A stretch of DNA of 63,252 nucleotides, filler included, from Licmophora abbreviata (taxonomy: Eukaryota): the NCBI GenBank assembly GCA_900291995.1. It is 18 parts of 18 records of this genome, joined end to end, with 100 filler letters (N's around TTAATTAATTAA, not from the genome) between each part and the next. Parts side by side here need not be neighbours in the genome. Positions count along the whole stretch, not along the records: positions 45,635 to 49,358 come from OLMU01001846.1; 17 more parts are not named here. One strand, given 5' to 3'. The notes under the pieces were generated by a model. It worked only from the letters and a program-made list of their open reading frames with translations, made no database searches and was not told where the DNA came from. This document shows, one piece after another, positions 1 through 63,252 of the stretch. How positions within the stretch are numbered: position 1 is the first letter of the stretch; every line of letters starts with the position of its first letter. Made by a program: the position numbers and the translations under genes.

Positions 1-585
1 GAGAATTACATCATGCAATTGCCGAGATTCGGCATGTTCCAATCCTCGGTCAGTTCGATCCGGATCTTGCAGGCCGATCAGGCGCATCAGGTCTGCTCAC
101 CCGACCAGTTCCGTCAACTGATCCATCTGGTCGCGGGCGTCATCTCGGAAACGATGCGGCGCGATAATTGTTTCTTCTCTTACCGTGGGGGCGGGTTGTT
201 CCTGTGCATCCAGAACGGTCGGGACAGCCTGTCGCGCGAGGATATCGAAAAGCCGCTGAACCGCCGGCTTCAGGTGGCGCTGGCGAAATTCCCGCGCAAT
301 GTGTCGTTGGAATTGACCGTCGGAAAACGGCATCCGCTGCGGTGGGTGACCAAGGCGGGCATCCTCAAAGTGTTGTTCAATCTGGCCCGCGACACCGAGG
401 ACGAAAGCACCCTGCCGCTGGTCGAAACGCAAAGGGACACGACGCTGGTCAATATCGAGAACCGCCGCCGCGAAAATCCGCCCGGCAGACAGCCCTACAA
501 ATCGATGCTGAACGAGTTTCTGGTCGAAGAAGAGCTGTCGCCCAATCAGCTTCGGAAGATGGTCAAGGGGCACAACGGCTCCTGA
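1..585 (+). CDS. Hypothetical protein, 5'-truncated by window edge; possible degenerate GGDEF-like domain
   Basis: Frame open from base 1 (ENYIMQLP...). FFSYRGGGLFLC resembles a degenerate RxGGDEF segment. Confidence 0.45.
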   Translation, partial: ENYIMQLPRFGMFQSSVSSIRILQADQAHQVCSPDQFRQLIHLVAGVISETMRRDNCFFSYRGGGLFLCIQNGRDSLSREDIEKPLNRRLQVALAKFPRNVSLELTVGKRHPLRWVTKAGILKVLFNLARDTEDESTLPLVETQRDTTLVNIENRRRENPPGRQPYKSMLNEFLVEEELSPNQLRKMVKGHNGS

Positions 586-687
586 CCGCCGCCGCCCGGG
601 ATGCGCTGCATTTGGTCCCATTCCATTTGCGCGCATTTCCTGTTCTTGTCGTGCTGACGCGTTCTGAACGACAAGGCGGATATTGCG

Positions 688-1952
688 ATGAACACCGATC
701 TTCCCGTGACCCGCGATCTGGTGCTGATCGGCGGAGGACATGCCCATGCCCTGATGCTGCGGCGCTGGGGCATGAAACCACTGCCCGGTGTGCGGCTTAC
801 GGTGATCGATCCGAATGTCAAAGCGCCCTATACCGGCATGTTGCCGGGGCATGTGGCCGGTCATTACCCGCGAGAGGCGCTGGATATAGATCTGCTGCGC
901 CTTGCGCAGTTCGCCGGGGCGCGGCTGGTGCAGGATCGCGCGGTGGGTCTGGACCGTGGCGCAAGGCTGGTGCAGCTCGAGCGGCGACCGGCGATCGCCT
1001 ATGACCATCTGTCCATTGATATCGGCATCTCGTCGGCGCCGCTGGAGATAACGGGCTTTGACCGGCACGGCATCGCCGCCAAGCCGCTTGGCCCGTTCGC
1101 CGAGGCCTGGGAGCGGTATGTCGCGGCGGTGGCGGGAAGCGGCGAGGTGCCGCGCGTGGCTCTGATCGGCGCGGGCGTGGGCGCGGTCGAGCTTGCGCTG
1201 GCGATGCACCACCGCTTGCGCGCTGTCGGCGCCGCGCGGCCCGAGATCACGTTGCTCGATGCAGGCAAGGCGCTGCAGGGCACGGCAGCGGGCACGCGCC
1301 GCGCGCTCTGGGAGGCGTTGTGGCAAGCCGGGATCAAGCTGCGCGAGCATGTGGATGTCGCGGCGGTTACGCCCGACGGGGTCAGGCTGGCCGATGGCAC
1401 GCTGATCGCGGCGCGTCTGGTGGTGGGGGCGGCAGGGGCGCGCCCCTGGGGCTGGCTTGCGCAAAGCGGCCTGCCGCTCAAGGACGGGTTCATCGAGGTG
1501 GATGAATGGCTGCGTGTGGTGGATGATCCGGCCATCTATGCGGTGGGCGACTGCGCCCATATCCGCCATGCGCCACGCCCCAAGGCGGGGGTCTATGCGG
1601 TGCGCGCCGCTCCCATCCTCACGCATAACCTGCGCGCCGACCTGACCGGGGCGCAGCGCCGCATCTTCAATCCGCAGGCCGATTTCCTGAAGCTCGTGTC
1701 ACTTGGCGGCAAGCGCGCCTTGGCCGACAGGGGCGGCGTCGGACTGTCCCTGCCGGGGCTGTGGCGCTGGAAGGACTGGATCGATCAGCGCTTCATGGAG
1801 AAGTTCCGCGATCTGCCCAACATGCCCGCCCCGGTCGTCCCGCAGGATGTGGCCAATGGCGTGCGCGCCGAGATGGCGGATCACCCGATGATCTGTGGCG
1901 GTTGCGGCGCCAAGGTGGGGCCGGGCGCCCTGAGCGGGATGATTGCCGAGCT
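688..1952 (+). CDS. selD: Selenide, water dikinase SelD with N-terminal FAD-dependent oxidoreductase domain; 3' part lost in gap
   Basis: LVLIGGGHAH and IGAGVGAVE Rossmann motifs, AVGDC, then the SelD start motif CGGCGAKVG just before the gap; next to selU. Confidence 0.9.
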
Positions 1953-2052
1953 NNNNNNNNNNNNNNNNNNNNNNNNNNNNNNNNNNNNNNNNNNNNTTAA
2001 TTAATTAANNNNNNNNNNNNNNNNNNNNNNNNNNNNNNNNNNNNNNNNNNNN
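1953..2052. other. Scaffolding linker, first of 17 (also at 3606, 5558, 7857, 11124, 15170, 17370, 21730, 29899, 33518, 40379, 45535, 49359, 51580, 53477, 56796, 61120)
   Basis: 100-nt N-run with central TTAATTAATTAA six-frame stop; assembly artefact. Confidence 0.98.
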
Positions 2053-3096
2053 CATCAGCGCCGCCTCGATCCGGGGCAGGGCGCGGAGCAGGGCTGCATC
2101 ATCCAGTTCGTCCACGGCGATGCGATGCGTTGTCGACACGTCGTTGCGCTGTCGGGCCTTGGCATAGGCCGGATCGTAATGCTCGGTAATCAGGGCATGG
2201 GCCAGATCGGTGAACGCGCCTTGTGCCGCCAGCCGCTGCCATGCATCCACAAGGGCGTGGCCGCGAATGGGCCGCAGCAGGTCGAGCTGATGACACAGCT
2301 GGTCGGGCGTTGCGCTGATATCGGCATAGGCGCTGGCCAGAAAGGCGGCACGCGCCGTTGAGGGCGCGCTGATCTCGACGCTTGGCGCCGCGCGCATCGC
2401 CTGCCAGAGCGATGGCGGCACGATCCTGTGCCCGACCTTGTTGGACTCGGCCTCGATCACCACAGGACGCTGCGGATCAAGCCCGGCAAGCGCTTGGGCC
2501 ACCCGGCTCTCGAAAAGCTTCTGTGTCGGCTGGCCGCCGGGCATGTCGCCCAAAGCCGAGCCGCGATGATTGGCCATACCTTCGAGATCGATCACCTGCC
2601 AGCCCCGTTCCGCGAGCAGCGCCAGAAGACGGGTCTTGGCCGTGCCGGTATTGCCGTCAAGCAGCACCGGCCTGAGGCCAAGCGGCTGCTCATAAAGCAT
2701 CTCGACGACAAGCCGGCGATAGGCACGGTAGCCGCCATCGAGAACCTGCACCCGCCAGCCGATTTGCTCCAGGATCGTGGCGAAAGCGCCCGAGCGCTGC
2801 CCGCCGCGCCAGCAATAGACCAGCGGTCGCCAGTTGCCCGGCTTGTCCGCCAATGGCCCCTCGAGATATCCCGCCACATTGCGCGCGACATGGGCCGCGC
2901 CGATCTTGCGCGCCTTGAAACGGTCTTCCTGAACGTAGATTGTGCCGACTTCCGCGCGTTGGGCATCGCTGAGCGAGGGCAGGTTGATCGCGCCGGGAAG
3001 GTGGTCTTCGGCGTATTCCGCAGGCGAGCGGGCATCGATGATCGTATCGACGCTCAGGTCGCGCAGGGCGCAAAGGTCGGGCAATTCGACTTTCAT
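2053..3096 (-). CDS. selU: tRNA 2-selenouridine(34) synthase MnmH/SelU; last codons in gap
   Basis: Rhodanese domain (IDARSPAEY, YCWRGGQRS), P-loop GNTGTAKT, DLEGMANHRGS, EHYDPAY. Confidence 0.93.
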
Positions 3097-3318
3097 GTCC
3101 CGCATCTAGGCCAATCCGTCCGCCTGCGCCAGATGGCAGCTGCGTTGCGGGCGCGTTTCGGGGCATGGAAAACGCGCTCCGTCGCCATCGATTTCAAGCC
3201 ATGGTCCAGATGCGCGGCAACCAGATTCTCTGATCGGTCTGATATTGGTGGTGATTGGGCCAATAGTGGACCACATCTACAGGAAAATCGATTCATAAAG
3301 CGATGCAAAATTGCGCAA

Positions 3319-3335
3319 TGCCCCTTATTTTTGCA
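3319..3335. promoter_or_regulatory. Candidate NtrC-type site upstream of amt
   Basis: TGCCCCTTATTTTTGCA matches TGC-N11-GCA with an AT-rich core; related half-sites at about 3304 and 3332. Confidence 0.35.
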
Positions 3336-3705
3336 TAAAATAGTGCCAGAGCCGAGATTTTCTTTTCAGGCGATGCTGACTTTGACTGACGCGGCGCGGC
3401 CTTTTGCAGCCGGTTCCCCGAGCGTTCAAAATGCCGGAATTTCAATGAAAAGGCAAAGGCTTACCTAGCGTCAAACGCTGCGGCACCACCGCGCAGTCCT
3501 GCCCTGAAAACACCCCATGCAGGACGGTCGCTCGGTGCTTTGGGGTCAAGAAAGTTCTTTGGGCAGACCGATTCAGGCGCTTGACTTTTCATGCTGCCGA
3601 TAACGNNNNNNNNNNNNNNNNNNNNNNNNNNNNNNNNNNNNNNNNNNNNTTAATTAATTAANNNNNNNNNNNNNNNNNNNNNNNNNNNNNNNNNNNNNNN
3701 NNNNN

Positions 3706-4500
3706 GCGGGTCTGGTCCATGCGGTCGCGGGCTTCTTCGCGCTTGGTGTGCTGATCAATCTTGGTCCGCGCGTCGGCAAGTTCAACGCAGACGGCACAGC
3801 GAACCACATTCCCGGTCACAACCTGCCGCTGACGGCGATGGGCCTGATGCTCATCATCGTCGGCTTCTGGGGCTTCCTGATGGCCTGTGTGGTCGTCGGC
3901 GGCGAGGCATGGTCCTGGGGCGCGAATTTCGCCACGATCTATGGCACGCCGACCAATCTTGGCGCGCTGAGCTTCAACATCCTGATGTCGGTGGCCGGTG
4001 GCATTATCGGCGCATGGCTTGGCACGCGCGATCCGTTCTGGATGATGTCGGGCGCTCTGGCCGGGATCATCTCGGTGGCGTCGGGTCTCGACATCTACTG
4101 GCCGGCGCTGGCCTTCATCATCGCCTTCGGTGCGGGTCTGATCCTCAAGCCTGCGGCGACCTTCCTCGAGAAGTTCGGGATCGACGATGCGGTGGGGGCC
4201 GTCACGGTGCACGGCACGGTCGGGATCTATGGCCTCGTGATGCTCGGCATCTTCGGCACAGGCTATCCCGCATTGCTGGGCGAAGGCGCGCCGACCATCA
4301 GCCTCGTGGGTCAGATCGTGGGAGCTGTCGTGTTCATCGCGATCGGGCTTGTTACAGGATATGTGAGCGCGTTGATCCTGAAGATCGTGGGTATGCTTCG
4401 GGTGCCTGAAGCTGCTGAAATCGCCGGTCTGGACACCGTCAAGGTGCCCGCACAGGCCTATCCCGAAGGGATCGCCGCGTCACCGCCGGCGGCCAGCTGA
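3706..4500 (+). CDS. amt: Ammonium transporter (Amt family), 5' half lost in gap
   Basis: GLVHAVAG...LGPRVGKF, PGHN, GIDDAVGAVTVHG (twin-His signature); many TM helices. Confidence 0.88.
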   Translation, partial: AGLVHAVAGFFALGVLINLGPRVGKFNADGTANHIPGHNLPLTAMGLMLIIVGFWGFLMACVVVGGEAWSWGANFATIYGTPTNLGALSFNILMSVAGGIIGAWLGTRDPFWMMSGALAGIISVASGLDIYWPALAFIIAFGAGLILKPAATFLEKFGIDDAVGAVTVHGTVGIYGLVMLGIFGTGYPALLGEGAPTISLVGQIVGAVVFIAIGLVTGYVSALILKIVGMLRVPEAAEIAGLDTVKVPAQAYPEGIAASPPAAS

Positions 4501-4518
4501 ACAAGGAGGAACTGACAT

Positions 4519-4689
4519 ATGGGATATCCATTCGACACACCGACATGGGACGCGGCAAGCGGCGCGATCTTCATGGGCGCAGGTGGCGCTTTGCCGGGCC
4601 TGTTCACGCTGATCGCGATCGTGGTCTGTGTGCTTGCGCTGGCGCTTGGCCAGGCCAAGGAAGCGGCCAAATACAAGAACCACAAGTAA
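4519..4689 (+). CDS. 56-aa single-TM small protein downstream of amt (not in ORF track)
   Basis: RBS AAGGAGG at 4503-4509; MGYPFDTPTWDAASGAIFMGAGGALPGLFTLIAIVVCVLALALGQAKEAAKYKNHK*; followed by a terminator. Confidence 0.8.
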   Translation: MGYPFDTPTWDAASGAIFMGAGGALPGLFTLIAIVVCVLALALGQAKEAAKYKNHK

Positions 4690-4709
4690 GACCCATCCGG
4701 TCTTTCACG

Positions 4710-4742
4710 CATCCCCGCCGCGAAAGCGGCGGGGATGTTTTG
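4710..4742 (+). terminator. Intrinsic terminator of amt-small protein unit
   Basis: CATCCCCGCCGC-GAAA-GCGGCGGGGATG followed by TTTT. Confidence 0.85.
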
Positions 4743-4859
4743 TTGTCCGGCGATGCTTGCATCAGGGCGTCCTTGGCGTGCTGTCTTGTCAAACCCTGCG
4801 TTTATGTGCCCGATACAAGATAGGCGCCTGTCTTGGCGCACAGTTTTCACGAGGCCCAG

Positions 4860-6253
4860 ATGACGTTCGATTTTCTTGACCGTGCGACCCTGTCCGAGCC
4901 TTTGTATCTGAGCCTTGCCGCCGCCATCGAGCGCGAGATCCGCGAGGGGAGGCTGCCTGCCGGGGCAAAGGTGCCGACGCATCGCGCGGTCGCGGCCGAG
5001 CTTGGCATCAGTGTGCAGACCGTCGGCAAGGCCTATGACCGGCTGCGCCAGCACAATCTGATCGAAGGCCATGTCGGGCGCGGCACTTTCGTGGTCGATC
5101 AGGCAATGCAGGACCGCCCGCCCTATGCGCTCAGACCCGTGCAGGCGCAGGTCTGCGATCTGGCGCTGTCGCGCCCTTTGTTCGATGAACGCCACGACAT
5201 CGCCATGCGGCGCACCCTGCGCGAGATGGCCGACAAGGCCGATCCCGCGACGATCCTGTCCTGCCGGCCCAATCAGGGCCAGCTTGACCATCGCGAGGCG
5301 GGGGTGCTCTGGCTGTCGGGTCTGGGTCTGGAAACCGATGCGGACCGGGTCATCCTGACCAATGGCGTGACGCATGGCATGGCGGCGGCCCTGTCTGCGG
5401 TCACCACGCCGGGCGATGTGGTGCTGGCGGATGCGGTGACCCATCATCTGGTGATATCGTTCTGCCGCTACCTGGGGCTGACCCTGATCGGAGTGGCCGG
5501 TGACGGGCAGGGAATGCTGCCCGACGCGCTGGATCAGGCGTGCCGCACGCATGGGCCNNNNNNNNNNNNNNNNNNNNNNNNNNNNNNNNNNNNNNNNNNN
5601 NTTAATTAATTAANNNNNNNNNNNNNNNNNNNNNNNNNNNNNNNNNNNNNNNNNNNNTGGTGATCGTGGAAAACGACGCCTATGCGCCGATTTTGGCAGG
5701 CGGTCCGGCGCCGATCACGGCGCTGGCGCCCGAGCGCGGCATTTACCTCACGACCTTCACCAAATGCACGGTCTCGGGTTTGCGGGCGGGCTACATGGTC
5801 GGCCCGGCGCATCTTCAATCGGCGCTGCTGAGCCGCTTGCTGGTGTTTTCATGGGCCGCCACGCCGCTTGTCTGCGAGATTGCCGCGCGTTGGGTGCGCG
5901 ATGGCACCGCCGCCGAACTGGCGCAGTGGCAGCGCGACCGGCTGGCCGAGAGGTTCGATATCGTCCGCGCCGTTCTGGGGCCGCATGACATCGAGGGGCA
6001 TCCCGGCGGGCTGCATTACTGGCTGCCTTTGCCCAAGGGCTGGGATGCCCGGGATTTCGTCCGTCTGGCCCGCGATCAGGACATCGCGCTGGCCCCGGCG
6101 GGTCCGTTCCTGACGCCGCAGGCCCCGGCCCTCGACGCGGTGCGTATTTCCGTTGGTGGTGAGCCGGACGCGGCCCGGTTTCGTGGCGCGCTCGAGCGGC
6201 TTGCCGCATTGTTGAGCGCCCCGGCCGAAGGGGCTTATCCGGTCGGCTACTAA
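4860..6253 (+). CDS. enuR: MocR/GabR-family regulator (GntR HTH + PLP domain), EnuR/EhuR-like; spans gap
   Basis: GntR wHTH (LPAGAKVPTHRAVAAELGISVQTV), IVENDAY, PLP lysine in TTFTKCTVSGLRAGY; directly upstream of an ectoine TRAP system. Confidence 0.78.
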
Positions 6254-6254
6254 T

Positions 6255-6294
6255 AATGTAATGATACAATTAATGGTTTGACATGCATTACAAT
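6255..6294 (+). promoter_or_regulatory. Candidate EnuR operator overlapping a -35 box
   Basis: AATGT-N6-ACAAT near-inverted repeat (6255-6270), TTGACA (6278-6283) and a further ACAAT (6290-6294); multi-box layout typical of MocR regulators. Confidence 0.5.
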
Positions 6295-6340
6295 GACCCC
6301 CACGCTTTCGATACAAATGTTGAAACTAGGGAGCATTGTA

Positions 6341-7360
6341 ATGGCGAACTACATGACGAAAACCGCAGTGGCCGCCACTGCCGCGAGTGTCATGGCCATG
6401 ACCGCAAGCATGGCCAGCGCCGATACCTGGCGCTACGCGTTCGAAGAGGCCATCGACGAAGTGCAGGGCGTTTTCGCCCAGAAATTCAAGGAAGAGATTG
6501 AAGCCAATTCCGATCACACCGTGCAGCTTTTCCCCTATGGCACGCTCGGCGAATCCGCCGACACCATGGAACAGGCGCAGGCCGGCATTCTGCAATTCGT
6601 GGATCAAAGCCCGGGCTTCACCGGCTCGCTGATCCCCGAGGCACAGGTGTTCTTCGTGCCCTACCTCTTGCCACAGGATACCGAGGAATTGGGCGAGTTC
6701 TTCCGCACTTCCAAGGCCATCAACGAGATGTTCCCCGAGCTTTATGCCGAACAGGGGCTCGAGCTTCTGGTGATGTTCCCCGAAGGCGAGGTCTGCATGA
6801 CCACGCAAGAGCCTGTCAGCGGTCCGCCCGATCTCAACGAGGTGAAGTTCCGGGTGATGACCAACCCGCTTCTGGTGGAAAGCTACAAGGCCTTCGGCGC
6901 AACACCCACCCCGCTGCCTTGGGGCGAGGTCTATGGCGCGCTGCAGACCGGCATCATCCAGGGTCAGGAAAACCCGATGTTCTTCATCGAGTCGACCAAG
7001 ATGTACGAGGTGACCGAGGTCATCACCTGCGCGGGTCACAACAATTTCACCACCGCCGTGATGGCCAATCAGGATTTCTATGACGGCCTGTCCGAAGACG
7101 AGCAGCAGATGATCGACGACGCGATGGATGTCGCCTTCGAGCATATCATCGACTACCAGAAAGGGCTGCACGAAGAGAGCATCGAGAAGATCAAGGCGGC
7201 CAAGCCCGAGATGCAGGTCAATGTCCTGACCGAGGAAGAACGCGCGCCCTTCATCGAGGCGGCGGCGGATGTCGAAGCGACATTCCTCGAAATGACCGGC
7301 GAAAGCGGGGCTGCGATCCTCGAACAATTGAAAGCGGATCTCGACGCCGTGACCAACTGA
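6341..7360 (+). CDS. uehA: Ectoine/hydroxyectoine TRAP substrate-binding protein (UehA/TeaA)
   Basis: Signal peptide; DTWRYAFEE, GILQFVDQSPGFTGSLIPEAQ, FRVMTNPLL, PLPWGEVY, GQENP recalled from UehA/TeaA. Confidence 0.88.
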   Translation: MANYMTKTAVAATAASVMAMTASMASADTWRYAFEEAIDEVQGVFAQKFKEEIEANSDHTVQLFPYGTLGESADTMEQAQAGILQFVDQSPGFTGSLIPEAQVFFVPYLLPQDTEELGEFFRTSKAINEMFPELYAEQGLELLVMFPEGEVCMTTQEPVSGPPDLNEVKFRVMTNPLLVESYKAFGATPTPLPWGEVYGALQTGIIQGQENPMFFIESTKMYEVTEVITCAGHNNFTTAVMANQDFYDGLSEDEQQMIDDAMDVAFEHIIDYQKGLHEESIEKIKAAKPEMQVNVLTEEERAPFIEAAADVEATFLEMTGESGAAILEQLKADLDAVTN

Positions 7361-7435
7361 GCATGACGACCGGCGGCTGCGGCAGGGTCGTGGCCGCCGG
7401 ATATTTTCCAAGGGTCATTTGAGGACATTACGGGG

Positions 7436-8163
7436 ATGAGCGAGTCTCAGACGCAGTCGCAGACGGACACAACCTCTGCAGACGATGCGGCACTTGGCGA
7501 ATACCGCTCGACACTGCCGGGGGTGCTTGGCGGCATCGACAACACGATCGCCCGGATCGAGGCGGTGCTTCTGGCGGTGGGCGTCCTGCTGATGGCCGCC
7601 AACACGATCGCCAATGTGGTGGGGCGGTTCGTCTTTCAGAACAGCCTGTTCTTTTCCGAGGAACTGAACCGCATCCTGATTATCATGATAACCTTTGCCG
7701 GTATCAGCTATGCGGCGCGTCACGGGCGCCATATCCGCATGTCAGCGATCTATGACGCAATGCCGCCCCGACTGCGCAAGGTGATGATGATCGTGATCAC
7801 GCTGGTCACGGCCGTCTTCATGTTCGGGCTGTGCTGGTATGCCTTCAATTACATCANNNNNNNNNNNNNNNNNNNNNNNNNNNNNNNNNNNNNNNNNNNN
7901 TTAATTAATTAANNNNNNNNNNNNNNNNNNNNNNNNNNNNNNNNNNNNNNNNNNNNAATTACATCATGACACAGGCCGGGCGCGGGCGCGTGCTTCCCTC
8001 GCTTCAGATTCCCGTCTGGATCACGCTGGTCTGGGTTCCGGTCGGCTTTTTCATGACCGGCATGCAGTATCTGCTGACCGCCATCAAGAACATCCTCGAG
8101 AAGGATATCTTCCTCTCGACCGCCGTTCTGGAAGGCTATGACGAAGACGAGATGGAGGTCTGA
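7436..8163 (+). CDS. uehB: TRAP small permease (UehB/TeaB, DctQ); split by gap with overlapping flanks
   Basis: NVVGRF...[10 protein letters not shown]...HIRM DctQ motifs; AATTACATCA repeated on both sides of the gap. Confidence 0.85.
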
Positions 8164-8166
8164 CGG

Positions 8167-9453
8167 ATGGCGCTCACGATTTTCTCGATCATGATCGTCC
8201 TGCTTCTGCTGGGCTTTCCGATGATGATCCCGCTGATCGTCGGGGCCTTTGTCGGCTTCTACACCCTCTTCGGAGGCTTCAGCCAGCTTGAGACGATGGT
8301 GCAACAGATCATGGCGGGCATCCGGCCCGCCTCGTTGATCGCGGTGCCGATGTTCATTTTCGCCGCCGATATCATGACGCGCGGCCAGTCGGCCAACCGG
8401 CTGATCGACCTCGTGATGGCCTTCGTCGGTCACCTGAAGGGGGGCCTCGCGGTGTCCACGGCGGCGGCCTGCACGATGTTCGGCGCGGTCTCGGGCTCGA
8501 CCCAGGCCACGGTTGTGGCCATCGGCTCGCCCCTGCGACCCCGCATGCAGAAGGCCGGCTATAACGACAGTTTCATTCTGGCGCTGATCGTGAACGCGTC
8601 GGATATCGCGTTTCTCATCCCGCCGTCCATCGGGATGATCATCTATGGCGTTGTGTCAAACACCTCGATTGCCGAACTGTTCATCGCCGGGATCGGGCCG
8701 GGGCTGCTGATCCTGTTCCTCTTCTCGATCTATTCCTGGATTTATGCGGTCCGCAACAACGTCCCGACCGAGCCGAAATTCAGCTGGCCGGAACGCCTCA
8801 GCGCCGGGCGCAAGGCGCTCTGGCCCCTCGGGTTTCCGCTGATCATCATCGGCGGCATCTATGGCGGTATCTTCAGCCCGACCGAGGCGGCGGCGGCCTG
8901 CGTGCTCTATGCGCTCATCCTCGAGGTGGTGATCTTCCGCGAACTGGACCTCAAGGGGGTCTATGACACGGCGAAATCCACAGGTCTCATCACGGCGGTG
9001 GTGTTCATCCTCGTGGGCGTGGGAGCGGCATTTTCCTGGGTGATCTCGTTTGCACAAATCCCGCAGCAGATCCTTAGCGGGATCGGCATCGACCAGATGG
9101 ATCAGATCGGCGTGCTCTTCGTGATCTCCATCGCGTTTTTCGTGGGCTGCATGTTCGTCGATCCCATCGTGGTGATCCTCGTGCTGGTGCCGATCTTCGC
9201 GCCGGTGGTGGATCAGGTCGGGCTCGATCCTGTTCTGGTGGGCACGATCATCACGCTGCAGGTGGCCATCGGATCGGCCACTCCGCCCTTTGGCTGCGAT
9301 ATCTTCACCGCCATCGCCGTGTTCAAACGCCCCTACATGGAGGTGATCCGCGGCACGCCGCCCTTCATCTTCATTCTGCTGTCGGTCGCGGTGGCGCTGA
9401 TCTTCTTCCCGCAGATTGCGCTCTTCCTGCGCGATCTGGCCTTCGCGAAGTAG
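8167..9453 (+). CDS. uehC: TRAP large permease (UehC/TeaC, DctM)
   Basis: LIAVPMFIFA, FGAVSGS, LIPPSIGMI, GIFSPTEA, TPPFG. Confidence 0.9.
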   Translation: MALTIFSIMIVLLLLGFPMMIPLIVGAFVGFYTLFGGFSQLETMVQQIMAGIRPASLIAVPMFIFAADIMTRGQSANRLIDLVMAFVGHLKGGLAVSTAAACTMFGAVSGSTQATVVAIGSPLRPRMQKAGYNDSFILALIVNASDIAFLIPPSIGMIIYGVVSNTSIAELFIAGIGPGLLILFLFSIYSWIYAVRNNVPTEPKFSWPERLSAGRKALWPLGFPLIIIGGIYGGIFSPTEAAAACVLYALILEVVIFRELDLKGVYDTAKSTGLITAVVFILVGVGAAFSWVISFAQIPQQILSGIGIDQMDQIGVLFVISIAFFVGCMFVDPIVVILVLVPIFAPVVDQVGLDPVLVGTIITLQVAIGSATPPFGCDIFTAIAVFKRPYMEVIRGTPPFIFILLSVAVALIFFPQIALFLRDLAFAK

Positions 9454-9466
9454 TCAGGAGAGACGG

Positions 9467-9913
9467 ATGTTCAAATCTATTCTTGTGCCGTTCGACGGCT
9501 CGCCCAATGCCGAGAAAGCCCTCGAAACCGCGTTGGAACTGTCGCAGGCCTGCAGTGGCGGCGACATCAAGATCACGATCCTGACGGTCTATCGGCACCA
9601 TTCGATGCTCGAGGCGTCCCTGTCGATGGTGCGCCCCGACGATCCCGGCAATCTCGATGACATCATGCGCGCCCACGCCAAGGAAGTGGCCGAATACGCC
9701 AAGACCCTCGCGCATAACGCGGGCCGCACCGATGTGCGCGCTTTCGTGAAATCCGGCCCTGCCTCGCGCACCATCGTGAAATTCGCGCAAGAGCACGGGA
9801 TGGATCTGATCGTGATCGGCAGCCGTGGCATGGGCTCGGTCGAAGGCTATCTTCTGGGCAGCGTGTCCCACAAGGTCACGGGTATTTCGACCGTCCCTGT
9901 ACTGGTGGTCTGA
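9467..9913 (+). CDS. Universal stress protein (TeaD-like)
   Basis: MFKSILVPFDGS, IVIGSRG...GSVS motif; RBS AGGAG; same position as teaD/usp. Confidence 0.9.
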   Translation: MFKSILVPFDGSPNAEKALETALELSQACSGGDIKITILTVYRHHSMLEASLSMVRPDDPGNLDDIMRAHAKEVAEYAKTLAHNAGRTDVRAFVKSGPASRTIVKFAQEHGMDLIVIGSRGMGSVEGYLLGSVSHKVTGISTVPVLVV

Positions 9914-9915
9914 GC

Positions 9916-9941
9916 GCTGCGCCCCGCCAAGGGGGCGCAGC
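9916..9941. terminator. Hairpin between convergent usp and RND permease
   Basis: GCTGCGCCCC-N6-GGGGCGCAGC; no U-tract. Confidence 0.5.
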
Positions 9942-9947
9942 CCCGGA

Positions 9948-12900
9948 TCACACCTTGCCCTTGCCGCGCTCGCCGCCACCCCTGCGGAACAGCCGGGTGA
10001 CGATCATGAAGAACAGCGGCACAAAGACAACCCCCAGGATCGTGGCCGACAGCGTACCCGCAAGCACGCCCGACCCGATGGCATTGCGCCCGCCCGAGCC
10101 CGCACCGGAACTCAAGACCAGCGGCAGCACGCCAAGCGAAAACGCCATCGAGGTCATGATGATCGGGCGAAAGCGCTGGCGCGCGGCTTCGGCCACGGCG
10201 TCGATCACGCGTTCTCCTGCCTCGTATCTGTCGCGGGCGAATTCCACGATTAGAATGGCGTTCTTGCCCGTCAGGCCGATCACCGTCAAAAGCCCCACCT
10301 GGAAGAACACGCCGTTTTCGAACCCGCCCAGCCACGCACCGGTCAGTGCGCCCAGAATGCCGATCGGCATCGCCAGCATCACCGCGAAGGGAATGGACCA
10401 GCTTTCGTAGAGTGCCGCCAGCGACAGGAACACCGCCGCCAGTGACAGCGCATAAAGCAGCGGCGCCTGATTGCCCGATTGCCGCTCTTCCAGCGACAGC
10501 CCGGTCCACGCCAGACTGTAGCCGCTGCCAAGCTCGCTCACCAACCGCTCCATCTCGGCCATGGCCTCGCCGGTGGTGACGCCCGTCGCGGGCGAGCCCT
10601 GAATCTGTATCGACGGCACGCTATTGTACCGATAAAGCCCCTGCGCGCCGTAATCCCATCGTCCTTCGGCGAAATTCGAGAACGGCACCAGCTGGCCGCT
10701 GGCATTGCGCACACGCCACTTGTCGATATCCGTGGGCACGGCGCGGGCATCGGCCTCGCCCTGCACATAGACGCGCTTGATGCGGCCCTGATCGATGAAG
10801 TCATTCACATAGGTCCCGGCCCATGCGATCTGCAGAAGCTGGCCGACATCGGTGGGCGTCAGCCCCATCGCACCGGCCTTGCGCCAGTCAATATCCAAAT
10901 TGAACTGCGCGGCATCCTCCAGCCCGCTGGGGCGGGCCGAGGCGATCAGCGGGCTTTGCGCAGCGGCCCCCAAAAGACGGTTGCGCGCGGCGACAAGATC
11001 CTCGTGGCTTTGCCCGTCGCGGGCCTGCAGGTAGAAATCGAAGCCCGACACGTTGCCAAGCTCGATCACCGAGGGCGGCACGATGGGAAAGACCTGTGCA
11101 TCCTGAATCTGGCTGAAGGCGCCNNNNNNNNNNNNNNNNNNNNNNNNNNNNNNNNNNNNNNNNNNNNTTAATTAATTAANNNNNNNNNNNNNNNNNNNNN
11201 NNNNNNNNNNNNNNNNNNNNNNNAATCCTCGACCTGCTTGACCACTTCCAGCGTGCGTTCGGCGGTGGCGCCCGTGGGGGTCTGGATCAACGTAAACAGG
11301 ATGCCCTGATCCTCTTCCGGCAGAAAGCCGGTGGGCGTGCGCATGAACAGCCCCACCATCACCGCCGCCAGCACAAGATAGATGATGCCCACCCGGAAGG
11401 GGCGGCGCACACTCCAGCGCACGGTGCCGGTATAGCCGTTGGTCAGTCCCGAAAAGCCGCTGTTGAACCAGCCGAACGGCCCGCGTTTTGCCGCGTGTCC
11501 TTTGGGTTTGAGCAACGAGGCGCAAAGCGCCGGTGTCAGCGTCAGCGCAACCACCACCGACAGCGCCATGGCCGAGACGATGGTGATGGCGAATTGCTGA
11601 TAGATCACCCCGGTCGAGCCGGGAAAGAACGCCATCGGCACGAAGACCGCCGACAGAACCATGGCGATCCCGATCAGCGCGCCGGTGATCTGGCCCATGG
11701 ATTTATGCGTTGCCTCGCGCGGGGGCAGGCCTTCTTCCTCCATGATGCGCTCGACATTCTCGACCACCACGATGGCGTCATCCACAAGCAGGCCGATCGC
11801 AAGCACCATCGCCAGCATGGTCAGCGTGTTGATGGTGAAGCCCGCCGCCGCCAGCACCCCGAACGTGCCCAGAAGCACCACAGGCACCGCCAGTGTCGGG
11901 ATCAGCGTGGCGCGCAGGTTCTGCAGGAACAGGAACATCACCAGAAACACCAGACCGATCGCCTCGAACAGGGTCTTGACCACTTCCTTGATCGAGATTT
12001 CCACAAAGGGCGTGGTGTCATAGGGAATGACGTAGTCAACGCCCGTCGGGAAAAACCGGGAGAAATCCTCCATCCGCTCCTTGATCGCGGACGCGGTGTC
12101 CAGCGCATTGGCCCCCGGCGCCAGCGTGATCGCCATGCCCGCGGCCGGATCGGCATTAAACCGGGCGATCGTGGCATAGTTCTCGGCCCCGATCTCGACT
12201 CGCGCCACATCATCCAGAAGCACAAGCCCGCCATCGGTTTCGGCGCGCAGCACGATCTGGCGGAAATCCTCGGGCGTGCGCAGCAGCGATTGCGCGGTGA
12301 TCGTGGCGTTGAGTTGCTGCCCCTCAAGCGTCGGACGCGCCCCAAAGGCCCCGGCCGAGATCTGCGCGTTCTGCGCCGAAACCGCCGCCACCACATCCGC
12401 GGGCGTCAACTCGAACGCGGCCAGTTTCGCCGGATCCAGCCAGATGCGCATGGCATATTGCCCGCCGAACACATTGACCGATCCGACCCCCTGGATCCGG
12501 CTCAGCTCATCGACGAGGTTGCTGACCATGTAATCGGCCAGATCCACCTGCTCGAGCATGCCATCGGTCGAAATCAGAGCGACGACCATCAGGAACCCGG
12601 CCGAGGATTTTTCCACCGTCAGCCCCTGACGCTGCACCGTTTCCGGCAATAGCGGCGTGGCTTGGCTCAGTTTGTTCTGAACCTGCACCTGCGCGATATC
12701 CGCGTCAGTGCCGGTCTCGAACGTTATTGTCACCTCGGCCAGCCCGGCCGCAGTGGAACTGGACGAAAAGTAGCGCAGCCCGTCAAGCCCGGTCATTTGC
12801 TGTTCGATCACCTGCGTGACGGTATTGGCCACGGTATTGGCCGACGCGCCGGGATAATTCGCGGTGATCGTCACCGAAGGCGGCGCGATCTGCGGATATT

Positions 12901-13000
12901 GCGCTACCGGAAGCGTGCGGATGGCCAGAATGCCGATGCCCATAATGAGGATCGAAATCACCCAGGCAAAAACGGGCCGGTCGATGAAGAAGCGTGCCAT
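9948..13000 (-). CDS. acrB: RND efflux permease, AcrB/MexB type; spans gap
   Basis: [50 protein letters not shown]. Confidence 0.92.
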
Positions 13001-13024
13001 AGGTTGCGTCCCTCTCTGCGCCGG

Positions 13025-14167
13025 TCAGTCAGCCGGGGCTGCGTTCGTGTCGCCGCCGCGTTCCTGCGCCGAGACCGTGGCGCCGGGCGCCGTTTTCTGA
13101 AACCCTGCCACCATCACGCGGTCGCCGGGCATCAGGCCGTCATTGACCACCCAATCGCTTTGACGATCCTGCAGAATGGACAGCGCGCGTTCTTCCACGA
13201 CCCCCTCCGCATTCACCACCCAGGCGGTTGGCCGCCCCCGGCGGTCGCGTACGACGCCTTCTTGCGGAACCAGAAAGACCCCGTTGACCACCTCGACCGG
13301 CAGCAGGACCTGCACATACATGCCCGGCAACAGCAACGTATCCGGGTTCGAGAACTGCATGCGCAGCGTCACCACCCCCGTTTGCGGGTCCACTTTCGGT
13401 TCGGCGGCCTGAAGGCGGCCCGTATGCTCGTAGTCCGAGCCATCCGCCAGCGTCAGCCGGACGGTGCCATCCGCATCCGCCAGCGCCTCCTCGGTTTCGC
13501 CGCGCCGCCACCGCAGCAGGTCTGCGGCGGATTGCGTCACGTCCACATAAACCGGGTCGATCTTGCGGATCACCGCTAGTGGTTGCGCCTGACTGGCGGT
13601 CACCAATTCCCCCTCGCTGGTCTGCGACAGTCCGATCCTGCCCGGCAGGCGGGCACGGATGGTTGTCCGCGACAACTCGATTTCGGCAGCGTTCAGCTGC
13701 GCTCGGGCCAGTTCCAGCGCGGCCAGCGCCGAGTCGCGCGCCGATTGCGCATCATCCAAAGCCTGTTCACTGGCCACGTTGCGAGCCTGCAATTCCTTCA
13801 GCCTCTCCGCCTCGCGTTCCGCCGCGCCAAGCTGGGCTTGGGCCTGCGAGACGCCAGCGCGCGCCTGCTGCACCGCGGCTTCATAGGTCGCGCTGTCGAT
13901 CCGGTAGAGCGGGTCATTTGCATCGACATGCGCGCCTTCCTGAAACAGCCGCTCGGTGATGATCCCATTGACTTGCGGGCGCACCTCGGCCTGCGCCGAT
14001 GCCGCGACGCGGCCCGGAAGCGTCGATGTCAGCGTGACGGTCTGAGGCTCCAGCGTGACGACGGTGACAGCTGTGGGCTGCCCGCCTTGCTGCGCCATCA
14101 TCATGGACGGAACCGCCATGAACAGGCAGGCCACCAAAGCAAAAGGCATACGTGCTGAAACTGTCAT
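13025..14167 (-). CDS. acrA: RND periplasmic adaptor, AcrA type
   Basis: AEVRPQVNGII, IDPVYVDVTQS, VDPQTG, LLPGMYV; RBS AAAGGG before ATG 14167. Confidence 0.88.
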   Translation of the reverse strand: MTVSARMPFALVACLFMAVPSMMMAQQGGQPTAVTVVTLEPQTVTLTSTLPGRVAASAQAEVRPQVNGIITERLFQEGAHVDANDPLYRIDSATYEAAVQQARAGVSQAQAQLGAAEREAERLKELQARNVASEQALDDAQSARDSALAALELARAQLNAAEIELSRTTIRARLPGRIGLSQTSEGELVTASQAQPLAVIRKIDPVYVDVTQSAADLLRWRRGETEEALADADGTVRLTLADGSDYEHTGRLQAAEPKVDPQTGVVTLRMQFSNPDTLLLPGMYVQVLLPVEVVNGVFLVPQEGVVRDRRGRPTAWVVNAEGVVEERALSILQDRQSDWVVNDGLMPGDRVMVAGFQKTAPGATVSAQERGGDTNAAPAD

Positions 14168-14308
14168 TTTTGGCCCTTTCAGAATGCGAACCGGCGTCAC
14201 GGCGCAGGTGCGATACATGTCGTGTCGTGCGGGCCTTAGACAGGCCAGCCCCACATATAACAATTGTCCCGATTGAACACGCAATGTGCGTTCATGCGGG
14301 ATGTGAAT

Positions 14309-16373
14309 CTACTTTAAGTCGCGTACCATCGGGCTGTTAAGAACCGGCCAGTTGCCCGCCGCGACCTGCTGCCCATCCTCGAAAGCGACAAAGCTGCGTT
14401 GCCCGAAATAGGCGAGCTTTTCAAGGTTTGCGCCCATATCTTCGGGCGTATCGCTGGATATAAACAGGAAAACCTGCCCTGATGGCGTGCGTTCTGCCCA
14501 TCCTCGCGCCGTTCCCGCGCGGCTTTCGGGCGGGCTGGGCGCTTCGATCAGCCGGTCACGCTCGGCCGCGACGCTGGCAGTATCGCCGATCACGGCGACC
14601 GGGTCTGATGTCATGTCCTCCGGCGCGACGCCGGCCTTGTCCTTCGCCAGTCCCGGAATGCGGCCTGCCAGCCGCGTGACTGGCGCGTCAAAGCCTTGCG
14701 CCACTGCGATCTCAAGCCGTTGCAGACCGGGATCGAACATCGCATCCGCAAGGATCGGCGCCGTTTCAGCCGCCAAAAGCTGCCGCGCAAGGTCGAAACC
14801 CGGATCGACGGTGACTTTCGTCGCCGCTTCGGACACTGGAATGTCCAGACGGGCGCTGCCCGAGCGCAGATCGACCATCTCCAGTTGCGCGCCTGTCTTC
14901 GTGTCGATCCGCACCGGCACGCGCAGCCGGTAATGCGGTGCGGTTTGCTCAAGCGTCAGGCGCAGTGTGCCATCGCCCTGAACCGCCGCTCCGGACATCG
15001 AGATTTCCGGCAGGCCCGACCGCGTGAGCCACTGATCGAAAAACCACCCGAGGTCACGCCCTGCGGCCTCTTCGAACGCCACCCTCAAATCATCCCACCC
15101 GGCAACCTGATGCATCTGCGTGGCGTAGAACCCTTGGATCGCGGTGTCGAATGCGGCCGCGCCGATCTCNNNNNNNNNNNNNNNNNNNNNNNNNNNNNNN
15201 NNNNNNNNNNNNNTTAATTAATTAANNNNNNNNNNNNNNNNNNNNNNNNNNNNNNNNNNNNNNNNNNNNCGAGGAAGACCGGAACGCCGTCAGCGGGCGG
15301 TCGTCATCGGGCGGCAGATCGGCCAGCGCGCGCAGCCAGTCCAGCCGCATCTTGCGCGCCGCATCCCAGCCCTCGGCTTCGGCCAACGCATGATCCGCCT
15401 GAAATGTGGTCAACCCCTCGGCCCAGTTGCCGCTGGCGTAATCCACCGCCACCGCATTGCCCCACCAACTGTGCAGCACCTCATGCGCCAGCGACCGGCC
15501 GCGCATATAGGGATGCGCAAGGATCGACTGGCTGACATAGGTCAGCCCGGCAAAGCCAAGCCCGACCGGGATGGGCGCGGAGACGACCGAAAACGACGCG
15601 TAGGGATAAGGCCCGATGCGGCTTTCGAATTGCTCGATATAGCCCGCGCTGGCGTTCAGATAAGCATCGGACAGGCTCGCATCGGTCGCGGCGAAATAAG
15701 TGCGCAGATCGCGACCACCGCTTTGCGTTTCGTGAATGTCGTAACGGCCTGTGAAAATCCCGATACCGCTCGCGCGGCCCTCGAAGCTGAATGAGGTCCG
15801 ATATCGGCCCTCTTCTGTCCTCGCGGCGATCCTCGATCCGGTGGCGACAGCGGTCTGCGCCGCGGGCGTGTCGATCGTGATTGCGAAAACATGCAGCGCG
15901 CGCTCATCCGTCGGCAGCCAGTCCGACCCGATGAGATAGCTGCCCTCCGGGCTGAACGCGACGGCGCGCGGCGCCCGCTCAAGCGGCGGTAGCCGACCCT
16001 CGAGCGTGATTTCAACCGGCTTTCCCGCATGGCGCTCGGCTGATATCTCCCCGGTATTGGGCTCATGCGTGGTTTCGCTGGCCAGCGCCATCTCTGTCAC
16101 CTGCAGCCAGTCTTCCCGAGGCAGGAGGATCGATCCCTGCGGCGCCATGATCCGCGTCGTGATCCTGACCTCGCCATCGTCGCCCGTCATGGTCACGTGG
16201 ATCTCTTGTGTGACCGGTTCATTGGCAAATTCATTGGCAAAAACCGCCGAGACAGGGGCCTGCCAAAGACAGGTTGCCACGATGAAGACGACAAACCGGA
16301 TCAAATCACGCGCCTTTCCCCTGACTGCAAAACCATCTTGCAACGACATAGTCTGGACCGGACCATCGTCCAT
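14309..16373 (-). CDS. M1-family zinc aminopeptidase, probably exported; spans gap; start uncertain
   Basis: LAHEVLHSWWGN (HEXXH) plus downstream WAEGLTT; FFDQWL in C-terminal part. Confidence 0.85.
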
Positions 16374-16898
16374 TCGCCGCCGCGTCTTTCAGGGTGCATC
16401 GCCACCTGCGACCCGTCTCACGGCCTCTTCTCCCGCCTCGTCTTGCGAATCGTGAATATGGCGCAAATGTGTCGTCGGGCACCCCGGATTATGTGCGTTT
16501 CGCCTATAAAGATGGCGAATTACCCCCTCTGTTTCCTAATGGGAAACAGTGGTGCGGTTAAGTCACGGTAAATATGGCGAGAAAAGAGCAGTATATTGAC
16601 AAAATAGTTACATTCATGCGCATACTGAGACACATGAAGCCGGTGATCTTTGGGTTCAGCGCGTCGGCAGGCGCCTTCGACAAGGAACCGGTCTCAACCG
16701 GATAACGCGTGGCAAAGTCCAGTTTGGCCCGCGTATTGGCTTATGAGTAGCCGCGTTTCAGCGGTATGGTGTGTCGTTTGAAGACTTACCGTTTCAAGCA
16801 GCCATTTAGTCTAAGGCCGGTCGTCCTCTGGGCGGCCGGCCGTTCCTTTTGGGCCACCTCCGACACTCCTCGCGTGCCCCAGACGTATCCCGCCCCGA

Positions 16899-17830
16899 TT
16901 ACCCCGCCTCCGCACGCGCCTGGTGGCTCTCTGGCGGCACACCCCCCAGATTTTCGGTCAGCTCCGCCGCCGCTCGGGCGACGATCTGGCCGATCCTGTC
17001 CAATTTGTCGTCCTGCAATCGCGCCGCAAGCCCCGACACCGAGATGGCGCAAGCCGCCTCTCCCTGCGGAGACCACACAACAGCCGCAAGACAGCGCAGC
17101 CCGGTGACATGCTCCTCATCATCCAGCGCATAGCCGCGCCGTCTGATCTCGGCGATATCCTGCAATGCGGTCTTCAGGTTGCGATGCGATCTTGCGGTCA
17201 AAGGGTGAAACCCGGTGCGCGCGACAAAGGCGTTGATATCCTCGTCCGTCCATGTGGCTAGGATGGCCTTGCCCATCCCCGAGCAGAACACCGGCACGCG
17301 GCCACCGGGCGGTGATATCGCGCGCATGATCTCGCGGCTTTCCACCTGACTGACCGTCACCAGCTCGTCNNNNNNNNNNNNNNNNNNNNNNNNNNNNNNN
17401 NNNNNNNNNNNNNTTAATTAATTAANNNNNNNNNNNNNNNNNNNNNNNNNNNNNNNNNNNNNNNNNNNNCCTGACTGACCGTCACCAGCTCGTCATTGTC
17501 CAGCAATCCAAGATTGGCCGTCTCGCGAGTCGCATCGCGCAGCCGGCGCAAATACGGCAGGGCAGGGGCCACGAAATTGTGCCGCCGCCCAAACGCCGCC
17601 CCCGCGGCAAAGGCTTCGCGCCCCACATGCCACAAGGCGTTTTCCGGCTCGAACTGGGCAAATCCCTGCAATTCCAACGTCGTAAGCAGCCGGTGGGCCG
17701 TCGATACGGCCAAACCGGCTTCGCGTGCCGCGTCGCTCACGCGCAGCCCCTCGTCATGCTGACTGAGGATGCGAAGAAGGTTCAGCGCGCGCACAACCGA
17801 TTGCACGCCTTGGCTTTTCTGAGTGTCCAT
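16899..17830 (-). CDS. IclR-family regulator divergent from glcB; split by gap with about 25-nt overlapping flanks
   Basis: [45 protein letters not shown]. Confidence 0.9.
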
Positions 17831-17840
17831 TTGGTATACC

Positions 17841-17857
17841 TTTCCATACAATGGAAA
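17841..17857. promoter_or_regulatory. Candidate IclR operator
   Basis: Perfect inverted repeat TTTCCAT-ACA-ATGGAAA between the divergent regulator and glcB. Confidence 0.65.
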
Positions 17858-17930
17858 ATATTTTTCTGTTTCTTACAAGTTTACGGGCTGTGCGCTAGCC
17901 CCTTCCCGAACATTAATCCGGAGGATCGAC

Positions 17931-20060
17931 ATGACCGATTACGTAGACCGCAATGGCCTGTCCGTGGCAGCCCCGCTGGCCCGGCTGATCGAAGATGACA
18001 TCCTGCTCGGCATCACGCCCGATGCGTTCTGGTCCGGCTATGCCGCGATGCTGCGTGAGCTGGCGCCCGTCAATGCCGATCTGCTGGCCAGGCGCGAGGC
18101 GCTCCAGCGACAGATCGACGAGTGGCACAAGGCCCGTCGCGGCCAACCGTTCGACGGCGAGGCCTATCGCGCCTTCCTGTCCGAGATCGGCTATCTGGAA
18201 GCCGAACCCGCGCCTTTTGCCGTCAGCACGCGCAATGTCGATGCCGAAATCGCCAGCATCGCGGGGCCGCAACTGGTGGTGCCCGTGATGAACGCGCGGT
18301 TCGCGCTCAATGCCGCGAATGCGCGTTGGGGATCGCTTTATGATGCGCTCTATGGCACCGACGCGATCGAAGGCGCGCCCGAAGGGCAGGGCTATGATCC
18401 GCGCCGTGGCGCCAAGGTGATCGGCTGGGCGCGTGCCCATCTCGACGAGGTCGTGCCGCTGGCGCAAGGCTCTTGGGCCAATGTCGCGGCGCTGGATGTG
18501 GCGGATGGTGCTCTTGGCGTCACCGTGGGCGGAGAGAAAACGACCCTCGCCGATCCCGCGCAATTCGCAGGCTATACCGAGGGCGGCAACGTGTTCCTGC
18601 GCGCCAATGGCCTGCTGATCGAGGTGGTGATCGACCGCACGTCTGCCATCGGCAAAGATGACCCCGCGGGCATTTCCGACATTCGGCTCGAAAGCGCGCT
18701 GACGGCCATTCAGGATTGCGAGGATTCCGTCGCCGCCGTGGACGCCGAGGACAAATGCGTGGTGTACGCCAATTGGCTGGGCCTGATGCGCGGCGACCTC
18801 GAAGAGCGGTTCGACAAGGGCGGCAAGACCGTGATCCGCCGCCTGAACCCCGACGTCACCTATCTTGATCCGCAGGGCAACAGCGTCACCCATCCGGGCC
18901 GCGCGCTGCTTCTGGTGCGCAATGTCGGCCACCTGATGACCACCGACGCCGTTCTGATGGACGGGGCCGAGACACCCGAGGGCATGCTCGACGCTGCCGT
19001 GACGGTTGCCGCCGCGATGCACGATCTGGCCAACACAGGGCCGCGCAACTCGCGCGCCGGCTCGATCTATGTGGTCAAGCCCAAGATGCATGGCCCCGAA
19101 GAGGTGGCCTTCACCGATACGCTCTATGCCCGTGTCGAGGATCTGCTGGGCCTGCCGCGCCATACCGTGAAGCTGGGCGTGATGGACGAAGAGCGCCGCA
19201 CATCGGCCAACCTTCTGGCCTGCATCAAGGCTGTGAAGGACCGGTGCGTGTTCATCAATACCGGCTTTCTGGACCGCACCGGCGACGAGATCCACACCTC
19301 GATGCAGGCCGGTCCCGTGGTCCCCAAGGGCGAGATGCAAAAAGAGCTCTGGCTGGCCGCTTACGAGGCGGGCAATGTCGATGCGGGTCTGGCCGCGGGC
19401 ATGTCCGGCAAGGGCCAGATCGGCAAGGGCATGTGGGCCAAACCCGATGCCATGGCCGAAATGCTCGGGGTCAAGATCGGCCATCCCAAGGCGGGCGCCA
19501 ATACCGCATGGGTGCCGTCGCCCACCGCCGCGACCCTGCACGCGACCCATTATCACAAGGTCGATGTCGCCGCACTGCAGGAGGAATTGAAGACCCGGCA
19601 AAAGGCATCGCGCACGGATCTTCTGACCCCGCCGCTGATGATCGGGCGCAACCTGTCGACCGAGGATATTCAGCGCGAGCTGGACAATTCCTGTCAGTCG
19701 ATCCTGGGCTATGTGGTGCGTTGGGTCGATCAGGGTGTCGGCTGCTCGAAAGTGCCCGATATCAACGATGTGGCCCTGATGGAAGATCGCGCGACCTTGC
19801 GGATTTCCTCGCAATATCTGGCCAACTGGCTGCTGCACGGCATCTGCACCCCCGAAGAGGTCGAGGCGTCTCTGCGCCGCATGGCGCCCAAGGTCGATGC
19901 GCAGAATGCCCATGATCCGGTCTATACGCCGATGGCGCCGGACTTCGATGGCGTGGCGTTCCGCGCGGCGCATGATCTGATCTTCAAGGGTGCCGAGCAG
20001 CCTTCGGGCTATACCGAACCGCTTCTTCACGCCGCGCGCCGCGCGGCCAAGGCCGCCTGA
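17931..20060 (+). CDS. glcB: Malate synthase G
   Basis: [75 protein letters not shown]. Confidence 0.97.
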
Positions 20061-20073
20061 GGGGGAACGATCC

Positions 20074-20499
20074 ATGATGACAGTCAAACGGCTTGACCTT
20101 GCTGATGCCGGCATCCTTCTGGCGGGCGCGCGTGCCAAGGCCGACGAGATCGGCGTGCCGATGTGCATCGCCATCACGGATGAGGGCGGCAACCTGATCG
20201 CCTTCGAGCGGATGGATGGTGGCAAGGTCACCTCGATCACCATCGCCATCGACAAAAGCTTCACCGCCTCGGGGGCCAAGAAGGCTACGCATGAGTACGG
20301 CACGGCCAGTCAGCCCGGCGCACCGGCTTACGGCATCGCCTCGGCGATCAGTGGGCGCCTGATGGTTGTGGGCGGTGGCCTTCCCGTGGTGGCAGATGGC
20401 GATGTCGTGGGCGGGATCGGCGTCAGTTCCGGCACACCCGCTCAGGATATTGAAGTGGCCGAGGCGGGCATCGCCGCATTCCTTGCCGCGCAGGGCTGA
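20074..20499 (+). CDS. glcG: GlcG/HbpS-family heme-binding protein
   Basis: IAITDEGGNLIAFERMDG, GGGLPV, GGIGVSSG; follows glcB. Confidence 0.85.
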   Translation: MMTVKRLDLADAGILLAGARAKADEIGVPMCIAITDEGGNLIAFERMDGGKVTSITIAIDKSFTASGAKKATHEYGTASQPGAPAYGIASAISGRLMVVGGGLPVVADGDVVGGIGVSSGTPAQDIEVAEAGIAAFLAAQG

Positions 20500-20536
20500 C
20501 GCCGCAGCCTCTGTCTGGTCCACTCCCGAACAAGCC

Positions 20537-20573
20537 GCGGGCGCAGAAATTCTCTGCGCCCGCTTTTGTTTTT
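20537..20573 (+). terminator. Intrinsic terminator after glcG
   Basis: GCGGGCGCAGA-N5-TCTGCGCCCGC followed by TTTTGTTTTT. Confidence 0.85.
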
Positions 20574-20930
20574 CACGTTCGTACGAAAGTGCCACCTCTT
20601 TGGTACGAGCCGTACCATTTTTCCAATGGCTCGAAACCGATCAGCGATCGGCGTTCACTTGCAAAATCCGGCCATGGACAAGACGCTCCGCCGTGTCCAC
20701 CCCTAGCGGCAAAACCCAAAGAAGCAATCCGCGCCCGAGCACTCCCGGAGAGCACCTGTCAGGCGCGGATCACAGCTTGCGCCACGACCGAACGGCCTTT
20801 CGGCACAGTGCGCTCAACGACGATCAGCCCGTCGCGACATGGTCAGGGCAGGGCGGGATCGATCCTGCGCAACGGGTCAAAATGCTTTTAAATTAAATGC
20901 TTGGCCCCTATGAGGAGCCCGTTCCTGACC

Positions 20931-21566
20931 TCATCTGGCCTCGTGGCGGGCCCGGAAGCGGGCGATCTCACGCTCGGTCGGCGCTTGCCCCGTGAATGTC
21001 ATGACGTAGTCCGGAACGCGCGCCAGACGGTCTTCCATGGCCTCACGCACCTGCATCGAGATATAGCCGATCTGCGTCAGGTACACGGTGCGCGCCCGAA
21101 CATCGGCCTCCCCCTCGGCGTATCCGAACCGGGTGAACATGCCTCGGATGGCATTCAGGCGGGTGGCATCGGCCGCGCGCACGCGCGCGGCGACCTCTTC
21201 GGATTGATGGGCCCAACCGCGCACGGCAAGGTCCAGTCGCGTCTCGAACGGGCCTCCGTCCAGAAACACGCTGATCAAGTTCAGCACAGCTTCGGCGATC
21301 GTTTCCGCATAGGCCTGCGTCGCGCGCTCGAGGCTTCCGGTATTGGTATCCTCCCAATCCGCCAAAAGCGCATCCAGAAGTGCCGCGCGGTCCGGAAAGA
21401 ACCAATAGAAACTGGTGCGCGACAGATTGAGGCCCGTGGCCAGCGGCTGGATCTTTACCGCATCGAGCCCTGAGGACAAGAACGCCTCGCGCGCGGCGTC
21501 AAGCCAGACCTCTCGCGAGCCGCGCCAACCCCCTGTCTTTTCAATTTTTTCCGCCTTCGTCTCCAT
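20931..21566 (-). CDS. TetR-family regulator
   Basis: WLDAAREAF...LATGLNLSRTSFYWFF HTH; divergent from the flavin oxidoreductase. Confidence 0.9.
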   Translation of the reverse strand: METKAEKIEKTGGWRGSREVWLDAAREAFLSSGLDAVKIQPLATGLNLSRTSFYWFFPDRAALLDALLADWEDTNTGSLERATQAYAETIAEAVLNLISVFLDGGPFETRLDLAVRGWAHQSEEVAARVRAADATRLNAIRGMFTRFGYAEGEADVRARTVYLTQIGYISMQVREAMEDRLARVPDYVMTFTGQAPTEREIARFRARHEAR

Positions 21567-21681
21567 GTCGCGATCCTACAGGCTCCCCTCCCATTCGGCA
21601 AGAAAATCGTCGTTGATGAACAATAAATTGACAGTAATGAACATTTCTGGAATCGTCCCTGCAGCCAACCGGAGCCACGCC

Positions 21682-23811
21682 ATGTCCAACGATCCCCTGT
21701 TGCAGCCCTATCAGCTCAAGCACCTGACGNNNNNNNNNNNNNNNNNNNNNNNNNNNNNNNNNNNNNNNNNNNNTTAATTAATTAANNNNNNNNNNNNNNN
21801 NNNNNNNNNNNNNNNNNNNNNNNNNNNNNTGACCACCAGCCACGAACCGGCCTATCCCGAGGATGGGATGCCCAAGGACCGCTATGCCGCCTATCATGCG
21901 GAGCGGGCCAAGGCTGGCGTGGCGCTGGCGATGACGGCGGGGTCCGCTGCGGTGTCGAAGGACAGCCCGCCCGTCTTCAACAATATCCTCGCCTATCGGG
22001 ACGAGGTGGTGCCTTGGATCAAAAAGCTGACCGATGCCTGCCACGATTACGGCTGCGCGGTGATGATCCAGCTGACGCATCTTGGCCGACGCACGACCTG
22101 GAACAAGGGCGATTGGCTGCCGTCGGTGTCGTCGTCCAGACACCGCGAACCGGCGCATCGCGCCTTTCCCAAGCTGGCCGAGGATTGGGATATCGAACGC
22201 ATCATCACCGATTTCGCCGATGCCACTGAGCGCATGAAGGAAGGGGGCATGGACGGGATCGAATTGCAGGTCTATGGCCACCTGCTCGATCAATTCTGGT
22301 CGCCCCTGACCAATGATCTCCACGGCCCCTATGGCGGCGCGTCGCTTGACAGCCGGATGCAGCTGCTGATGGATGTTCTGGGCGGCGTACGCAAACGCGT
22401 GGGTGACGACTTCATCGTGGGGCTGCGTTATACTGCAGACGAGGCCGAGGCAGGCGGCATCACCGCCGAGGAAGGTCTTGAGATATCCAAGCGGCTGGCG
22501 GCCACCGGCATGGTCGATTTCCTGAATGTCGTGCGCGGGCGGATTCATACTGATCCGGCCATGACCGACCTGATCCCGATCCAAGGCATGAAGAGCGCAC
22601 CGCATCTGGATTTCGCGGGCGAGGTCAAGAAGGCCACCGGCATGCCGACCTTCCACGCAGCCAAGATCCCCGACGTGGCGACCGCCCGGCACGCCGTGGC
22701 GGCGGGGCTTCTGGACATGGTTGGCATGACCCGCGCGCATATGGCCGACCCGCATATCGTCAGGAAGATCATGGAGGGGCGCGAGGATGACATCCGCCCC
22801 TGTGTTGGCGCGACCTACTGCCTTGACCGCATTTATCAGGCGGGTGAGGCGCTGTGCATCCACAATGCCGCGACGGGCCGCGAATTGAGCATGCCGCACA
22901 CAATCGAACCGGCGGCGACCCGCAAGAGGGTGGTGATCGTCGGCGCCGGGCCTGCCGGGCTCGAAGCGGCTCGCGTCGCCGCAGAGCGGGGCCACGATGT
23001 GACGGTCTTCGAGGCCCAGCCGGATCCGGGTGGACAGATACGCCTGACCGCACAGAACCCTCGCCGCCGCGAGATGATCTCGATCATCGAATGGCGCATG
23101 GCGCAATGTGCGGCGCGCGATGTCGAATTCCGTTTCAACGCTTGGGCCGAAGCGGATGACGTCACCGCCCTGAACCCGGATGTGGTCATCGTCGCCACCG
23201 GCGGCTTGCCGAATACCCAGCTTTTCGAAAGCCGCGAGGAGCAGGAGCTGGTCGTCACGGCATGGGACATCATCGCAGGTGACATCAAGCCGGGGCGGAA
23301 TGTGCTGATCTACGACGAAAGCGGCGATCATCCCGGCGTTATGGCCGCCGAGATTGCCGCCAAGGCTGGCAGCACGGTCGAGATCATGACCCCCGACCGC
23401 ACTTTTGCGCCCGATATCATGGGGATGAACCTCGTTCCTTACATGCGTGCGCTGCAGGACAAGGATGTAACCTTCACCGTCGCCCGCCGTCTCAAGGACG
23501 TGGTGCAAGACGGCAATCAACTCAAGGCGGTGATCGGTACGGATTACAGCGACCATAAGACGGAAAAGACCTATGATCAGGTGGTGGTGAACTATGGCAC
23601 CTTGCCGATGGACGCTCTCTATTTCGATCTCAAACCGCTTTCCTCCAATGGTGGCGCCGTGGATTACAACGCCCTTATCGAAGGGCAGACGCAAGATGTG
23701 ACACGCAATCCCGAGGGGACTTTTGCCCTCTATCGCATCGGTGACGCTGTCAGCGCGCGCAATACCCACGCCGCGATCTACGATGCTTTGAGGTTGATGA
23801 AGGACATATGA
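21682..23811 (+). CDS. stcD: NADH:flavin oxidoreductase (OYE barrel + FAD/Fe-S), N-methyl-L-proline demethylase StcD-like; spans gap
   Basis: [57 protein letters not shown]. Confidence 0.72.
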
Positions 23812-23812
23812 G

Positions 23813-24841
23813 ATGCGCGCATCCCGCACGGTTCATGTCATCTCGGCCCATGCCGAAGGCGAAGTGGGCGACGTGATCGTCGGCGGTGTGCTGCCACCGC
23901 CCGGCGACACGCTCTGGGAGCAGAGCCGATGGATCGCGCAGGATGGAACCTTGCGCAACTTCATGCTGAACGAACCACGTGGAGGGGTCTTCCGCCATGT
24001 AAATCTTCTGGTGCCCCCGAAACACCCCGAGGCGGATGCCGCCTTCATCATCATGGAGCCCGAGGACACGCCGCCGATGTCGGGATCTAATTCGATCTGC
24101 GTGGCAACGGTTCTGCTCGACGGGGGCATCATCCCCACGCAAGAGCCTCGGACGCATCTCGTGCTCGAGGCGCCCGGCGGGCTGGTGCGGGTGCGGGCCG
24201 ATTGCCGCGATGGCAAGGCCGAGCGCATTCACGTGCAGAACCTGCCCTCGTTTGCCGCGGCCTTGGACCTAACGCTGGAGGTCGAGGGGATTGGCACGCT
24301 GGCGGTCGATACCGCCTATGGCGGCGATAGTTTCGTCATGGTCGACGCCACAGCGCTTGGCTTTGCACTGACCCAAAGCGAGGCGCATGACATCGCGACG
24401 CTCGGCGTGCGCATCACCAATGCAGCGAATGAACAGCTTGGCTTTACCCATCCGGAAAATCCGGATTGGCGGCATATCTCGTTCTGTCTTTTTGCCGGTC
24501 CTCTGGAACAGGGCGCACAGGGATTGGAAACTTCGGCTGCGGTCGCCATTCAGCCGGGCAAGGTCGACCGGTCTCCTACCGGTACGGCACTCTGTGCGCG
24601 TATGGCCGTGTTGCACGCCCGTGGCCAGATGCAGATCGGTGACCGCCTGACTGCGCGTTCCGTGATCGGCTCGACCTTCTCCGGCACGATTCTGGGGGAG
24701 ACACGGGTGGGCAATCGCTTGGCGATCCTGCCGGAACTCTCGGGGCGGGGATGGATCACCGGGATTCATCAGCACATGCTGGACCCGTCCGATCCTTGGC
24801 CCGAGGGTTATCGGCTGTCGGACACATGGGGCGCAAAGTGA
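23813..24841 (+). CDS. Proline racemase family; Ser/Thr catalytic pair suggests trans-3-hydroxy-L-proline dehydratase
   Basis: HAEGE, EPRG, MSGSN (Ser for Cys), DRSPTGT (Thr for Cys). Confidence 0.78.
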
Positions 24842-25021
24842 TGCGCATGCTGGCCATGGCACCGCTGAACCTGATTGGCGCATTCGGGGTCAGATCCGTG
24901 CCACCTGAAGCCACGCGAGGCACGGCTGACTTGTGCCGCGGACTCAGAACAGATCCGCCACACGGCTCAGCCTTGGCGGACATTGAACATATGGCATCAC
25001 TGTGTGGCGAATGCTTTTGAG

Positions 25022-25483
25022 GGTGCTGTCAGACGAGGTGTTTGATCCCATGGTTTGATGGTGCGATCCTTTCTCAGGAATGGAAGGAAGCGTTGTGGGA
25101 CAAGTTCGTCACGGGAGCGCCAAGACCACGCATGCCTCCAGGGGTCGTGCCTCTCGCAGTTGATCGTCACGAACATCTCTTCGAGATGCCCGCGCCAAGA
25201 GCCGATTTCATTCCGGCCACGCGGCGCTGTTTGATCTCCGCCGCGAAGAGGGGGCGAAAGCTTTGCGACCAATGCCGCACCGCACCGTGGCTGACATCGA
25301 TACCTCGTTCGTGAAGCAGGTCCTCGGCGTTGCGCAGCGACAGCAGAAACCGGACATTAAGCATAAAGGCCAGCCGGATAATGTCCCGGCCGGTTTTGAA
25401 ATGCTCGAATGGATCGCGTTTTGCCATCGGGCAGGCTAAGGCGGCGCCGGTTGCGCCTCAACCCGGTTTCCTCGGACATTGCC
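25022..25483 (-). mobile_element. Degenerate, internally deleted IS6-family element with transposase pseudogene
   Basis: MAKRDPFEHFKT..IIRLA...SLRNAEDLLHERGIDVSH (from 25427), then frameshifted W.HLEEMFVTIN; imperfect terminal IRs GGTGCTGTCAGA (25022) and GGCAATGTCCGA (25483, reverse). Confidence 0.85.
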
Positions 25484-25579
25484 AGGCTGTTGCATGGGGC
25501 GGTCGGCACGGGTCTTGCGTCTCGAAAAACCCACGGTACCCTGAAGCCCTTGATAGATTGATTGCGAAAGGATTTCCCG

Positions 25580-25945
25580 GTGAACAAGAAGATTTTTCTG
25601 TGTGCTGTTCTGCTCGCGCTGCCATTGACGTTGGCAGGGGAGGCGCAGGCGCGCAGCCTAGGCAGTATTTTGAACGATTCAGGTCTTTCCCCCGAGGATA
25701 TCTCGGGTATGGAAAAAGCCGCGCGACAACTTTACGAGCCGATGGGGCGCACCGACGATGCGCGGCGCTGGAGCAATTCCAGAAGCCGCTCGACGGGGCT
25801 TGTGACGCTTGGCCAGAAACAGGGGAACTGTGTCGAGCTGGTGCATCGTTTCAGCACCGTGAAACGGCCGGAGCCAGTCACGTTTCGCATATGGCGTTGC
25901 CGCACGGCAGAGGGGGACTGGCGCATCAGCCCTGGGCCGAACTGA
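25580..25945 (+). CDS. Small exported protein, 17-kDa surface-antigen-like fold
   Basis: GTG start with RBS AAAGGA; signal peptide ending AQA; W.N..S...G, C, CR...G.W pattern. Confidence 0.6.
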   Translation: MNKKIFLCAVLLALPLTLAGEAQARSLGSILNDSGLSPEDISGMEKAARQLYEPMGRTDDARRWSNSRSRSTGLVTLGQKQGNCVELVHRFSTVKRPEPVTFRIWRCRTAEGDWRISPGPN

Positions 25946-26136
25946 CGCGGGTGCAATTTGTGCCGCCCATCGCATGGCCAGATCCGCATTTGATGGTGGC
26001 GGAAATCCCGACGCCATGAGCCGTGTCACGGCCTGAACAAGATCGCTCGGAGCTTGAAGCGTGGGCATAATCCGGGTCGTTTCAAGCTGTTCGCGCGAAC
26101 CGCTGCGTGGTGTCGCGCGTCGTCCGTTGTGGCGCG

Positions 26137-26550
26137 TCAGTCGCTTTCCGGACGGTAGGCGCAATCGGCCAGCGTGCTGCGGTTGAGATCGGCAATGAAG
26201 GCCGCCTCGGCATGGGCCAGCCGCGCCTTCAACCGGCAGTGCGGTGTCAATGTGCAGGTATTGGCGTTGGTTGCAAAGCATTCCACAAGCGCTTGGTCGG
26301 TCTCGAGTAGGGCCACCACATCGCCCAGCAAGATATCCTCGGGGGCACGTGCCAGCGTCGCGCCGCCCCCGCCGCCGCGCCGGGTGTCCAAAAGCCCCGC
26401 CGCAGCAAGCGCCGAGATCACCTTGGCCAGATGGTTGCGAGAGATGCGGAACTCGGCGGCAAGGTCGGCTGCCGTAAAGGCGCAGCCGGGATCGGCTGCC
26501 ATGCGCATCAGCACGCGTAGCCCGTAGTCGGTGAAAGAGGTGAGGCGCAT
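26137..26550 (-). CDS. nsrR: Rrf2-family regulator, NsrR-like
   Basis: MRLTSFTDYGLRVL, SRNHLAKV, RGGGGG, three Cys in VECFATNANTCTLTPHCRLK; divergent from ric. Confidence 0.85.
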   Translation of the reverse strand: MRLTSFTDYGLRVLMRMAADPGCAFTAADLAAEFRISRNHLAKVISALAAAGLLDTRRGGGGGATLARAPEDILLGDVVALLETDQALVECFATNANTCTLTPHCRLKARLAHAEAAFIADLNRSTLADCAYRPESD

Positions 26551-26563
26551 GGTCGCGCTCCTG

Positions 26564-26618
26564 ATTTGGTATTTGCAATGCGCATTTCGCGAGATTAATC
26601 GGTAAATGAAATACCAAT
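26564..26618. promoter_or_regulatory. Two candidate NsrR boxes
   Basis: GGTATTTGCAATGCG (26568) and GGTAAATGAAATACC (26601); outer arms TTGGTATTT / AAATACCAA form an inverted repeat. Confidence 0.55.
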
Positions 26619-26657
26619 TCTTCCGTGATGACACACGCGCTCGGGAAAGGCTTTACC

Positions 26658-27143
26658 ATGCAACATCATGCAAACACCACAGTCCCGCAGGAAACCGGTG
26701 CGCTGATCGACCACATCATCAGAAATTACCACGAGATGCACAGGGCGGATCTTCTGTCGCTGGTGCCTCTGGCGGAACGGGTCGAACAGGTCCATGCGGA
26801 CGATCCGGACGTGCCGACGGGCCTTGCTTGTGCGTTGGACAAACTGGCACGCGAGATGGAAGATCACATGGCCAAGGAAGAAATGATCCTGTTTCCGGCC
26901 ATGCGGGCGGGCGGAGGAACGGGGATCGAGCATCCCATCGCGGTGATGCGCGCCGACCATGACGATCATGCCGGCAACATCGCACTGATCCGCCAACTGA
27001 CACGGGACCTCACACCGCCCGAGCACGCCTGTGGATCATGGCGCTCGCTTTATGCCGGTACAGCGACGCTGCTTGATGAACTGGCCGCTCATATCGCGCT
27101 GGAGAACGAGGTGCTGTTCCCGCGGTTCGAGTCAACCGTCTGA
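26658..27143 (+). CDS. ric: Di-iron hemerythrin-domain protein, Ric/YtfE/DnrN-like, lacking the N-terminal ScdA domain
   Basis: HMAKEEMILFP, PIAVMRADH, ACGSWRSLY, HIALENEVLFP. Confidence 0.82.
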   Translation: MQHHANTTVPQETGALIDHIIRNYHEMHRADLLSLVPLAERVEQVHADDPDVPTGLACALDKLAREMEDHMAKEEMILFPAMRAGGGTGIEHPIAVMRADHDDHAGNIALIRQLTRDLTPPEHACGSWRSLYAGTATLLDELAAHIALENEVLFPRFESTV

Positions 27144-27155
27144 GAGGGTCGGCCC

Positions 27156-27677
27156 ATGAACACCGGCATCGAGACAGCGTCTTCACCCTGTGCGCCGGGC
27201 AGTGGCCTGGTATCGCGCCTTGCCTGTGGCATGGTCCAGCCGTTCCTGACGCACATCGTTCGTCGCATTGCCACGCGACATCCGTCGATCTTTGCCCGTC
27301 TTGGTCCTCATCTGGGCACGGATTTCCTGATTGACCCGATCGATCTGCCTTTTGTTCTGTGGTTGCGTCCGGACCCGAGCGCGCTGGTGTTTCGTGCCGT
27401 GCCGCGCGATGCCATGCCTCCTGCGGGGGCGGTGATCCGCGGGCGGTTCATGCTGTTGCTTGAGCTGATCGATTCCCAAGAGGACGGCGATGCTGCGTTC
27501 TTTTCGCGCGATCTAGACGTGACCGGAGACACTGAAGCCGTCGTGCGCCTGCGCAATGCTTTGGATGATGTGGACACGTCCATCGCCGAGGACACCGCTG
27601 CGATGTTCGGCGCTCCGGGGCGGGCCATTCTGGCGCGTTTGCGGCGCGGCTATATTGCTGACATGGAGAAGGATTAA
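27156..27677 (+). CDS. ubiT: SCP2-domain accessory factor UbiT
   Basis: EDGDAAFFSRDLDVTGDTEAVVRLRNALD; adjacent to ubiUV. Confidence 0.88.
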   Translation: MNTGIETASSPCAPGSGLVSRLACGMVQPFLTHIVRRIATRHPSIFARLGPHLGTDFLIDPIDLPFVLWLRPDPSALVFRAVPRDAMPPAGAVIRGRFMLLLELIDSQEDGDAAFFSRDLDVTGDTEAVVRLRNALDDVDTSIAEDTAAMFGAPGRAILARLRRGYIADMEKD

Positions 27678-27683
27678 ACCAGA

Positions 27684-28682
27684 ATGACACTTGCTGAACT
27701 GATTTGTCCCGCGGGCACACCGGCAGCCCTGCGCACGGCGGTCGATGCGGGCGCCGATGCGGTTTATTGCGGCTTTCAAGATGCGACCAACGCGCGCAAT
27801 TTTCCCGGCTTGAATTTCACGCCGGAAGAACTGGGTGACGCCGTTGCCTACGCACATGCGAAGGGCACCAAGGTGCTTTTGGCGCTCAATACCTACCCAC
27901 CGGCGGGCAAGGTGGATCTTTGGCGGCACGCTGCGGATCTGGGTGTCAGGCTGGGTGTCGATGCTTTTATCGTGGCCGACATGGGCGTGGCCGATTACAT
28001 CGCCCGCACCTATCCCCAAGCGCGTTTGCATCTATCGGTGCAAGCGGCGGCCTCTTCGCCAGAGGCCATCCGGTATTATTGCGAAAATTTCGGGGTCAGG
28101 CGCGTCGTTCTCCCGCGCATCCTGACGATCCCCGAGATACGTCAGATACGCTTGGAAATCCCTTGCGAAATCGAAACCTTCATCTTCGGCAACCACGGGC
28201 TGATGGTGGAGGGGCGATGCAGCCTGACAAATTATCTCACCGGGCAATCGACCAATATGGACGGCGTCTGCTCGCCCGCTTCGGACGTTGAATATGCGCG
28301 CCACGAGGATGGGTCGATGTCATCCCAGCTTGCCGGCTTCACAATTGACCGCTTTGGGCCTGACGAAAAGGCGGGATATCCGACGATCTGCAAAGGGCGC
28401 TATACTGCGCCAAACCGCGCGCAGAGCTACTACGCCTTCGAAGAGCCGATCAGTCTGAACCTGTCTCGGCTGTTGCCAGACCTTATCGACGCGGGCGTTC
28501 ACGCGTTCAAGATCGAAGGCCGCCAACGATCCAAGAGCTACGTGCGCAATGTCGTCAGGGCCTTCCGGCAGGCAGTTGATGACATTCGCAACGGCCGCGC
28601 CGCCAATATCGCCGATCTGGTTGCGCTGACCGAAGGGCAGAAACAGACGCAGGGCGCGTTCGAAACCAAGAAATGGCGGTGA
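27684..28682 (+). CDS. ubiU: O2-independent ubiquinone hydroxylase UbiU (U32 family)
   Basis: ELICPAG, TNARNFPGLNF, RLHLSVQA, EGRC, GYPTICKGR, KIEGRQRS. Confidence 0.92.
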   Translation: MTLAELICPAGTPAALRTAVDAGADAVYCGFQDATNARNFPGLNFTPEELGDAVAYAHAKGTKVLLALNTYPPAGKVDLWRHAADLGVRLGVDAFIVADMGVADYIARTYPQARLHLSVQAAASSPEAIRYYCENFGVRRVVLPRILTIPEIRQIRLEIPCEIETFIFGNHGLMVEGRCSLTNYLTGQSTNMDGVCSPASDVEYARHEDGSMSSQLAGFTIDRFGPDEKAGYPTICKGRYTAPNRAQSYYAFEEPISLNLSRLLPDLIDAGVHAFKIEGRQRSKSYVRNVVRAFRQAVDDIRNGRAANIADLVALTEGQKQTQGAFETKKWR

Positions 28683-28687
28683 AGCAC

Positions 28688-29602
28688 ATGAAAACGAAAC
28701 TCACTCTTGGCCCGATTGTCTATCATTGGTCCGCTGAAAAGCGGCGCGACTTTTACGCGCGCATCGCCGACGAGGCGCCGGTGGACGAAGTCTATCTGGG
28801 TGAAGTGATCTGTTCGAAGCGCGCGCCGTTCCATGAGGGCGATCTGCCCGAGACCATCGCGCGGCTGGAACGTGCGGGCAAGACGGTGATTGTCTCGACC
28901 CTAGCCGAGGTCATGCTCAAGCGGGAACGCAAGGCGACCGATGATTTGGCGGCGATGGACATGCCGGAAATCGAAGTGAACAACGCCGCAGGTCTTTATG
29001 CGCGCCGTCGGGCGCCGCATCGTATCGGCCCGTTCATGAATGCCTATAACGAGGCGACCATTCGTTGGATGGCGGGGCAGGGCGCAACGCATATGTGCCT
29101 TCCCACCGAATTGCCCGCCGAGGCGATCGCTGTGGCGGCCAGGTCAGCCCGCGATCTGGGCCTTGGGGTCGAGGTGCAGGTCTTTGGGCGCGCCTCGCTT
29201 GCGGTCTCAGCACGCTGCTATCATGCCCGTGCCCATGGCCGGACCAAGGATAACTGCCAATTCGTTTGCGAGCAGGATCTGGACGGAATGCCGCTCCGCA
29301 CGACCGACGACCGGGCCTTCCTCAGGGTGAACGGAATTCAGACACAGTCCGAAAGCTATGTCGATCTGTTGCCCGAGCTCGGGCGGTTGATGGTCGATGG
29401 GGTGACGCATTTGCGGCTGATGCCGCAGGATGTCGACATGGTTGCAGTCGCGACTGCCTTCAATGCCACGTTGGACGGCACGCTTTCAATTGATGAGGCG
29501 GATCGCCAGCTGGCCGAGCTGAGTGGAGCAGTAAGGCGGAGCAATGGATTTTATCACGGAACCGCAGGATATCGGCGGATCGCAATGGCTGCGCCGACCT
29601 GA
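28688..29602 (+). CDS. ubiV: O2-independent ubiquinone hydroxylase UbiV (U32 family)
   Basis: KLTLGP, YLGEVICSKR, SARCYHAR, NCQFVC, NGIQTQS. Confidence 0.92.
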   Translation: MKTKLTLGPIVYHWSAEKRRDFYARIADEAPVDEVYLGEVICSKRAPFHEGDLPETIARLERAGKTVIVSTLAEVMLKRERKATDDLAAMDMPEIEVNNAAGLYARRRAPHRIGPFMNAYNEATIRWMAGQGATHMCLPTELPAEAIAVAARSARDLGLGVEVQVFGRASLAVSARCYHARAHGRTKDNCQFVCEQDLDGMPLRTTDDRAFLRVNGIQTQSESYVDLLPELGRLMVDGVTHLRLMPQDVDMVAVATAFNATLDGTLSIDEADRQLAELSGAVRRSNGFYHGTAGYRRIAMAAPT

Positions 29603-29623
29603 GCGCGCCGAGGAGACTGACAC

Positions 29624-30186
29624 ATGACAGCAACGACGGCTGAACAGATGCGCGCCTGGTCCGGCCCTGCGATCCTGAGCTATGGGTTCAGACCCTTCTT
29701 TTTCGGAGCATCGGTCTGCGCCCTCTTGGCAATGCTCCTCTGGGTGCCGATGCTGTCGGGGCATCTGATGTTGCCCATCGCCTTTGATCCGGTGAGCTGG
29801 CACGCGCATGAGTTTCTTTTCGGGTATCTCGGGGCTGTCGTCGCAGGGTTCCTGCTGACCGCGGTGCCGAACTGGACGGGGCGCCTGCCCATCGTGGGNN
29901 NNNNNNNNNNNNNNNNNNNNNNNNNNNNNNNNNNNNNNNNNNTTAATTAATTAANNNNNNNNNNNNNNNNNNNNNNNNNNNNNNNNNNNNNNNNNNNNCG
30001 GGGACCGTCGCGATCTATCTGGCTCTGGTCCTGTCGGTCTTCGCGCGGGTCGCAGCCGGAATTTGGCCAGATCTTGCGGGTGCGCTTCACATGCTGGCAG
30101 GTCTTTTCTGGGTCCTTTCGTTCGGTGGCTTTGCCGTAGTCTATGGCGCGCTTCTGCTCCGTCCTCCCGCGGCCAAGCGGGTCTGA
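29624..30186 (+). CDS. nnrS: NnrS family protein; central part missing in gap
   Basis: GFRPFF, WHAHEFLFG, GFLLTAVPNWTG; C-terminal TM segment after the gap. Confidence 0.88.
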
Positions 30187-30198
30187 AGGTGCGCGCCC

Positions 30199-30864
30199 GT
30201 GGCATGGGGTGAGTTCGTCATGGCCTATGCGGTGTTCTTCCTGTCGCATTCCATGCCGGTGCGCCCGCCGCTGCGGTCTTGGCTTCAGGCGCGCCTTGGC
30301 CCCTCCGGGTTCACGCTGGCCTATTCCGCGCTTTCCCTTGCGGCACTTGCCTGGCTGATTGGGTCGGCAGGACGCGCCCCCTTTGTGCCGCTTTGGGGGT
30401 GGGCGTGGTGGCAGGCCTTTGTCCCGCTGGTCGTTATGCTGCCGGTTTGCCTGATCCTTGCAGTCAGTATCGCCCGGCCCAATCCGTTCTCTTTCGGCGG
30501 TGCGCGGACTGAGCGTTTCGACCCTGTGCGGCCAGGCATCGTTCGCTGGTCGCGCCATCCGCTCTTGCTGTCGTTGGCCCTATGGGCGGCGGCCCATATC
30601 GTGCCGAACGGGGATCTGGCGCATGTCATTCTGTTTGGCACCTTTGCGACGTTCGCGGTGCTTGGCAGGCGCCTCATAGACAGGCGCAAAAAGCGCGCGA
30701 TGGGCGCGCAGTGGCAGCGCCTGCGCGAGGCTGTCGCAACTTCGCCGCCGGTTTCATGGTGTTTGTCGCGTGCGATGTTGATACGCCTTTTGGCAGGCGC
30801 GTGCCTTTATATCGGGCTCGTTCTGGCGCACCCGGTCCTCTTCGGTGTCAGCCCGTTGCCGTGA
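30199..30864 (+). CDS. nnrU: NnrU family protein
   Basis: FFLSHS, GIVRWSRHP, WAAAHIVPNGDLA, HPVLFGVSP. Confidence 0.88.
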   Translation: MAWGEFVMAYAVFFLSHSMPVRPPLRSWLQARLGPSGFTLAYSALSLAALAWLIGSAGRAPFVPLWGWAWWQAFVPLVVMLPVCLILAVSIARPNPFSFGGARTERFDPVRPGIVRWSRHPLLLSLALWAAAHIVPNGDLAHVILFGTFATFAVLGRRLIDRRKKRAMGAQWQRLREAVATSPPVSWCLSRAMLIRLLAGACLYIGLVLAHPVLFGVSPLP

Positions 30865-30884
30865 CACTCAGACCTTGGCTGCTT

Positions 30885-31583
30885 TCACGTCGAAAAGTCG
30901 TCGATGAGGGGATTTGGCTTTGCGAACCGCTCAAGATCCTTCTGGTCGTCGATGGTGATGAGGGTGCCGTTGACCTTCACGCCGTAAGGTTGCAGGCCCT
31001 TGAAGGCCCGGCTGAGGTTTTCCGGCGTCATTCCCAGCACCGAGGCCAGACGGCGCTTTTCGAAAGCAAGATTGAACTCGGCCCCGCCACCAGCGTGGCT
31101 TTGCTGCCTGATGAGGAAGTTCGCGAGCCGTTCAAGCGAGGAGCGCAGCTTGAGATCCTTCTGTGCCTTGATGACAGAACGATAGCACTGTGCAAGCTCT
31201 GTCACGATCGCGCGGGCAAAGTTGCTGTCGGTATCGAAGATCGCACGCACATCCTGACTTGGAATAAGCACGATCCGGCTTTTCTCCAACGTTCGGGCCG
31301 ACATCAGATAGGGCGCATCCTTGACCGTCGCGGCAAGAATGAACGTGGAGATTGGCCGCACGGTGGCCATGCTGGTTTCCCTGTCATTCCACGACGAGAA
31401 CAGATCCACCGAACCCGACAGAACGATATGCAGAAAATCGCTCGGCTCTCCTTCGGTGATCAGTTCGATCTGCGCAGGGAAATTCTGCACATAGGCACCG
31501 CGCATCAAAGAGGTGAAATGCTCATCTGCCATTTCAGCGAAAAGATCGAGTGTGCGAATGTCCCGGTAGTCCGAGTCGGGCAT
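30885..31583 (-). CDS. narR: Crp/Fnr-family regulator, NarR-like
   Basis: cNMP-like domain without FNR Cys cluster; HTH LASVLGMTPENLSR; divergent from narK as in Paracoccus; RBS GGAGG. Confidence 0.75.
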   Translation of the reverse strand: MPDSDYRDIRTLDLFAEMADEHFTSLMRGAYVQNFPAQIELITEGEPSDFLHIVLSGSVDLFSSWNDRETSMATVRPISTFILAATVKDAPYLMSARTLEKSRIVLIPSQDVRAIFDTDSNFARAIVTELAQCYRSVIKAQKDLKLRSSLERLANFLIRQQSHAGGGAEFNLAFEKRRLASVLGMTPENLSRAFKGLQPYGVKVNGTLITIDDQKDLERFAKPNPLIDDFST

Positions 31584-31603
31584 ATCTACCTCCCGTGAGC
31601 GAT

Positions 31604-31617
31604 TTGACAATTATCAA
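31604..31617. promoter_or_regulatory. FNR/Dnr-type box
   Basis: TTGAC-AATT-ATCAA, one mismatch to TTGAT-N4-ATCAA. Confidence 0.7.
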
Positions 31618-31739
31618 TCGTAGGTTTGATAAATGGCGAGATGGCAATTGATCCACGCAGCCCGCGCCTTGATCCAACCCGGCGGCAGATATGACAAAAT
31701 CCCGTAAGCTAATTATTTCATTACGCTTTTAACAGGTTT

Positions 31740-31753
31740 ATGATCCAGATCAA
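31740..31753. promoter_or_regulatory. FNR/NarR-type box upstream of narK
   Basis: ATGAT-CCAG-ATCAA, one mismatch, 83 nt before the narK ATG. Confidence 0.7.
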
Positions 31754-31836
31754 GTTTTCCGGTCTGCACTGCCGTCAGGTCTGGCGCTGATCCCCCTCCA
31801 AGCGGGGACGATGCCATTCTTGCCGGAGACCCTGCC

Positions 31837-34660
31837 ATGCAGACCGCAGCCACCGCTTCACCAGCCGACCAGACGCGCGCATTGGGATTAAGCACGATCG
31901 CCTTCACCGCCTGTTTCGCGGTCTGGACGATCTTTTCCATCATCGGTGTCGCCATCAAGGCCGAGCTTAGCCTGAACGATACCCAGTTCGGTCTACTGGT
32001 CGCTACACCCATCCTGACAGGGTCCATCAGCCGCCTGTTTCTGGGTGTCTGGACCGAGAAATACGGCGGGCGCTTTGTCTTCTCCAGCCAGATGATCCTA
32101 ACGGCGCTCGCCACTTGGGCGCTGACACTGGCGGACAGCTATACCATGTATCTGATCGCAGCCCTTGGCATCGGCCTTGCGGGCGGATCGTTCATCATCG
32201 GTGTGGCCTATGTCAGTCGCTGGTATGATGCGGGTCATCAGGGCACGGCACTTGGAATCTTCGGCGCGGGAAATGTCGGAGCTGCAGTGACCAAGTTCGT
32301 CGCCCCCTTCGTCATGGTCGCTTATGGCTGGCATGGGGTGGCTTATGTCTGGGCAGCGGGACTTGCGGTCATCGGCGTGCTGTTCTTTTTTCTGGCCAAG
32401 GACGATCCCGAGCTGGTCGAACGGCGCAAGACAGGGGCCAAGCCGCCCTCGCTCGCACAGCAATTCGCACCGCTGAAGAACCTGCAGGTCTGGCGCTTCT
32501 CGCTATACTACTTCTTCGTCTTCGGCGCCTTCGTGGCTCTGGCATTGTGGATGCCCCACTACCTGATCGACGTCTACGGTATAGATGTGCGTTTTGCCGG
32601 GATGGCCGCGGCCTCGTTCAGTCTGGCGGCGTCGTTGTTTCGCGCCTATGGCGGGCATCTGTCAGACAAGTTCGGCGCCCGGACGGTCATGTATTGGACC
32701 TTCGGCTTTTCTATGCTGTTCCTGTTCATGCTGTCCTATCCGCCCACCGATTACATCATTCAGGCCAAGGACGGCCCGATTGCCTTTTCGACACAGATGG
32801 GCCTTTGGCCGTTTATCGTCACGCTGTTCGCGCTTGGCTTTTTCATGAGCCTCGGCAAGGCGGCGGTGTTCAAGCATATCCCTGTCTACTATCCGGGCCA
32901 TGTCGGCGCGGTCGGCGGTCTGGTGGGCATGATCGGCGGGCTTGGCGGGTTCGTTCTGCCGATTGCCTTCGGCGCGCTGCTGGACCTCACGGGTATTTAT
33001 ACCTCGTGCTTTGCGCTTCTTTTCGGGCTGGTTGCCCTTGCGCTGAGCTGGATGCACCTTTCGATCCGCTCGATGGAGCGTGCGGTTCATGGAGAGGCTC
33101 TGGACCGGCTGCCGCAACTGCCTGAGATGCAGGACATTCACCACCCTGAACGGACAAGAATGCCCCGCGTTCTTGAAGTCTGGCGGCCCGAGGACAAGCA
33201 GTTCTGGGCAGAGAAGGGCCGAGCTGTGGCGCGCCGCAACCTCTGGATTTCGATCCCGGCGTTGCTTCTGGCGTTCTCGGTCTGGATGGTATGGTCCGTG
33301 GTCGTCGCGCGACTGCCGGCCATCGGGTTCGACTTCACGCCGGGCCAGCTGTTCTGGTTGGCCGCATTGCCTGGCCTGTCGGGCGCGACCTTGCGCATCT
33401 TCTACAGCTTCATGGTGCCGATCTTTGGTGGGCGGCTGTGGACCACGCTATCGACCGCCTCGCTGCTGCTGCCGGCGCTTGGGATCGGATACGCGGTTCA
33501 ATCGCCTGAAACACCTTNNNNNNNNNNNNNNNNNNNNNNNNNNNNNNNNNNNNNNNNNNNNTTAATTAATTAANNNNNNNNNNNNNNNNNNNNNNNNNNN
33601 NNNNNNNNNNNNNNNNNCTTACCTGATCTTCCTCGTGCTGGCGCTTCTGTGCGGGTTTGGCGGTGGCAACTTTGCATCGAGCATGGCCAATATCGGCTAC
33701 TTCTTTCCGAAAGCCGAAAAAGGCAATGCGCTGGCGCTGAATGCCGGATTGGGCAACCTGGGCGTGTCGGTGATGCAGTTCCTAGTGCCCATTGTCATTA
33801 CGGCGGGTGTGTTCGGCGCGCTTGGCGGTCAACCACAGACCATGTCCGAAGGCGGACAATTGTGGATGCAGAATGCCGGATTCGTCTGGGTGCCCTTCAT
33901 CTTGGCCGCCACCATTGCTGCTTGGCTTGGCATGAACGACATCGCCGACGCGCGCGCCAGTTTCGCCGATCAGGCAGTGATCTTCGGGCGCACGCATAAC
34001 TGGCTGATGTGCATCCTGTACACGGGCACGTTCGGTAGCTTCATCGGCTATTCGGCGGGCTTTCCGCTGCTGACCAAGTTGGCCTTCCCCGAGATCAATG
34101 CGCTCAACTATGTGTTCCTCGGGCCGCTTGTGGGTGCCCTGAGCCGCGCCGCGACGGGCTGGATCAGCGATCGCTTTGGCGGTGGGCGTGTGACCTTCTG
34201 GACCTTCACGGCGATGATCGTGGCCACCTTCGGCGTGATCTTCTTCCTCGGGGTCGGCTCGTTCATCGGCTTTTTCACCTGCTTCATGGCGCTGTTCTTC
34301 CTGACGGGGGTCGGCAACGCCTCGACCTTCCAGATGATCCCGGTAATCATGGGTCGTGAAGTGCCGCGCCTGATGCCGCATCTCGGCATCAAGGACCGCA
34401 AGCGGCAAATCGCCATGGAGTCAGGTGCAATCACGGCCTTCACCTCGGCCATCGCGGCCTATGGCGCCTTCTTCATTCCCAAAGCTTACGGCACATCCAT
34501 CGCGATGACCGGCAGCGCCGTCGGCGCACTCTGGGGCTTCCTGATCTTCTACGCGATTTGCCTCGTGATCACCTGGGCAGTTTACACGCGCTCCGGGGGC
34601 CTTTTGCACGAAATCGAACATGGCCGCGCACCTGACGCGTCCGCTCAACCCGCCGAATAA
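31837..34660 (+). CDS. narK: Fused NarK1-NarK2 nitrate/nitrite transporter; split by gap
   Basis: Two tandem MFS modules in one frame, linker W.PEDKQFW...ARRNLWIS; GFGGGNFASSM nitrate signature; reads ETPYLIF across the gap. Confidence 0.92.
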
Positions 34661-34675
34661 CAAAAGGATTGAACC

Positions 34676-37600
34676 ATGAGCCATCTGTTCGACAAACTGA
34701 ACTTCTTCCAGAGCAAGGAACTGGAGCAATTTTCAGACGGCTGGGGCCAGACCACGACCGAGAACCGGGATTGGGAGGATACCTACAGAAACCGTTGGCG
34801 GCACGACAAGATCGTGCGCTCTACCCACGGGGTAAACTGCACCGGATCGTGTTCGTGGAAGATCTACGTCAAGTCCGGCATTGTAACCTGGGAAACCCAA
34901 CAGACCGATTATCCGCGCACCCGCGCGGGCCTGCCTAACCACGAGCCGCGCGGCTGTGCGAGAGGGGCGTCGTATAGCTGGTATCTCTATTCTGCGAACC
35001 GGGTGAAGAACCCGCTGATCCGGGGCAGCCTGATGCGGGCATGGCGCAAGATGCGCCAGACGATGACGCCCGTGGCGGCATGGGCCGCGATCCAGAACGA
35101 TCCGATCCTGCGCGCCTCCTATACGAAAACGCGCGGCAAAGGCGGATTTGTGCGCGCGACATGGGACGAGGCGACCGAGATCGTCGCAGCCTCCAACGCT
35201 CATACGGCGAAAACCTGGGGGCCTGACCGCGTGTTCGGGTTCTCGCCCATTCCGGCCATGTCGATGGTGAGCTATGCCGCCGGATCGCGTTACCTGAGCC
35301 TTCTGGGCGGCACGTGCATGTCGTTCTACGACTGGTATTGCGACCTGCCGCCTGCCAGCCCGCAGACATGGGGCGAACAGACCGACGTGCCGGAAAGCGC
35401 TGACTGGTATAATGCGGGGTTCCTGATGCTCTGGGGCTCGAACGTGCCGCAGACCCGGACGCCCGATGCGCATTTCTATACCGAGGTGCGCTATCGCGGC
35501 ACCAAATCCGCCGTCGTCAGCCCCGATTATTCCGAGGCGGCCAAGTTCGGCGACATCTGGCTGAACCCGCAGGCCGGCACCGATGCGGCGCTGGCGATGG
35601 CGATGGGGCATGTGATCCTGCGCGAATACCACCTTGACCGGCAGGCGGCGTATTTCGAGGACTATGCCCGCAAGTATACCGACATGCCGATGCTGGTGCG
35701 TCTGGATGAAAAGGACGGCCATCTGGTGCCAGGCCGGATGCTACGCGCGGATGATTTCGACGGGCAACTGGGTGAGGACAACAACCCCGACTGGAAGACC
35801 GTGGCCTATGACGAGGCGTCGGGGCGGATCGTGGCCCCCAACGGCTCCATCGGTTTCCGTTGGGGCGAGGAAGGCAAGTGGAACCTTGAGCAGCGCGCCA
35901 AGGGGGCCGAGGCCCAACTGCGCCTGAGCCAGATCATGGAGGGTGACCATGATGAGATTGTCGGCGTCGATTTTCCCTATTTCGGCGGTGTTGCGACTGG
36001 TGATTTCGTCAAATGCGACCACCCTGAGGTCCTGACCCGCAATATCCCCGCCCGCCGCGTTATATTGGCCGACGGGTCGGAAGCCCTCGTCGCCACCGTG
36101 TTCGACCTGTTCTGCGCCAATTACGGGCTGGACCGTGGCCTTGGCGGTAAATGGGTGTCGAAGGATTTCAACGACGACAGTCCCTATACGCCTGCATGGG
36201 CCGAAAAGATCACCGGCGTCGACCGTGAAAAGATCATTGCCGTTGCGCGCGAATTCGCGGGCAATGCCGAAAAGACTCATGGCAAGTCCATGGTGATCCT
36301 CGGGGCCGGTCTGAACCATTGGTACCACATGGACATGAACTACCGTGGCATCATCAACATGCTGGTGATGTGTGGCTGTATCGGTCAAGAGGGTGGCGGC
36401 TGGTCGCATTACGTGGGGCAAGAGAAACTTCGCCCGCAGACCGGCTGGCAACCGCTGGCCTTTGGCCTGGACTGGAGCCGTCCGCCACGGCACATGAATT
36501 CGACGTCCTGCTGGTATGCTCATACCGACCAGTGGCGCTATGAGACGCTGCGCGCCGGCGAGATCCTTTCGCCGACCGCACCCGAGGGCGATTGGGATAT
36601 TTCGCTTATCGACTACAACATTCGGGCCGAGAGGATGGGCTGGCTGCCCTCGGCACCCCAGTTGAAAACCAACCCGCTGGAGGTATCGAAAGCCGCGAAA
36701 AAGGCGGGCAAGGATATTCCCGCATATGTGGCCGAACAGCTGACATCCGGTGGTCTGCAGATGTCCTGCGAAGACCCCGATGCGCCCGAGAACTGGCCGC
36801 GAAACCTGTTTGTCTGGCGGTCGAACCTTCTGGGGTCGTCTGGCAAGGGGCATGAGTACTTCCTCAAGCACCTTCTGGGCACCGATCATGGCGTGATGGG
36901 CAAGGATCTGGGCGAGGAGGGCGGCGCCATGCCCACCGAGGCCGTCTGGCATGACGAGGCCCCCAAGGGCAAACTGGACCTGCTGGTGACCATTGACTTC
37001 AGAATGTCCACCACGGCGGTTTATTCCGACATCGTGCTGCCGACCGCCAGCTGGTATGAAAAGGACGATCTGAACACGTCGGACATGCATCCGTTCATTC
37101 ACCCGCTTCAGGCGGCTGTGGACCCGGCCTATGAAAGCCGGTCCGACTGGGAAATCTTCAAGTCGATCGCCCGCAAGTTTTCGGAAGTGGCCCCCGAAGT
37201 GCTGGGCGTGGAAACTGATATCGTTCAACTTCCGCTTCTGCACGACACGCCGGGCGAGTTGGCGCAGGCCCATGTGAAGGACTGGAAGAAAGGTGAGTGC
37301 GACCTGATCCCCGGCAAGACCGCGCCCAACTATATCGCGGTCGAACGGGACTATCCCAACCTTTACAAGAAGTTCACCTCCGTAGGACCGCTGCTGGAGA
37401 AGCTGGGCAATGGCGGCAAGGGCATCAACTGGGACACCAAGGTCGAGGTTGGTCATCTGCGCGACCTGAACGGGGTGGTGCAGGACGAGGGCATTTCCCA
37501 GGGACATGCAAAACTCGACACCGCCATCGACGCCGCCGAGATGATCCTCATGCTCGCGCCCGAGACCAACGGCGAGGTTGCGGTCAAGGCATGGGAAGAA

Positions 37601-38422
37601 CTGGAAAAACCCACCGGCCGCCACCACGCCCATTTGGCCGAGGGTGCGCATCACACCAAGATCCGGTTCCGCGACATCGCCGCGCAACCGCGCAAGATCA
37701 TTTCATCGCCGACATGGTCGGGGATCGAAAGCGAGGACGTGTGCTACAATGCGGGCTACACCAACGTCCACGAGCTTATCCCGTGGCGCACTCTGACCGG
37801 TCGGCAGCAGCTTTATCAGGATCACCTGTGGATGCGTGCCTTTGGCGAAGGCTTCGTCAGTTACCGGCCGCCGGTTGACCTCAAGACCATCACGCAGGCT
37901 GTCAACAACGATGCTGCCGACGGCAGCCCGCATGTGGTACTGAACTTCATCACGCCCCACCAGAAATGGGGCATTCACAGCACCTACACCGACAACCTGC
38001 TGATGCTGACGCTGAACCGGGGTGGTCCAGTGGTCTGGATGTCCGAGATCGATGCCGCAAAGGCGGGCCTTGTCGATAACGACTGGGTCGAAGCCTACAA
38101 CATCAACGGCGCGCTGACTGCGCGGGTGGTGGTGAGCCAGCGGATCAAGCAAGGCACGCTGTTCATGTATCACGCACAGGAAAAGATCGTGAACACGCCA
38201 GGTTCGGAAAAGACCGGCCATCGCGGCGGCATTCACAACTCGGTCACCCGCGCCACGCTCAAGCCCACTCATATGATCGGCGGTTATGCGCAGCTGTCCT
38301 ATGGCTTCAACTACTACGGCACCGTGGGATCCAACCGCGACGAGTTCGTGATCGTTCGCAAGATGAAGAAAATCGACTGGCTGGATCAGCCCGCAACCGG
38401 AAAAGTGGAGGCAGCGGAATGA
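34676..38422 (+). CDS. narG: Respiratory nitrate reductase alpha subunit
   Basis: STHGVNCTGSCSW, SFYDWYCDLP, TPHQKWGIHS; 1248 aa. Confidence 0.98.
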   Translation: MSHLFDKLNFFQSKELEQFSDGWGQTTTENRDWEDTYRNRWRHDKIVRSTHGVNCTGSCSWKIYVKSGIVTWETQQTDYPRTRAGLPNHEPRGCARGASYSWYLYSANRVKNPLIRGSLMRAWRKMRQTMTPVAAWAAIQNDPILRASYTKTRGKGGFVRATWDEATEIVAASNAHTAKTWGPDRVFGFSPIPAMSMVSYAAGSRYLSLLGGTCMSFYDWYCDLPPASPQTWGEQTDVPESADWYNAGFLMLWGSNVPQTRTPDAHFYTEVRYRGTKSAVVSPDYSEAAKFGDIWLNPQAGTDAALAMAMGHVILREYHLDRQAAYFEDYARKYTDMPMLVRLDEKDGHLVPGRMLRADDFDGQLGEDNNPDWKTVAYDEASGRIVAPNGSIGFRWGEEGKWNLEQRAKGAEAQLRLSQIMEGDHDEIVGVDFPYFGGVATGDFVKCDHPEVLTRNIPARRVILADGSEALVATVFDLFCANYGLDRGLGGKWVSKDFNDDSPYTPAWAEKITGVDREKIIAVAREFAGNAEKTHGKSMVILGAGLNHWYHMDMNYRGIINMLVMCGCIGQEGGGWSHYVGQEKLRPQTGWQPLAFGLDWSRPPRHMNSTSCWYAHTDQWRYETLRAGEILSPTAPEGDWDISLIDYNIRAERMGWLPSAPQLKTNPLEVSKAAKKAGKDIPAYVAEQLTSGGLQMSCEDPDAPENWPRNLFVWRSNLLGSSGKGHEYFLKHLLGTDHGVMGKDLGEEGGAMPTEAVWHDEAPKGKLDLLVTIDFRMSTTAVYSDIVLPTASWYEKDDLNTSDMHPFIHPLQAAVDPAYESRSDWEIFKSIARKFSEVAPEVLGVETDIVQLPLLHDTPGELAQAHVKDWKKGECDLIPGKTAPNYIAVERDYPNLYKKFTSVGPLLEKLGNGGKGINWDTKVEVGHLRDLNGVVQDEGISQGHAKLDTAIDAAEMILMLAPETNGEVAVKAWEELEKPTGRHHAHLAEGAHHTKIRFRDIAAQPRKIISSPTWSGIESEDVCYNAGYTNVHELIPWRTLTGRQQLYQDHLWMRAFGEGFVSYRPPVDLKTITQAVNNDAADGSPHVVLNFITPHQKWGIHSTYTDNLLMLTLNRGGPVVWMSEIDAAKAGLVDNDWVEAYNINGALTARVVVSQRIKQGTLFMYHAQEKIVNTPGSEKTGHRGGIHNSVTRATLKPTHMIGGYAQLSYGFNYYGTVGSNRDEFVIVRKMKKIDWLDQPATGKVEAAE

Positions 38423-39945
38423 AAGTTCGTGCGCAAATCGGCAAGGTTCTGAACCTTGATAAATGCATTGGGTGCCACACGTGCTCGGTCACCTGCAAGA
38501 ACGTGTGGACCACGCGCGACGGTGTTGAATACGCTTGGTTCAACAATGTCGAGACCAAGCCCGGCACCGGCTATCCGACAGACTGGGAAAATCAGAAACG
38601 CTGGAACGGAGGCTGGGTCCGGTCGGCAAGCGGCAAGCTGCATCCCAAGCAGGGCTCCAAGTGGCGCATTCTGGCGAACATCTTCGCCAACCCTTCGATG
38701 CCCGAGATCGACGACTATTACGAGCCGTTCGATTTCGACTATGACCACCTGAAATCCGCGCCCGACATGGATCATTTTCCCACCGCGCGCCCCCGGTCCA
38801 AGATCACCGGCGAGCGGATGGAAAAGATCGAGAAGGGCCCGAATTGGGAGGAGATCCTTGGGGGCGAATTCTCGAAACGGTCCGAGGATTACAATTTCGA
38901 GAACGTGCAGAAGGAGATTTATGGAGAGTATGAAAATACTTTCATGATGTATCTGCCACGGCTGTGCGAACACTGCCTGAACCCGACCTGCTCGGCCTCG
39001 TGCCCTTCGGGAGCGATCTACAAGCGCGAGGAAGACGGGATCGTCCTGATCGATCAGGAAAAATGCCGGGGCTGGCGGATGTGCATCTCGGGCTGTCCTT
39101 ACAAGAAGATCTATTACAACTGGGAAAGCGGCAAATCCGAGAAATGCACCTTCTGCTATCCGCGCATCGAAAGCGGCCAGCCGACCGTCTGTTCGGAAAC
39201 CTGCGTCGGTCGTATCCGCTATCTGGGTGTCATCCTTTATGACGCCGACAAGATCGAGGCCGCGGCCAGCGCCGAGCGCGAAACCGATCTTTACGGCGCG
39301 CAGATGGACGTGTTCCTTGATCCAAACGACCCCGAGGTGATCGCTGCGGCCCGCCGCGACGGCATCCCCGAGGACTGGATCGAGGCGGCCAAGGTCAGCC
39401 CGGTGTGGAAAATGGCAATGGACTGGAAGGTGGCGTTCCCGCTGCATCCCGAATACCGGACGCTGCCGATGGTCTGGTACATCCCGCCCCTATCCCCCAT
39501 TCAAAACGCCGCACAGGCAGGGCAGATCGCGATGAGCGATCAGATGCCGGATGTGCGGTCCCTGCGTATCCCGGTCAAGTATCTGGCCAACATGCTGACG
39601 GCAGGTGACGAGGAGCCGATCGTGCATGCCCTGGAACGCATGTCCGCAATGCGGCTTTATATGCGCGCTCTGACTGTGGACGGCGTGCGCGACGAGGCGA
39701 TCGCCGCCCGCGTCGGCATGTCCGGTCGGGTGATCGAGGACATGTACAAGATCATGGCCATCGCTGATTACGAGGACCGTTTCGCGATTCCCACGGCGCA
39801 CCGCGAACAAACCGAGGCAGGCGCGGATATTCGCGGCGGCTGCGGCTTCACCGATGGCAATGGCTGCTCTACCGGCGAGACGGGCAAGACAAGCCTGTTC
39901 GGCGGCAAGAAGAAAAGCTTTGCCCTTCCGACGGAGACATTCTGA
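38419..39945 (+). CDS. narH: Respiratory nitrate reductase beta subunit
   Basis: DKCIGCHTCSVTCK, CEHCLNPTC, CRGWRMC, KCTFCYPR. Confidence 0.98.
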   Translation: MKVRAQIGKVLNLDKCIGCHTCSVTCKNVWTTRDGVEYAWFNNVETKPGTGYPTDWENQKRWNGGWVRSASGKLHPKQGSKWRILANIFANPSMPEIDDYYEPFDFDYDHLKSAPDMDHFPTARPRSKITGERMEKIEKGPNWEEILGGEFSKRSEDYNFENVQKEIYGEYENTFMMYLPRLCEHCLNPTCSASCPSGAIYKREEDGIVLIDQEKCRGWRMCISGCPYKKIYYNWESGKSEKCTFCYPRIESGQPTVCSETCVGRIRYLGVILYDADKIEAAASAERETDLYGAQMDVFLDPNDPEVIAAARRDGIPEDWIEAAKVSPVWKMAMDWKVAFPLHPEYRTLPMVWYIPPLSPIQNAAQAGQIAMSDQMPDVRSLRIPVKYLANMLTAGDEEPIVHALERMSAMRLYMRALTVDGVRDEAIAARVGMSGRVIEDMYKIMAIADYEDRFAIPTAHREQTEAGADIRGGCGFTDGNGCSTGETGKTSLFGGKKKSFALPTETF

Positions 39946-40756
39946 TGATGGACCGAACACTCAAGGCACTGTCGCTGGTCCTGAGCTATCCCACGCAGGA
40001 GCATCAGGAGGCCATGTCCGAGATCGCTGAGATTCTCGCGATCGATCCCCGCATCGCGCCCGCGGCGCAGTCCGATCTGCAAGCCCTGACCGATCATCTG
40101 GCGCAGGGTGATCTTTACGATCTGCAAGAAAGCTATGTCATGCTGTTTGACCGGTCTCGCAGCCTGTCGCTCAATCTGTTCGAGCATGTCCACGGTGAAA
40201 GCCGCGACAGGGGCGGCGCCATGGTCAGCCTGATCGACACCTACCGCGCGGCGGGGTTCGAGCCTGCCTCCTCGGAGCTGCCTGATCACCTTCCGGTTCT
40301 GCTGGAATTCCTGTCCACGCGTCGCGTGCCCGAGGCCCGCGAGATACTTGCTGATGCGGCGCATATCATAGATGTGCTNNNNNNNNNNNNNNNNNNNNNN
40401 NNNNNNNNNNNNNNNNNNNNNNTTAATTAATTAANNNNNNNNNNNNNNNNNNNNNNNNNNNNNNNNNNNNNNNNNNNNTCATAGATGTGCTCGCCACCCG
40501 TCTGGCCCGTCGCGAAAGTGGATACGCCAGTGTTTTCGACGCCCTGTCGCAGCTTGCCGGAGCGCAAGCCGATGCCGGGGCGGTCGCCGAGATGCTGGCC
40601 CGACCCGACGATGATCCGACCGATCTGGAGGCCCTCGACGCAGTCTGGGAGGAAACCGAAGTCACATTCGGCCCTGATCCCAACGCTGGCTGCCCGCAGG
40701 TCCGCGACATGCTGGCAGGCATGGACACACCCACCCCCCTGAACCGGAGCGCATGA
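39945..40756 (+). CDS. narJ: Nitrate reductase assembly chaperone; split by gap with overlapping flanks
   Basis: LSYP, YVMLFDR, EHVHGESRDRG, ELPDHLP, WEETEVTF. Confidence 0.95.
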
Positions 40757-40757
40757 T

Positions 40758-41543
40758 ATGTTTGGCGACTTCGACATCAACTTCGTCATCTTCGGGGTCA
40801 TGCCCTATGTCGCGCTGACGGTCTTCCTTGTCGGCTCGATCGCGCGCTACGAGCGCGACCCCTTCACCTGGAAAAGTTCATCCAGCCAGCTTTTGCGCCG
40901 CAAACAGCTGATCTGGGGCTCGATCCTGTTCCATGTCGGTATCCTGACGGTGTTTTTCGGCCACCTCGTGGGCCTTTTTACACCGGTTTGGGTGCTCGAT
41001 GTGCTGGGCATTCCCTATGGTCTCAAACAGTGGATGGCGGTCCTGATCGGCGGACCGGCGGGCATCGCCGCGCTGATCGGCTCGACGATGCTTCTGCATC
41101 GCAGGCTTAGCGATCCGCGTATTCGTGTGACATCGACCTTCCCTGATATCCTGATCATGGTTCTGATATGGCTTCAGTTGGCCATCGGTCTTCTGACGAT
41201 CACGCAGACGCTGCAGCACATGGACGGCTCCGAGATGGTGCGCTTCATGACCTGGTCGCAAAGCGTCGTAACCTGGAACATCAACGCATGGATCACCGTG
41301 GTGAATGTTCACTGGCTGTACAAGCTGCATATCTTCCTTGGTCTTATCATCACCATGCTGTTTCCCTTCACACGGCTCGTGCATATCTGGTCGGGGTTTG
41401 CGGCCCCCTTCCGCTATTTGCTGAGGCGTCCAGGCTATCAGATCGTCCGTTCGCGCCGCCGCCGCCCGCTCGAGGAGCGTCGCCGCGCCTATGACTCGCG
41501 CCAGGCCAAACGCGGTCCGACGGCGACAACACCGGCGGAGTAA
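40758..41543 (+). CDS. narI: Respiratory nitrate reductase gamma subunit
   Basis: TWKSSSSQLL, FHVGI, GH, LHIFLG, FPFTRLVHIWS. Confidence 0.96.
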   Translation: MFGDFDINFVIFGVMPYVALTVFLVGSIARYERDPFTWKSSSSQLLRRKQLIWGSILFHVGILTVFFGHLVGLFTPVWVLDVLGIPYGLKQWMAVLIGGPAGIAALIGSTMLLHRRLSDPRIRVTSTFPDILIMVLIWLQLAIGLLTITQTLQHMDGSEMVRFMTWSQSVVTWNINAWITVVNVHWLYKLHIFLGLIITMLFPFTRLVHIWSGFAAPFRYLLRRPGYQIVRSRRRRPLEERRRAYDSRQAKRGPTATTPAE

Positions 41544-41548
41544 GGAGA

Positions 41549-42343
41549 ATGAACATGGCTCTGTTTCCCGATGTCATCGTGAACAACGAAACCATTCCCT
41601 CGGCGGCAATCGCCGCCGAGGCCCAGAACCACGAGGCCCCGAAGGACAAGCCCGGCATAGCATGGCGAAAAGCGGCGCAAGCCCTCGCGATCCGCACCCT
41701 GCTTTTGCAGGAGGCCAACCGCCGGGCGCTGACGTCAGATCCTCTGGAGCTGGCGCCGGGCCGCGTCGAGACCGAAGACGAAGCCCTGATCCGCGCCCTG
41801 CTGGACGAGGCGTTGACCATCCCGCCCGTCACCGAAGAAGACGTCCGCGCCGAATGGGCGCGCGACCCCGACCGTTTCCGCTCAGCGCCGCTTTGGGACG
41901 TATCGCACATCCTGTGCGCCTGCGATCCGCGCAACCAAGACGAATGCGCAGCAGCTGGGACCCGGGCAAGGGCTGTGCTGGCAAGGCTTGACGGAGATCC
42001 CAAGAGCTTTGCTGCGGCGGCGCGGGACAGCGATTGTGGGTCCAAAGCGTCGGGAGGCCATCTGGGTCAGCTTGGGCCGGGCGATACCGTGCCAGAATTC
42101 GAAGCCCCGCTGCGAAGCCTGCCCGAGGGCGGCATGACGCCCGAGCCCGTGCTGTCGCGGCACGGTTGGCACATCATCCGCCTGAATGCCACCGCGCCGG
42201 CACAAGTGCTACCCTATGAAGCCGTCCGTCCCAAGATTGCGCAAGCCCTTGAAAAAGCTGCATGGGCACGTGCGTCGCGGGACTTCATCGAAGCTCTGGC
42301 CGAAGGCGCGCAGATCACCGGCGCAAGCCTCGAGCCGATCTGA
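41549..42343 (+). CDS. Parvulin-type peptidyl-prolyl isomerase (nar-associated)
   Basis: SHIL, SDCGSKASGGHLG, VPEFE, SRHGWHII. Confidence 0.88.
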   Translation: MNMALFPDVIVNNETIPSAAIAAEAQNHEAPKDKPGIAWRKAAQALAIRTLLLQEANRRALTSDPLELAPGRVETEDEALIRALLDEALTIPPVTEEDVRAEWARDPDRFRSAPLWDVSHILCACDPRNQDECAAAGTRARAVLARLDGDPKSFAAAARDSDCGSKASGGHLGQLGPGDTVPEFEAPLRSLPEGGMTPEPVLSRHGWHIIRLNATAPAQVLPYEAVRPKIAQALEKAAWARASRDFIEALAEGAQITGASLEPI

Positions 42344-42363
42344 ACCCCGCGCAAGAGTGTGCC

Positions 42364-42933
42364 ATGAAACACCCGGAAGCAGCACGGCGAGGAAGCGGCG
42401 GATGCCCGACAAACCAGGATCTGCTTGCCAGTCCTCTGGATTTCATCAGTGAAGATCACCTGCGCGAACGCCAGATATGCGCGTTGATCGATCGGCTGGT
42501 CATGGCCACTTCTCTTGATCGGCAGGCCGTGTTTTCCGTGTTGCGCTTTCTCAACGAGGAGCTGAATGTGCATCTGCGCGATGAGAGCGAAGATCTGTTC
42601 CCACTCCTCGAGCAGCGCTGCACGGCGGAGGATGCAATCGAAGGCGCAATCAGCCGGATCAGGGCCGACCAGCACGCGGCGACCCGCCTGCTGCCCGATG
42701 TGCGGGCAGCCCTTGCCGGTTGCCTCGACACCGGGTCCGATCTGTCGGCTTCGGAGCGTGCGATGCTGACCCAATTCGTCGCGCATATGCGCCGGCATCT
42801 CGTGGCTGAAAATGCCATTTTGCTCCCGATCGCGCGCGCCCGGCTCACACCAGCCGATCTGCGGATATTGTCGGACCACATGAAGGCGCGGCGCGGGCTT
42901 TTGCCAGATCAGGAGATGACCGATGCTGAATGA
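42364..42933 (+). CDS. Hemerythrin (HHE) domain protein
   Basis: EDH, HLRDESEDLFP, RADQH, HLVAENAILLP. Confidence 0.8.
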   Translation: MKHPEAARRGSGGCPTNQDLLASPLDFISEDHLRERQICALIDRLVMATSLDRQAVFSVLRFLNEELNVHLRDESEDLFPLLEQRCTAEDAIEGAISRIRADQHAATRLLPDVRAALAGCLDTGSDLSASERAMLTQFVAHMRRHLVAENAILLPIARARLTPADLRILSDHMKARRGLLPDQEMTDAE

Positions 42934-43570
42934 TCTTCTGGACCGCAACCGCGCATGGCCGGACCAACGTCATGCCGAAGAGCCGCAGTATTTCACCCGC
43001 CTTGCAGCCCTTCAGGCGCCCGAGTTCTTCTGGATCGGCTGTTCTGACAGCCGGGTGCCGGCAAATGTGGTTGCGGGCCTCGATCCGGGGGAAGTGTTCG
43101 TGCATCGCAATGTCGCGAATATCGTCCATTCCTCGGACATGAACTTGCTGTCGGCCCTCGAATTCGCTGTCGAAGCGCTCAGCGTGCGCGAGATTATCGT
43201 CTGCGGTCACTATGGCTGTGGTGGCGTGCGTGCTGCCACCGAGGATCTACCCCACGGTCTCGCCGACCACTGGCTCGAGCCGATCCGCCGCCTTGCATGC
43301 AGCCATGCCGTCGATTTGGCGCGCGAGGCAGATCAAGAGGCCCGGCGCGACCGATTGGCCGAGTTGAATGTGATCGAAGGGGTCCGGCGCGTCTGCGAGA
43401 CTCCGATCTTGCAACGCGCGTGGCGGCAAGGCGCTGATCTGCGTGTCCACGGCCTGATCTATGGATTGAAGGATGGCCGCTTGCGCGACCTCGATTGCAG
43501 CATCGGCCCCGGACATTTTCAGACCGACGATTTACCAACCAGAGATTTCAGACAGGAGACCGCACAATGA
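42923..43570 (+). CDS. can: Beta-carbonic anhydrase
   Basis: WIGCSDSRV, VFVHRNVAN, CGHYGCGG Zn motifs. Confidence 0.93.
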   Translation: MLNDLLDRNRAWPDQRHAEEPQYFTRLAALQAPEFFWIGCSDSRVPANVVAGLDPGEVFVHRNVANIVHSSDMNLLSALEFAVEALSVREIIVCGHYGCGGVRAATEDLPHGLADHWLEPIRRLACSHAVDLAREADQEARRDRLAELNVIEGVRRVCETPILQRAWRQGADLRVHGLIYGLKDGRLRDLDCSIGPGHFQTDDLPTRDFRQETAQ

Positions 43571-44847
43571 CGATCCATCAGAAAGTCGCGTCACCGGGAT
43601 GCGGCTGCGACGGTCAGGACATGCTGAAACCCCTGATCAGTATCGATGCTGGGCTTGCCCGTATCTCGGACCGTGTCGCCCCGGTGGGCAGAACCGAGGC
43701 TGTGTCGCTTTCCGGTGCTCTTGGTCGCGTTCTCGCCCATCCGGTGCGGTCCCGGTCAATGGCGCCCGCTTTCGACAACGCGGCGATGGATGGCTATGCC
43801 GTCGCCACCTCGGCCTTGACCGGAGCCGGACCATGGACCTTGACTGTGGGTGCACGGGTGCCGGCGGGGCGGCAAGCAACCGAACCCCTTGGTCATGCCG
43901 CAGCTGCCCGCATTTTTACCGGTGCACCGATCCCCGAGGGCGCGGATGCCGTAGTTATGCAGGAAGAGGTCACGCGTATCGGTGGCGTCATTCATCTGCG
44001 CGGCAGGCCTGTTTCGGGTTTGAACATCCGGCGGGCCGGCAGTGACATGGCGCAGGGCGAGACCATTCTGGACAGGGGCCGCAGGCTCGGCCCGCGGGAT
44101 ATCGCCGCCTGTGCAGCAGCCGGTGCCGGAGTCGTCCGCGTGCGTCCGCGTCTGCGTGTGGCCTTGCTTGTGACGGGCGACGAGGTGCGCAAGGCCGGTG
44201 CAGTACGACATGCCGCGCAGATCTGGGACGTGAACACGCCCATGCTGATGGCAGCTCTTGGGGGCTTTGGGGTCGAGATCGTCGCAACAGCCCACGGTGC
44301 CGACACTCCCGCAGGCCTTGCTCGACAATTGAACGCCATGGCCGCGCAGGCCGATCTGGTGATCACCACCGGCGGTATTTCGGTTGGCGAAGAGGATCAC
44401 GTGAAACCGGCCTTTGCTGAATTGGGAGGGGAAATCCTGTTCAGCGGTGTTGCGATCAAGCCGGGCAAGCCGGTATCCGTTGGACGCCTTGAGAGCACAG
44501 TCTGGCTGGGCCTGCCCGGCAATCCGCTCTCGGCCTTTGTCACATGGCAGGTTTTTGGCGTCGCGCTGGTGCGGGGGCTGCTTGGGGAAACGGCGCCCGC
44601 CCATGTCCGGCGCCACGTGGTCACCGCCGACCCGATCCACCGCAAACCGGGGCGCTGCGAGCTCAGGCCAGCTGCGCTTGCCGGGTTCGATGCCCACGGC
44701 CGCGAGGTCGTCCGCTTCGAGCAGGCCATCCATTCAGGCCGGGTAGGGAGCCTGCCGCAGATGGACGGCCTGATCTTTCTACCCGCCGATGCCGAGAGCC
44801 TGCCATCCGGCGCGCTTGTTGAATTCCAACCATTCTACCAACCCTGA
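43567..44847 (+). CDS. moeA: Molybdopterin molybdotransferase MoeA
   Basis: FDNAAMDGYA, IFTGAPIPEGADAVVMQE, TGDE, GGISVGEEDH, KPGKP, GLPGNP; ATGA overlap with can. Confidence 0.95.
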   Translation: MTIHQKVASPGCGCDGQDMLKPLISIDAGLARISDRVAPVGRTEAVSLSGALGRVLAHPVRSRSMAPAFDNAAMDGYAVATSALTGAGPWTLTVGARVPAGRQATEPLGHAAAARIFTGAPIPEGADAVVMQEEVTRIGGVIHLRGRPVSGLNIRRAGSDMAQGETILDRGRRLGPRDIAACAAAGAGVVRVRPRLRVALLVTGDEVRKAGAVRHAAQIWDVNTPMLMAALGGFGVEIVATAHGADTPAGLARQLNAMAAQADLVITTGGISVGEEDHVKPAFAELGGEILFSGVAIKPGKPVSVGRLESTVWLGLPGNPLSAFVTWQVFGVALVRGLLGETAPAHVRRHVVTADPIHRKPGRCELRPAALAGFDAHGREVVRFEQAIHSGRVGSLPQMDGLIFLPADAESLPSGALVEFQPFYQP

Positions 44848-44858
44848 GGAGCAGACAT

Positions 44859-45380
44859 ATGACCCTTGCATACACCATGGCGCCTGGGCGCGGTGATACG
44901 GATATGATCCTTGCATCGCTTGCAGCCAACCTCGCGACTCGTGGCATCAGATGCTGTGGCACCGTCCAGATCAACAGTGAACGCTGTGACGCAGGCCCCT
45001 GCGACATGGATGTGCGCGTGCTTCCGGATGGTCCAGTTCTGCGCATCAGTCAGGATCTGGGGCCATCGGCGCGTGGCTGCCGCCTCGATCCGGACGCGTT
45101 GGAGACGGCTGTGGGTCTGGTTGCAGACAGGCTGTCCTCGGGTGCGGATCTGCTGATTGTCAACAAATTTGGCAAGCACGAGTCCGATGGGCGCGGGTTT
45201 CGTGAAGTGATCGCCGAGGCTATGGCGATGAACCTGCCTGTGCTCGTTGGCCTCAATGCGCTCAACCGCGACGCTTTCGAAAGTTTTGCGGAAGGTTTGG
45301 CCGTCCAGTTGCCGCCCGAACCCGCTGCACTTATGGCCTGGGTGGGTGAGGCAACGGCGCCGGCCAAGGAAGCCGTATGA
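44859..45380 (+). CDS. DUF2478-like protein
   Basis: ISQDLG...GCRLD, LLIVNKFGK.E..GRG. Confidence 0.8.
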   Translation: MTLAYTMAPGRGDTDMILASLAANLATRGIRCCGTVQINSERCDAGPCDMDVRVLPDGPVLRISQDLGPSARGCRLDPDALETAVGLVADRLSSGADLLIVNKFGKHESDGRGFREVIAEAMAMNLPVLVGLNALNRDAFESFAEGLAVQLPPEPAALMAWVGEATAPAKEAV

Positions 45381-45636
45381 CCCAAAGGGTATCCATGCGT
45401 TCGACCGTCCTTGCACCGCGCATTCGCTTCGTTCTGCAAACGCAGAATGGCCGTGTTTTTCTGGTATGGCCGTTCATCGGGGTGCTGGACTTGATTGATC
45501 TGATCCACGGATTTGGGATCGTTTGACGCTGGAGNNNNNNNNNNNNNNNNNNNNNNNNNNNNNNNNNNNNNNNNNNNNTTAATTAATTAANNNNNNNNNN
45601 NNNNNNNNNNNNNNNNNNNNNNNNNNNNNNNNNNCA

Positions 45637-45909
45637 AAGCAGTTCTTTACATGGTCCGAGGTCGCCGCGCGGGTGTCGCGGACCCTGCGCAAGGATCGGC
45701 CAGACCTTGGCGAGGCGGACATCAGCGCCTCGCTTACCCAGTTCGATGAATTGTGGAACGCGCTGATCCCGGCCGAACAGGCACGCGTGGTCCGGCTTCT
45801 GGTGGCGCGGGTCACCGCCAGCGAGGCCGGGTTGGCGGTCGACTTACGCCATGAGGGCTTGGGTGCGATTGCTGCGCTGATGGCCCCGTCCAAGTCGGTG
45901 GTGGCGTGA
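45637..45909 (+). pseudogene. C-terminal fragment of a large serine recombinase; rest in gap or deleted
   Basis: FDELWNALIPAEQARVVRLLVARV...LRHEGL resembles C-termini of alphaproteobacterial island recombinases. Confidence 0.65.
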
Positions 45910-46292
45910 TGACAGAGCCTGAAACTCTCCGCGTCCACATCCCGCTGGCCCTGCGCAATCGCGGCGGCCGCCCGCGCATCCTCCCGCCCAAGGAAATCGA
46001 GGTTGCCATGGACCGTGGGCAGGACGCCCGCCTGCTGCGCGCTATCGGCCGCGCATGGGACTGGCGGTACAGGCTGGAGCAAGGTGATGTGAACACCATC
46101 GCCGATCTTGCCAGAGAGGAAGGTATCTCCGACCGCTATGTCAGCCGGGTGATCCGACTAGCATGGCTCTCGCCAACGGTGCTGGAAAGGCTCGTCTCGC
46201 GGCGCGAACCCACGGTGCTGTCGATCTTCGACCTCTGCGGTGTGGCGGAACTGCCGTGGGAAGAACAATGTGATGAGGCGTTCGATTCGTAA
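45906..46292 (+). CDS. Recombinase-associated HTH protein
   Basis: VHIPL..RGGRP, LLRAIGRA, TIADLAREEGISDRYVSRVIRLAWLSP, LPWEEQ; GTGA overlap with the recombinase fragment. Confidence 0.75.
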   Translation: MMTEPETLRVHIPLALRNRGGRPRILPPKEIEVAMDRGQDARLLRAIGRAWDWRYRLEQGDVNTIADLAREEGISDRYVSRVIRLAWLSPTVLERLVSRREPTVLSIFDLCGVAELPWEEQCDEAFDS

Positions 46293-46412
46293 CAACTCTC
46301 GCTACGAAGCCATAGCTTCCGATGCCAGCTGTGCAAGAGTTCTTGAGTAGCCCTCTATATATCTCACAACACCCAAAAATCGGTATGCAAGCTCACAGGC
46401 TGCACCCACTAA

Positions 46413-46613
46413 CTACGCTGCCGTCTCGGCTTTTTGCTTGCTAAAGAACAAGTTACGTCGATCAGGCACCAACACTCTTGTGCGGTCAGTGACCTCACCG
46501 TTCTCTGATCGGGTCACGTAATAGGTTGAGCCACCCTGACCTTCCTTGCGAATGCTGTAAGACGCCGACCTGCGCGACGCGTCCTTATCGGAAGTTGTTG
46601 TTTTTTCAGTCAT
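46413..46613 (-). CDS. 66-aa hypothetical protein overlapping the upstream gene end
   Basis: ATG overlaps last codons of 46606-47580; MTEKTTTSDKDASRRSASYSIRKEG...; no recognised motif. Confidence 0.5.
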   Translation of the reverse strand: MTEKTTTSDKDASRRSASYSIRKEGQGGSTYYVTRSENGEVTDRTRVLVPDRRNLFFSKQKAETAA

Positions 46614-47580
46614 CTGCCCTGCCTTTGCTGCCCACTTCATCTAGTCTAACCAACATATAGTACAATGAATCCGCGATGCTCGCTCCCAAGTGCGTGTCGA
46701 ATTTGATATCAAACACTCCTCGGTGACGCGAGTCGATAGTTAGAAAGCCCACGAACCTGAACTCAGAGCCAAGGTCTGCTTTGATCGGCTTCTGCCGTAT
46801 CGGCCAGACAATGTTTGAGCGATACGGTAGGTTCCAATCGACCGGTCGCCAAAAGTTCATCAAGCCTCTCCACCCAGACAGGTTCCGCTTGGACAAGCTG
46901 GGATCTCTTGAGTTTAAGTAATTCGATTGTGCGGTGAGATCATTGCAAAAAAACCAACGTTCGCCAGAATCACCAAATACAAAGGAAAAATCCGTATTGT
47001 CTTCAAGTAGGTCCGAGCCCGCATTGCGTCGCGCCGTATCGTCCGAGCCGTAGAAGCGCTCTGAGTCCACATCTCTCACATAGGTGTAAACAACTGGTTT
47101 ATCGGGCGATGCACCAGGTTCGATCATCTTGATTGTTGCTCTGCACTTCGTGCCGGTTAACAACGTGAATATTGACGCAAATCTATTCAGGCACTCTTGC
47201 ACGTTTTCTCGAACAACATGGGCATGAAAGCGAAGATCCTCCGCTGAGGCTGAATCCATGAGACTGAGTATCGTATATTGATCTCTTATGATGTGTTGGA
47301 TCCCGTGGAGATCCTCTTGAACGTTGGCATACTTCTCTTTGCGAATACGGGACATTTCGCGCCAGATCAGCCCGAAGAGCAGAACAAAAAAACCGAGAGA
47401 AATGACGGCACGATCAACCCATTGCGACCACGACTCGGATGCACCCAAAAACCGGAAACCGTACCCCAGAAGAAGGCCCGCGATCAGCAGAAAACCAATC
47501 TTCTGCCAGTGGGGAGAGCGATCCTTGACGGTATCCTCAATTCCCTTCACTTGGCCTGACGGGTAGTTGTTTTCGGTCAT
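46606..47580 (-). CDS. Hypothetical membrane protein: 2 N-terminal TM helices + probable GAF-like domain
   Basis: 324-aa ORF in AT-richer DNA; two hydrophobic segments; FFCNDL, YRSNIVWPIR, VGFLTIDS...F GAF-like strand pattern. Confidence 0.75.
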   Translation of the reverse strand: MTENNYPSGQVKGIEDTVKDRSPHWQKIGFLLIAGLLLGYGFRFLGASESWSQWVDRAVISLGFFVLLFGLIWREMSRIRKEKYANVQEDLHGIQHIIRDQYTILSLMDSASAEDLRFHAHVVRENVQECLNRFASIFTLLTGTKCRATIKMIEPGASPDKPVVYTYVRDVDSERFYGSDDTARRNAGSDLLEDNTDFSFVFGDSGERWFFCNDLTAQSNYLNSRDPSLSKRNLSGWRGLMNFWRPVDWNLPYRSNIVWPIRQKPIKADLGSEFRFVGFLTIDSRHRGVFDIKFDTHLGASIADSLYYMLVRLDEVGSKGRADD

Positions 47581-48169
47581 ACCAATAACACACCTATGAG
47601 GGTGCCCAGCACACTTCGATCTTTAACGCAGTCGCACCACATCATGGTCCGCACCTAATCCTGTCCACATGTTCATGCGTAGACATCCATATCTGGTATT
47701 ACTCTAGTCGTCGCAAGGCTCATCGTAAACCCGCTTACTTTCCTGATGCATAGATCGTTGTCGTAAGCAACACGGAGCGCCTTACAGACCTGACAGTGCC
47801 AAATGGTTTGTCATCAGGGGTTTCGGTTTGGGGATTGGGATGCGAACCCACCCAAGAAATCCGCCGGTTTACGCTGGCATCCCGAGCAACGCGCCTACCG
47901 CGTGTTCCGTCTACGTTGCCATTGTTATCTTTCGGATCGCCGATTTGGGTTTTGGCGGGGTTTGGAAGCAGGTCATTGAAAGGTAATGAGAAAACGGGAC
48001 CGAACCGGAACGGGCGAGGTTCGCCCAAACTGAGACTGAGGGCCATTCTGAGCCCAATCTCGGCCTGGCGTCGCGTCTATGAGGTTCGGTGGGTTCCCGC
48101 AAACCCATTTGATAACGCGGAAAAATCCGTGCCCGGCAGGGCGGTGTCGCTGGTTCGCGCTGGGGATAA

Positions 48170-48259
48170 TGGCGGAGGAGGTGGGATTCGAACCCACGGT
48201 ACGCTTTCACGCACGCCGGTTTTCAAGACCGGTGCAATCGACCACTCTGCCACTCCTCC
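48170..48259 (-). tRNA. tRNA-Ser(TGA)
   Basis: GGAGGAGTGGCAGAGTGG...CCGGTCT-TGA-AAACCGG, long variable arm, GGTTCGAATCC, encoded CCA; 90 nt. Confidence 0.97.
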
Positions 48260-48477
48260 AGCCCGATCTCCCTAAAGACTGTTTTCCGATTCTGGAAGAC
48301 GCTGATCTCAGGGGATTTCCGCCGAATGGCACCTGTGCGCTTTTCTTGACGCAAGCAAGGCGCTAGACTGTTCGCGCGTCGGGCGGTCCGAGTTTTGGCG
48401 CATCCATGATAACGCCGGGCAAACCGGTCACGATCAGGCGGCGCGGCAAGACGCGTGACACAGGCAAGGGGCAGGGA

Positions 48478-49482
48478 ATGACGCAGTTCATCAAAAGTGG
48501 CGGACGGGGCTGGAAAGGCATGCTCGTGGCAAGCGGGGTGACGCTTGTCCTGACAGGCTGTCAGACCGCAGGTGAGTTCAACCCGTTCAGAGCCAATCAG
48601 ACGGCCTCCGGCACCGCAACCAGCGCCGATGCAACCTCGGTCCGGCTGGTCGAGCGTGATGTCGAAGCGCCCGATGTGTTCCAGAAAACCGACATGGGGC
48701 TCTGGGATGGACGACCGTCGCTTGGCGGGGTCTGGGTCGCGCATCCCGACGTCCGGGAACCGGAACGCGTCATCATCCGGAATATGTCGAATTCGAATTT
48801 CGTCATCGGTGCCCTGTTCCGGCGCGAACGCGACAATCCCGGCCCCGTGTTTCAGGTCTCCTCGGATGCGGCCGCCGCCCTTGGCATGTTGGCCGGTGCG
48901 CCGGTTCAGCTGAATGTCACGGCCCTGCGCCGCGAAGAGGCGCCCGAACCCGATGCCCCGGCAGAGGACGCCGCAGGCACGGTTGCAGCCCCCGAGGCCG
49001 TGCAGACAAGCGCGCTGGATCCCGTCGCTGGGGCCGCCGCCGCCATCGAGGCTGCGGATGACACCGCCACCACACCCGCAGTCGCCCCGGCTCCCACGCC
49101 GCAACCCGCAGCACCGCCGCGCGCCGCGGCCTCGCGCCTCGAAAAGCCCTTCATCCAGATCGGCATATTCAGCATCGAGGAAAACGCCGAGAACACCGCC
49201 ACCGCCATGCGCCAGAACGGCATGGTGCCGACCGTCATGAAGCAAAGCAGCCAGGGCAAGACCTTCTGGCGGGTGATCGTGGGTCCGGCAACCAGCGCCT
49301 CGGAACGGTCGGTCCTGCTCGAGAAGATCAAGGGCGTCGGCTTTGAAGACGCCTATCCNNNNNNNNNNNNNNNNNNNNNNNNNNNNNNNNNNNNNNNNNN
49401 NNTTAATTAATTAANNNNNNNNNNNNNNNNNNNNNNNNNNNNNNNNNNNNNNNNNNNNGACGCCTATCCGGTAACCAACTAG
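48478..49482 (+). CDS. SPOR-domain lipoprotein; last codons after gap (overlapping flanks)
   Basis: Lipobox LTGC; WDGRPSLGGVW; C-terminal IQIGIFS..ENA...WRVIVGP...GFEDAY. Confidence 0.88.
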
Positions 49483-49495
49483 ACAACGAGAGATC

Positions 49496-50662
49496 ATGCC
49501 CCGACTGTCCCGACTTCTGACGCCGCTTCTTCTGGTGATCGCGCTGGTTTCGCCGGCGGCAGCTTTCGACACGCGCGCCACCTCCGCCTTCGTGTTCGAC
49601 ATGAAGACAGGCACTGTCCTTCTGTCCAAGAACGCCGACGCGCCGCTGCCCCCGGCCTCGATGTCGAAATTGATGACGCTCTATGTCACCTTCGAGGCGA
49701 TCCGCGATGGCCGCCTGTCGCTCGATGACCGCCTGCCGGTGTCGAGCCACGCCATGAGCTTTGGCGGATCGACCATGTTCCTCGATACCACGGATCGTGT
49801 GCGGGTCGAGGATCTCTTGCGCGGCATCATCGTGCTCTCGGGCAATGATGCCTGTGTCGTTCTGGCCGAGGCGCTCAGCCCCGATGGCACGGAGCAGGGC
49901 TTCGCCCGCTACATGACGCAGCGCGCCCAGCAAATGGGCATGACCAATTCAACTTTCATGAATTCCAGCGGATGGCCCGCGGCGGGTCATCGCATGAGCA
50001 TGCGGGACCTCGCGTTGCTCTCGCGTCACATCATCGAGGATTTTCCGGAATTCTACCCGATGTTCGCGGAAACCAAATTCGAGTTTGACGGCCGCGCCCC
50101 TCAGAACACGCGAAACCGCAACCCGATCCTCGGGCTCGGTATCGGCGCAGACGGGCTTAAGACCGGCCACACCCAAGAAGCGGGCTATGGTCTGGTCGGT
50201 TCGGCCAAACAAGGCGACCGCCGCGTGATCTTCGTCATATCGGGCCTTGAGACACGGCAGGCCCGGGCCGAAGAATCCGAGGCGATCGTCAACTGGTCCT
50301 TTCGCCAGTTCGTCGAGAAATCCGTTGTGAAAGCCGGCATCGAAGTGGCCCGCGCCGATGTCTGGATGGGCGATGCGACCAGCGTCGGCCTGACCCCGGC
50401 CTCTGATATCTCGACATTGATGCCGGTGCTGGCAGAGGATCGGGTGGAGGGAGAGGTGGTCTATCAGGGTCCGGTGCACGCCCCGATCAAGGCCGGCGAT
50501 CAATTGGCCGAACTGGTGTTCGCCCCCGAAGGCCTGCCCGAAACCCGCGTGCCGCTTGTGGCCGCCCAGGATGTGCCGCGCGGCGGGTTCATGGCCCGGA
50601 TGCGCACCGTGTCGGGGCTGCTGATCACGCGGTTGCGGCAAGGCCCCGAGGGTACGCTTTGA
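49496..50662 (+). CDS. dacA: D-alanyl-D-alanine carboxypeptidase (PBP5/6)
   Basis: PASMSK (SxxK), SGN, KTG. Confidence 0.9.
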   Translation: MPRLSRLLTPLLLVIALVSPAAAFDTRATSAFVFDMKTGTVLLSKNADAPLPPASMSKLMTLYVTFEAIRDGRLSLDDRLPVSSHAMSFGGSTMFLDTTDRVRVEDLLRGIIVLSGNDACVVLAEALSPDGTEQGFARYMTQRAQQMGMTNSTFMNSSGWPAAGHRMSMRDLALLSRHIIEDFPEFYPMFAETKFEFDGRAPQNTRNRNPILGLGIGADGLKTGHTQEAGYGLVGSAKQGDRRVIFVISGLETRQARAEESEAIVNWSFRQFVEKSVVKAGIEVARADVWMGDATSVGLTPASDISTLMPVLAEDRVEGEVVYQGPVHAPIKAGDQLAELVFAPEGLPETRVPLVAAQDVPRGGFMARMRTVSGLLITRLRQGPEGTL

Positions 50663-51285
50663 CGGCTGGTGGCTATTTCATCAGTTTCGAAGGAATAGAC
50701 GGCTCGGGCAAATCCACCCAGGCCCGGCTTCTGGCCGATCATCTGCGCGGCACGGGCCGTGACGTGGTGCTGACCCGTGAACCCGGCGGCAGCCCCGGCG
50801 CCGAGGAAATCCGCGCGCTGGTGCTTGAAGGCGACGGGGACCGCTGGTCGCCGGAAACCGAACTGCTGCTGTTCACCGCCGCGCGCCGCGACCATCTGGA
50901 ACGCACGATTGCCCCGGCGCTCGAGGCCGGGCAGATCGTCATCTGCGACCGTTTCGCCGACAGCACCCGGCTCTATCAGGGGCTGGCCCGCGCCGATCTG
51001 CGCGGTCTGGTGGACCAGCTGCACACCCTGATGATCGGGCGCGAGCCTGACCTGACCATCCTGATCGACATGGACCCCGCCACCGGCTTGGGCCGCGCTC
51101 TTGCCCGGGGCTCCGGCGAGGAACGCTTCGAATCCTTCGGCGACAGCATGCAGCAGAAGATCCGCCAGGGGTTTCTCGATCTGGCGCAGGAATTCAGCGC
51201 GCGTTTCGTCACCGTCGATGGCAACCGCCAGCTTGATGCCGTCGCCGCCGATATCCGTCAGATCGCCGAAAGCTGGCTGCCATGA
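50659..51285 (+). CDS. tmk: Thymidylate kinase
   Basis: FEGIDGSGKST, TREPGG, CDRF. Confidence 0.96.
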   Translation: MTAGGYFISFEGIDGSGKSTQARLLADHLRGTGRDVVLTREPGGSPGAEEIRALVLEGDGDRWSPETELLLFTAARRDHLERTIAPALEAGQIVICDRFADSTRLYQGLARADLRGLVDQLHTLMIGREPDLTILIDMDPATGLGRALARGSGEERFESFGDSMQQKIRQGFLDLAQEFSARFVTVDGNRQLDAVAADIRQIAESWLP

Positions 51286-52423
51286 GCGACGCCGCCACCG
51301 CCCCCGAGCCGGACCGCGTGGAGGGCGCGCCACATCCGCGTGAAACGCCCCGGCTGATCGGGCAGCGGGCGGCCGAGGGAGCGTTTCTGGATGTGTTCAA
51401 CTCGGGCCGGCTGCATCACGGTTGGCTCATCACCGGGCCGCGCGGCGTGGGCAAGGCGACGCTGGCCTGGGCCATCGCGCGGTTTTTGCTGGCCATCCCC
51501 GATCCCGGCTCGGATGACGGGGGCCTTTTCGGGGATGCAGCACCCCAGCCCGACAGTCTGGCCATTCCCGCGGATCATCNNNNNNNNNNNNNNNNNNNNN
51601 NNNNNNNNNNNNNNNNNNNNNNNTTAATTAATTAANNNNNNNNNNNNNNNNNNNNNNNNNNNNNNNNNNNNNNNNNNNNGACCGCATTGTCGCTGACGAT
51701 GTGCGCAGCCTCAATCACTTCCTTCATCTGTCGTCCACCGATGGGGGGCGTCGCGTGGTGTTGATCGACAGCGCGGACGAGATGAACACCCAAGCCGCCA
51801 ACGCCCTTTTGAAGATGCTCGAAGAGCCGCCCGCCCGCACCGTTCTTCTTTTGGTCAGTCACCAGCCCTCGCGCCTTTTGCCGACGATCCGCTCGCGCTG
51901 TCGCGAATTGCGCCTTGCCCCGCTTGGCGCGCAGGACATGGCCGCCGCACTCGAACAGGCCGGGATCGCCTCCGATGCCGACGCCTCGGCGCTGGCCGAG
52001 CTTTCCGCCGGATCGGTGGGCGAGGCGGTGCGCCTCATCAATCTTGGCGGCGTGGCCATGTATCGCGAAATCGTCGAGATTGCGGCGACGATGCCCCGGC
52101 TTGACCGCGCCCGTGCCCTTGGGCTGGCCGAGGCCGCCGCCACCCGTGGCGCCGAGGAGAAGCTCGATCTTCTGCTCGGGCTGACCGATCTTTTTCTAGC
52201 ACGGCTGGCGCGCGGCGGTGCACTTGGCCCCCCGCCCGAGGCGGTGCCCGGCGAAAGCGCCTTGATCGCGCGCCTCTCGCCATCGCCGCATGCAGGCCGG
52301 GCCTGGGCCGAATGCGCGCAAGCGATCGGTGCGCGCGCGCGCCATGGCCGAGCGGTCAACCTTGACCCTGCCGCGCTGGTCCTAGATACCGTGTTCAAGA
52401 TTCAGCAGACCGCAGCGGGCTGA
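51282..52423 (+). CDS. holB: DNA polymerase III delta' subunit; spans gap
   Basis: HHGWLITGPRGVGKAT, ANALLKMLEEP, TIRSRC. Confidence 0.94.
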
Positions 52424-52444
52424 CCGGCCCGCATCAGGGGCGAC

Positions 52445-53251
52445 ATGACCGAGACGATCCAGATCACCGACAGCCATTGCCACCTTGATTTCGACGTCTT
52501 CGACGCCGACCGCGATCAGGTGGTTCAGCGGGCCGTCGATGCGGGCGTTGCGCGCATGGTCACGATCTGCACCAAACTCCGGCTCGAGCCGCAGGTGCGC
52601 GCCATCGCCGAGGCCCATGCACCGGTTTTCTATGCCGCGGGCACCCACCCGATGAGCGCCGCTGACGAACCGATGGCCAGTGTGGATGAACTGGTGACAC
52701 TGTCCCGGCATCCCAAATTCGTGGGCATCGGGGAAACTGGGCTTGATTATCATTACACAGCCGACAGTAAGGCCGTGCAACAGCAAAGCCTGCGCATCCA
52801 TATCGCCGCGGCCCGCGAAACCGGCCTGCCGCTCATCATCCATGCGCGCGACGCGGATGAGGACATGGCCCGCATCCTCTCGGAAGAACATGCCAAGGGC
52901 GCGTTTTCCTGTGTGATGCATTGTTTTTCCTCCAGCGCCGCGCTGGCGCGCGCGGCCCTTGATCTGGGCTTTTACCTTTCCATGTCGGGGATTGCGGCCT
53001 TCCCCCGCTCGTCGGATCTGCGCGAGATTTTCGCCGCCGCCCCGGTGGACCGGATCCTCGTGGAAACCGACGCGCCGTACCTTGCGCCACCGCCCCATCG
53101 TGGCCGCACCAACGAGCCCGCCTATACCGTCCACACCGCCAAGGTCGGCGCCGAGCTGTTCGGCATGGACTGGCCCGATTTCGCGGCGCAGACCGAGGCC
53201 AATTTCAACCGCCTCTTCACCAAGGCCGCGAATTACAAGGCGGCGGCCTGA
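52445..53251 (+). CDS. tatD: TatD-family hydrolase
   Basis: DSHCH, IGETGLDY, IIHAR, MHCF, ETDAPYL. Confidence 0.94.
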   Translation: MTETIQITDSHCHLDFDVFDADRDQVVQRAVDAGVARMVTICTKLRLEPQVRAIAEAHAPVFYAAGTHPMSAADEPMASVDELVTLSRHPKFVGIGETGLDYHYTADSKAVQQQSLRIHIAAARETGLPLIIHARDADEDMARILSEEHAKGAFSCVMHCFSSSAALARAALDLGFYLSMSGIAAFPRSSDLREIFAAAPVDRILVETDAPYLAPPPHRGRTNEPAYTVHTAKVGAELFGMDWPDFAAQTEANFNRLFTKAANYKAAA

Positions 53252-54115
53252 TGGGCGAGATGCGGTTCATCATCCTCGGCTGCGGCTCATCGGGGGGCTG
53301 CCCCGGCTTGGTGGCCATTGGGGCGACTGTGACCCCGACAATCCGCGCAACACCCGCCGCCGCTGTTCGCTCCTGATCGAGCGCGAAGGGCCGGGCGGGA
53401 TCACCCGCGCGCTCATCGACACCTCGCCCGACCTGCGGGCGCAGCTTCTGGATTCCGGCGTGGGCGAGCTGGACGCNNNNNNNNNNNNNNNNNNNNNNNN
53501 NNNNNNNNNNNNNNNNNNNNTTAATTAATTAANNNNNNNNNNNNNNNNNNNNNNNNNNNNNNNNNNNNNNNNNNNNTGCATGGCATCGACGATCTGCGCA
53601 TGATCGTGTTCAACATGCGCCGCCGCTTGCCGGTCTGGGCCGATGGCGACACCCAGAACGCGCTTTACGCGCGCTTCGGCTATGCCTTCATCCAACCCGA
53701 TGACAGCCCCTATCCGCCGATCCTCGACATGCACACGATCAGCGGCGATGTGACCATCGACGGGGCAGGGGGGCCGATCACCCTCATCCCGTTCGAGGTC
53801 AATCACGGCTCTATCGAGGCGCTCGGCTTCCGGATCGGCAATCTGGCCTATCTGCCCGATGTGGCGCAGATCCCTGACGATGTCTGGCCCATGCTCGAAG
53901 GGCTGGACTGCTGGATTCTCGACGCGCTGCGCCGCACCCCGCATCCCACGCATTCGCATCTCGAACAGTCGCTCGAATGGATCGCCCGGGTGGCGCCGCG
54001 TCGCGCGGTGCTGACCAACATGCATATCGATCTGGATTATCAGACCGTAGCGGATGAAACGCCTGCGCATGTGACACCGGCCTATGACGGCATGATCCTC
54101 ACCTATCCGGCCTGA
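53251..54115 (+). CDS. MBL-fold hydrolase (PhnP-like); 1-nt frameshift near 53298 and a gap
   Basis: ILGCGSSGG then, in another frame, PRLGGHWG.CDP; IDTSPDLR; HGIDDLR, HPTH, TNMH, PAYDG. Confidence 0.85.
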
Positions 54116-54119
54116 TGAC

Positions 54120-55049
54120 ATGCAGGCGCTGATCGACGTGATCCTGCCGGTCTTTCTGGTGATCGGTTTCGGATATATCGCGGCATGGCGGGGCTGGTTC
54201 ACCGAAGCCTCTGTCGATGGCGTGATGCAGTTCGTGCAGAACTTCGCGGTGCCCTGCCTGCTGTTCACCGCCATCGCCCGGCTTGATCTGGACCGCTATT
54301 TCGATCCTTGGCTGTTGGCCAGCTTCTATCTCGGTGCCCTGTCGGGGTTTCTTCTGGGGCTGCTCGGCGCGCGCTTTCTCTTCGGGCGCGATTGGGAGGA
54401 TGCGGTCGCCATCGGCTTTTGCTGTCTCTTCTCCAACTCGGTCCTTCTGGGCCTGCCGATCATGGAGCGCGCCTATGGCCCGGATGCGCTCGATGCCAAT
54501 TACGCGATTATCGCAATGCATTCGCCGTTCTGTTACGCGGTCGGTATCTCGGTGATGGAGATCACCCGTTCGCGGGGCCGTGCGGGGCCGGCCCTTGTGG
54601 GGCGGGTGCTCAAGGCGATGTTCTCGAACGCGCTGATCCTTGGGGTGGCGGCGGGCTTCTTGGTCAACCTGTCAGGCATCGCGATGCCAAGCGCGGTGGA
54701 TCAGGGGCTCGATCTGATGGTGCGTGCGGCCCTTCCGGCGGCGCTTTTCGCGCTTGGCGGAGTGCTGCTGCGCTATCGCCCCGATGGCGATCTGCGGATC
54801 GTGCTCTTTGTCTGCTTCGTGGGCCTTGTCACGCATCCGCTCATCACGCGGGGGCTTGGCAGCGCGTTTTCCCTGCCCGATCCCGCACTGCGTTCGGCGG
54901 TGGTGACGGCGGCTATGGCGCCGGGGGTCAATGCCTATATCTTCGCCAACATGTATGGTCGTGCGCGCCGGGTGGCGGCCAGTTCGGTGCTGGCGGCAAC
55001 GGCGCTGTCGATCCTGACGGTCTGGATGTGGCTGGGCAGCTTGCCGTGA
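54120..55049 (+). CDS. AEC-family transporter
   Basis: ILPVFLVIGFG, FSNSVLLGLP, MAPGVNAY; about 10 TM segments. Confidence 0.88.
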   Translation: MQALIDVILPVFLVIGFGYIAAWRGWFTEASVDGVMQFVQNFAVPCLLFTAIARLDLDRYFDPWLLASFYLGALSGFLLGLLGARFLFGRDWEDAVAIGFCCLFSNSVLLGLPIMERAYGPDALDANYAIIAMHSPFCYAVGISVMEITRSRGRAGPALVGRVLKAMFSNALILGVAAGFLVNLSGIAMPSAVDQGLDLMVRAALPAALFALGGVLLRYRPDGDLRIVLFVCFVGLVTHPLITRGLGSAFSLPDPALRSAVVTAAMAPGVNAYIFANMYGRARRVAASSVLAATALSILTVWMWLGSLP

Positions 55050-55073
55050 TGCGGAGGCTTCGCCCCCTCGCCG

Positions 55074-55397
55074 TCACGTGCCCGGATTGCAGAACTGGCG
55101 ATAGAGCAGGTCGATCAGCTCGCGGGTCTTTTCATCGGCCAGACTGTAGAAGATCGTCTTGCCCTCTCGCCGCGTCTTGACCCGGCCCTCTTCGCGCAGC
55201 CGCGCGAGGATCTGGCTCACGGCGGCCTGACGCATCTCCAGAAGCTGCTCCAACTCGCCCACCGATTTCTCGCCAGACCCCAGATGACACAAGGTCATCA
55301 ACCGCCCCTCATGGGCGACGGTCTTGAGAAACGCAGCCGCCAGTTTGGCATTTTCCTGCATTTCTGTCGGGGTGACGGTGATATCCTTGGTGGTCAA
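55074..55397 (-). CDS. ArsR/SmtB-family regulator, BigR/SqrR-like
   Basis: RLMTLCHL...SVGELE...VSQ.LARLR..G.VKTRREGK..FYSL, C-terminal FC; TTG start. Confidence 0.8.
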   Translation of the reverse strand: MTTKDITVTPTEMQENAKLAAAFLKTVAHEGRLMTLCHLGSGEKSVGELEQLLEMRQAAVSQILARLREEGRVKTRREGKTIFYSLADEKTRELIDLLYRQFCNPGT

Positions 55398-55412
55398 TTC
55401 GGTTTCACTTCC

Positions 55413-56702
55413 TCAGCGATGAATCGGCGTGTCATAGCACGTGTTTTCGAAAACTGCGAGTATAAGCCTTGCGCTACCCCTCTGGAGGGGCGCCCCGCAA
55501 GAATGCATTGCCGTTTTGTAATCACATGGCGCTTCCTGCATCTCCAAATGCAGCCCCGTGCCTTTGTAAGGATGGGCCCGCGCCAGCGCTTCGTCAACCT
55601 CGATGCCCAATCCCGGCGCCTCGGGGGGGATCACGAAACCGTCCTCGACGCGCAGCCCGCCCTTGATGAGCGCCTCGTGGAACGGGGTCTCGATCGTCTC
55701 GGCCATCAGGATATTCGGGATCGACGCCGCCAGCTGAATATTCGCCGCCCATTCCACCGGGCCTGCGTAAAGATGCGGGGCGATCTGCGCGTTATAGACT
55801 TCGGCCATGGCGGCGATCTTGCGGGCCTCCCAAAGCCCGCCCGCCCGGCCCAGGGCTGGCTGCATGATCGACGCCGCCCCCTGGCGCAGCACGGGGGCGA
55901 ACTCTGCCTTGGTGCAAAGCCGCTCTCCGGTGGCCACGGGCAGGCCGGTGGCGGCGGCCACCTCGGCCATCTGCGCCACGTTGTCGGGCGGGATCGGCTC
56001 TTCGTACCAGAGAGGATCATAGGGCGCGATCGCCCGGCCCAGCCGGATGGCGCCTGCGGTGGTGAACTGCCCATGGGTGCCGAACAACAGATCCGCCCTG
56101 TCGCCCACAGCCTCGCGGATCGCGCGGCAAAACGCGACCGAGAGCGAGATATCCGACTGCGCCGGCATATGCCCGCCCCGGATCGTATAAGGCCCCGCCG
56201 GATCGAACTTGAGCGCCGTATAGCCGCGCGCGACGTAATCGGCCGCACTTTCTGCGGTCATCTCGGGCGAGGTGAAGAAGTCGCGCAGATCGTGATGCGG
56301 CAGGGGATAGAGATAGGTATAGGCGCGGATACGCTCGTTCATCCGCCCGCCCATCAGCGCCCAGACAGGCCGCCCCCGCGCCTTGCCCAGAATATCCCAG
56401 CAGGCGATCTCCAGCCCCGAAAACGCGCCGATCACCGTCGGATCGGGCCGCTGCGTGAACCCTGACGAATAGGCGCGCCGGAACATCAGCTCGATATTCT
56501 CGGGGTTTTCCCCCTGCATGTGCCGCCCGAAGACATCCTCGATCACCGCGCGCATCGCCTCCGGCCCAACTGCTGCGGCATAACATTCGCCCCAACCGGT
56601 GATCCCGTCATCGGTGGTCAGCTTGACAAGGATCCAATAGCGCCCTCCCCAACCCGGCGCAGGCGGGGCGGTGATGATGATCTCGAGATCCTGCAGTTTC
56701 AT
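55413..56702 (-). CDS. Mandelate racemase/muconate lactonizing enzyme family; true stop probably 55474-55476
   Basis: GWGE, IACWDILGK, KFDP, WYEEP, ATGER, PHLY, PGLG. Confidence 0.88.
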   Translation of the reverse strand: MKLQDLEIIITAPPAPGWGGRYWILVKLTTDDGITGWGECYAAAVGPEAMRAVIEDVFGRHMQGENPENIELMFRRAYSSGFTQRPDPTVIGAFSGLEIACWDILGKARGRPVWALMGGRMNERIRAYTYLYPLPHHDLRDFFTSPEMTAESAADYVARGYTALKFDPAGPYTIRGGHMPAQSDISLSVAFCRAIREAVGDRADLLFGTHGQFTTAGAIRLGRAIAPYDPLWYEEPIPPDNVAQMAEVAAATGLPVATGERLCTKAEFAPVLRQGAASIMQPALGRAGGLWEARKIAAMAEVYNAQIAPHLYAGPVEWAANIQLAASIPNILMAETIETPFHEALIKGGLRVEDGFVIPPEAPGLGIEVDEALARAHPYKGTGLHLEMQEAPCDYKTAMHSCGAPLQRGSARLILAVFENTCYDTPIHR

Positions 56703-56895
56703 ATCGGGCCTTTCCGGGTCAGTTGCGCGGATCGCACGCCGATCCGGGTATCGGCGCGATGGTGCGGGTGGCGTGAGGCAGATGCAAGCCGCAATNNNNN
56801 NNNNNNNNNNNNNNNNNNNNNNNNNNNNNNNNNNNNNNNTTAATTAATTAANNNNNNNNNNNNNNNNNNNNNNNNNNNNNNNNNNNNNNNNNNNN

Positions 56896-59800
56896 CCGAG
56901 GACTCGATGAATGTCGGATCATCCGTCAGCAGGAAATCCAATACCGCGTTGTCGAAGTTCACCGTGCCGGGGGTCAGACCCGCCGCCTCGACCGCCGCCC
57001 GCGCCGCATCGACATCCGCCTGATCGAAGGTGTCCACCGTCACGATCGCGCCGGGCATGTCGGGATCATAGAAGCCCTCAAGGCTCTCGCCCTCGTCATA
57101 GGTGAACAGGCTCTGCTCTTCCGTGGTCACGCGCCAATCGTCGCGATATTGCCCGTACAGATCATCGAAGGCCAAGGGACGCTCCAGCACGGTCCCGTCG
57201 GCAAGCGCGATGTCATTCGCTGCGTTGCCATCGCCGTCCCCCAAAAGGCCCTCGACGTTGCCGGACATGTTGGCCGAGATCTGTACACCCAGATCAAGGC
57301 GACCGTCCTGCAAGGCCACACTGAGCCGCGCATCGCCAGCCGTTACGCCGGGCACCCCATCGGTGCCAGCAAAAACCAGCGTGTAGATATTCCCGTCGCG
57401 GATGATCTGGTCACCCGTCTCGAGGTTGAGGACACTGCCATCGCCCAGCAGGCGCACCGCGCCATCGATGGAGACCGGGTTGGTGTCGGTTGCGTCGAAC
57501 ATGACGCTCGAGCCGTCGGAGAGACGCGCCGCAACGGCCACGTTGACCGACACATTCTCTACGTCCTCAACGGGCGCGGTGCGCGCCTGCACCTCGAACC
57601 CGTCAAAGCCGTTGCCCGGCACTGCGCGCAGCAGGACGAATTCCCCTACGGCATGGAAATCATAGCCCACCCCATCCAGCGTCAGCAGATGAGGATCGCC
57701 CACAGTCCAGGCCACAGGCGTGGTCGAGGGCGGCAACGGCGGCGGCCCGTCCTGCGCCAGAGAGGCAACATCTTCCGAAGTCAGGCCACGAAATGTCAGG
57801 ATATTGCCACCGCCGAAGTCGACTATGGCACTGCCGTCGCCATCGTCCGTCGCGCTTGTAAGGGCGAGATTCCGATCCGCCACACTAAGTCCGTCGATCA
57901 CAACGTTCAGACTATCGAGCCCGATTTCGAAATCGTCAATCACGTCATTCCCACCGCCGACGATGGTGAAGAAGTCGGCACCCTGTCCGCCGATCAGGAT
58001 ATCGCTGCCCAGACCATCGACAAGGATGTCATTGCCGTCGCGGCCTTCCAGCCGGTTATCGTTGGCATCTCCCGTCAGCGTATCGGACCCGATCGTGCCG
58101 CGCACATATTCAAACCCCTGGACAGTGTCGACGGTGTTTATCGTTCCGACCGCGAACCTCTGATCGTTCAGATTGAACGCGGTGATTTCGACGATCCCGG
58201 TCTCAAGGTTGGCATCGATGCTGAACACAGCGGTCGAATCATAGCGCAGCCTGTCAAAGCCGTCGCCGCCGTCCAACGTGTTGTTGCCGCCGGCATAGCG
58301 ATAGGATTCGTTTCCTGCCGATCCGGTGAAGCGGTCATCTCCGAACGAGCCGTAGACCTCCCAAAGGGAATTGCTGCCGCCGATCGTCTCGGTGTTGCCG
58401 AACCCGTCATCGATGATCTGGCCGCTGGCAAGGCCAAGGTTCACGTTGATCCCGGTGTCGGCATCGCGGAAATCCATCCGCACAAGCCCGGTGCCGTTCA
58501 GCGTGAAACTGTCCACGCCAGCTGTCGAATTGACACTCATCCACTGCTCGCCCTGGGGTGTCAGATCGAAGGCATCATCGCCCTGCGTGCCGATGACGGC
58601 CAGCCCCCCATTCGTCCATCCCGCATTCAAAGGCGTGGCCACCCCGATCAGGGTATCGGTACCTGCCAGCCCCTTGTCGACCGATCCGGTATTTGCCTGC
58701 CCGTCGATGGTGGCGGTCACGGGGTCTTGCAGTGCCCTGTAATCCAACGTCACGAATTCGTCGTTCGGGTCGTTGCCGGTCATGTCGATAATGTCATTTC
58801 CGGCTGTGCCGATCACCGCTTCGTTGAAGTTGAACGCCGTAGCCGTATCGATAAAATCGTCCAGCCGCGTTCCGATGAACACGTTTTGGTTTGCTTCGAT
58901 GGGAATAGGACCGCCCAAGTTTGTAGCCTCTACCGGGTCCAGCGCGCGCACTTGATCGGCGCTCAGACCCCGAAACACCACCGAACTGCCATTGTCGAAA
59001 TCGACAAAAGCACCGTCGGGGCTGTTTGTCGCCGCGCCAAAGGCATCCTGCACCTGCTGTGTGCTCAGACCCGGTGACGACACCTCCAGATTGTCCACAC
59101 CGATCTGGAAATCCCGGATGACATCCTGCCCGCCCGACAGGATGAAGAAATCCGATCCGCCCCGGCCCTCCAGCAGATCGTTTCCGCTGCTGTCGCCGAT
59201 GACATCATCGCCGTTCGATCCCCGCAGATACTCCACGTTGGTGAACTTGTGGGCGAATAAGCTGTTGTCCCAGACACCCGCGACGGTACCGGCTTCCATG
59301 TCCGCAGTGATACCGTCCACGCCGAACCGGTCATAGCGGAGCCGGTCGAAACCGCCGCCCGCGTCCAGCGTGTCTCGACCACGCGCGAGAATGAAGCTTT
59401 CATTCGCGGCCGATCCGATGATGAGATCGTTGCTATCTGTCCCGCGAACTTCCCAGATCTTGCCCGTTCCGGAAATCACCTCCTGATTGCCGAAGCCGTC
59501 ATCCAGAACCAACCCTTGCGCCAGATCGACCGAAACGCCCGAGCTGAATTGCGCGTTTCCGTTTTCCTGAGCAGTGATTGCGTTCCGGAAGTCCAGCCTC
59601 ACCAAGCCGTCACCATTGACGATATACGTGTCTGCGCCACCACCGCCGGACACGGAAATCCATTGACCGTCGGGCACTGTGATGTCGAACGTATCGCTGA
59701 AACCCGTGCCTGTAAGGCTCAGACCGCCTGAATTGAACCCGGCGATCATCGGGTTCTCGACATCCACAAGAGTGTCGACGCCGTTGACGCCCTTATCGAC

Positions 59801-60553
59801 GGTCCCGGTATTGGCCGCACCGTCGATCGTTGCGGTTATACCGGCGTCCAGACCCCTGTAGTCTACCGCCACGAACGCGTCGTTCAGGTTCATTCCGGAC
59901 AAGTCTATCGTATCGTTGCCTTCGGACGCGCCGATGAAGTCCGATCTGGCATCCCCCGATACGATGACATCGTCGCCGATCGAGCCGACCAACTGATCGT
60001 CTCCATCCGTGCCTTGTATCAAAAGCGGGCCTTCCAGGGTGTTGGCCCATGTCGCCAGGTCGAGCACCTGTCCGGGACCGAACGGATCGGTCGCGGCGAT
60101 CGGTCCAGACGCGGTGATGCTGTTCTTGAATGCGGTCACGCCCTCGATTGTTGGGTCGAACACTGCAGGATCGCCGCCGATCACAAAGATCGCGTCGGCA
60201 AATCCCATACCCGTAAAGGAATATTCCAACTCAAGTATGACATGCGTCCCCTGCGGCGAGGTTGCCTGTCCCAAAGCTAGTCTGTCTGGCTCGATGGTCT
60301 GTCCCAGGGCGCCAAAGCCGAACCCGCCAAGCGGCAACACGAACGATCCCGACGTTTCTGGGAAAAGCTGTGTTCGCGCCTCATCGGCGCCGAAGTCCAC
60401 GACTGGCAGACCGTCTCCCTGTCGCATGATGGAATAAGTTGCCGTTGTGCCGGTGCCGGGCAGGGCAATGACCAGCGTCACCGGTTGTACGAATTGAACG
60501 GCATCATTGACATCGCGTTGCAACAGAACGCCAGAGATAGAAAACGTACCCAC
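56896..60553 (-). CDS. Large secreted RTX-repeat Ca-binding protein with von Willebrand D domain; 3' end in gap; start uncertain (GTG 60553 or TTG 60610)
   Basis: Multiple GGxGxD repeats; two internal homologous modules; GDPHLLTLDG..YDFHAVGEF and GLLGD vWD motifs. Confidence 0.85.
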
Positions 60554-60742
60554 GGTAACCCCCACACTCGGAAACAGACTGCCGCAAGGGAAGCACGTGG
60601 TCGGATTCAAAACAAGGTAAGGTAATTACTACTTCTCATTGTAAGACGCTTGTGCGAGCGTTCACACGATTGTGAGTTGTTCCAGTGTACCGAGTTGGGG
60701 GTCGTTTTGCATTATTTTCCTGAAAAAAAGGGCGTCAATAAT

Positions 60743-63252
60743 TTGACGCCCGAGTCCGAATCGGAACGTTCCGAGTCCGAATCGCAACGTAAGGCATTCG
60801 CGAATCAGCATAATTGGTTCAAGCGGCATCTCGGAAAGATAGCATCGGGCGGCACCCTGACCGGGACGATCATAGCCTTGCCCGCCATCGCGCAGGCCCA
60901 AGTCGCGGAATTTGTCAGCGCCAGTTCGATCAACGGCGTGACCAGCGTGCAGACCCTCGCCAATGGCACGGCCAGCATGACGATGGCGAATGGTTCGGTC
61001 ATATCGATACCCGCAGGTCAATTCAGTGTCTTGGCCGGTGGTCAGGTCATGGTCGCGCCTCAGATCGCCCAGCTTGCGGCTCAGGCCATGGCGGCCGGCG
61101 CCGCTGGCGGCATTGGTCTNNNNNNNNNNNNNNNNNNNNNNNNNNNNNNNNNNNNNNNNNNNNTTAATTAATTAANNNNNNNNNNNNNNNNNNNNNNNNN
61201 NNNNNNNNNNNNNNNNNNNGCCAATCCGCAGCGATCCCGCCCACCGTTGTGAACAATGCCACGGTGTCTGAGGTCAACGGCATCGGCAGCAACGCCATCC
61301 CGACCGAATTGCCCGAAGGCACGACACAACTGCGCATCACCTTCGATGACGGCAGCGAAGAGCCGCGCACCGAGACGGTCACCGTCGACGAGAAGGGCAT
61401 CTGGGTCCTCCCGCTTGAGGCTGAACAAGGCCCCACGGACCTGCCGCAGGGGCTCTCCTCGTTGACCCTCGTAGCGCTCGACGACGACGGAGAAGAGCTG
61501 GGAACCGCGACCACCCAAATTCTGGTCGACACCATCCCGCCCACCGTTGCCGTGATCGACATTGCGTCGTCGGGAGACAATAACTTGGTGGTGAACATCG
61601 CCGAGCGGGCCGAGCCGGTGACGATCTCGGGCGTCTCGGATGCCGAGGACGGCCAAATCGTAACCATTACCCTCAACGATGTCGAGTATACCGGCGAGGT
61701 GCGCGGCGGCGAATGGAGCATCGAGATCCCGCCTGCGGATCTTGCCAATCTGCCCGACACCGAGGTGGACTATTTGATCTCGCCCGTCGTCAGCGACGCC
61801 GCCGGCAATGAGACCACGCGCGACGCCGCAATCCTCGCCACCGATTTCGTACCGCCTGTCATCTCGATCAACCCGGTGTCCCTCGATGACGTGGTGGGTT
61901 TGACAGACCTGCAAGGCGATCTGACGATCACCGGCACCACCAACGCCGACCCCGGTCAGCAGGTGACGGTGCTGTTCAACGGAATCGAGTATCAGGGCGA
62001 GGTGGCATTTCAAGCCGTCAGGGCTCTTGATATGGCCACGATGACCAATGGCGACGGCCCCATGAGGGACCCGGCGCCCTTGGAATTCCGGTGGTCGGTC
62101 ATCATACCGCAGGGCGATCTGTTGGCGCTGCAGGAACAGATCGGCGACGAGGATCCGGGACAGGTGCAGATCATCGCCTCGGTCTTCGACAGCGCCGGCA
62201 ACCCCTCCGAACCGGCCGGGCGCACCATCGAAGTCGATTTCCGTGGTCCCTCGCTGACCATCGACCCGATCACCGGCGACAATATCATCAACTTCAATGA
62301 GGATGGCCTCACCACCACCATCTCCGGCACCACCAACAATGTGGAACAGGGACAAGCGGTGTCGGTCACCGTCAACGGCACGCTGCTTGAACCGGCGATC
62401 GTGCAGCTGGATGGAAGCTGGCAGACCACGCTTGGCCCGATGGGTGTGACCTCCATAATCGATGGCGGTAGCGTGGATGTGGTGGCCAATGTGTCCAACG
62501 CTGAAGCCATTGCGGCCCCCACCGTCACCGTGCAGCTTGCGCGCGATGTGACCGCGCCGACCATCGATATCGACGCCCATGCGATTTCGGTGGGCGCGGT
62601 CATGAATATCGCCGAAAGCGCCGATGACCTGACCCTTGGTGGCGCGACCACTGCGGAAGACGGCCAGCAGGTGACAGTGACGGTCGCTGGAACCGAGTTC
62701 ACCACTCAGGCCGAAGGCGGCGCCTGGACCCTGACGATCCCCAATGCCGATCTGCCCGACATCGCCGATGGCGACACCGTCGAGATCACCGCCGATGTCG
62801 AGGATGTGGCTGGCAACTCCGCACAGCAGGCCACAGCCAGTTTCGACGCCGATCTGAGCGCGCCGACGATCACGATCGACGGTCAAGTGGCTGATGACGG
62901 AACGCTTAACATTGCCGAACAGGCGGCTGGATTCACCATCAATGGCACCACCACCGGGGTCGAGGACGGTCAAACCGTCACGATCATGATCGGCGATAGC
63001 GAATTCACCACGACCGTGGGACGCGACGCCTGGTCGCTTGATCTGACATCGGAAGATCTGGCCGAGATATCCGACGGGGACACCCTTGCCGTCACCGCCA
63101 ATGTGTCGGACCTCGCGGGCAACCCCGCCGCACAGGCCAGCGCCAGTCTCACCGCGGACCTGTCCGCGCCCACCGTCACGATCACCGAGCCGGTCTCCGA
63201 AGACGGCTTTCTGAACATCGCAGAACAGGCCAGCTCGATCACCATCAGGGGC
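60743..63252 (+). CDS. Giant Ig-like-repeat adhesin (BapA/LapA-like); spans gap, runs off window
   Basis: N-terminal AQA and Gly/Ala-rich segment; after the gap an open frame with about 100-aa repeats (D..PT.TI..D...N.AE...T..G...EDGQ.VT...W...D.AGN). Confidence 0.8.
60750..60791 (+). repeat. 21-nt tandem repeat (2 copies)
   Basis: CCGAGTCCGAATCG(G/C)AACGT(T/A) twice, encoding PESESER/SESESQR. Confidence 0.8.

Follow-up and report, generated by a model that had tools for sequence, protein, structure and literature searches.

A mobile two-gene cassette encoding a membrane-anchored GAF-fold protein and a small overlapping partner: a candidate toxin-antitoxin or abortive-infection-like module

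The locus

The window analyzed here, a 63,252-nt stretch of DNA from the Licmophora abbreviata assembly GCA_900291995.1, consists of 18 contigs separated by spacers of the form N44-TTAATTAATTAA-N44. The gene pair described below (the cassette) sits on a single 3.7-kb contig, 45635–49358. Because the window is made of joined contigs, genes to the left of 45535 or to the right of 49458 are not physical neighbors of the pair. The features of the contig are collected in Table 1.

An earlier note on this DNA had described two overlapping minus-strand ORFs in AT-richer DNA, with a recombinase-associated gene on one side and a tRNA-Ser on the other. ORF calls, GC content, ARAGORN, and PHROG matches all agree with this description. 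The GC content of the cassette is 0.49–0.50 (500-nt windows, 46250 to 47749) vs 0.60–0.68 on either side; the recombinase-associated gene has a host-like value of 0.66 (window 45750–46249). The recombinase ORF that is cut by the contig end shares 66% identity with the C-terminus of the product of L020:2382–3209, which bears the Pfam Recombinase domain (PF07508). A promoter scan of the non-coding region upstream of the cassette (47581–48169) returned 0 sites of the sigma-70 consensus. The further suggestion that the pair marks a tRNA-proximal island end stands only in part: the recombinase gene and tRNA-Ser are both present, but the available context spans 3.7 kb, and elsewhere the cassette occurs without a tRNA or a recombinase.

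Table 1 Features of the contig that carries the gene pair (positions are those of the window)
Feature	Position	Strand	Basis and remarks
Large serine recombinase gene, 3' end, cut at contig end	45635..45909	+	Context only
128-aa recombinase-associated gene	45906-46292	+	phrog_14161 'recombinase', 5e-23; convergent with cassette; context only
Small partner, 66 aa: polar N-terminus, three-stranded beta-meander, C-terminal PD..LFF tail	46413..46613	-	ORF, homologs
Large gene, 324 aa: 2TM hairpin, RKEKYAN motif, helical stalk, GAF-fold domain	46606..47580	-	ORF, AF2 model
GAF-fold domain with helical N-terminal extension, aa 88-318	46627..47319	-	VIA-align, Foldseek, conservation
Juxtamembrane motif RKEKYAN, aa 80-86	47323..47343	-	Conservation in family alignments
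TM helix 2, about aa 52-72, continuing as cytoplasmic helix (predicted)	47365..47427	-	Hydropathy maximum aa 54; model helix 51-86
TM helix 1, about aa 27-46	47443..47502	-	Hydropathy windows >=1.6 from aa 27; model helix 23-46
Upstream non-coding region, cassette to tRNA-Ser	47581..48169		Decayed partial tRNA copy ~47836-47880 (repeat D7, alignment)
tRNA-Ser(TGA)	48170-48259	-	ARAGORN; context, outside cassette

Anatomy and fold of the 324-aa protein

The two transmembrane (TM) helices, helical linker, and GAF fold that had been read from the sequence of the large protein are corroborated by hydropathy, by its AF2 model (pLDDT 84, pTM 0.77), and by Foldseek and VIA-align searches. TM helix 2 is followed by a stretch of basic residues (R74, R78, R80, K81, and K83); by the positive-inside rule, this stretch would place the C-terminal GAF domain in the cytoplasm. 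Within the juxtamembrane RKEKYAN motif, R80, K81, K83, A85, and N86 are invariant in an alignment of 31 sequences, and R80 and Y84 are retained in 86% of a larger set of 237.

Structure searches recover the GAF fold. The best VIA-align match of the GAF-fold domain is 3trc (Z 15.0, 167/168 residues aligned, rmsd 3.1); 77 chains score at Z≥8, and the top 50 are nearly all GAF or GAF-like. GAF domains also lead the Foldseek matches to the 324-aa model, with probability 1.00. Structures of the free methionine-R-sulfoxide reductase (fRMsr), a GAF-fold enzyme, are among the best VIA-align matches (3mmh, Z 13.4, 17% identity; 1vhm, Z 12.9). The domain shares its whole-domain fold with canonical GAF domains (PtsP, NifA/NtrC-type, phytochromes, PDE2/5/6, and fRMsr) at Z 10–15 and an rmsd of ~3 Å, but it is set apart from them by a membrane anchor, by a long N-terminal extension of two helices, and by invariant residues of its own.

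At the sequence level, neither the 324-aa protein nor its small partner matched a Pfam, NCBIfam, PHROG, or PADLOC family. The GAF sequence family (PF01590 and relatives) gave no Pfam match to the 324-aa protein at E≤1, and none of the Pfam GAF families was found among 172 relatives at E≤0.05–1. Searched against PDB sequences, a family profile matched prion protein and complexin, and these at chance level only (E≥0.06). A kinase, GGDEF, or HTH output domain had been reported as missing, and the Pfam scan of the 324-aa protein indeed found none of these. A match to YfbU (E 0.099 and 0.007) lay far under the cut-offs and was discarded. In the ESM Atlas, automatic annotation assigns PF01590 to 14% of the members of one neighboring cluster.

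The small partner gene

The longest ORF of the small gene covers 46413–46640 on the minus strand (75 aa), with an alternative upstream ATG at 46640. The 66-aa form begins at the ATG at 46613 and shares 8 nt with the large gene. This start is favored by the close homologs P0032 and P0033, which are 66 aa long, and by the start offset of −8 at locus L022. Overlaps of this kind are frequent across the loci of the family, with −1, −4, or −8 nt between stop and start.

A same-strand small ORF follows 39 of the 40 family genes that have at least 350 nt of downstream sequence. In the chance control, for which an ORF was defined by the same strand, a length of 44–112 aa, and a start near the stop of the upstream gene, 55 of 95 control genes of the same loci were also followed by one. 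Position alone is therefore weak evidence for a partner. For this reason, the case for the partner rests on sequence relatedness, selection, and a predicted complex.

When jackhmmer was started from the 39 positional partner ORFs and run against 3225 six-frame ORFs of 52 loci, it matched exclusively ORFs at that position. The 39 fall into sequence groups of 15 (which includes the partner in the window), 7, 3, 2, and 2, together with 10 singletons for which no relationship to the rest was detected. The partner in the family is a beta-meander protein of 62–82 aa. Between the window and L020, the small gene shows a pN of 0.10 and a pS of 0.79, with synonymous sites saturated, which points to purifying selection. 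These comparisons indicate that the small gene is a real coding gene and a conserved partner of the large one; the overlapping 66-aa ORF singled out in the earlier note, and the conservation expected of it, are both upheld.

Modeled alone, the small protein gives a poor model (pLDDT 65), with strands at residues 17–24, 30–37, and 40–48; its scores in the ESM Atlas (≤0.80) are uninformative. The predicted complex of the small protein with the GAF domain reached a score of 0.85 (runs 0.83, 0.85, and 0.85), and the best of three controls scored 0.00. In the benchmark of this score, the mark was reached by 51/78 solved complexes and by 2/108 mismatched pairs, and also by 7/44 blind neighboring gene pairs. 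The runs share at least 83% of contacts, and the pLDDT of the partner in the complex is at least 67. Thus, in predictions made from single sequences with one program, the small protein is predicted to dock onto the GAF domain. The predicted interface involves residues 17–22 and 42–57 of the partner and residues 152–162, 272–278, and 310–321 on the GAF side.

The family and its conserved core

The family of the 324-aa protein comprises 869 representatives (clusters at 50% identity, E≤1e-3) that span several phyla. A length of 281–285 aa is common among its members. For 10 NCBI-sourced members, a cluster look-up returned “hypothetical protein” throughout. Residues C146, R147, K151, R169, N195, Y253, G278, D283, and D295 are 90–100% conserved in 237 family sequences, and the near-invariant set of the GAF domain in these sequences also takes in F198 and F290.

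Two relatives, P0236 and L042:921–2093, carry an N-terminal TIR_2 domain (6e-11 and 2e-6, respectively) in place of the TM helices. Over their full length, the two share 40% identity, and a hydrophobic segment is absent from both. All 11 of the GAF-core residues checked are retained in these fusions, and the RKEKYAN motif is degenerate in them. In one subclade, a TIR domain has taken the place of the two TM helices on a GAF core that is retained.

Mobility, distribution, and neighbors

In most genome loci, the GC3 of the large gene lies far below that of its neighbors (at L003, 0.32 vs 0.72–0.79). An empty site is available for L010: a congener of the carrier has flanks that are 94–96% identical, with a 91-bp spacer where the carrier has a 1628-bp insert. 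The cassette is the whole content of this insert, whose GC is 0.41 vs 0.55 in the flanks. The gene pair moves alone, as a self-contained mobile insert. The idea that the cassette is, as a general rule, cargo of a serine recombinase element was rejected, because L003, L005, L010, and L021 have no recombinase and the L010 insert is the cassette alone.

Among 401 sampled genomes of its class (Alphaproteobacteria by record title) and 37 of its genus (Thalassospira by the L010 record title), the carrier G002 is in each case the only one with the cassette. The family occurs in one of 72,556 plasmid records, a 1.9-Mb replicon, and in 0/50,697 isolated phages; in a viral collection of 2.9 million contigs, two scans placed it on 4 viral contigs. 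Gaps between prophage structural genes hold the cassette at L013, L017, and L053. An integrase lies beside it at L002, L007, and L026, a T4SS operon at L015, and IS elements elsewhere. Ordinary housekeeping genes flank it in at least 10 loci, and several loci lie among metabolic genes.

As to defense neighbors, which the earlier note had proposed to examine, a specific PADLOC match lies within three ORFs of the family gene at 6 of 39 loci (a raw rate); the remaining 33 have none. The defense neighbors are PDC-M36A/B, PsyrT-like, DrmD-like with TmtA, HerA, DarG/DarT, and bSEFIR with a type I methylase.

Discussion

The gene pair and its conservation, mobility, fold, and domain swap, together with the high-confidence predicted complex, are the results from which an interpretation can start. 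In our opinion, the explanation that best accommodates them, and to which we lend about even credence, is that the pair constitutes a toxin-antitoxin or abortive-infection-like module, in which a GAF sensor drives an N-terminal effector and the small partner restrains it. The effector would be the two-helix membrane hairpin with its juxtamembrane RKEKYAN motif, and the sensor or switch would be the cytoplasmic GAF-fold domain with its near-invariant polar pocket. The small beta-meander protein, presumably made from the same mRNA by translational coupling, would sit with its flexible tail on the GAF domain and hold the effector inactive. The effector would be released once the partner is lost or displaced, once a ligand binds in the GAF pocket, or through both events. 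The outcome may be membrane damage or a cell-division block in the 2TM form and NAD+ breakdown in the TIR-bearing relatives; with either effector type, growth would stop, for example upon phage infection. The topology, ligand binding, toxicity, and neutralization in this scheme, as well as any anti-phage role of the pair, are what we infer from these results. Several results speak against such a module: neither protein matches a defense or TA profile, 33 of the 39 loci lack a specific defense neighbor, at least 10 loci lie among housekeeping genes, plasmids and isolated phages hardly carry the family, 7/44 blind neighboring gene pairs also reach the complex score, the small protein models poorly on its own, and 10 positional partners stand alone in sequence.

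The layout of the pair is that of a type II toxin-antitoxin module, whose genes are adjacent, co-oriented, translationally coupled, and kept together; here they overlap by 8 nt in the window and are paired in 39/40 loci. Positional conservation, predicted binding to the GAF domain, the TIR swap, the mobile insert, and some defense neighbors all lend weight to a membrane effector that is gated by a sensor and accompanied by a small regulator or antitoxin, as had been proposed from the sequence, and that proposal can be retained in part.

Judged by described architecture, the closest published analog is the toxFtsL(D9):PanA system. The toxin, toxFtsL(D9) of Gelidibacter mesophilus (WP_027127282.1 in the supplement of PMC10440598), is described as a membrane protein of 281 aa that combines a GAF domain with a helical region (PMC10440598), and as a validated toxin that is neutralized by the adjacent antitoxin (PMC10440598; Ernits et al. 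2023, PNAS). In the account of its action in E. coli that PMC10440598 gives, filamentation, FtsZ delocalization, and delayed lysis are described and membrane depolarization is absent. The same source attributes to the toxin an FtsL-like region and identifies the antitoxin PanA as a Panacea (PF13274) domain protein (PMC10440598). As far as these descriptions go, the likeness extends to a length of ~280–320 aa, N-terminal membrane helices, a helical region, a C-terminal GAF domain, and a small-protein neighbor. The difference lies in that neighbor: PanA is of the Panacea type, whereas the partner here is an unrelated beta-meander of 62–82 aa. No Panacea domain was found in 215 scanned neighboring ORFs (136 + 79) or in the carrier genome G001, and Pfam scans of the 324-aa protein and 172 relatives gave no FtsL match. 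A profile of the short “SRKARYA” subfamily matched 75 proteins, and the name Gelidibacter was absent from them. Literature searches on membrane GAF/TIR proteins, phage defense, and toxFtsL yielded no published account of the gene pair itself.

The same likeness opens an alternative that we consider unlikely, namely that the cassette plays no part in immunity and is a selfish addiction module, which stabilizes itself or its carrier element, or an inhibitor of cell division. Its membrane protein would block the divisome as toxFtsL(D9) does, FtsZ being delocalized there without membrane depolarization in the description given (PMC10440598). Insertion of the cassette alone into housekeeping gaps and the small number of defense neighbors (6/39 loci) would suit such a module. 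Yet a TIR effector on the same scaffold misfits a divisome-specific mechanism, the placements in prophages and defense islands exceed what an addiction module needs, and single-copy chromosomal islets offer little to stabilize. This alternative differs from the toxin-antitoxin or abortive-infection-like module set out above only in trigger and target.

The domain exchange invites comparison with nucleotide-signaling defense systems. In CBASS 2TM-SAVED/Cap14 and TIR-SAVED proteins, and in Pycsar PycTM/PycTIR, a constant ligand-binding domain is combined with a swappable 2TM or TIR effector. The family described here has the same logic: a constant domain, here predicted to be cytoplasmic, is joined either to a TIR domain or to a membrane module of two helices. 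It differs in that the sensor is of the GAF fold, not a SAVED or cNMP-binding domain, and the second gene encodes a small predicted binder, not a signal synthase. Thus, of the resemblance to Cap14 and PycTM noted earlier, the layout remains, but the components do not: Pfam found no SAVED or SMODS/CD-NTase domain in the pair or its scanned neighbors, PADLOC was blank on the pair, and neither a cNMP-binding domain nor a pyrimidine cyclase was found in the pair, the contig, or the loci scanned.

A lead on the two-helix module comes from the SLATT families, which are found in conflict systems and likewise have two TM helices followed by a helix. SLATT_5 (PF18160) and SLATT_6 (PF18169) gave collinear sub-threshold matches in 14/172 members (3/22 + 11/150), the best at 21.8 bits (E 1.5e-4), with neither curated cut-off (27.1 and 29.5 bits) reached; comparable scores are also seen repeatedly for further 2TM families, such as DUF2207_C, which matched 10 members. 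The 324-aa protein in the window gave no SLATT match in Pfam. Any link between SLATT and the 2TM module of the family is thus offered as a lead.

Phage holins provide another comparison. Holin T of phage T4 is a membrane hole-former, and its periplasmic globular domain is bound by the small inhibitory antiholin RI. The pair resembles this system in that a membrane protein has a globular domain bound, here by prediction, by a small protein, and differs in that the globular domain is periplasmic in holin T and predicted to be cytoplasmic here. In a BFVD search, the structural similarity to phage models annotated as “class III holin” and “T holin” was weak (E 2e-3 to 5e-2), with TM-scores of 0.26–0.48 and large rmsd; holins are absent from the top PDB matches.

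Ranked next, and also unlikely in our estimate, is a membrane-tethered enzyme. Its GAF-like domain would be catalytic, as in fRMsr, with a substrate close to the membrane, for instance the head group of a lipid or a lipid-linked precursor; the partner would be an inhibitor, chaperone, or substrate, and any toxicity would come from this chemistry and not from the TM hairpin. The invariant Cys, Arg, Lys, Tyr, and Asp core could be catalytic rather than sensory. The near-invariance of Cys146, Arg147, Lys151, Arg169, Asn195, Tyr253, Asp283, and Asp295 across 237 divergent sequences fits an active site better than a variable sensor, and fRMsr structures (3mmh and 1vhm) rank among the best fold matches. 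Since the GAF core is fully retained despite the change of the N-terminal module, the GAF domain would have an indispensable function of its own. The exchange of TIR for 2TM is, on the other hand, the usual mark of effectors swapped on a constant sensor, and most fold matches are ligand-binding GAF domains. Pfam and PDB sequences yielded no sequence match to fRMsr or another enzyme family, and no substrate or activity can be named.

Least probable, and in our view improbable, is a non-toxic membrane sensor that detects a cytoplasmic metabolite through its GAF domain, that does not kill cells, and whose signal is passed on or adjusted by the small protein, for instance through sequestration: GAF domains are classical small-molecule sensors and supply the fold matches, the 2TM form has no toxin domain recognizable in Pfam, and metabolic genes surround several loci, but an output domain and a conserved third gene are both absent, the distribution is extremely patchy (1/401 and 1/37 genomes) with foreign composition, and the TIR variant, like the placements in prophages and ICEs, points to a conflict system.

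Returning to the toxin-antitoxin or abortive-infection-like module, we advance a bolder version of it as a tentative possibility. The pair may represent a new anti-phage abortive-infection family, in which a GAF sensor with an invariant Cys/Arg/Lys/Tyr/Asp pocket would read a small-molecule or phage-derived cue, the effectors would be swappable (in most members a SLATT-like 2TM module, in one subclade a TIR NADase), and a fast-evolving beta-meander protein would serve as the clamp on the GAF domain that restrains them.

The family of 869 clusters is without a name or profile in Pfam, NCBIfam, PHROGs, and PADLOC. Were its members merely niche accessory membrane sensors, they would be of modest interest. 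For experimental work, the pair offers a hypothesis that already includes the anatomy of the large protein, its conserved partner, the interface predicted between them, residues for mutation, and an effector swap that occurs in nature. Should the pair be a toxin-antitoxin or defense module, the GAF domain, a classical sensor of cyclic nucleotides and metabolites, would join the sensor domains of bacterial conflict systems, and the small partner would add a new fold to the small antitoxins; were a nucleotide or metabolite to bind in the GAF pocket, the identity of this ligand would tell which cellular state is monitored. Should the abortive-infection reading prove true, the 1.6-kb cassette would be among the smallest self-contained sensor-effector-inhibitor immune units, and the orphan toxin toxFtsL(D9) would gain a family and a rationale.

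Architecture of the large protein and its family

The 324-aa protein combines two TM helices (about residues 27-46 and 52-72, with a loop of about five residues between them), a juxtamembrane stretch that is strongly basic and includes RKEKYAN, a pair of long helices, and an alpha/beta domain, as judged from hydropathy and the AlphaFold2 model (pLDDT 84, pTM 0.77). The positive-inside rule would place both termini and the alpha/beta domain in the cytoplasm. The GAF fold of the modelled domain is a firm assignment, because Foldseek against the PDB and an independent structural alignment against 48,161 representative chains both return GAF domains. In the latter, the GAF domain of PtsP aligned with Z 15.0 over 167 of 168 residues (rmsd 3.1), and nearly all top 50 matches were GAF or GAF-like domains. 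The layout of two TM helices, helical linker, and GAF-like C-terminus, which the earlier note had read from the sequence alone, is thus confirmed. In BFVD, the model has weak structural matches among phage proteins 200-250 aa long, whose annotations read membrane protein, GAF domain-containing protein, or class III/T holin. Phages, too, may encode membrane-anchored GAF-like proteins, and the layout may extend to holin T.

At the sequence level, the protein appears to stand outside every described family in the libraries searched: it matched no Pfam, PADLOC, NCBIfam, or PHROG family and had no PDB sequence match. A word-indexed search yielded 30 relatives; when 1.84 billion cluster representatives were searched exhaustively with HMMER, 869 reached E<=1e-3, of which 369 reached E<=1e-10 and 26 reached E<=1e-30, with lengths nearly always between 280 and 340 aa. 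The named records belong to Alphaproteobacteria, Gammaproteobacteria, Desulfobacterota, Chlorobi, and Planctomycetes, every one a 'hypothetical protein', and look-alike clusters in the Atlas are most often Bacteroidota. The cassette of large gene and small partner has neither name nor profile in any library searched. Over 237 sequences, C146, R147, K151, R169, N195, F198, Y253, G278, D283, F290, and D295 are 90-100% conserved (Y253 and D283 at 100%); the next most conserved element is the juxtamembrane motif (R/K)K.(K/R)(Y/F)(A/S).

Exchange of the N-terminal module

Two relatives, P0236 (393 aa) and L042:921-2093 (390 aa), which are 40% identical over their full length, carry an N-terminal TIR_2 domain (6e-11 and 2e-6, respectively) and have no hydrophobic segment or TM helix; they represent a soluble TIR-GAF subclade. 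Both retain all 11 GAF-core residues checked, while their juxtamembrane motif is degenerate; the L042 contig extends only 178 nt beyond the stop of its ORF. Since a TIR domain stands in place of the TM helices and the GAF core is retained, the GAF module is, as far as these sequences indicate, the constant part, and the N-terminal module, membrane hairpin or TIR domain, is exchangeable. A constant module with an exchangeable N-terminus is the pattern of effectors in bacterial conflict systems.

A relation of the 2TM-plus-helix region to SLATT domains is only a lead: of 172 members, 14 show collinear sub-threshold matches to Pfam SLATT_5/SLATT_6, the strongest reaching 21.8 bits against a cut-off of 27.1; the window's own protein shows none, and other 2TM families recur at similar levels. 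In L015, the GAF module lies in a low-GC operon for a conjugative T4SS and forms one frame of 541 aa with a TrbL/VirB6 segment at the N-terminus (matching positions 1-131 of the 215 in the TrbL profile); a 62-aa partner ORF follows. Either the two parts are genuinely fused or the module has inserted into trbL.

The small partner

Of 40 homologous loci that extend 350 nt or more past the large gene, 39 have a same-strand ORF of 44-112 aa starting -65 to +125 nt from its stop; the sole exception is L051. The position on its own is suggestive, not decisive, because 55/95 control genes of the same genome loci also have such an ORF. Jackhmmer searches from each of the 39 candidates against 3225 six-frame ORFs of 52 loci matched only at the partner position, the sole 'outside' matches being the duplicate loci L019 and L023. 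By sequence, the candidates fall into one set of 15, to which the window's belongs, and sets of 7, 3, 2, and 2, plus 10 singletons. All follow one plan, in which a polar/basic N-terminus precedes three beta-strands and a short tail that contains Pro and aromatic residues. A model of the window's partner by itself, of modest confidence (pLDDT 65), places strands at 17-24, 30-37, and 40-48. Comparing the small ORF of the window with that of L020 gives a non-synonymous divergence of 0.10 per site, whereas synonymous sites are saturated at 0.79; the ORF is therefore under purifying selection. The overlapping 66-aa partner suspected earlier is thus real and conserved. Its 66-aa start is favoured by close homologues, 2/4 of which are 66 aa and begin MTEK; the -8 offset recurs in L022.

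Genomic setting and mobility

Features of the window and of homologous loci (L numbers)
Feature	Location	Strand	Remark
Large ORF	46606-47580	-	324 aa
Small ORF, longest form	end at 46413	-	75 aa
Small ORF, 66-aa form	46413-46613	-	ATG at 46613; 8-nt overlap with last codons of large gene
tRNA-Ser(TGA)	48170-48259	-	
Decayed partial tRNA-Ser copy	47836-47880		about 300 nt past tRNA 3' end
Gene after tRNA-Ser	48406-49358		cut by contig end
Contig bearing the cassette	45635-49358		
Spacers	within 1953-61219		e.g. 45535-45634, 49359-49458
TrbL-GAF frame	L015:4225-5850		
Helicase and TmtA-like genes	L007:2843-9512		directly upstream of cassette
Low-GC genes	L004:4003-5738		directly downstream of cassette
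Low-GC genes	L006:11158-12311		directly downstream of cassette

The two overlapping minus-strand ORFs do lie in AT-richer DNA (GC 0.49-0.50 in 500-nt windows over 46250-47749, against 0.60-0.68 in the flanks). Their reported placement between a recombinase-associated gene and tRNA-Ser is likewise present, within a contig of only 3724 bases. On the side opposite the tRNA lie a 128-aa gene with a match (5e-23) to a phage 'recombinase' family and, before it, a truncated ORF that encodes the C-terminal end of a large serine recombinase. The window as a whole consists of 18 contigs joined by 17 spacers, N44-TTAATTAATTAA-N44, so gene neighbourhoods across joins are artificial. The T-arm GTGGGTTCG.ATCCCA and some of the anticodon arm survive in the decayed tRNA-Ser copy, which looks like an att-type trace of earlier integration at the same tRNA. 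The gene after tRNA-Ser encodes a low-complexity, Ala/Pro-rich product, which we presume from its sequence pattern to have a SPOR-type C-terminus.

The cassette is mobile. In most genome loci, GC3 of the large gene is far below that of its neighbours (0.32 against 0.72-0.79 in L003, 0.37 against about 0.8 in L005, 0.38 against about 0.85 in L012). A congener of the L010 carrier has a clean empty site, a 91-bp spacer between DUF2254 and alaS genes that are 94-96% identical to those of L010; in L010 the two genes flank a 1628-bp segment (GC 0.41, flanks 0.55) that contains only the two cassette genes and a terminator. The family occurs in 1/401 sampled genomes of that carrier's class (Alphaproteobacteria) and 1/37 of its genus, the carrier itself both times; in 1/72,556 sequenced plasmid records; in 0/50,697 isolated phages; and in four contigs of a viral collection of 2.9 million (two scans).

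Contexts are heterogeneous: prophage structural regions (L013, in the terminase-capsid gap; L017; L053, before the portal gene), tyrosine integrases (L002, L007, L026), a serine recombinase (the window, L020), a conjugative T4SS operon (L015), IS elements (L009, L014, L046), and housekeeping gaps (L003, L005, L010, L011, L021, L028, L031, L032, L038, L047). Some loci have defence genes nearby, specific PADLOC matches lying within three ORFs of the cassette in 6/39 loci scanned (a raw rate): PDC-M36A/B (L002), PsyrT-like (L006), DrmD-like helicase and TmtA (L007), HerA (L012), DarG/DarT (L022), and bSEFIR with a type I methylase (L033). A weaker match in L004 lies outside these six; matches to TraI, TrbE, RelA, and MutY were set aside as generic-domain cross-matches.

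Three neighbourhoods deserve separate mention. In Desulfofustis glycolicus (L007), the cassette is preceded by genes for a HEPN(Swt1)-SNF2 helicase of 1211 aa (DrmD-like, 5e-117) and a TmtA-like protein of 1027 aa, and followed by a tyrosine integrase, a compact defence island. L004 encodes a 203-aa protein of no known kind, an LDcluster4 (SLOG/LOG-like) protein, and a short protein resembling thymidylate synthase; L006 encodes a PsyrT-like C-terminal fragment and an equally nameless 186-aa protein. These low-GC genes may be further conflict genes.

Predicted complex, proposed mechanism and precedent

Residues 70-324 and the 66-aa partner gave a predicted complex scoring 0.85 (runs 0.83, 0.85, 0.85; best of three controls 0.00), folded from single sequences, at a mark passed by 51/78 solved complexes and 2/108 mismatched pairs in calibration and by 7/44 blind neighbouring pairs in the program's test. 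At least 83% of contacts agreed between runs, with partner pLDDT at least 67. In the model, partner residues 17-22, 28-35, and 42-57 face the GAF domain at the beta1-beta2 hairpin (152-162), where beta5 begins (272-278), at helix 116-124 and the C-terminal helix (310-321), and at loops beside the conserved pocket (182, 191-206). The model supports, but does not show, binding of the partner to the GAF domain. A catalytic GAF-like enzyme with its inhibitor is in our opinion rather improbable, and a non-toxic sensor quite unlikely.

The large protein would be anchored in the membrane, its GAF domain on the cytoplasmic side, and the co-translated partner would clamp that domain and so hold the N-terminal effector in check. 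The effector would be switched on when the partner is lost or displaced, when a ligand occupies the invariant pocket, or when both happen. The sensor-gated membrane effector with a small regulatory or antitoxin partner envisaged in the earlier note is partly supported, by partner conservation, the predicted complex, and the TIR swap; its topology, toxicity, and ligand, and neutralisation by the partner, are presumptive.

The closest published analogue, toxFtsL(D9) of Gelidibacter mesophilus, is a toxin of 281 aa for which Ernits et al. 2023 (PMC10440598) describe predicted TM helices, a helical region resembling FtsL, and a GAF domain. An adjoining Panacea-domain antitoxin neutralises it; in E. 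coli it causes filamentation, FtsZ delocalisation, and delayed lysis without membrane depolarisation. Judged by that description, the architecture is the same, and many members of the present family have 281-285 aa. Unlike toxFtsL(D9), no present homologue scanned adjoins a Panacea domain. No account of this pair of GAF protein and small partner turned up in the literature searched.

A plain addiction or division-inhibitor module is improbable, though the best placed of the alternatives; the chances that the cassette is a toxin-antitoxin or abortive-infection-like unit, with a possible immune role, are about even. The cassette would be a sensor-effector module with a small protein inhibitor, a known kind of system, and toxFtsL(D9) is its one experimentally studied look-alike.
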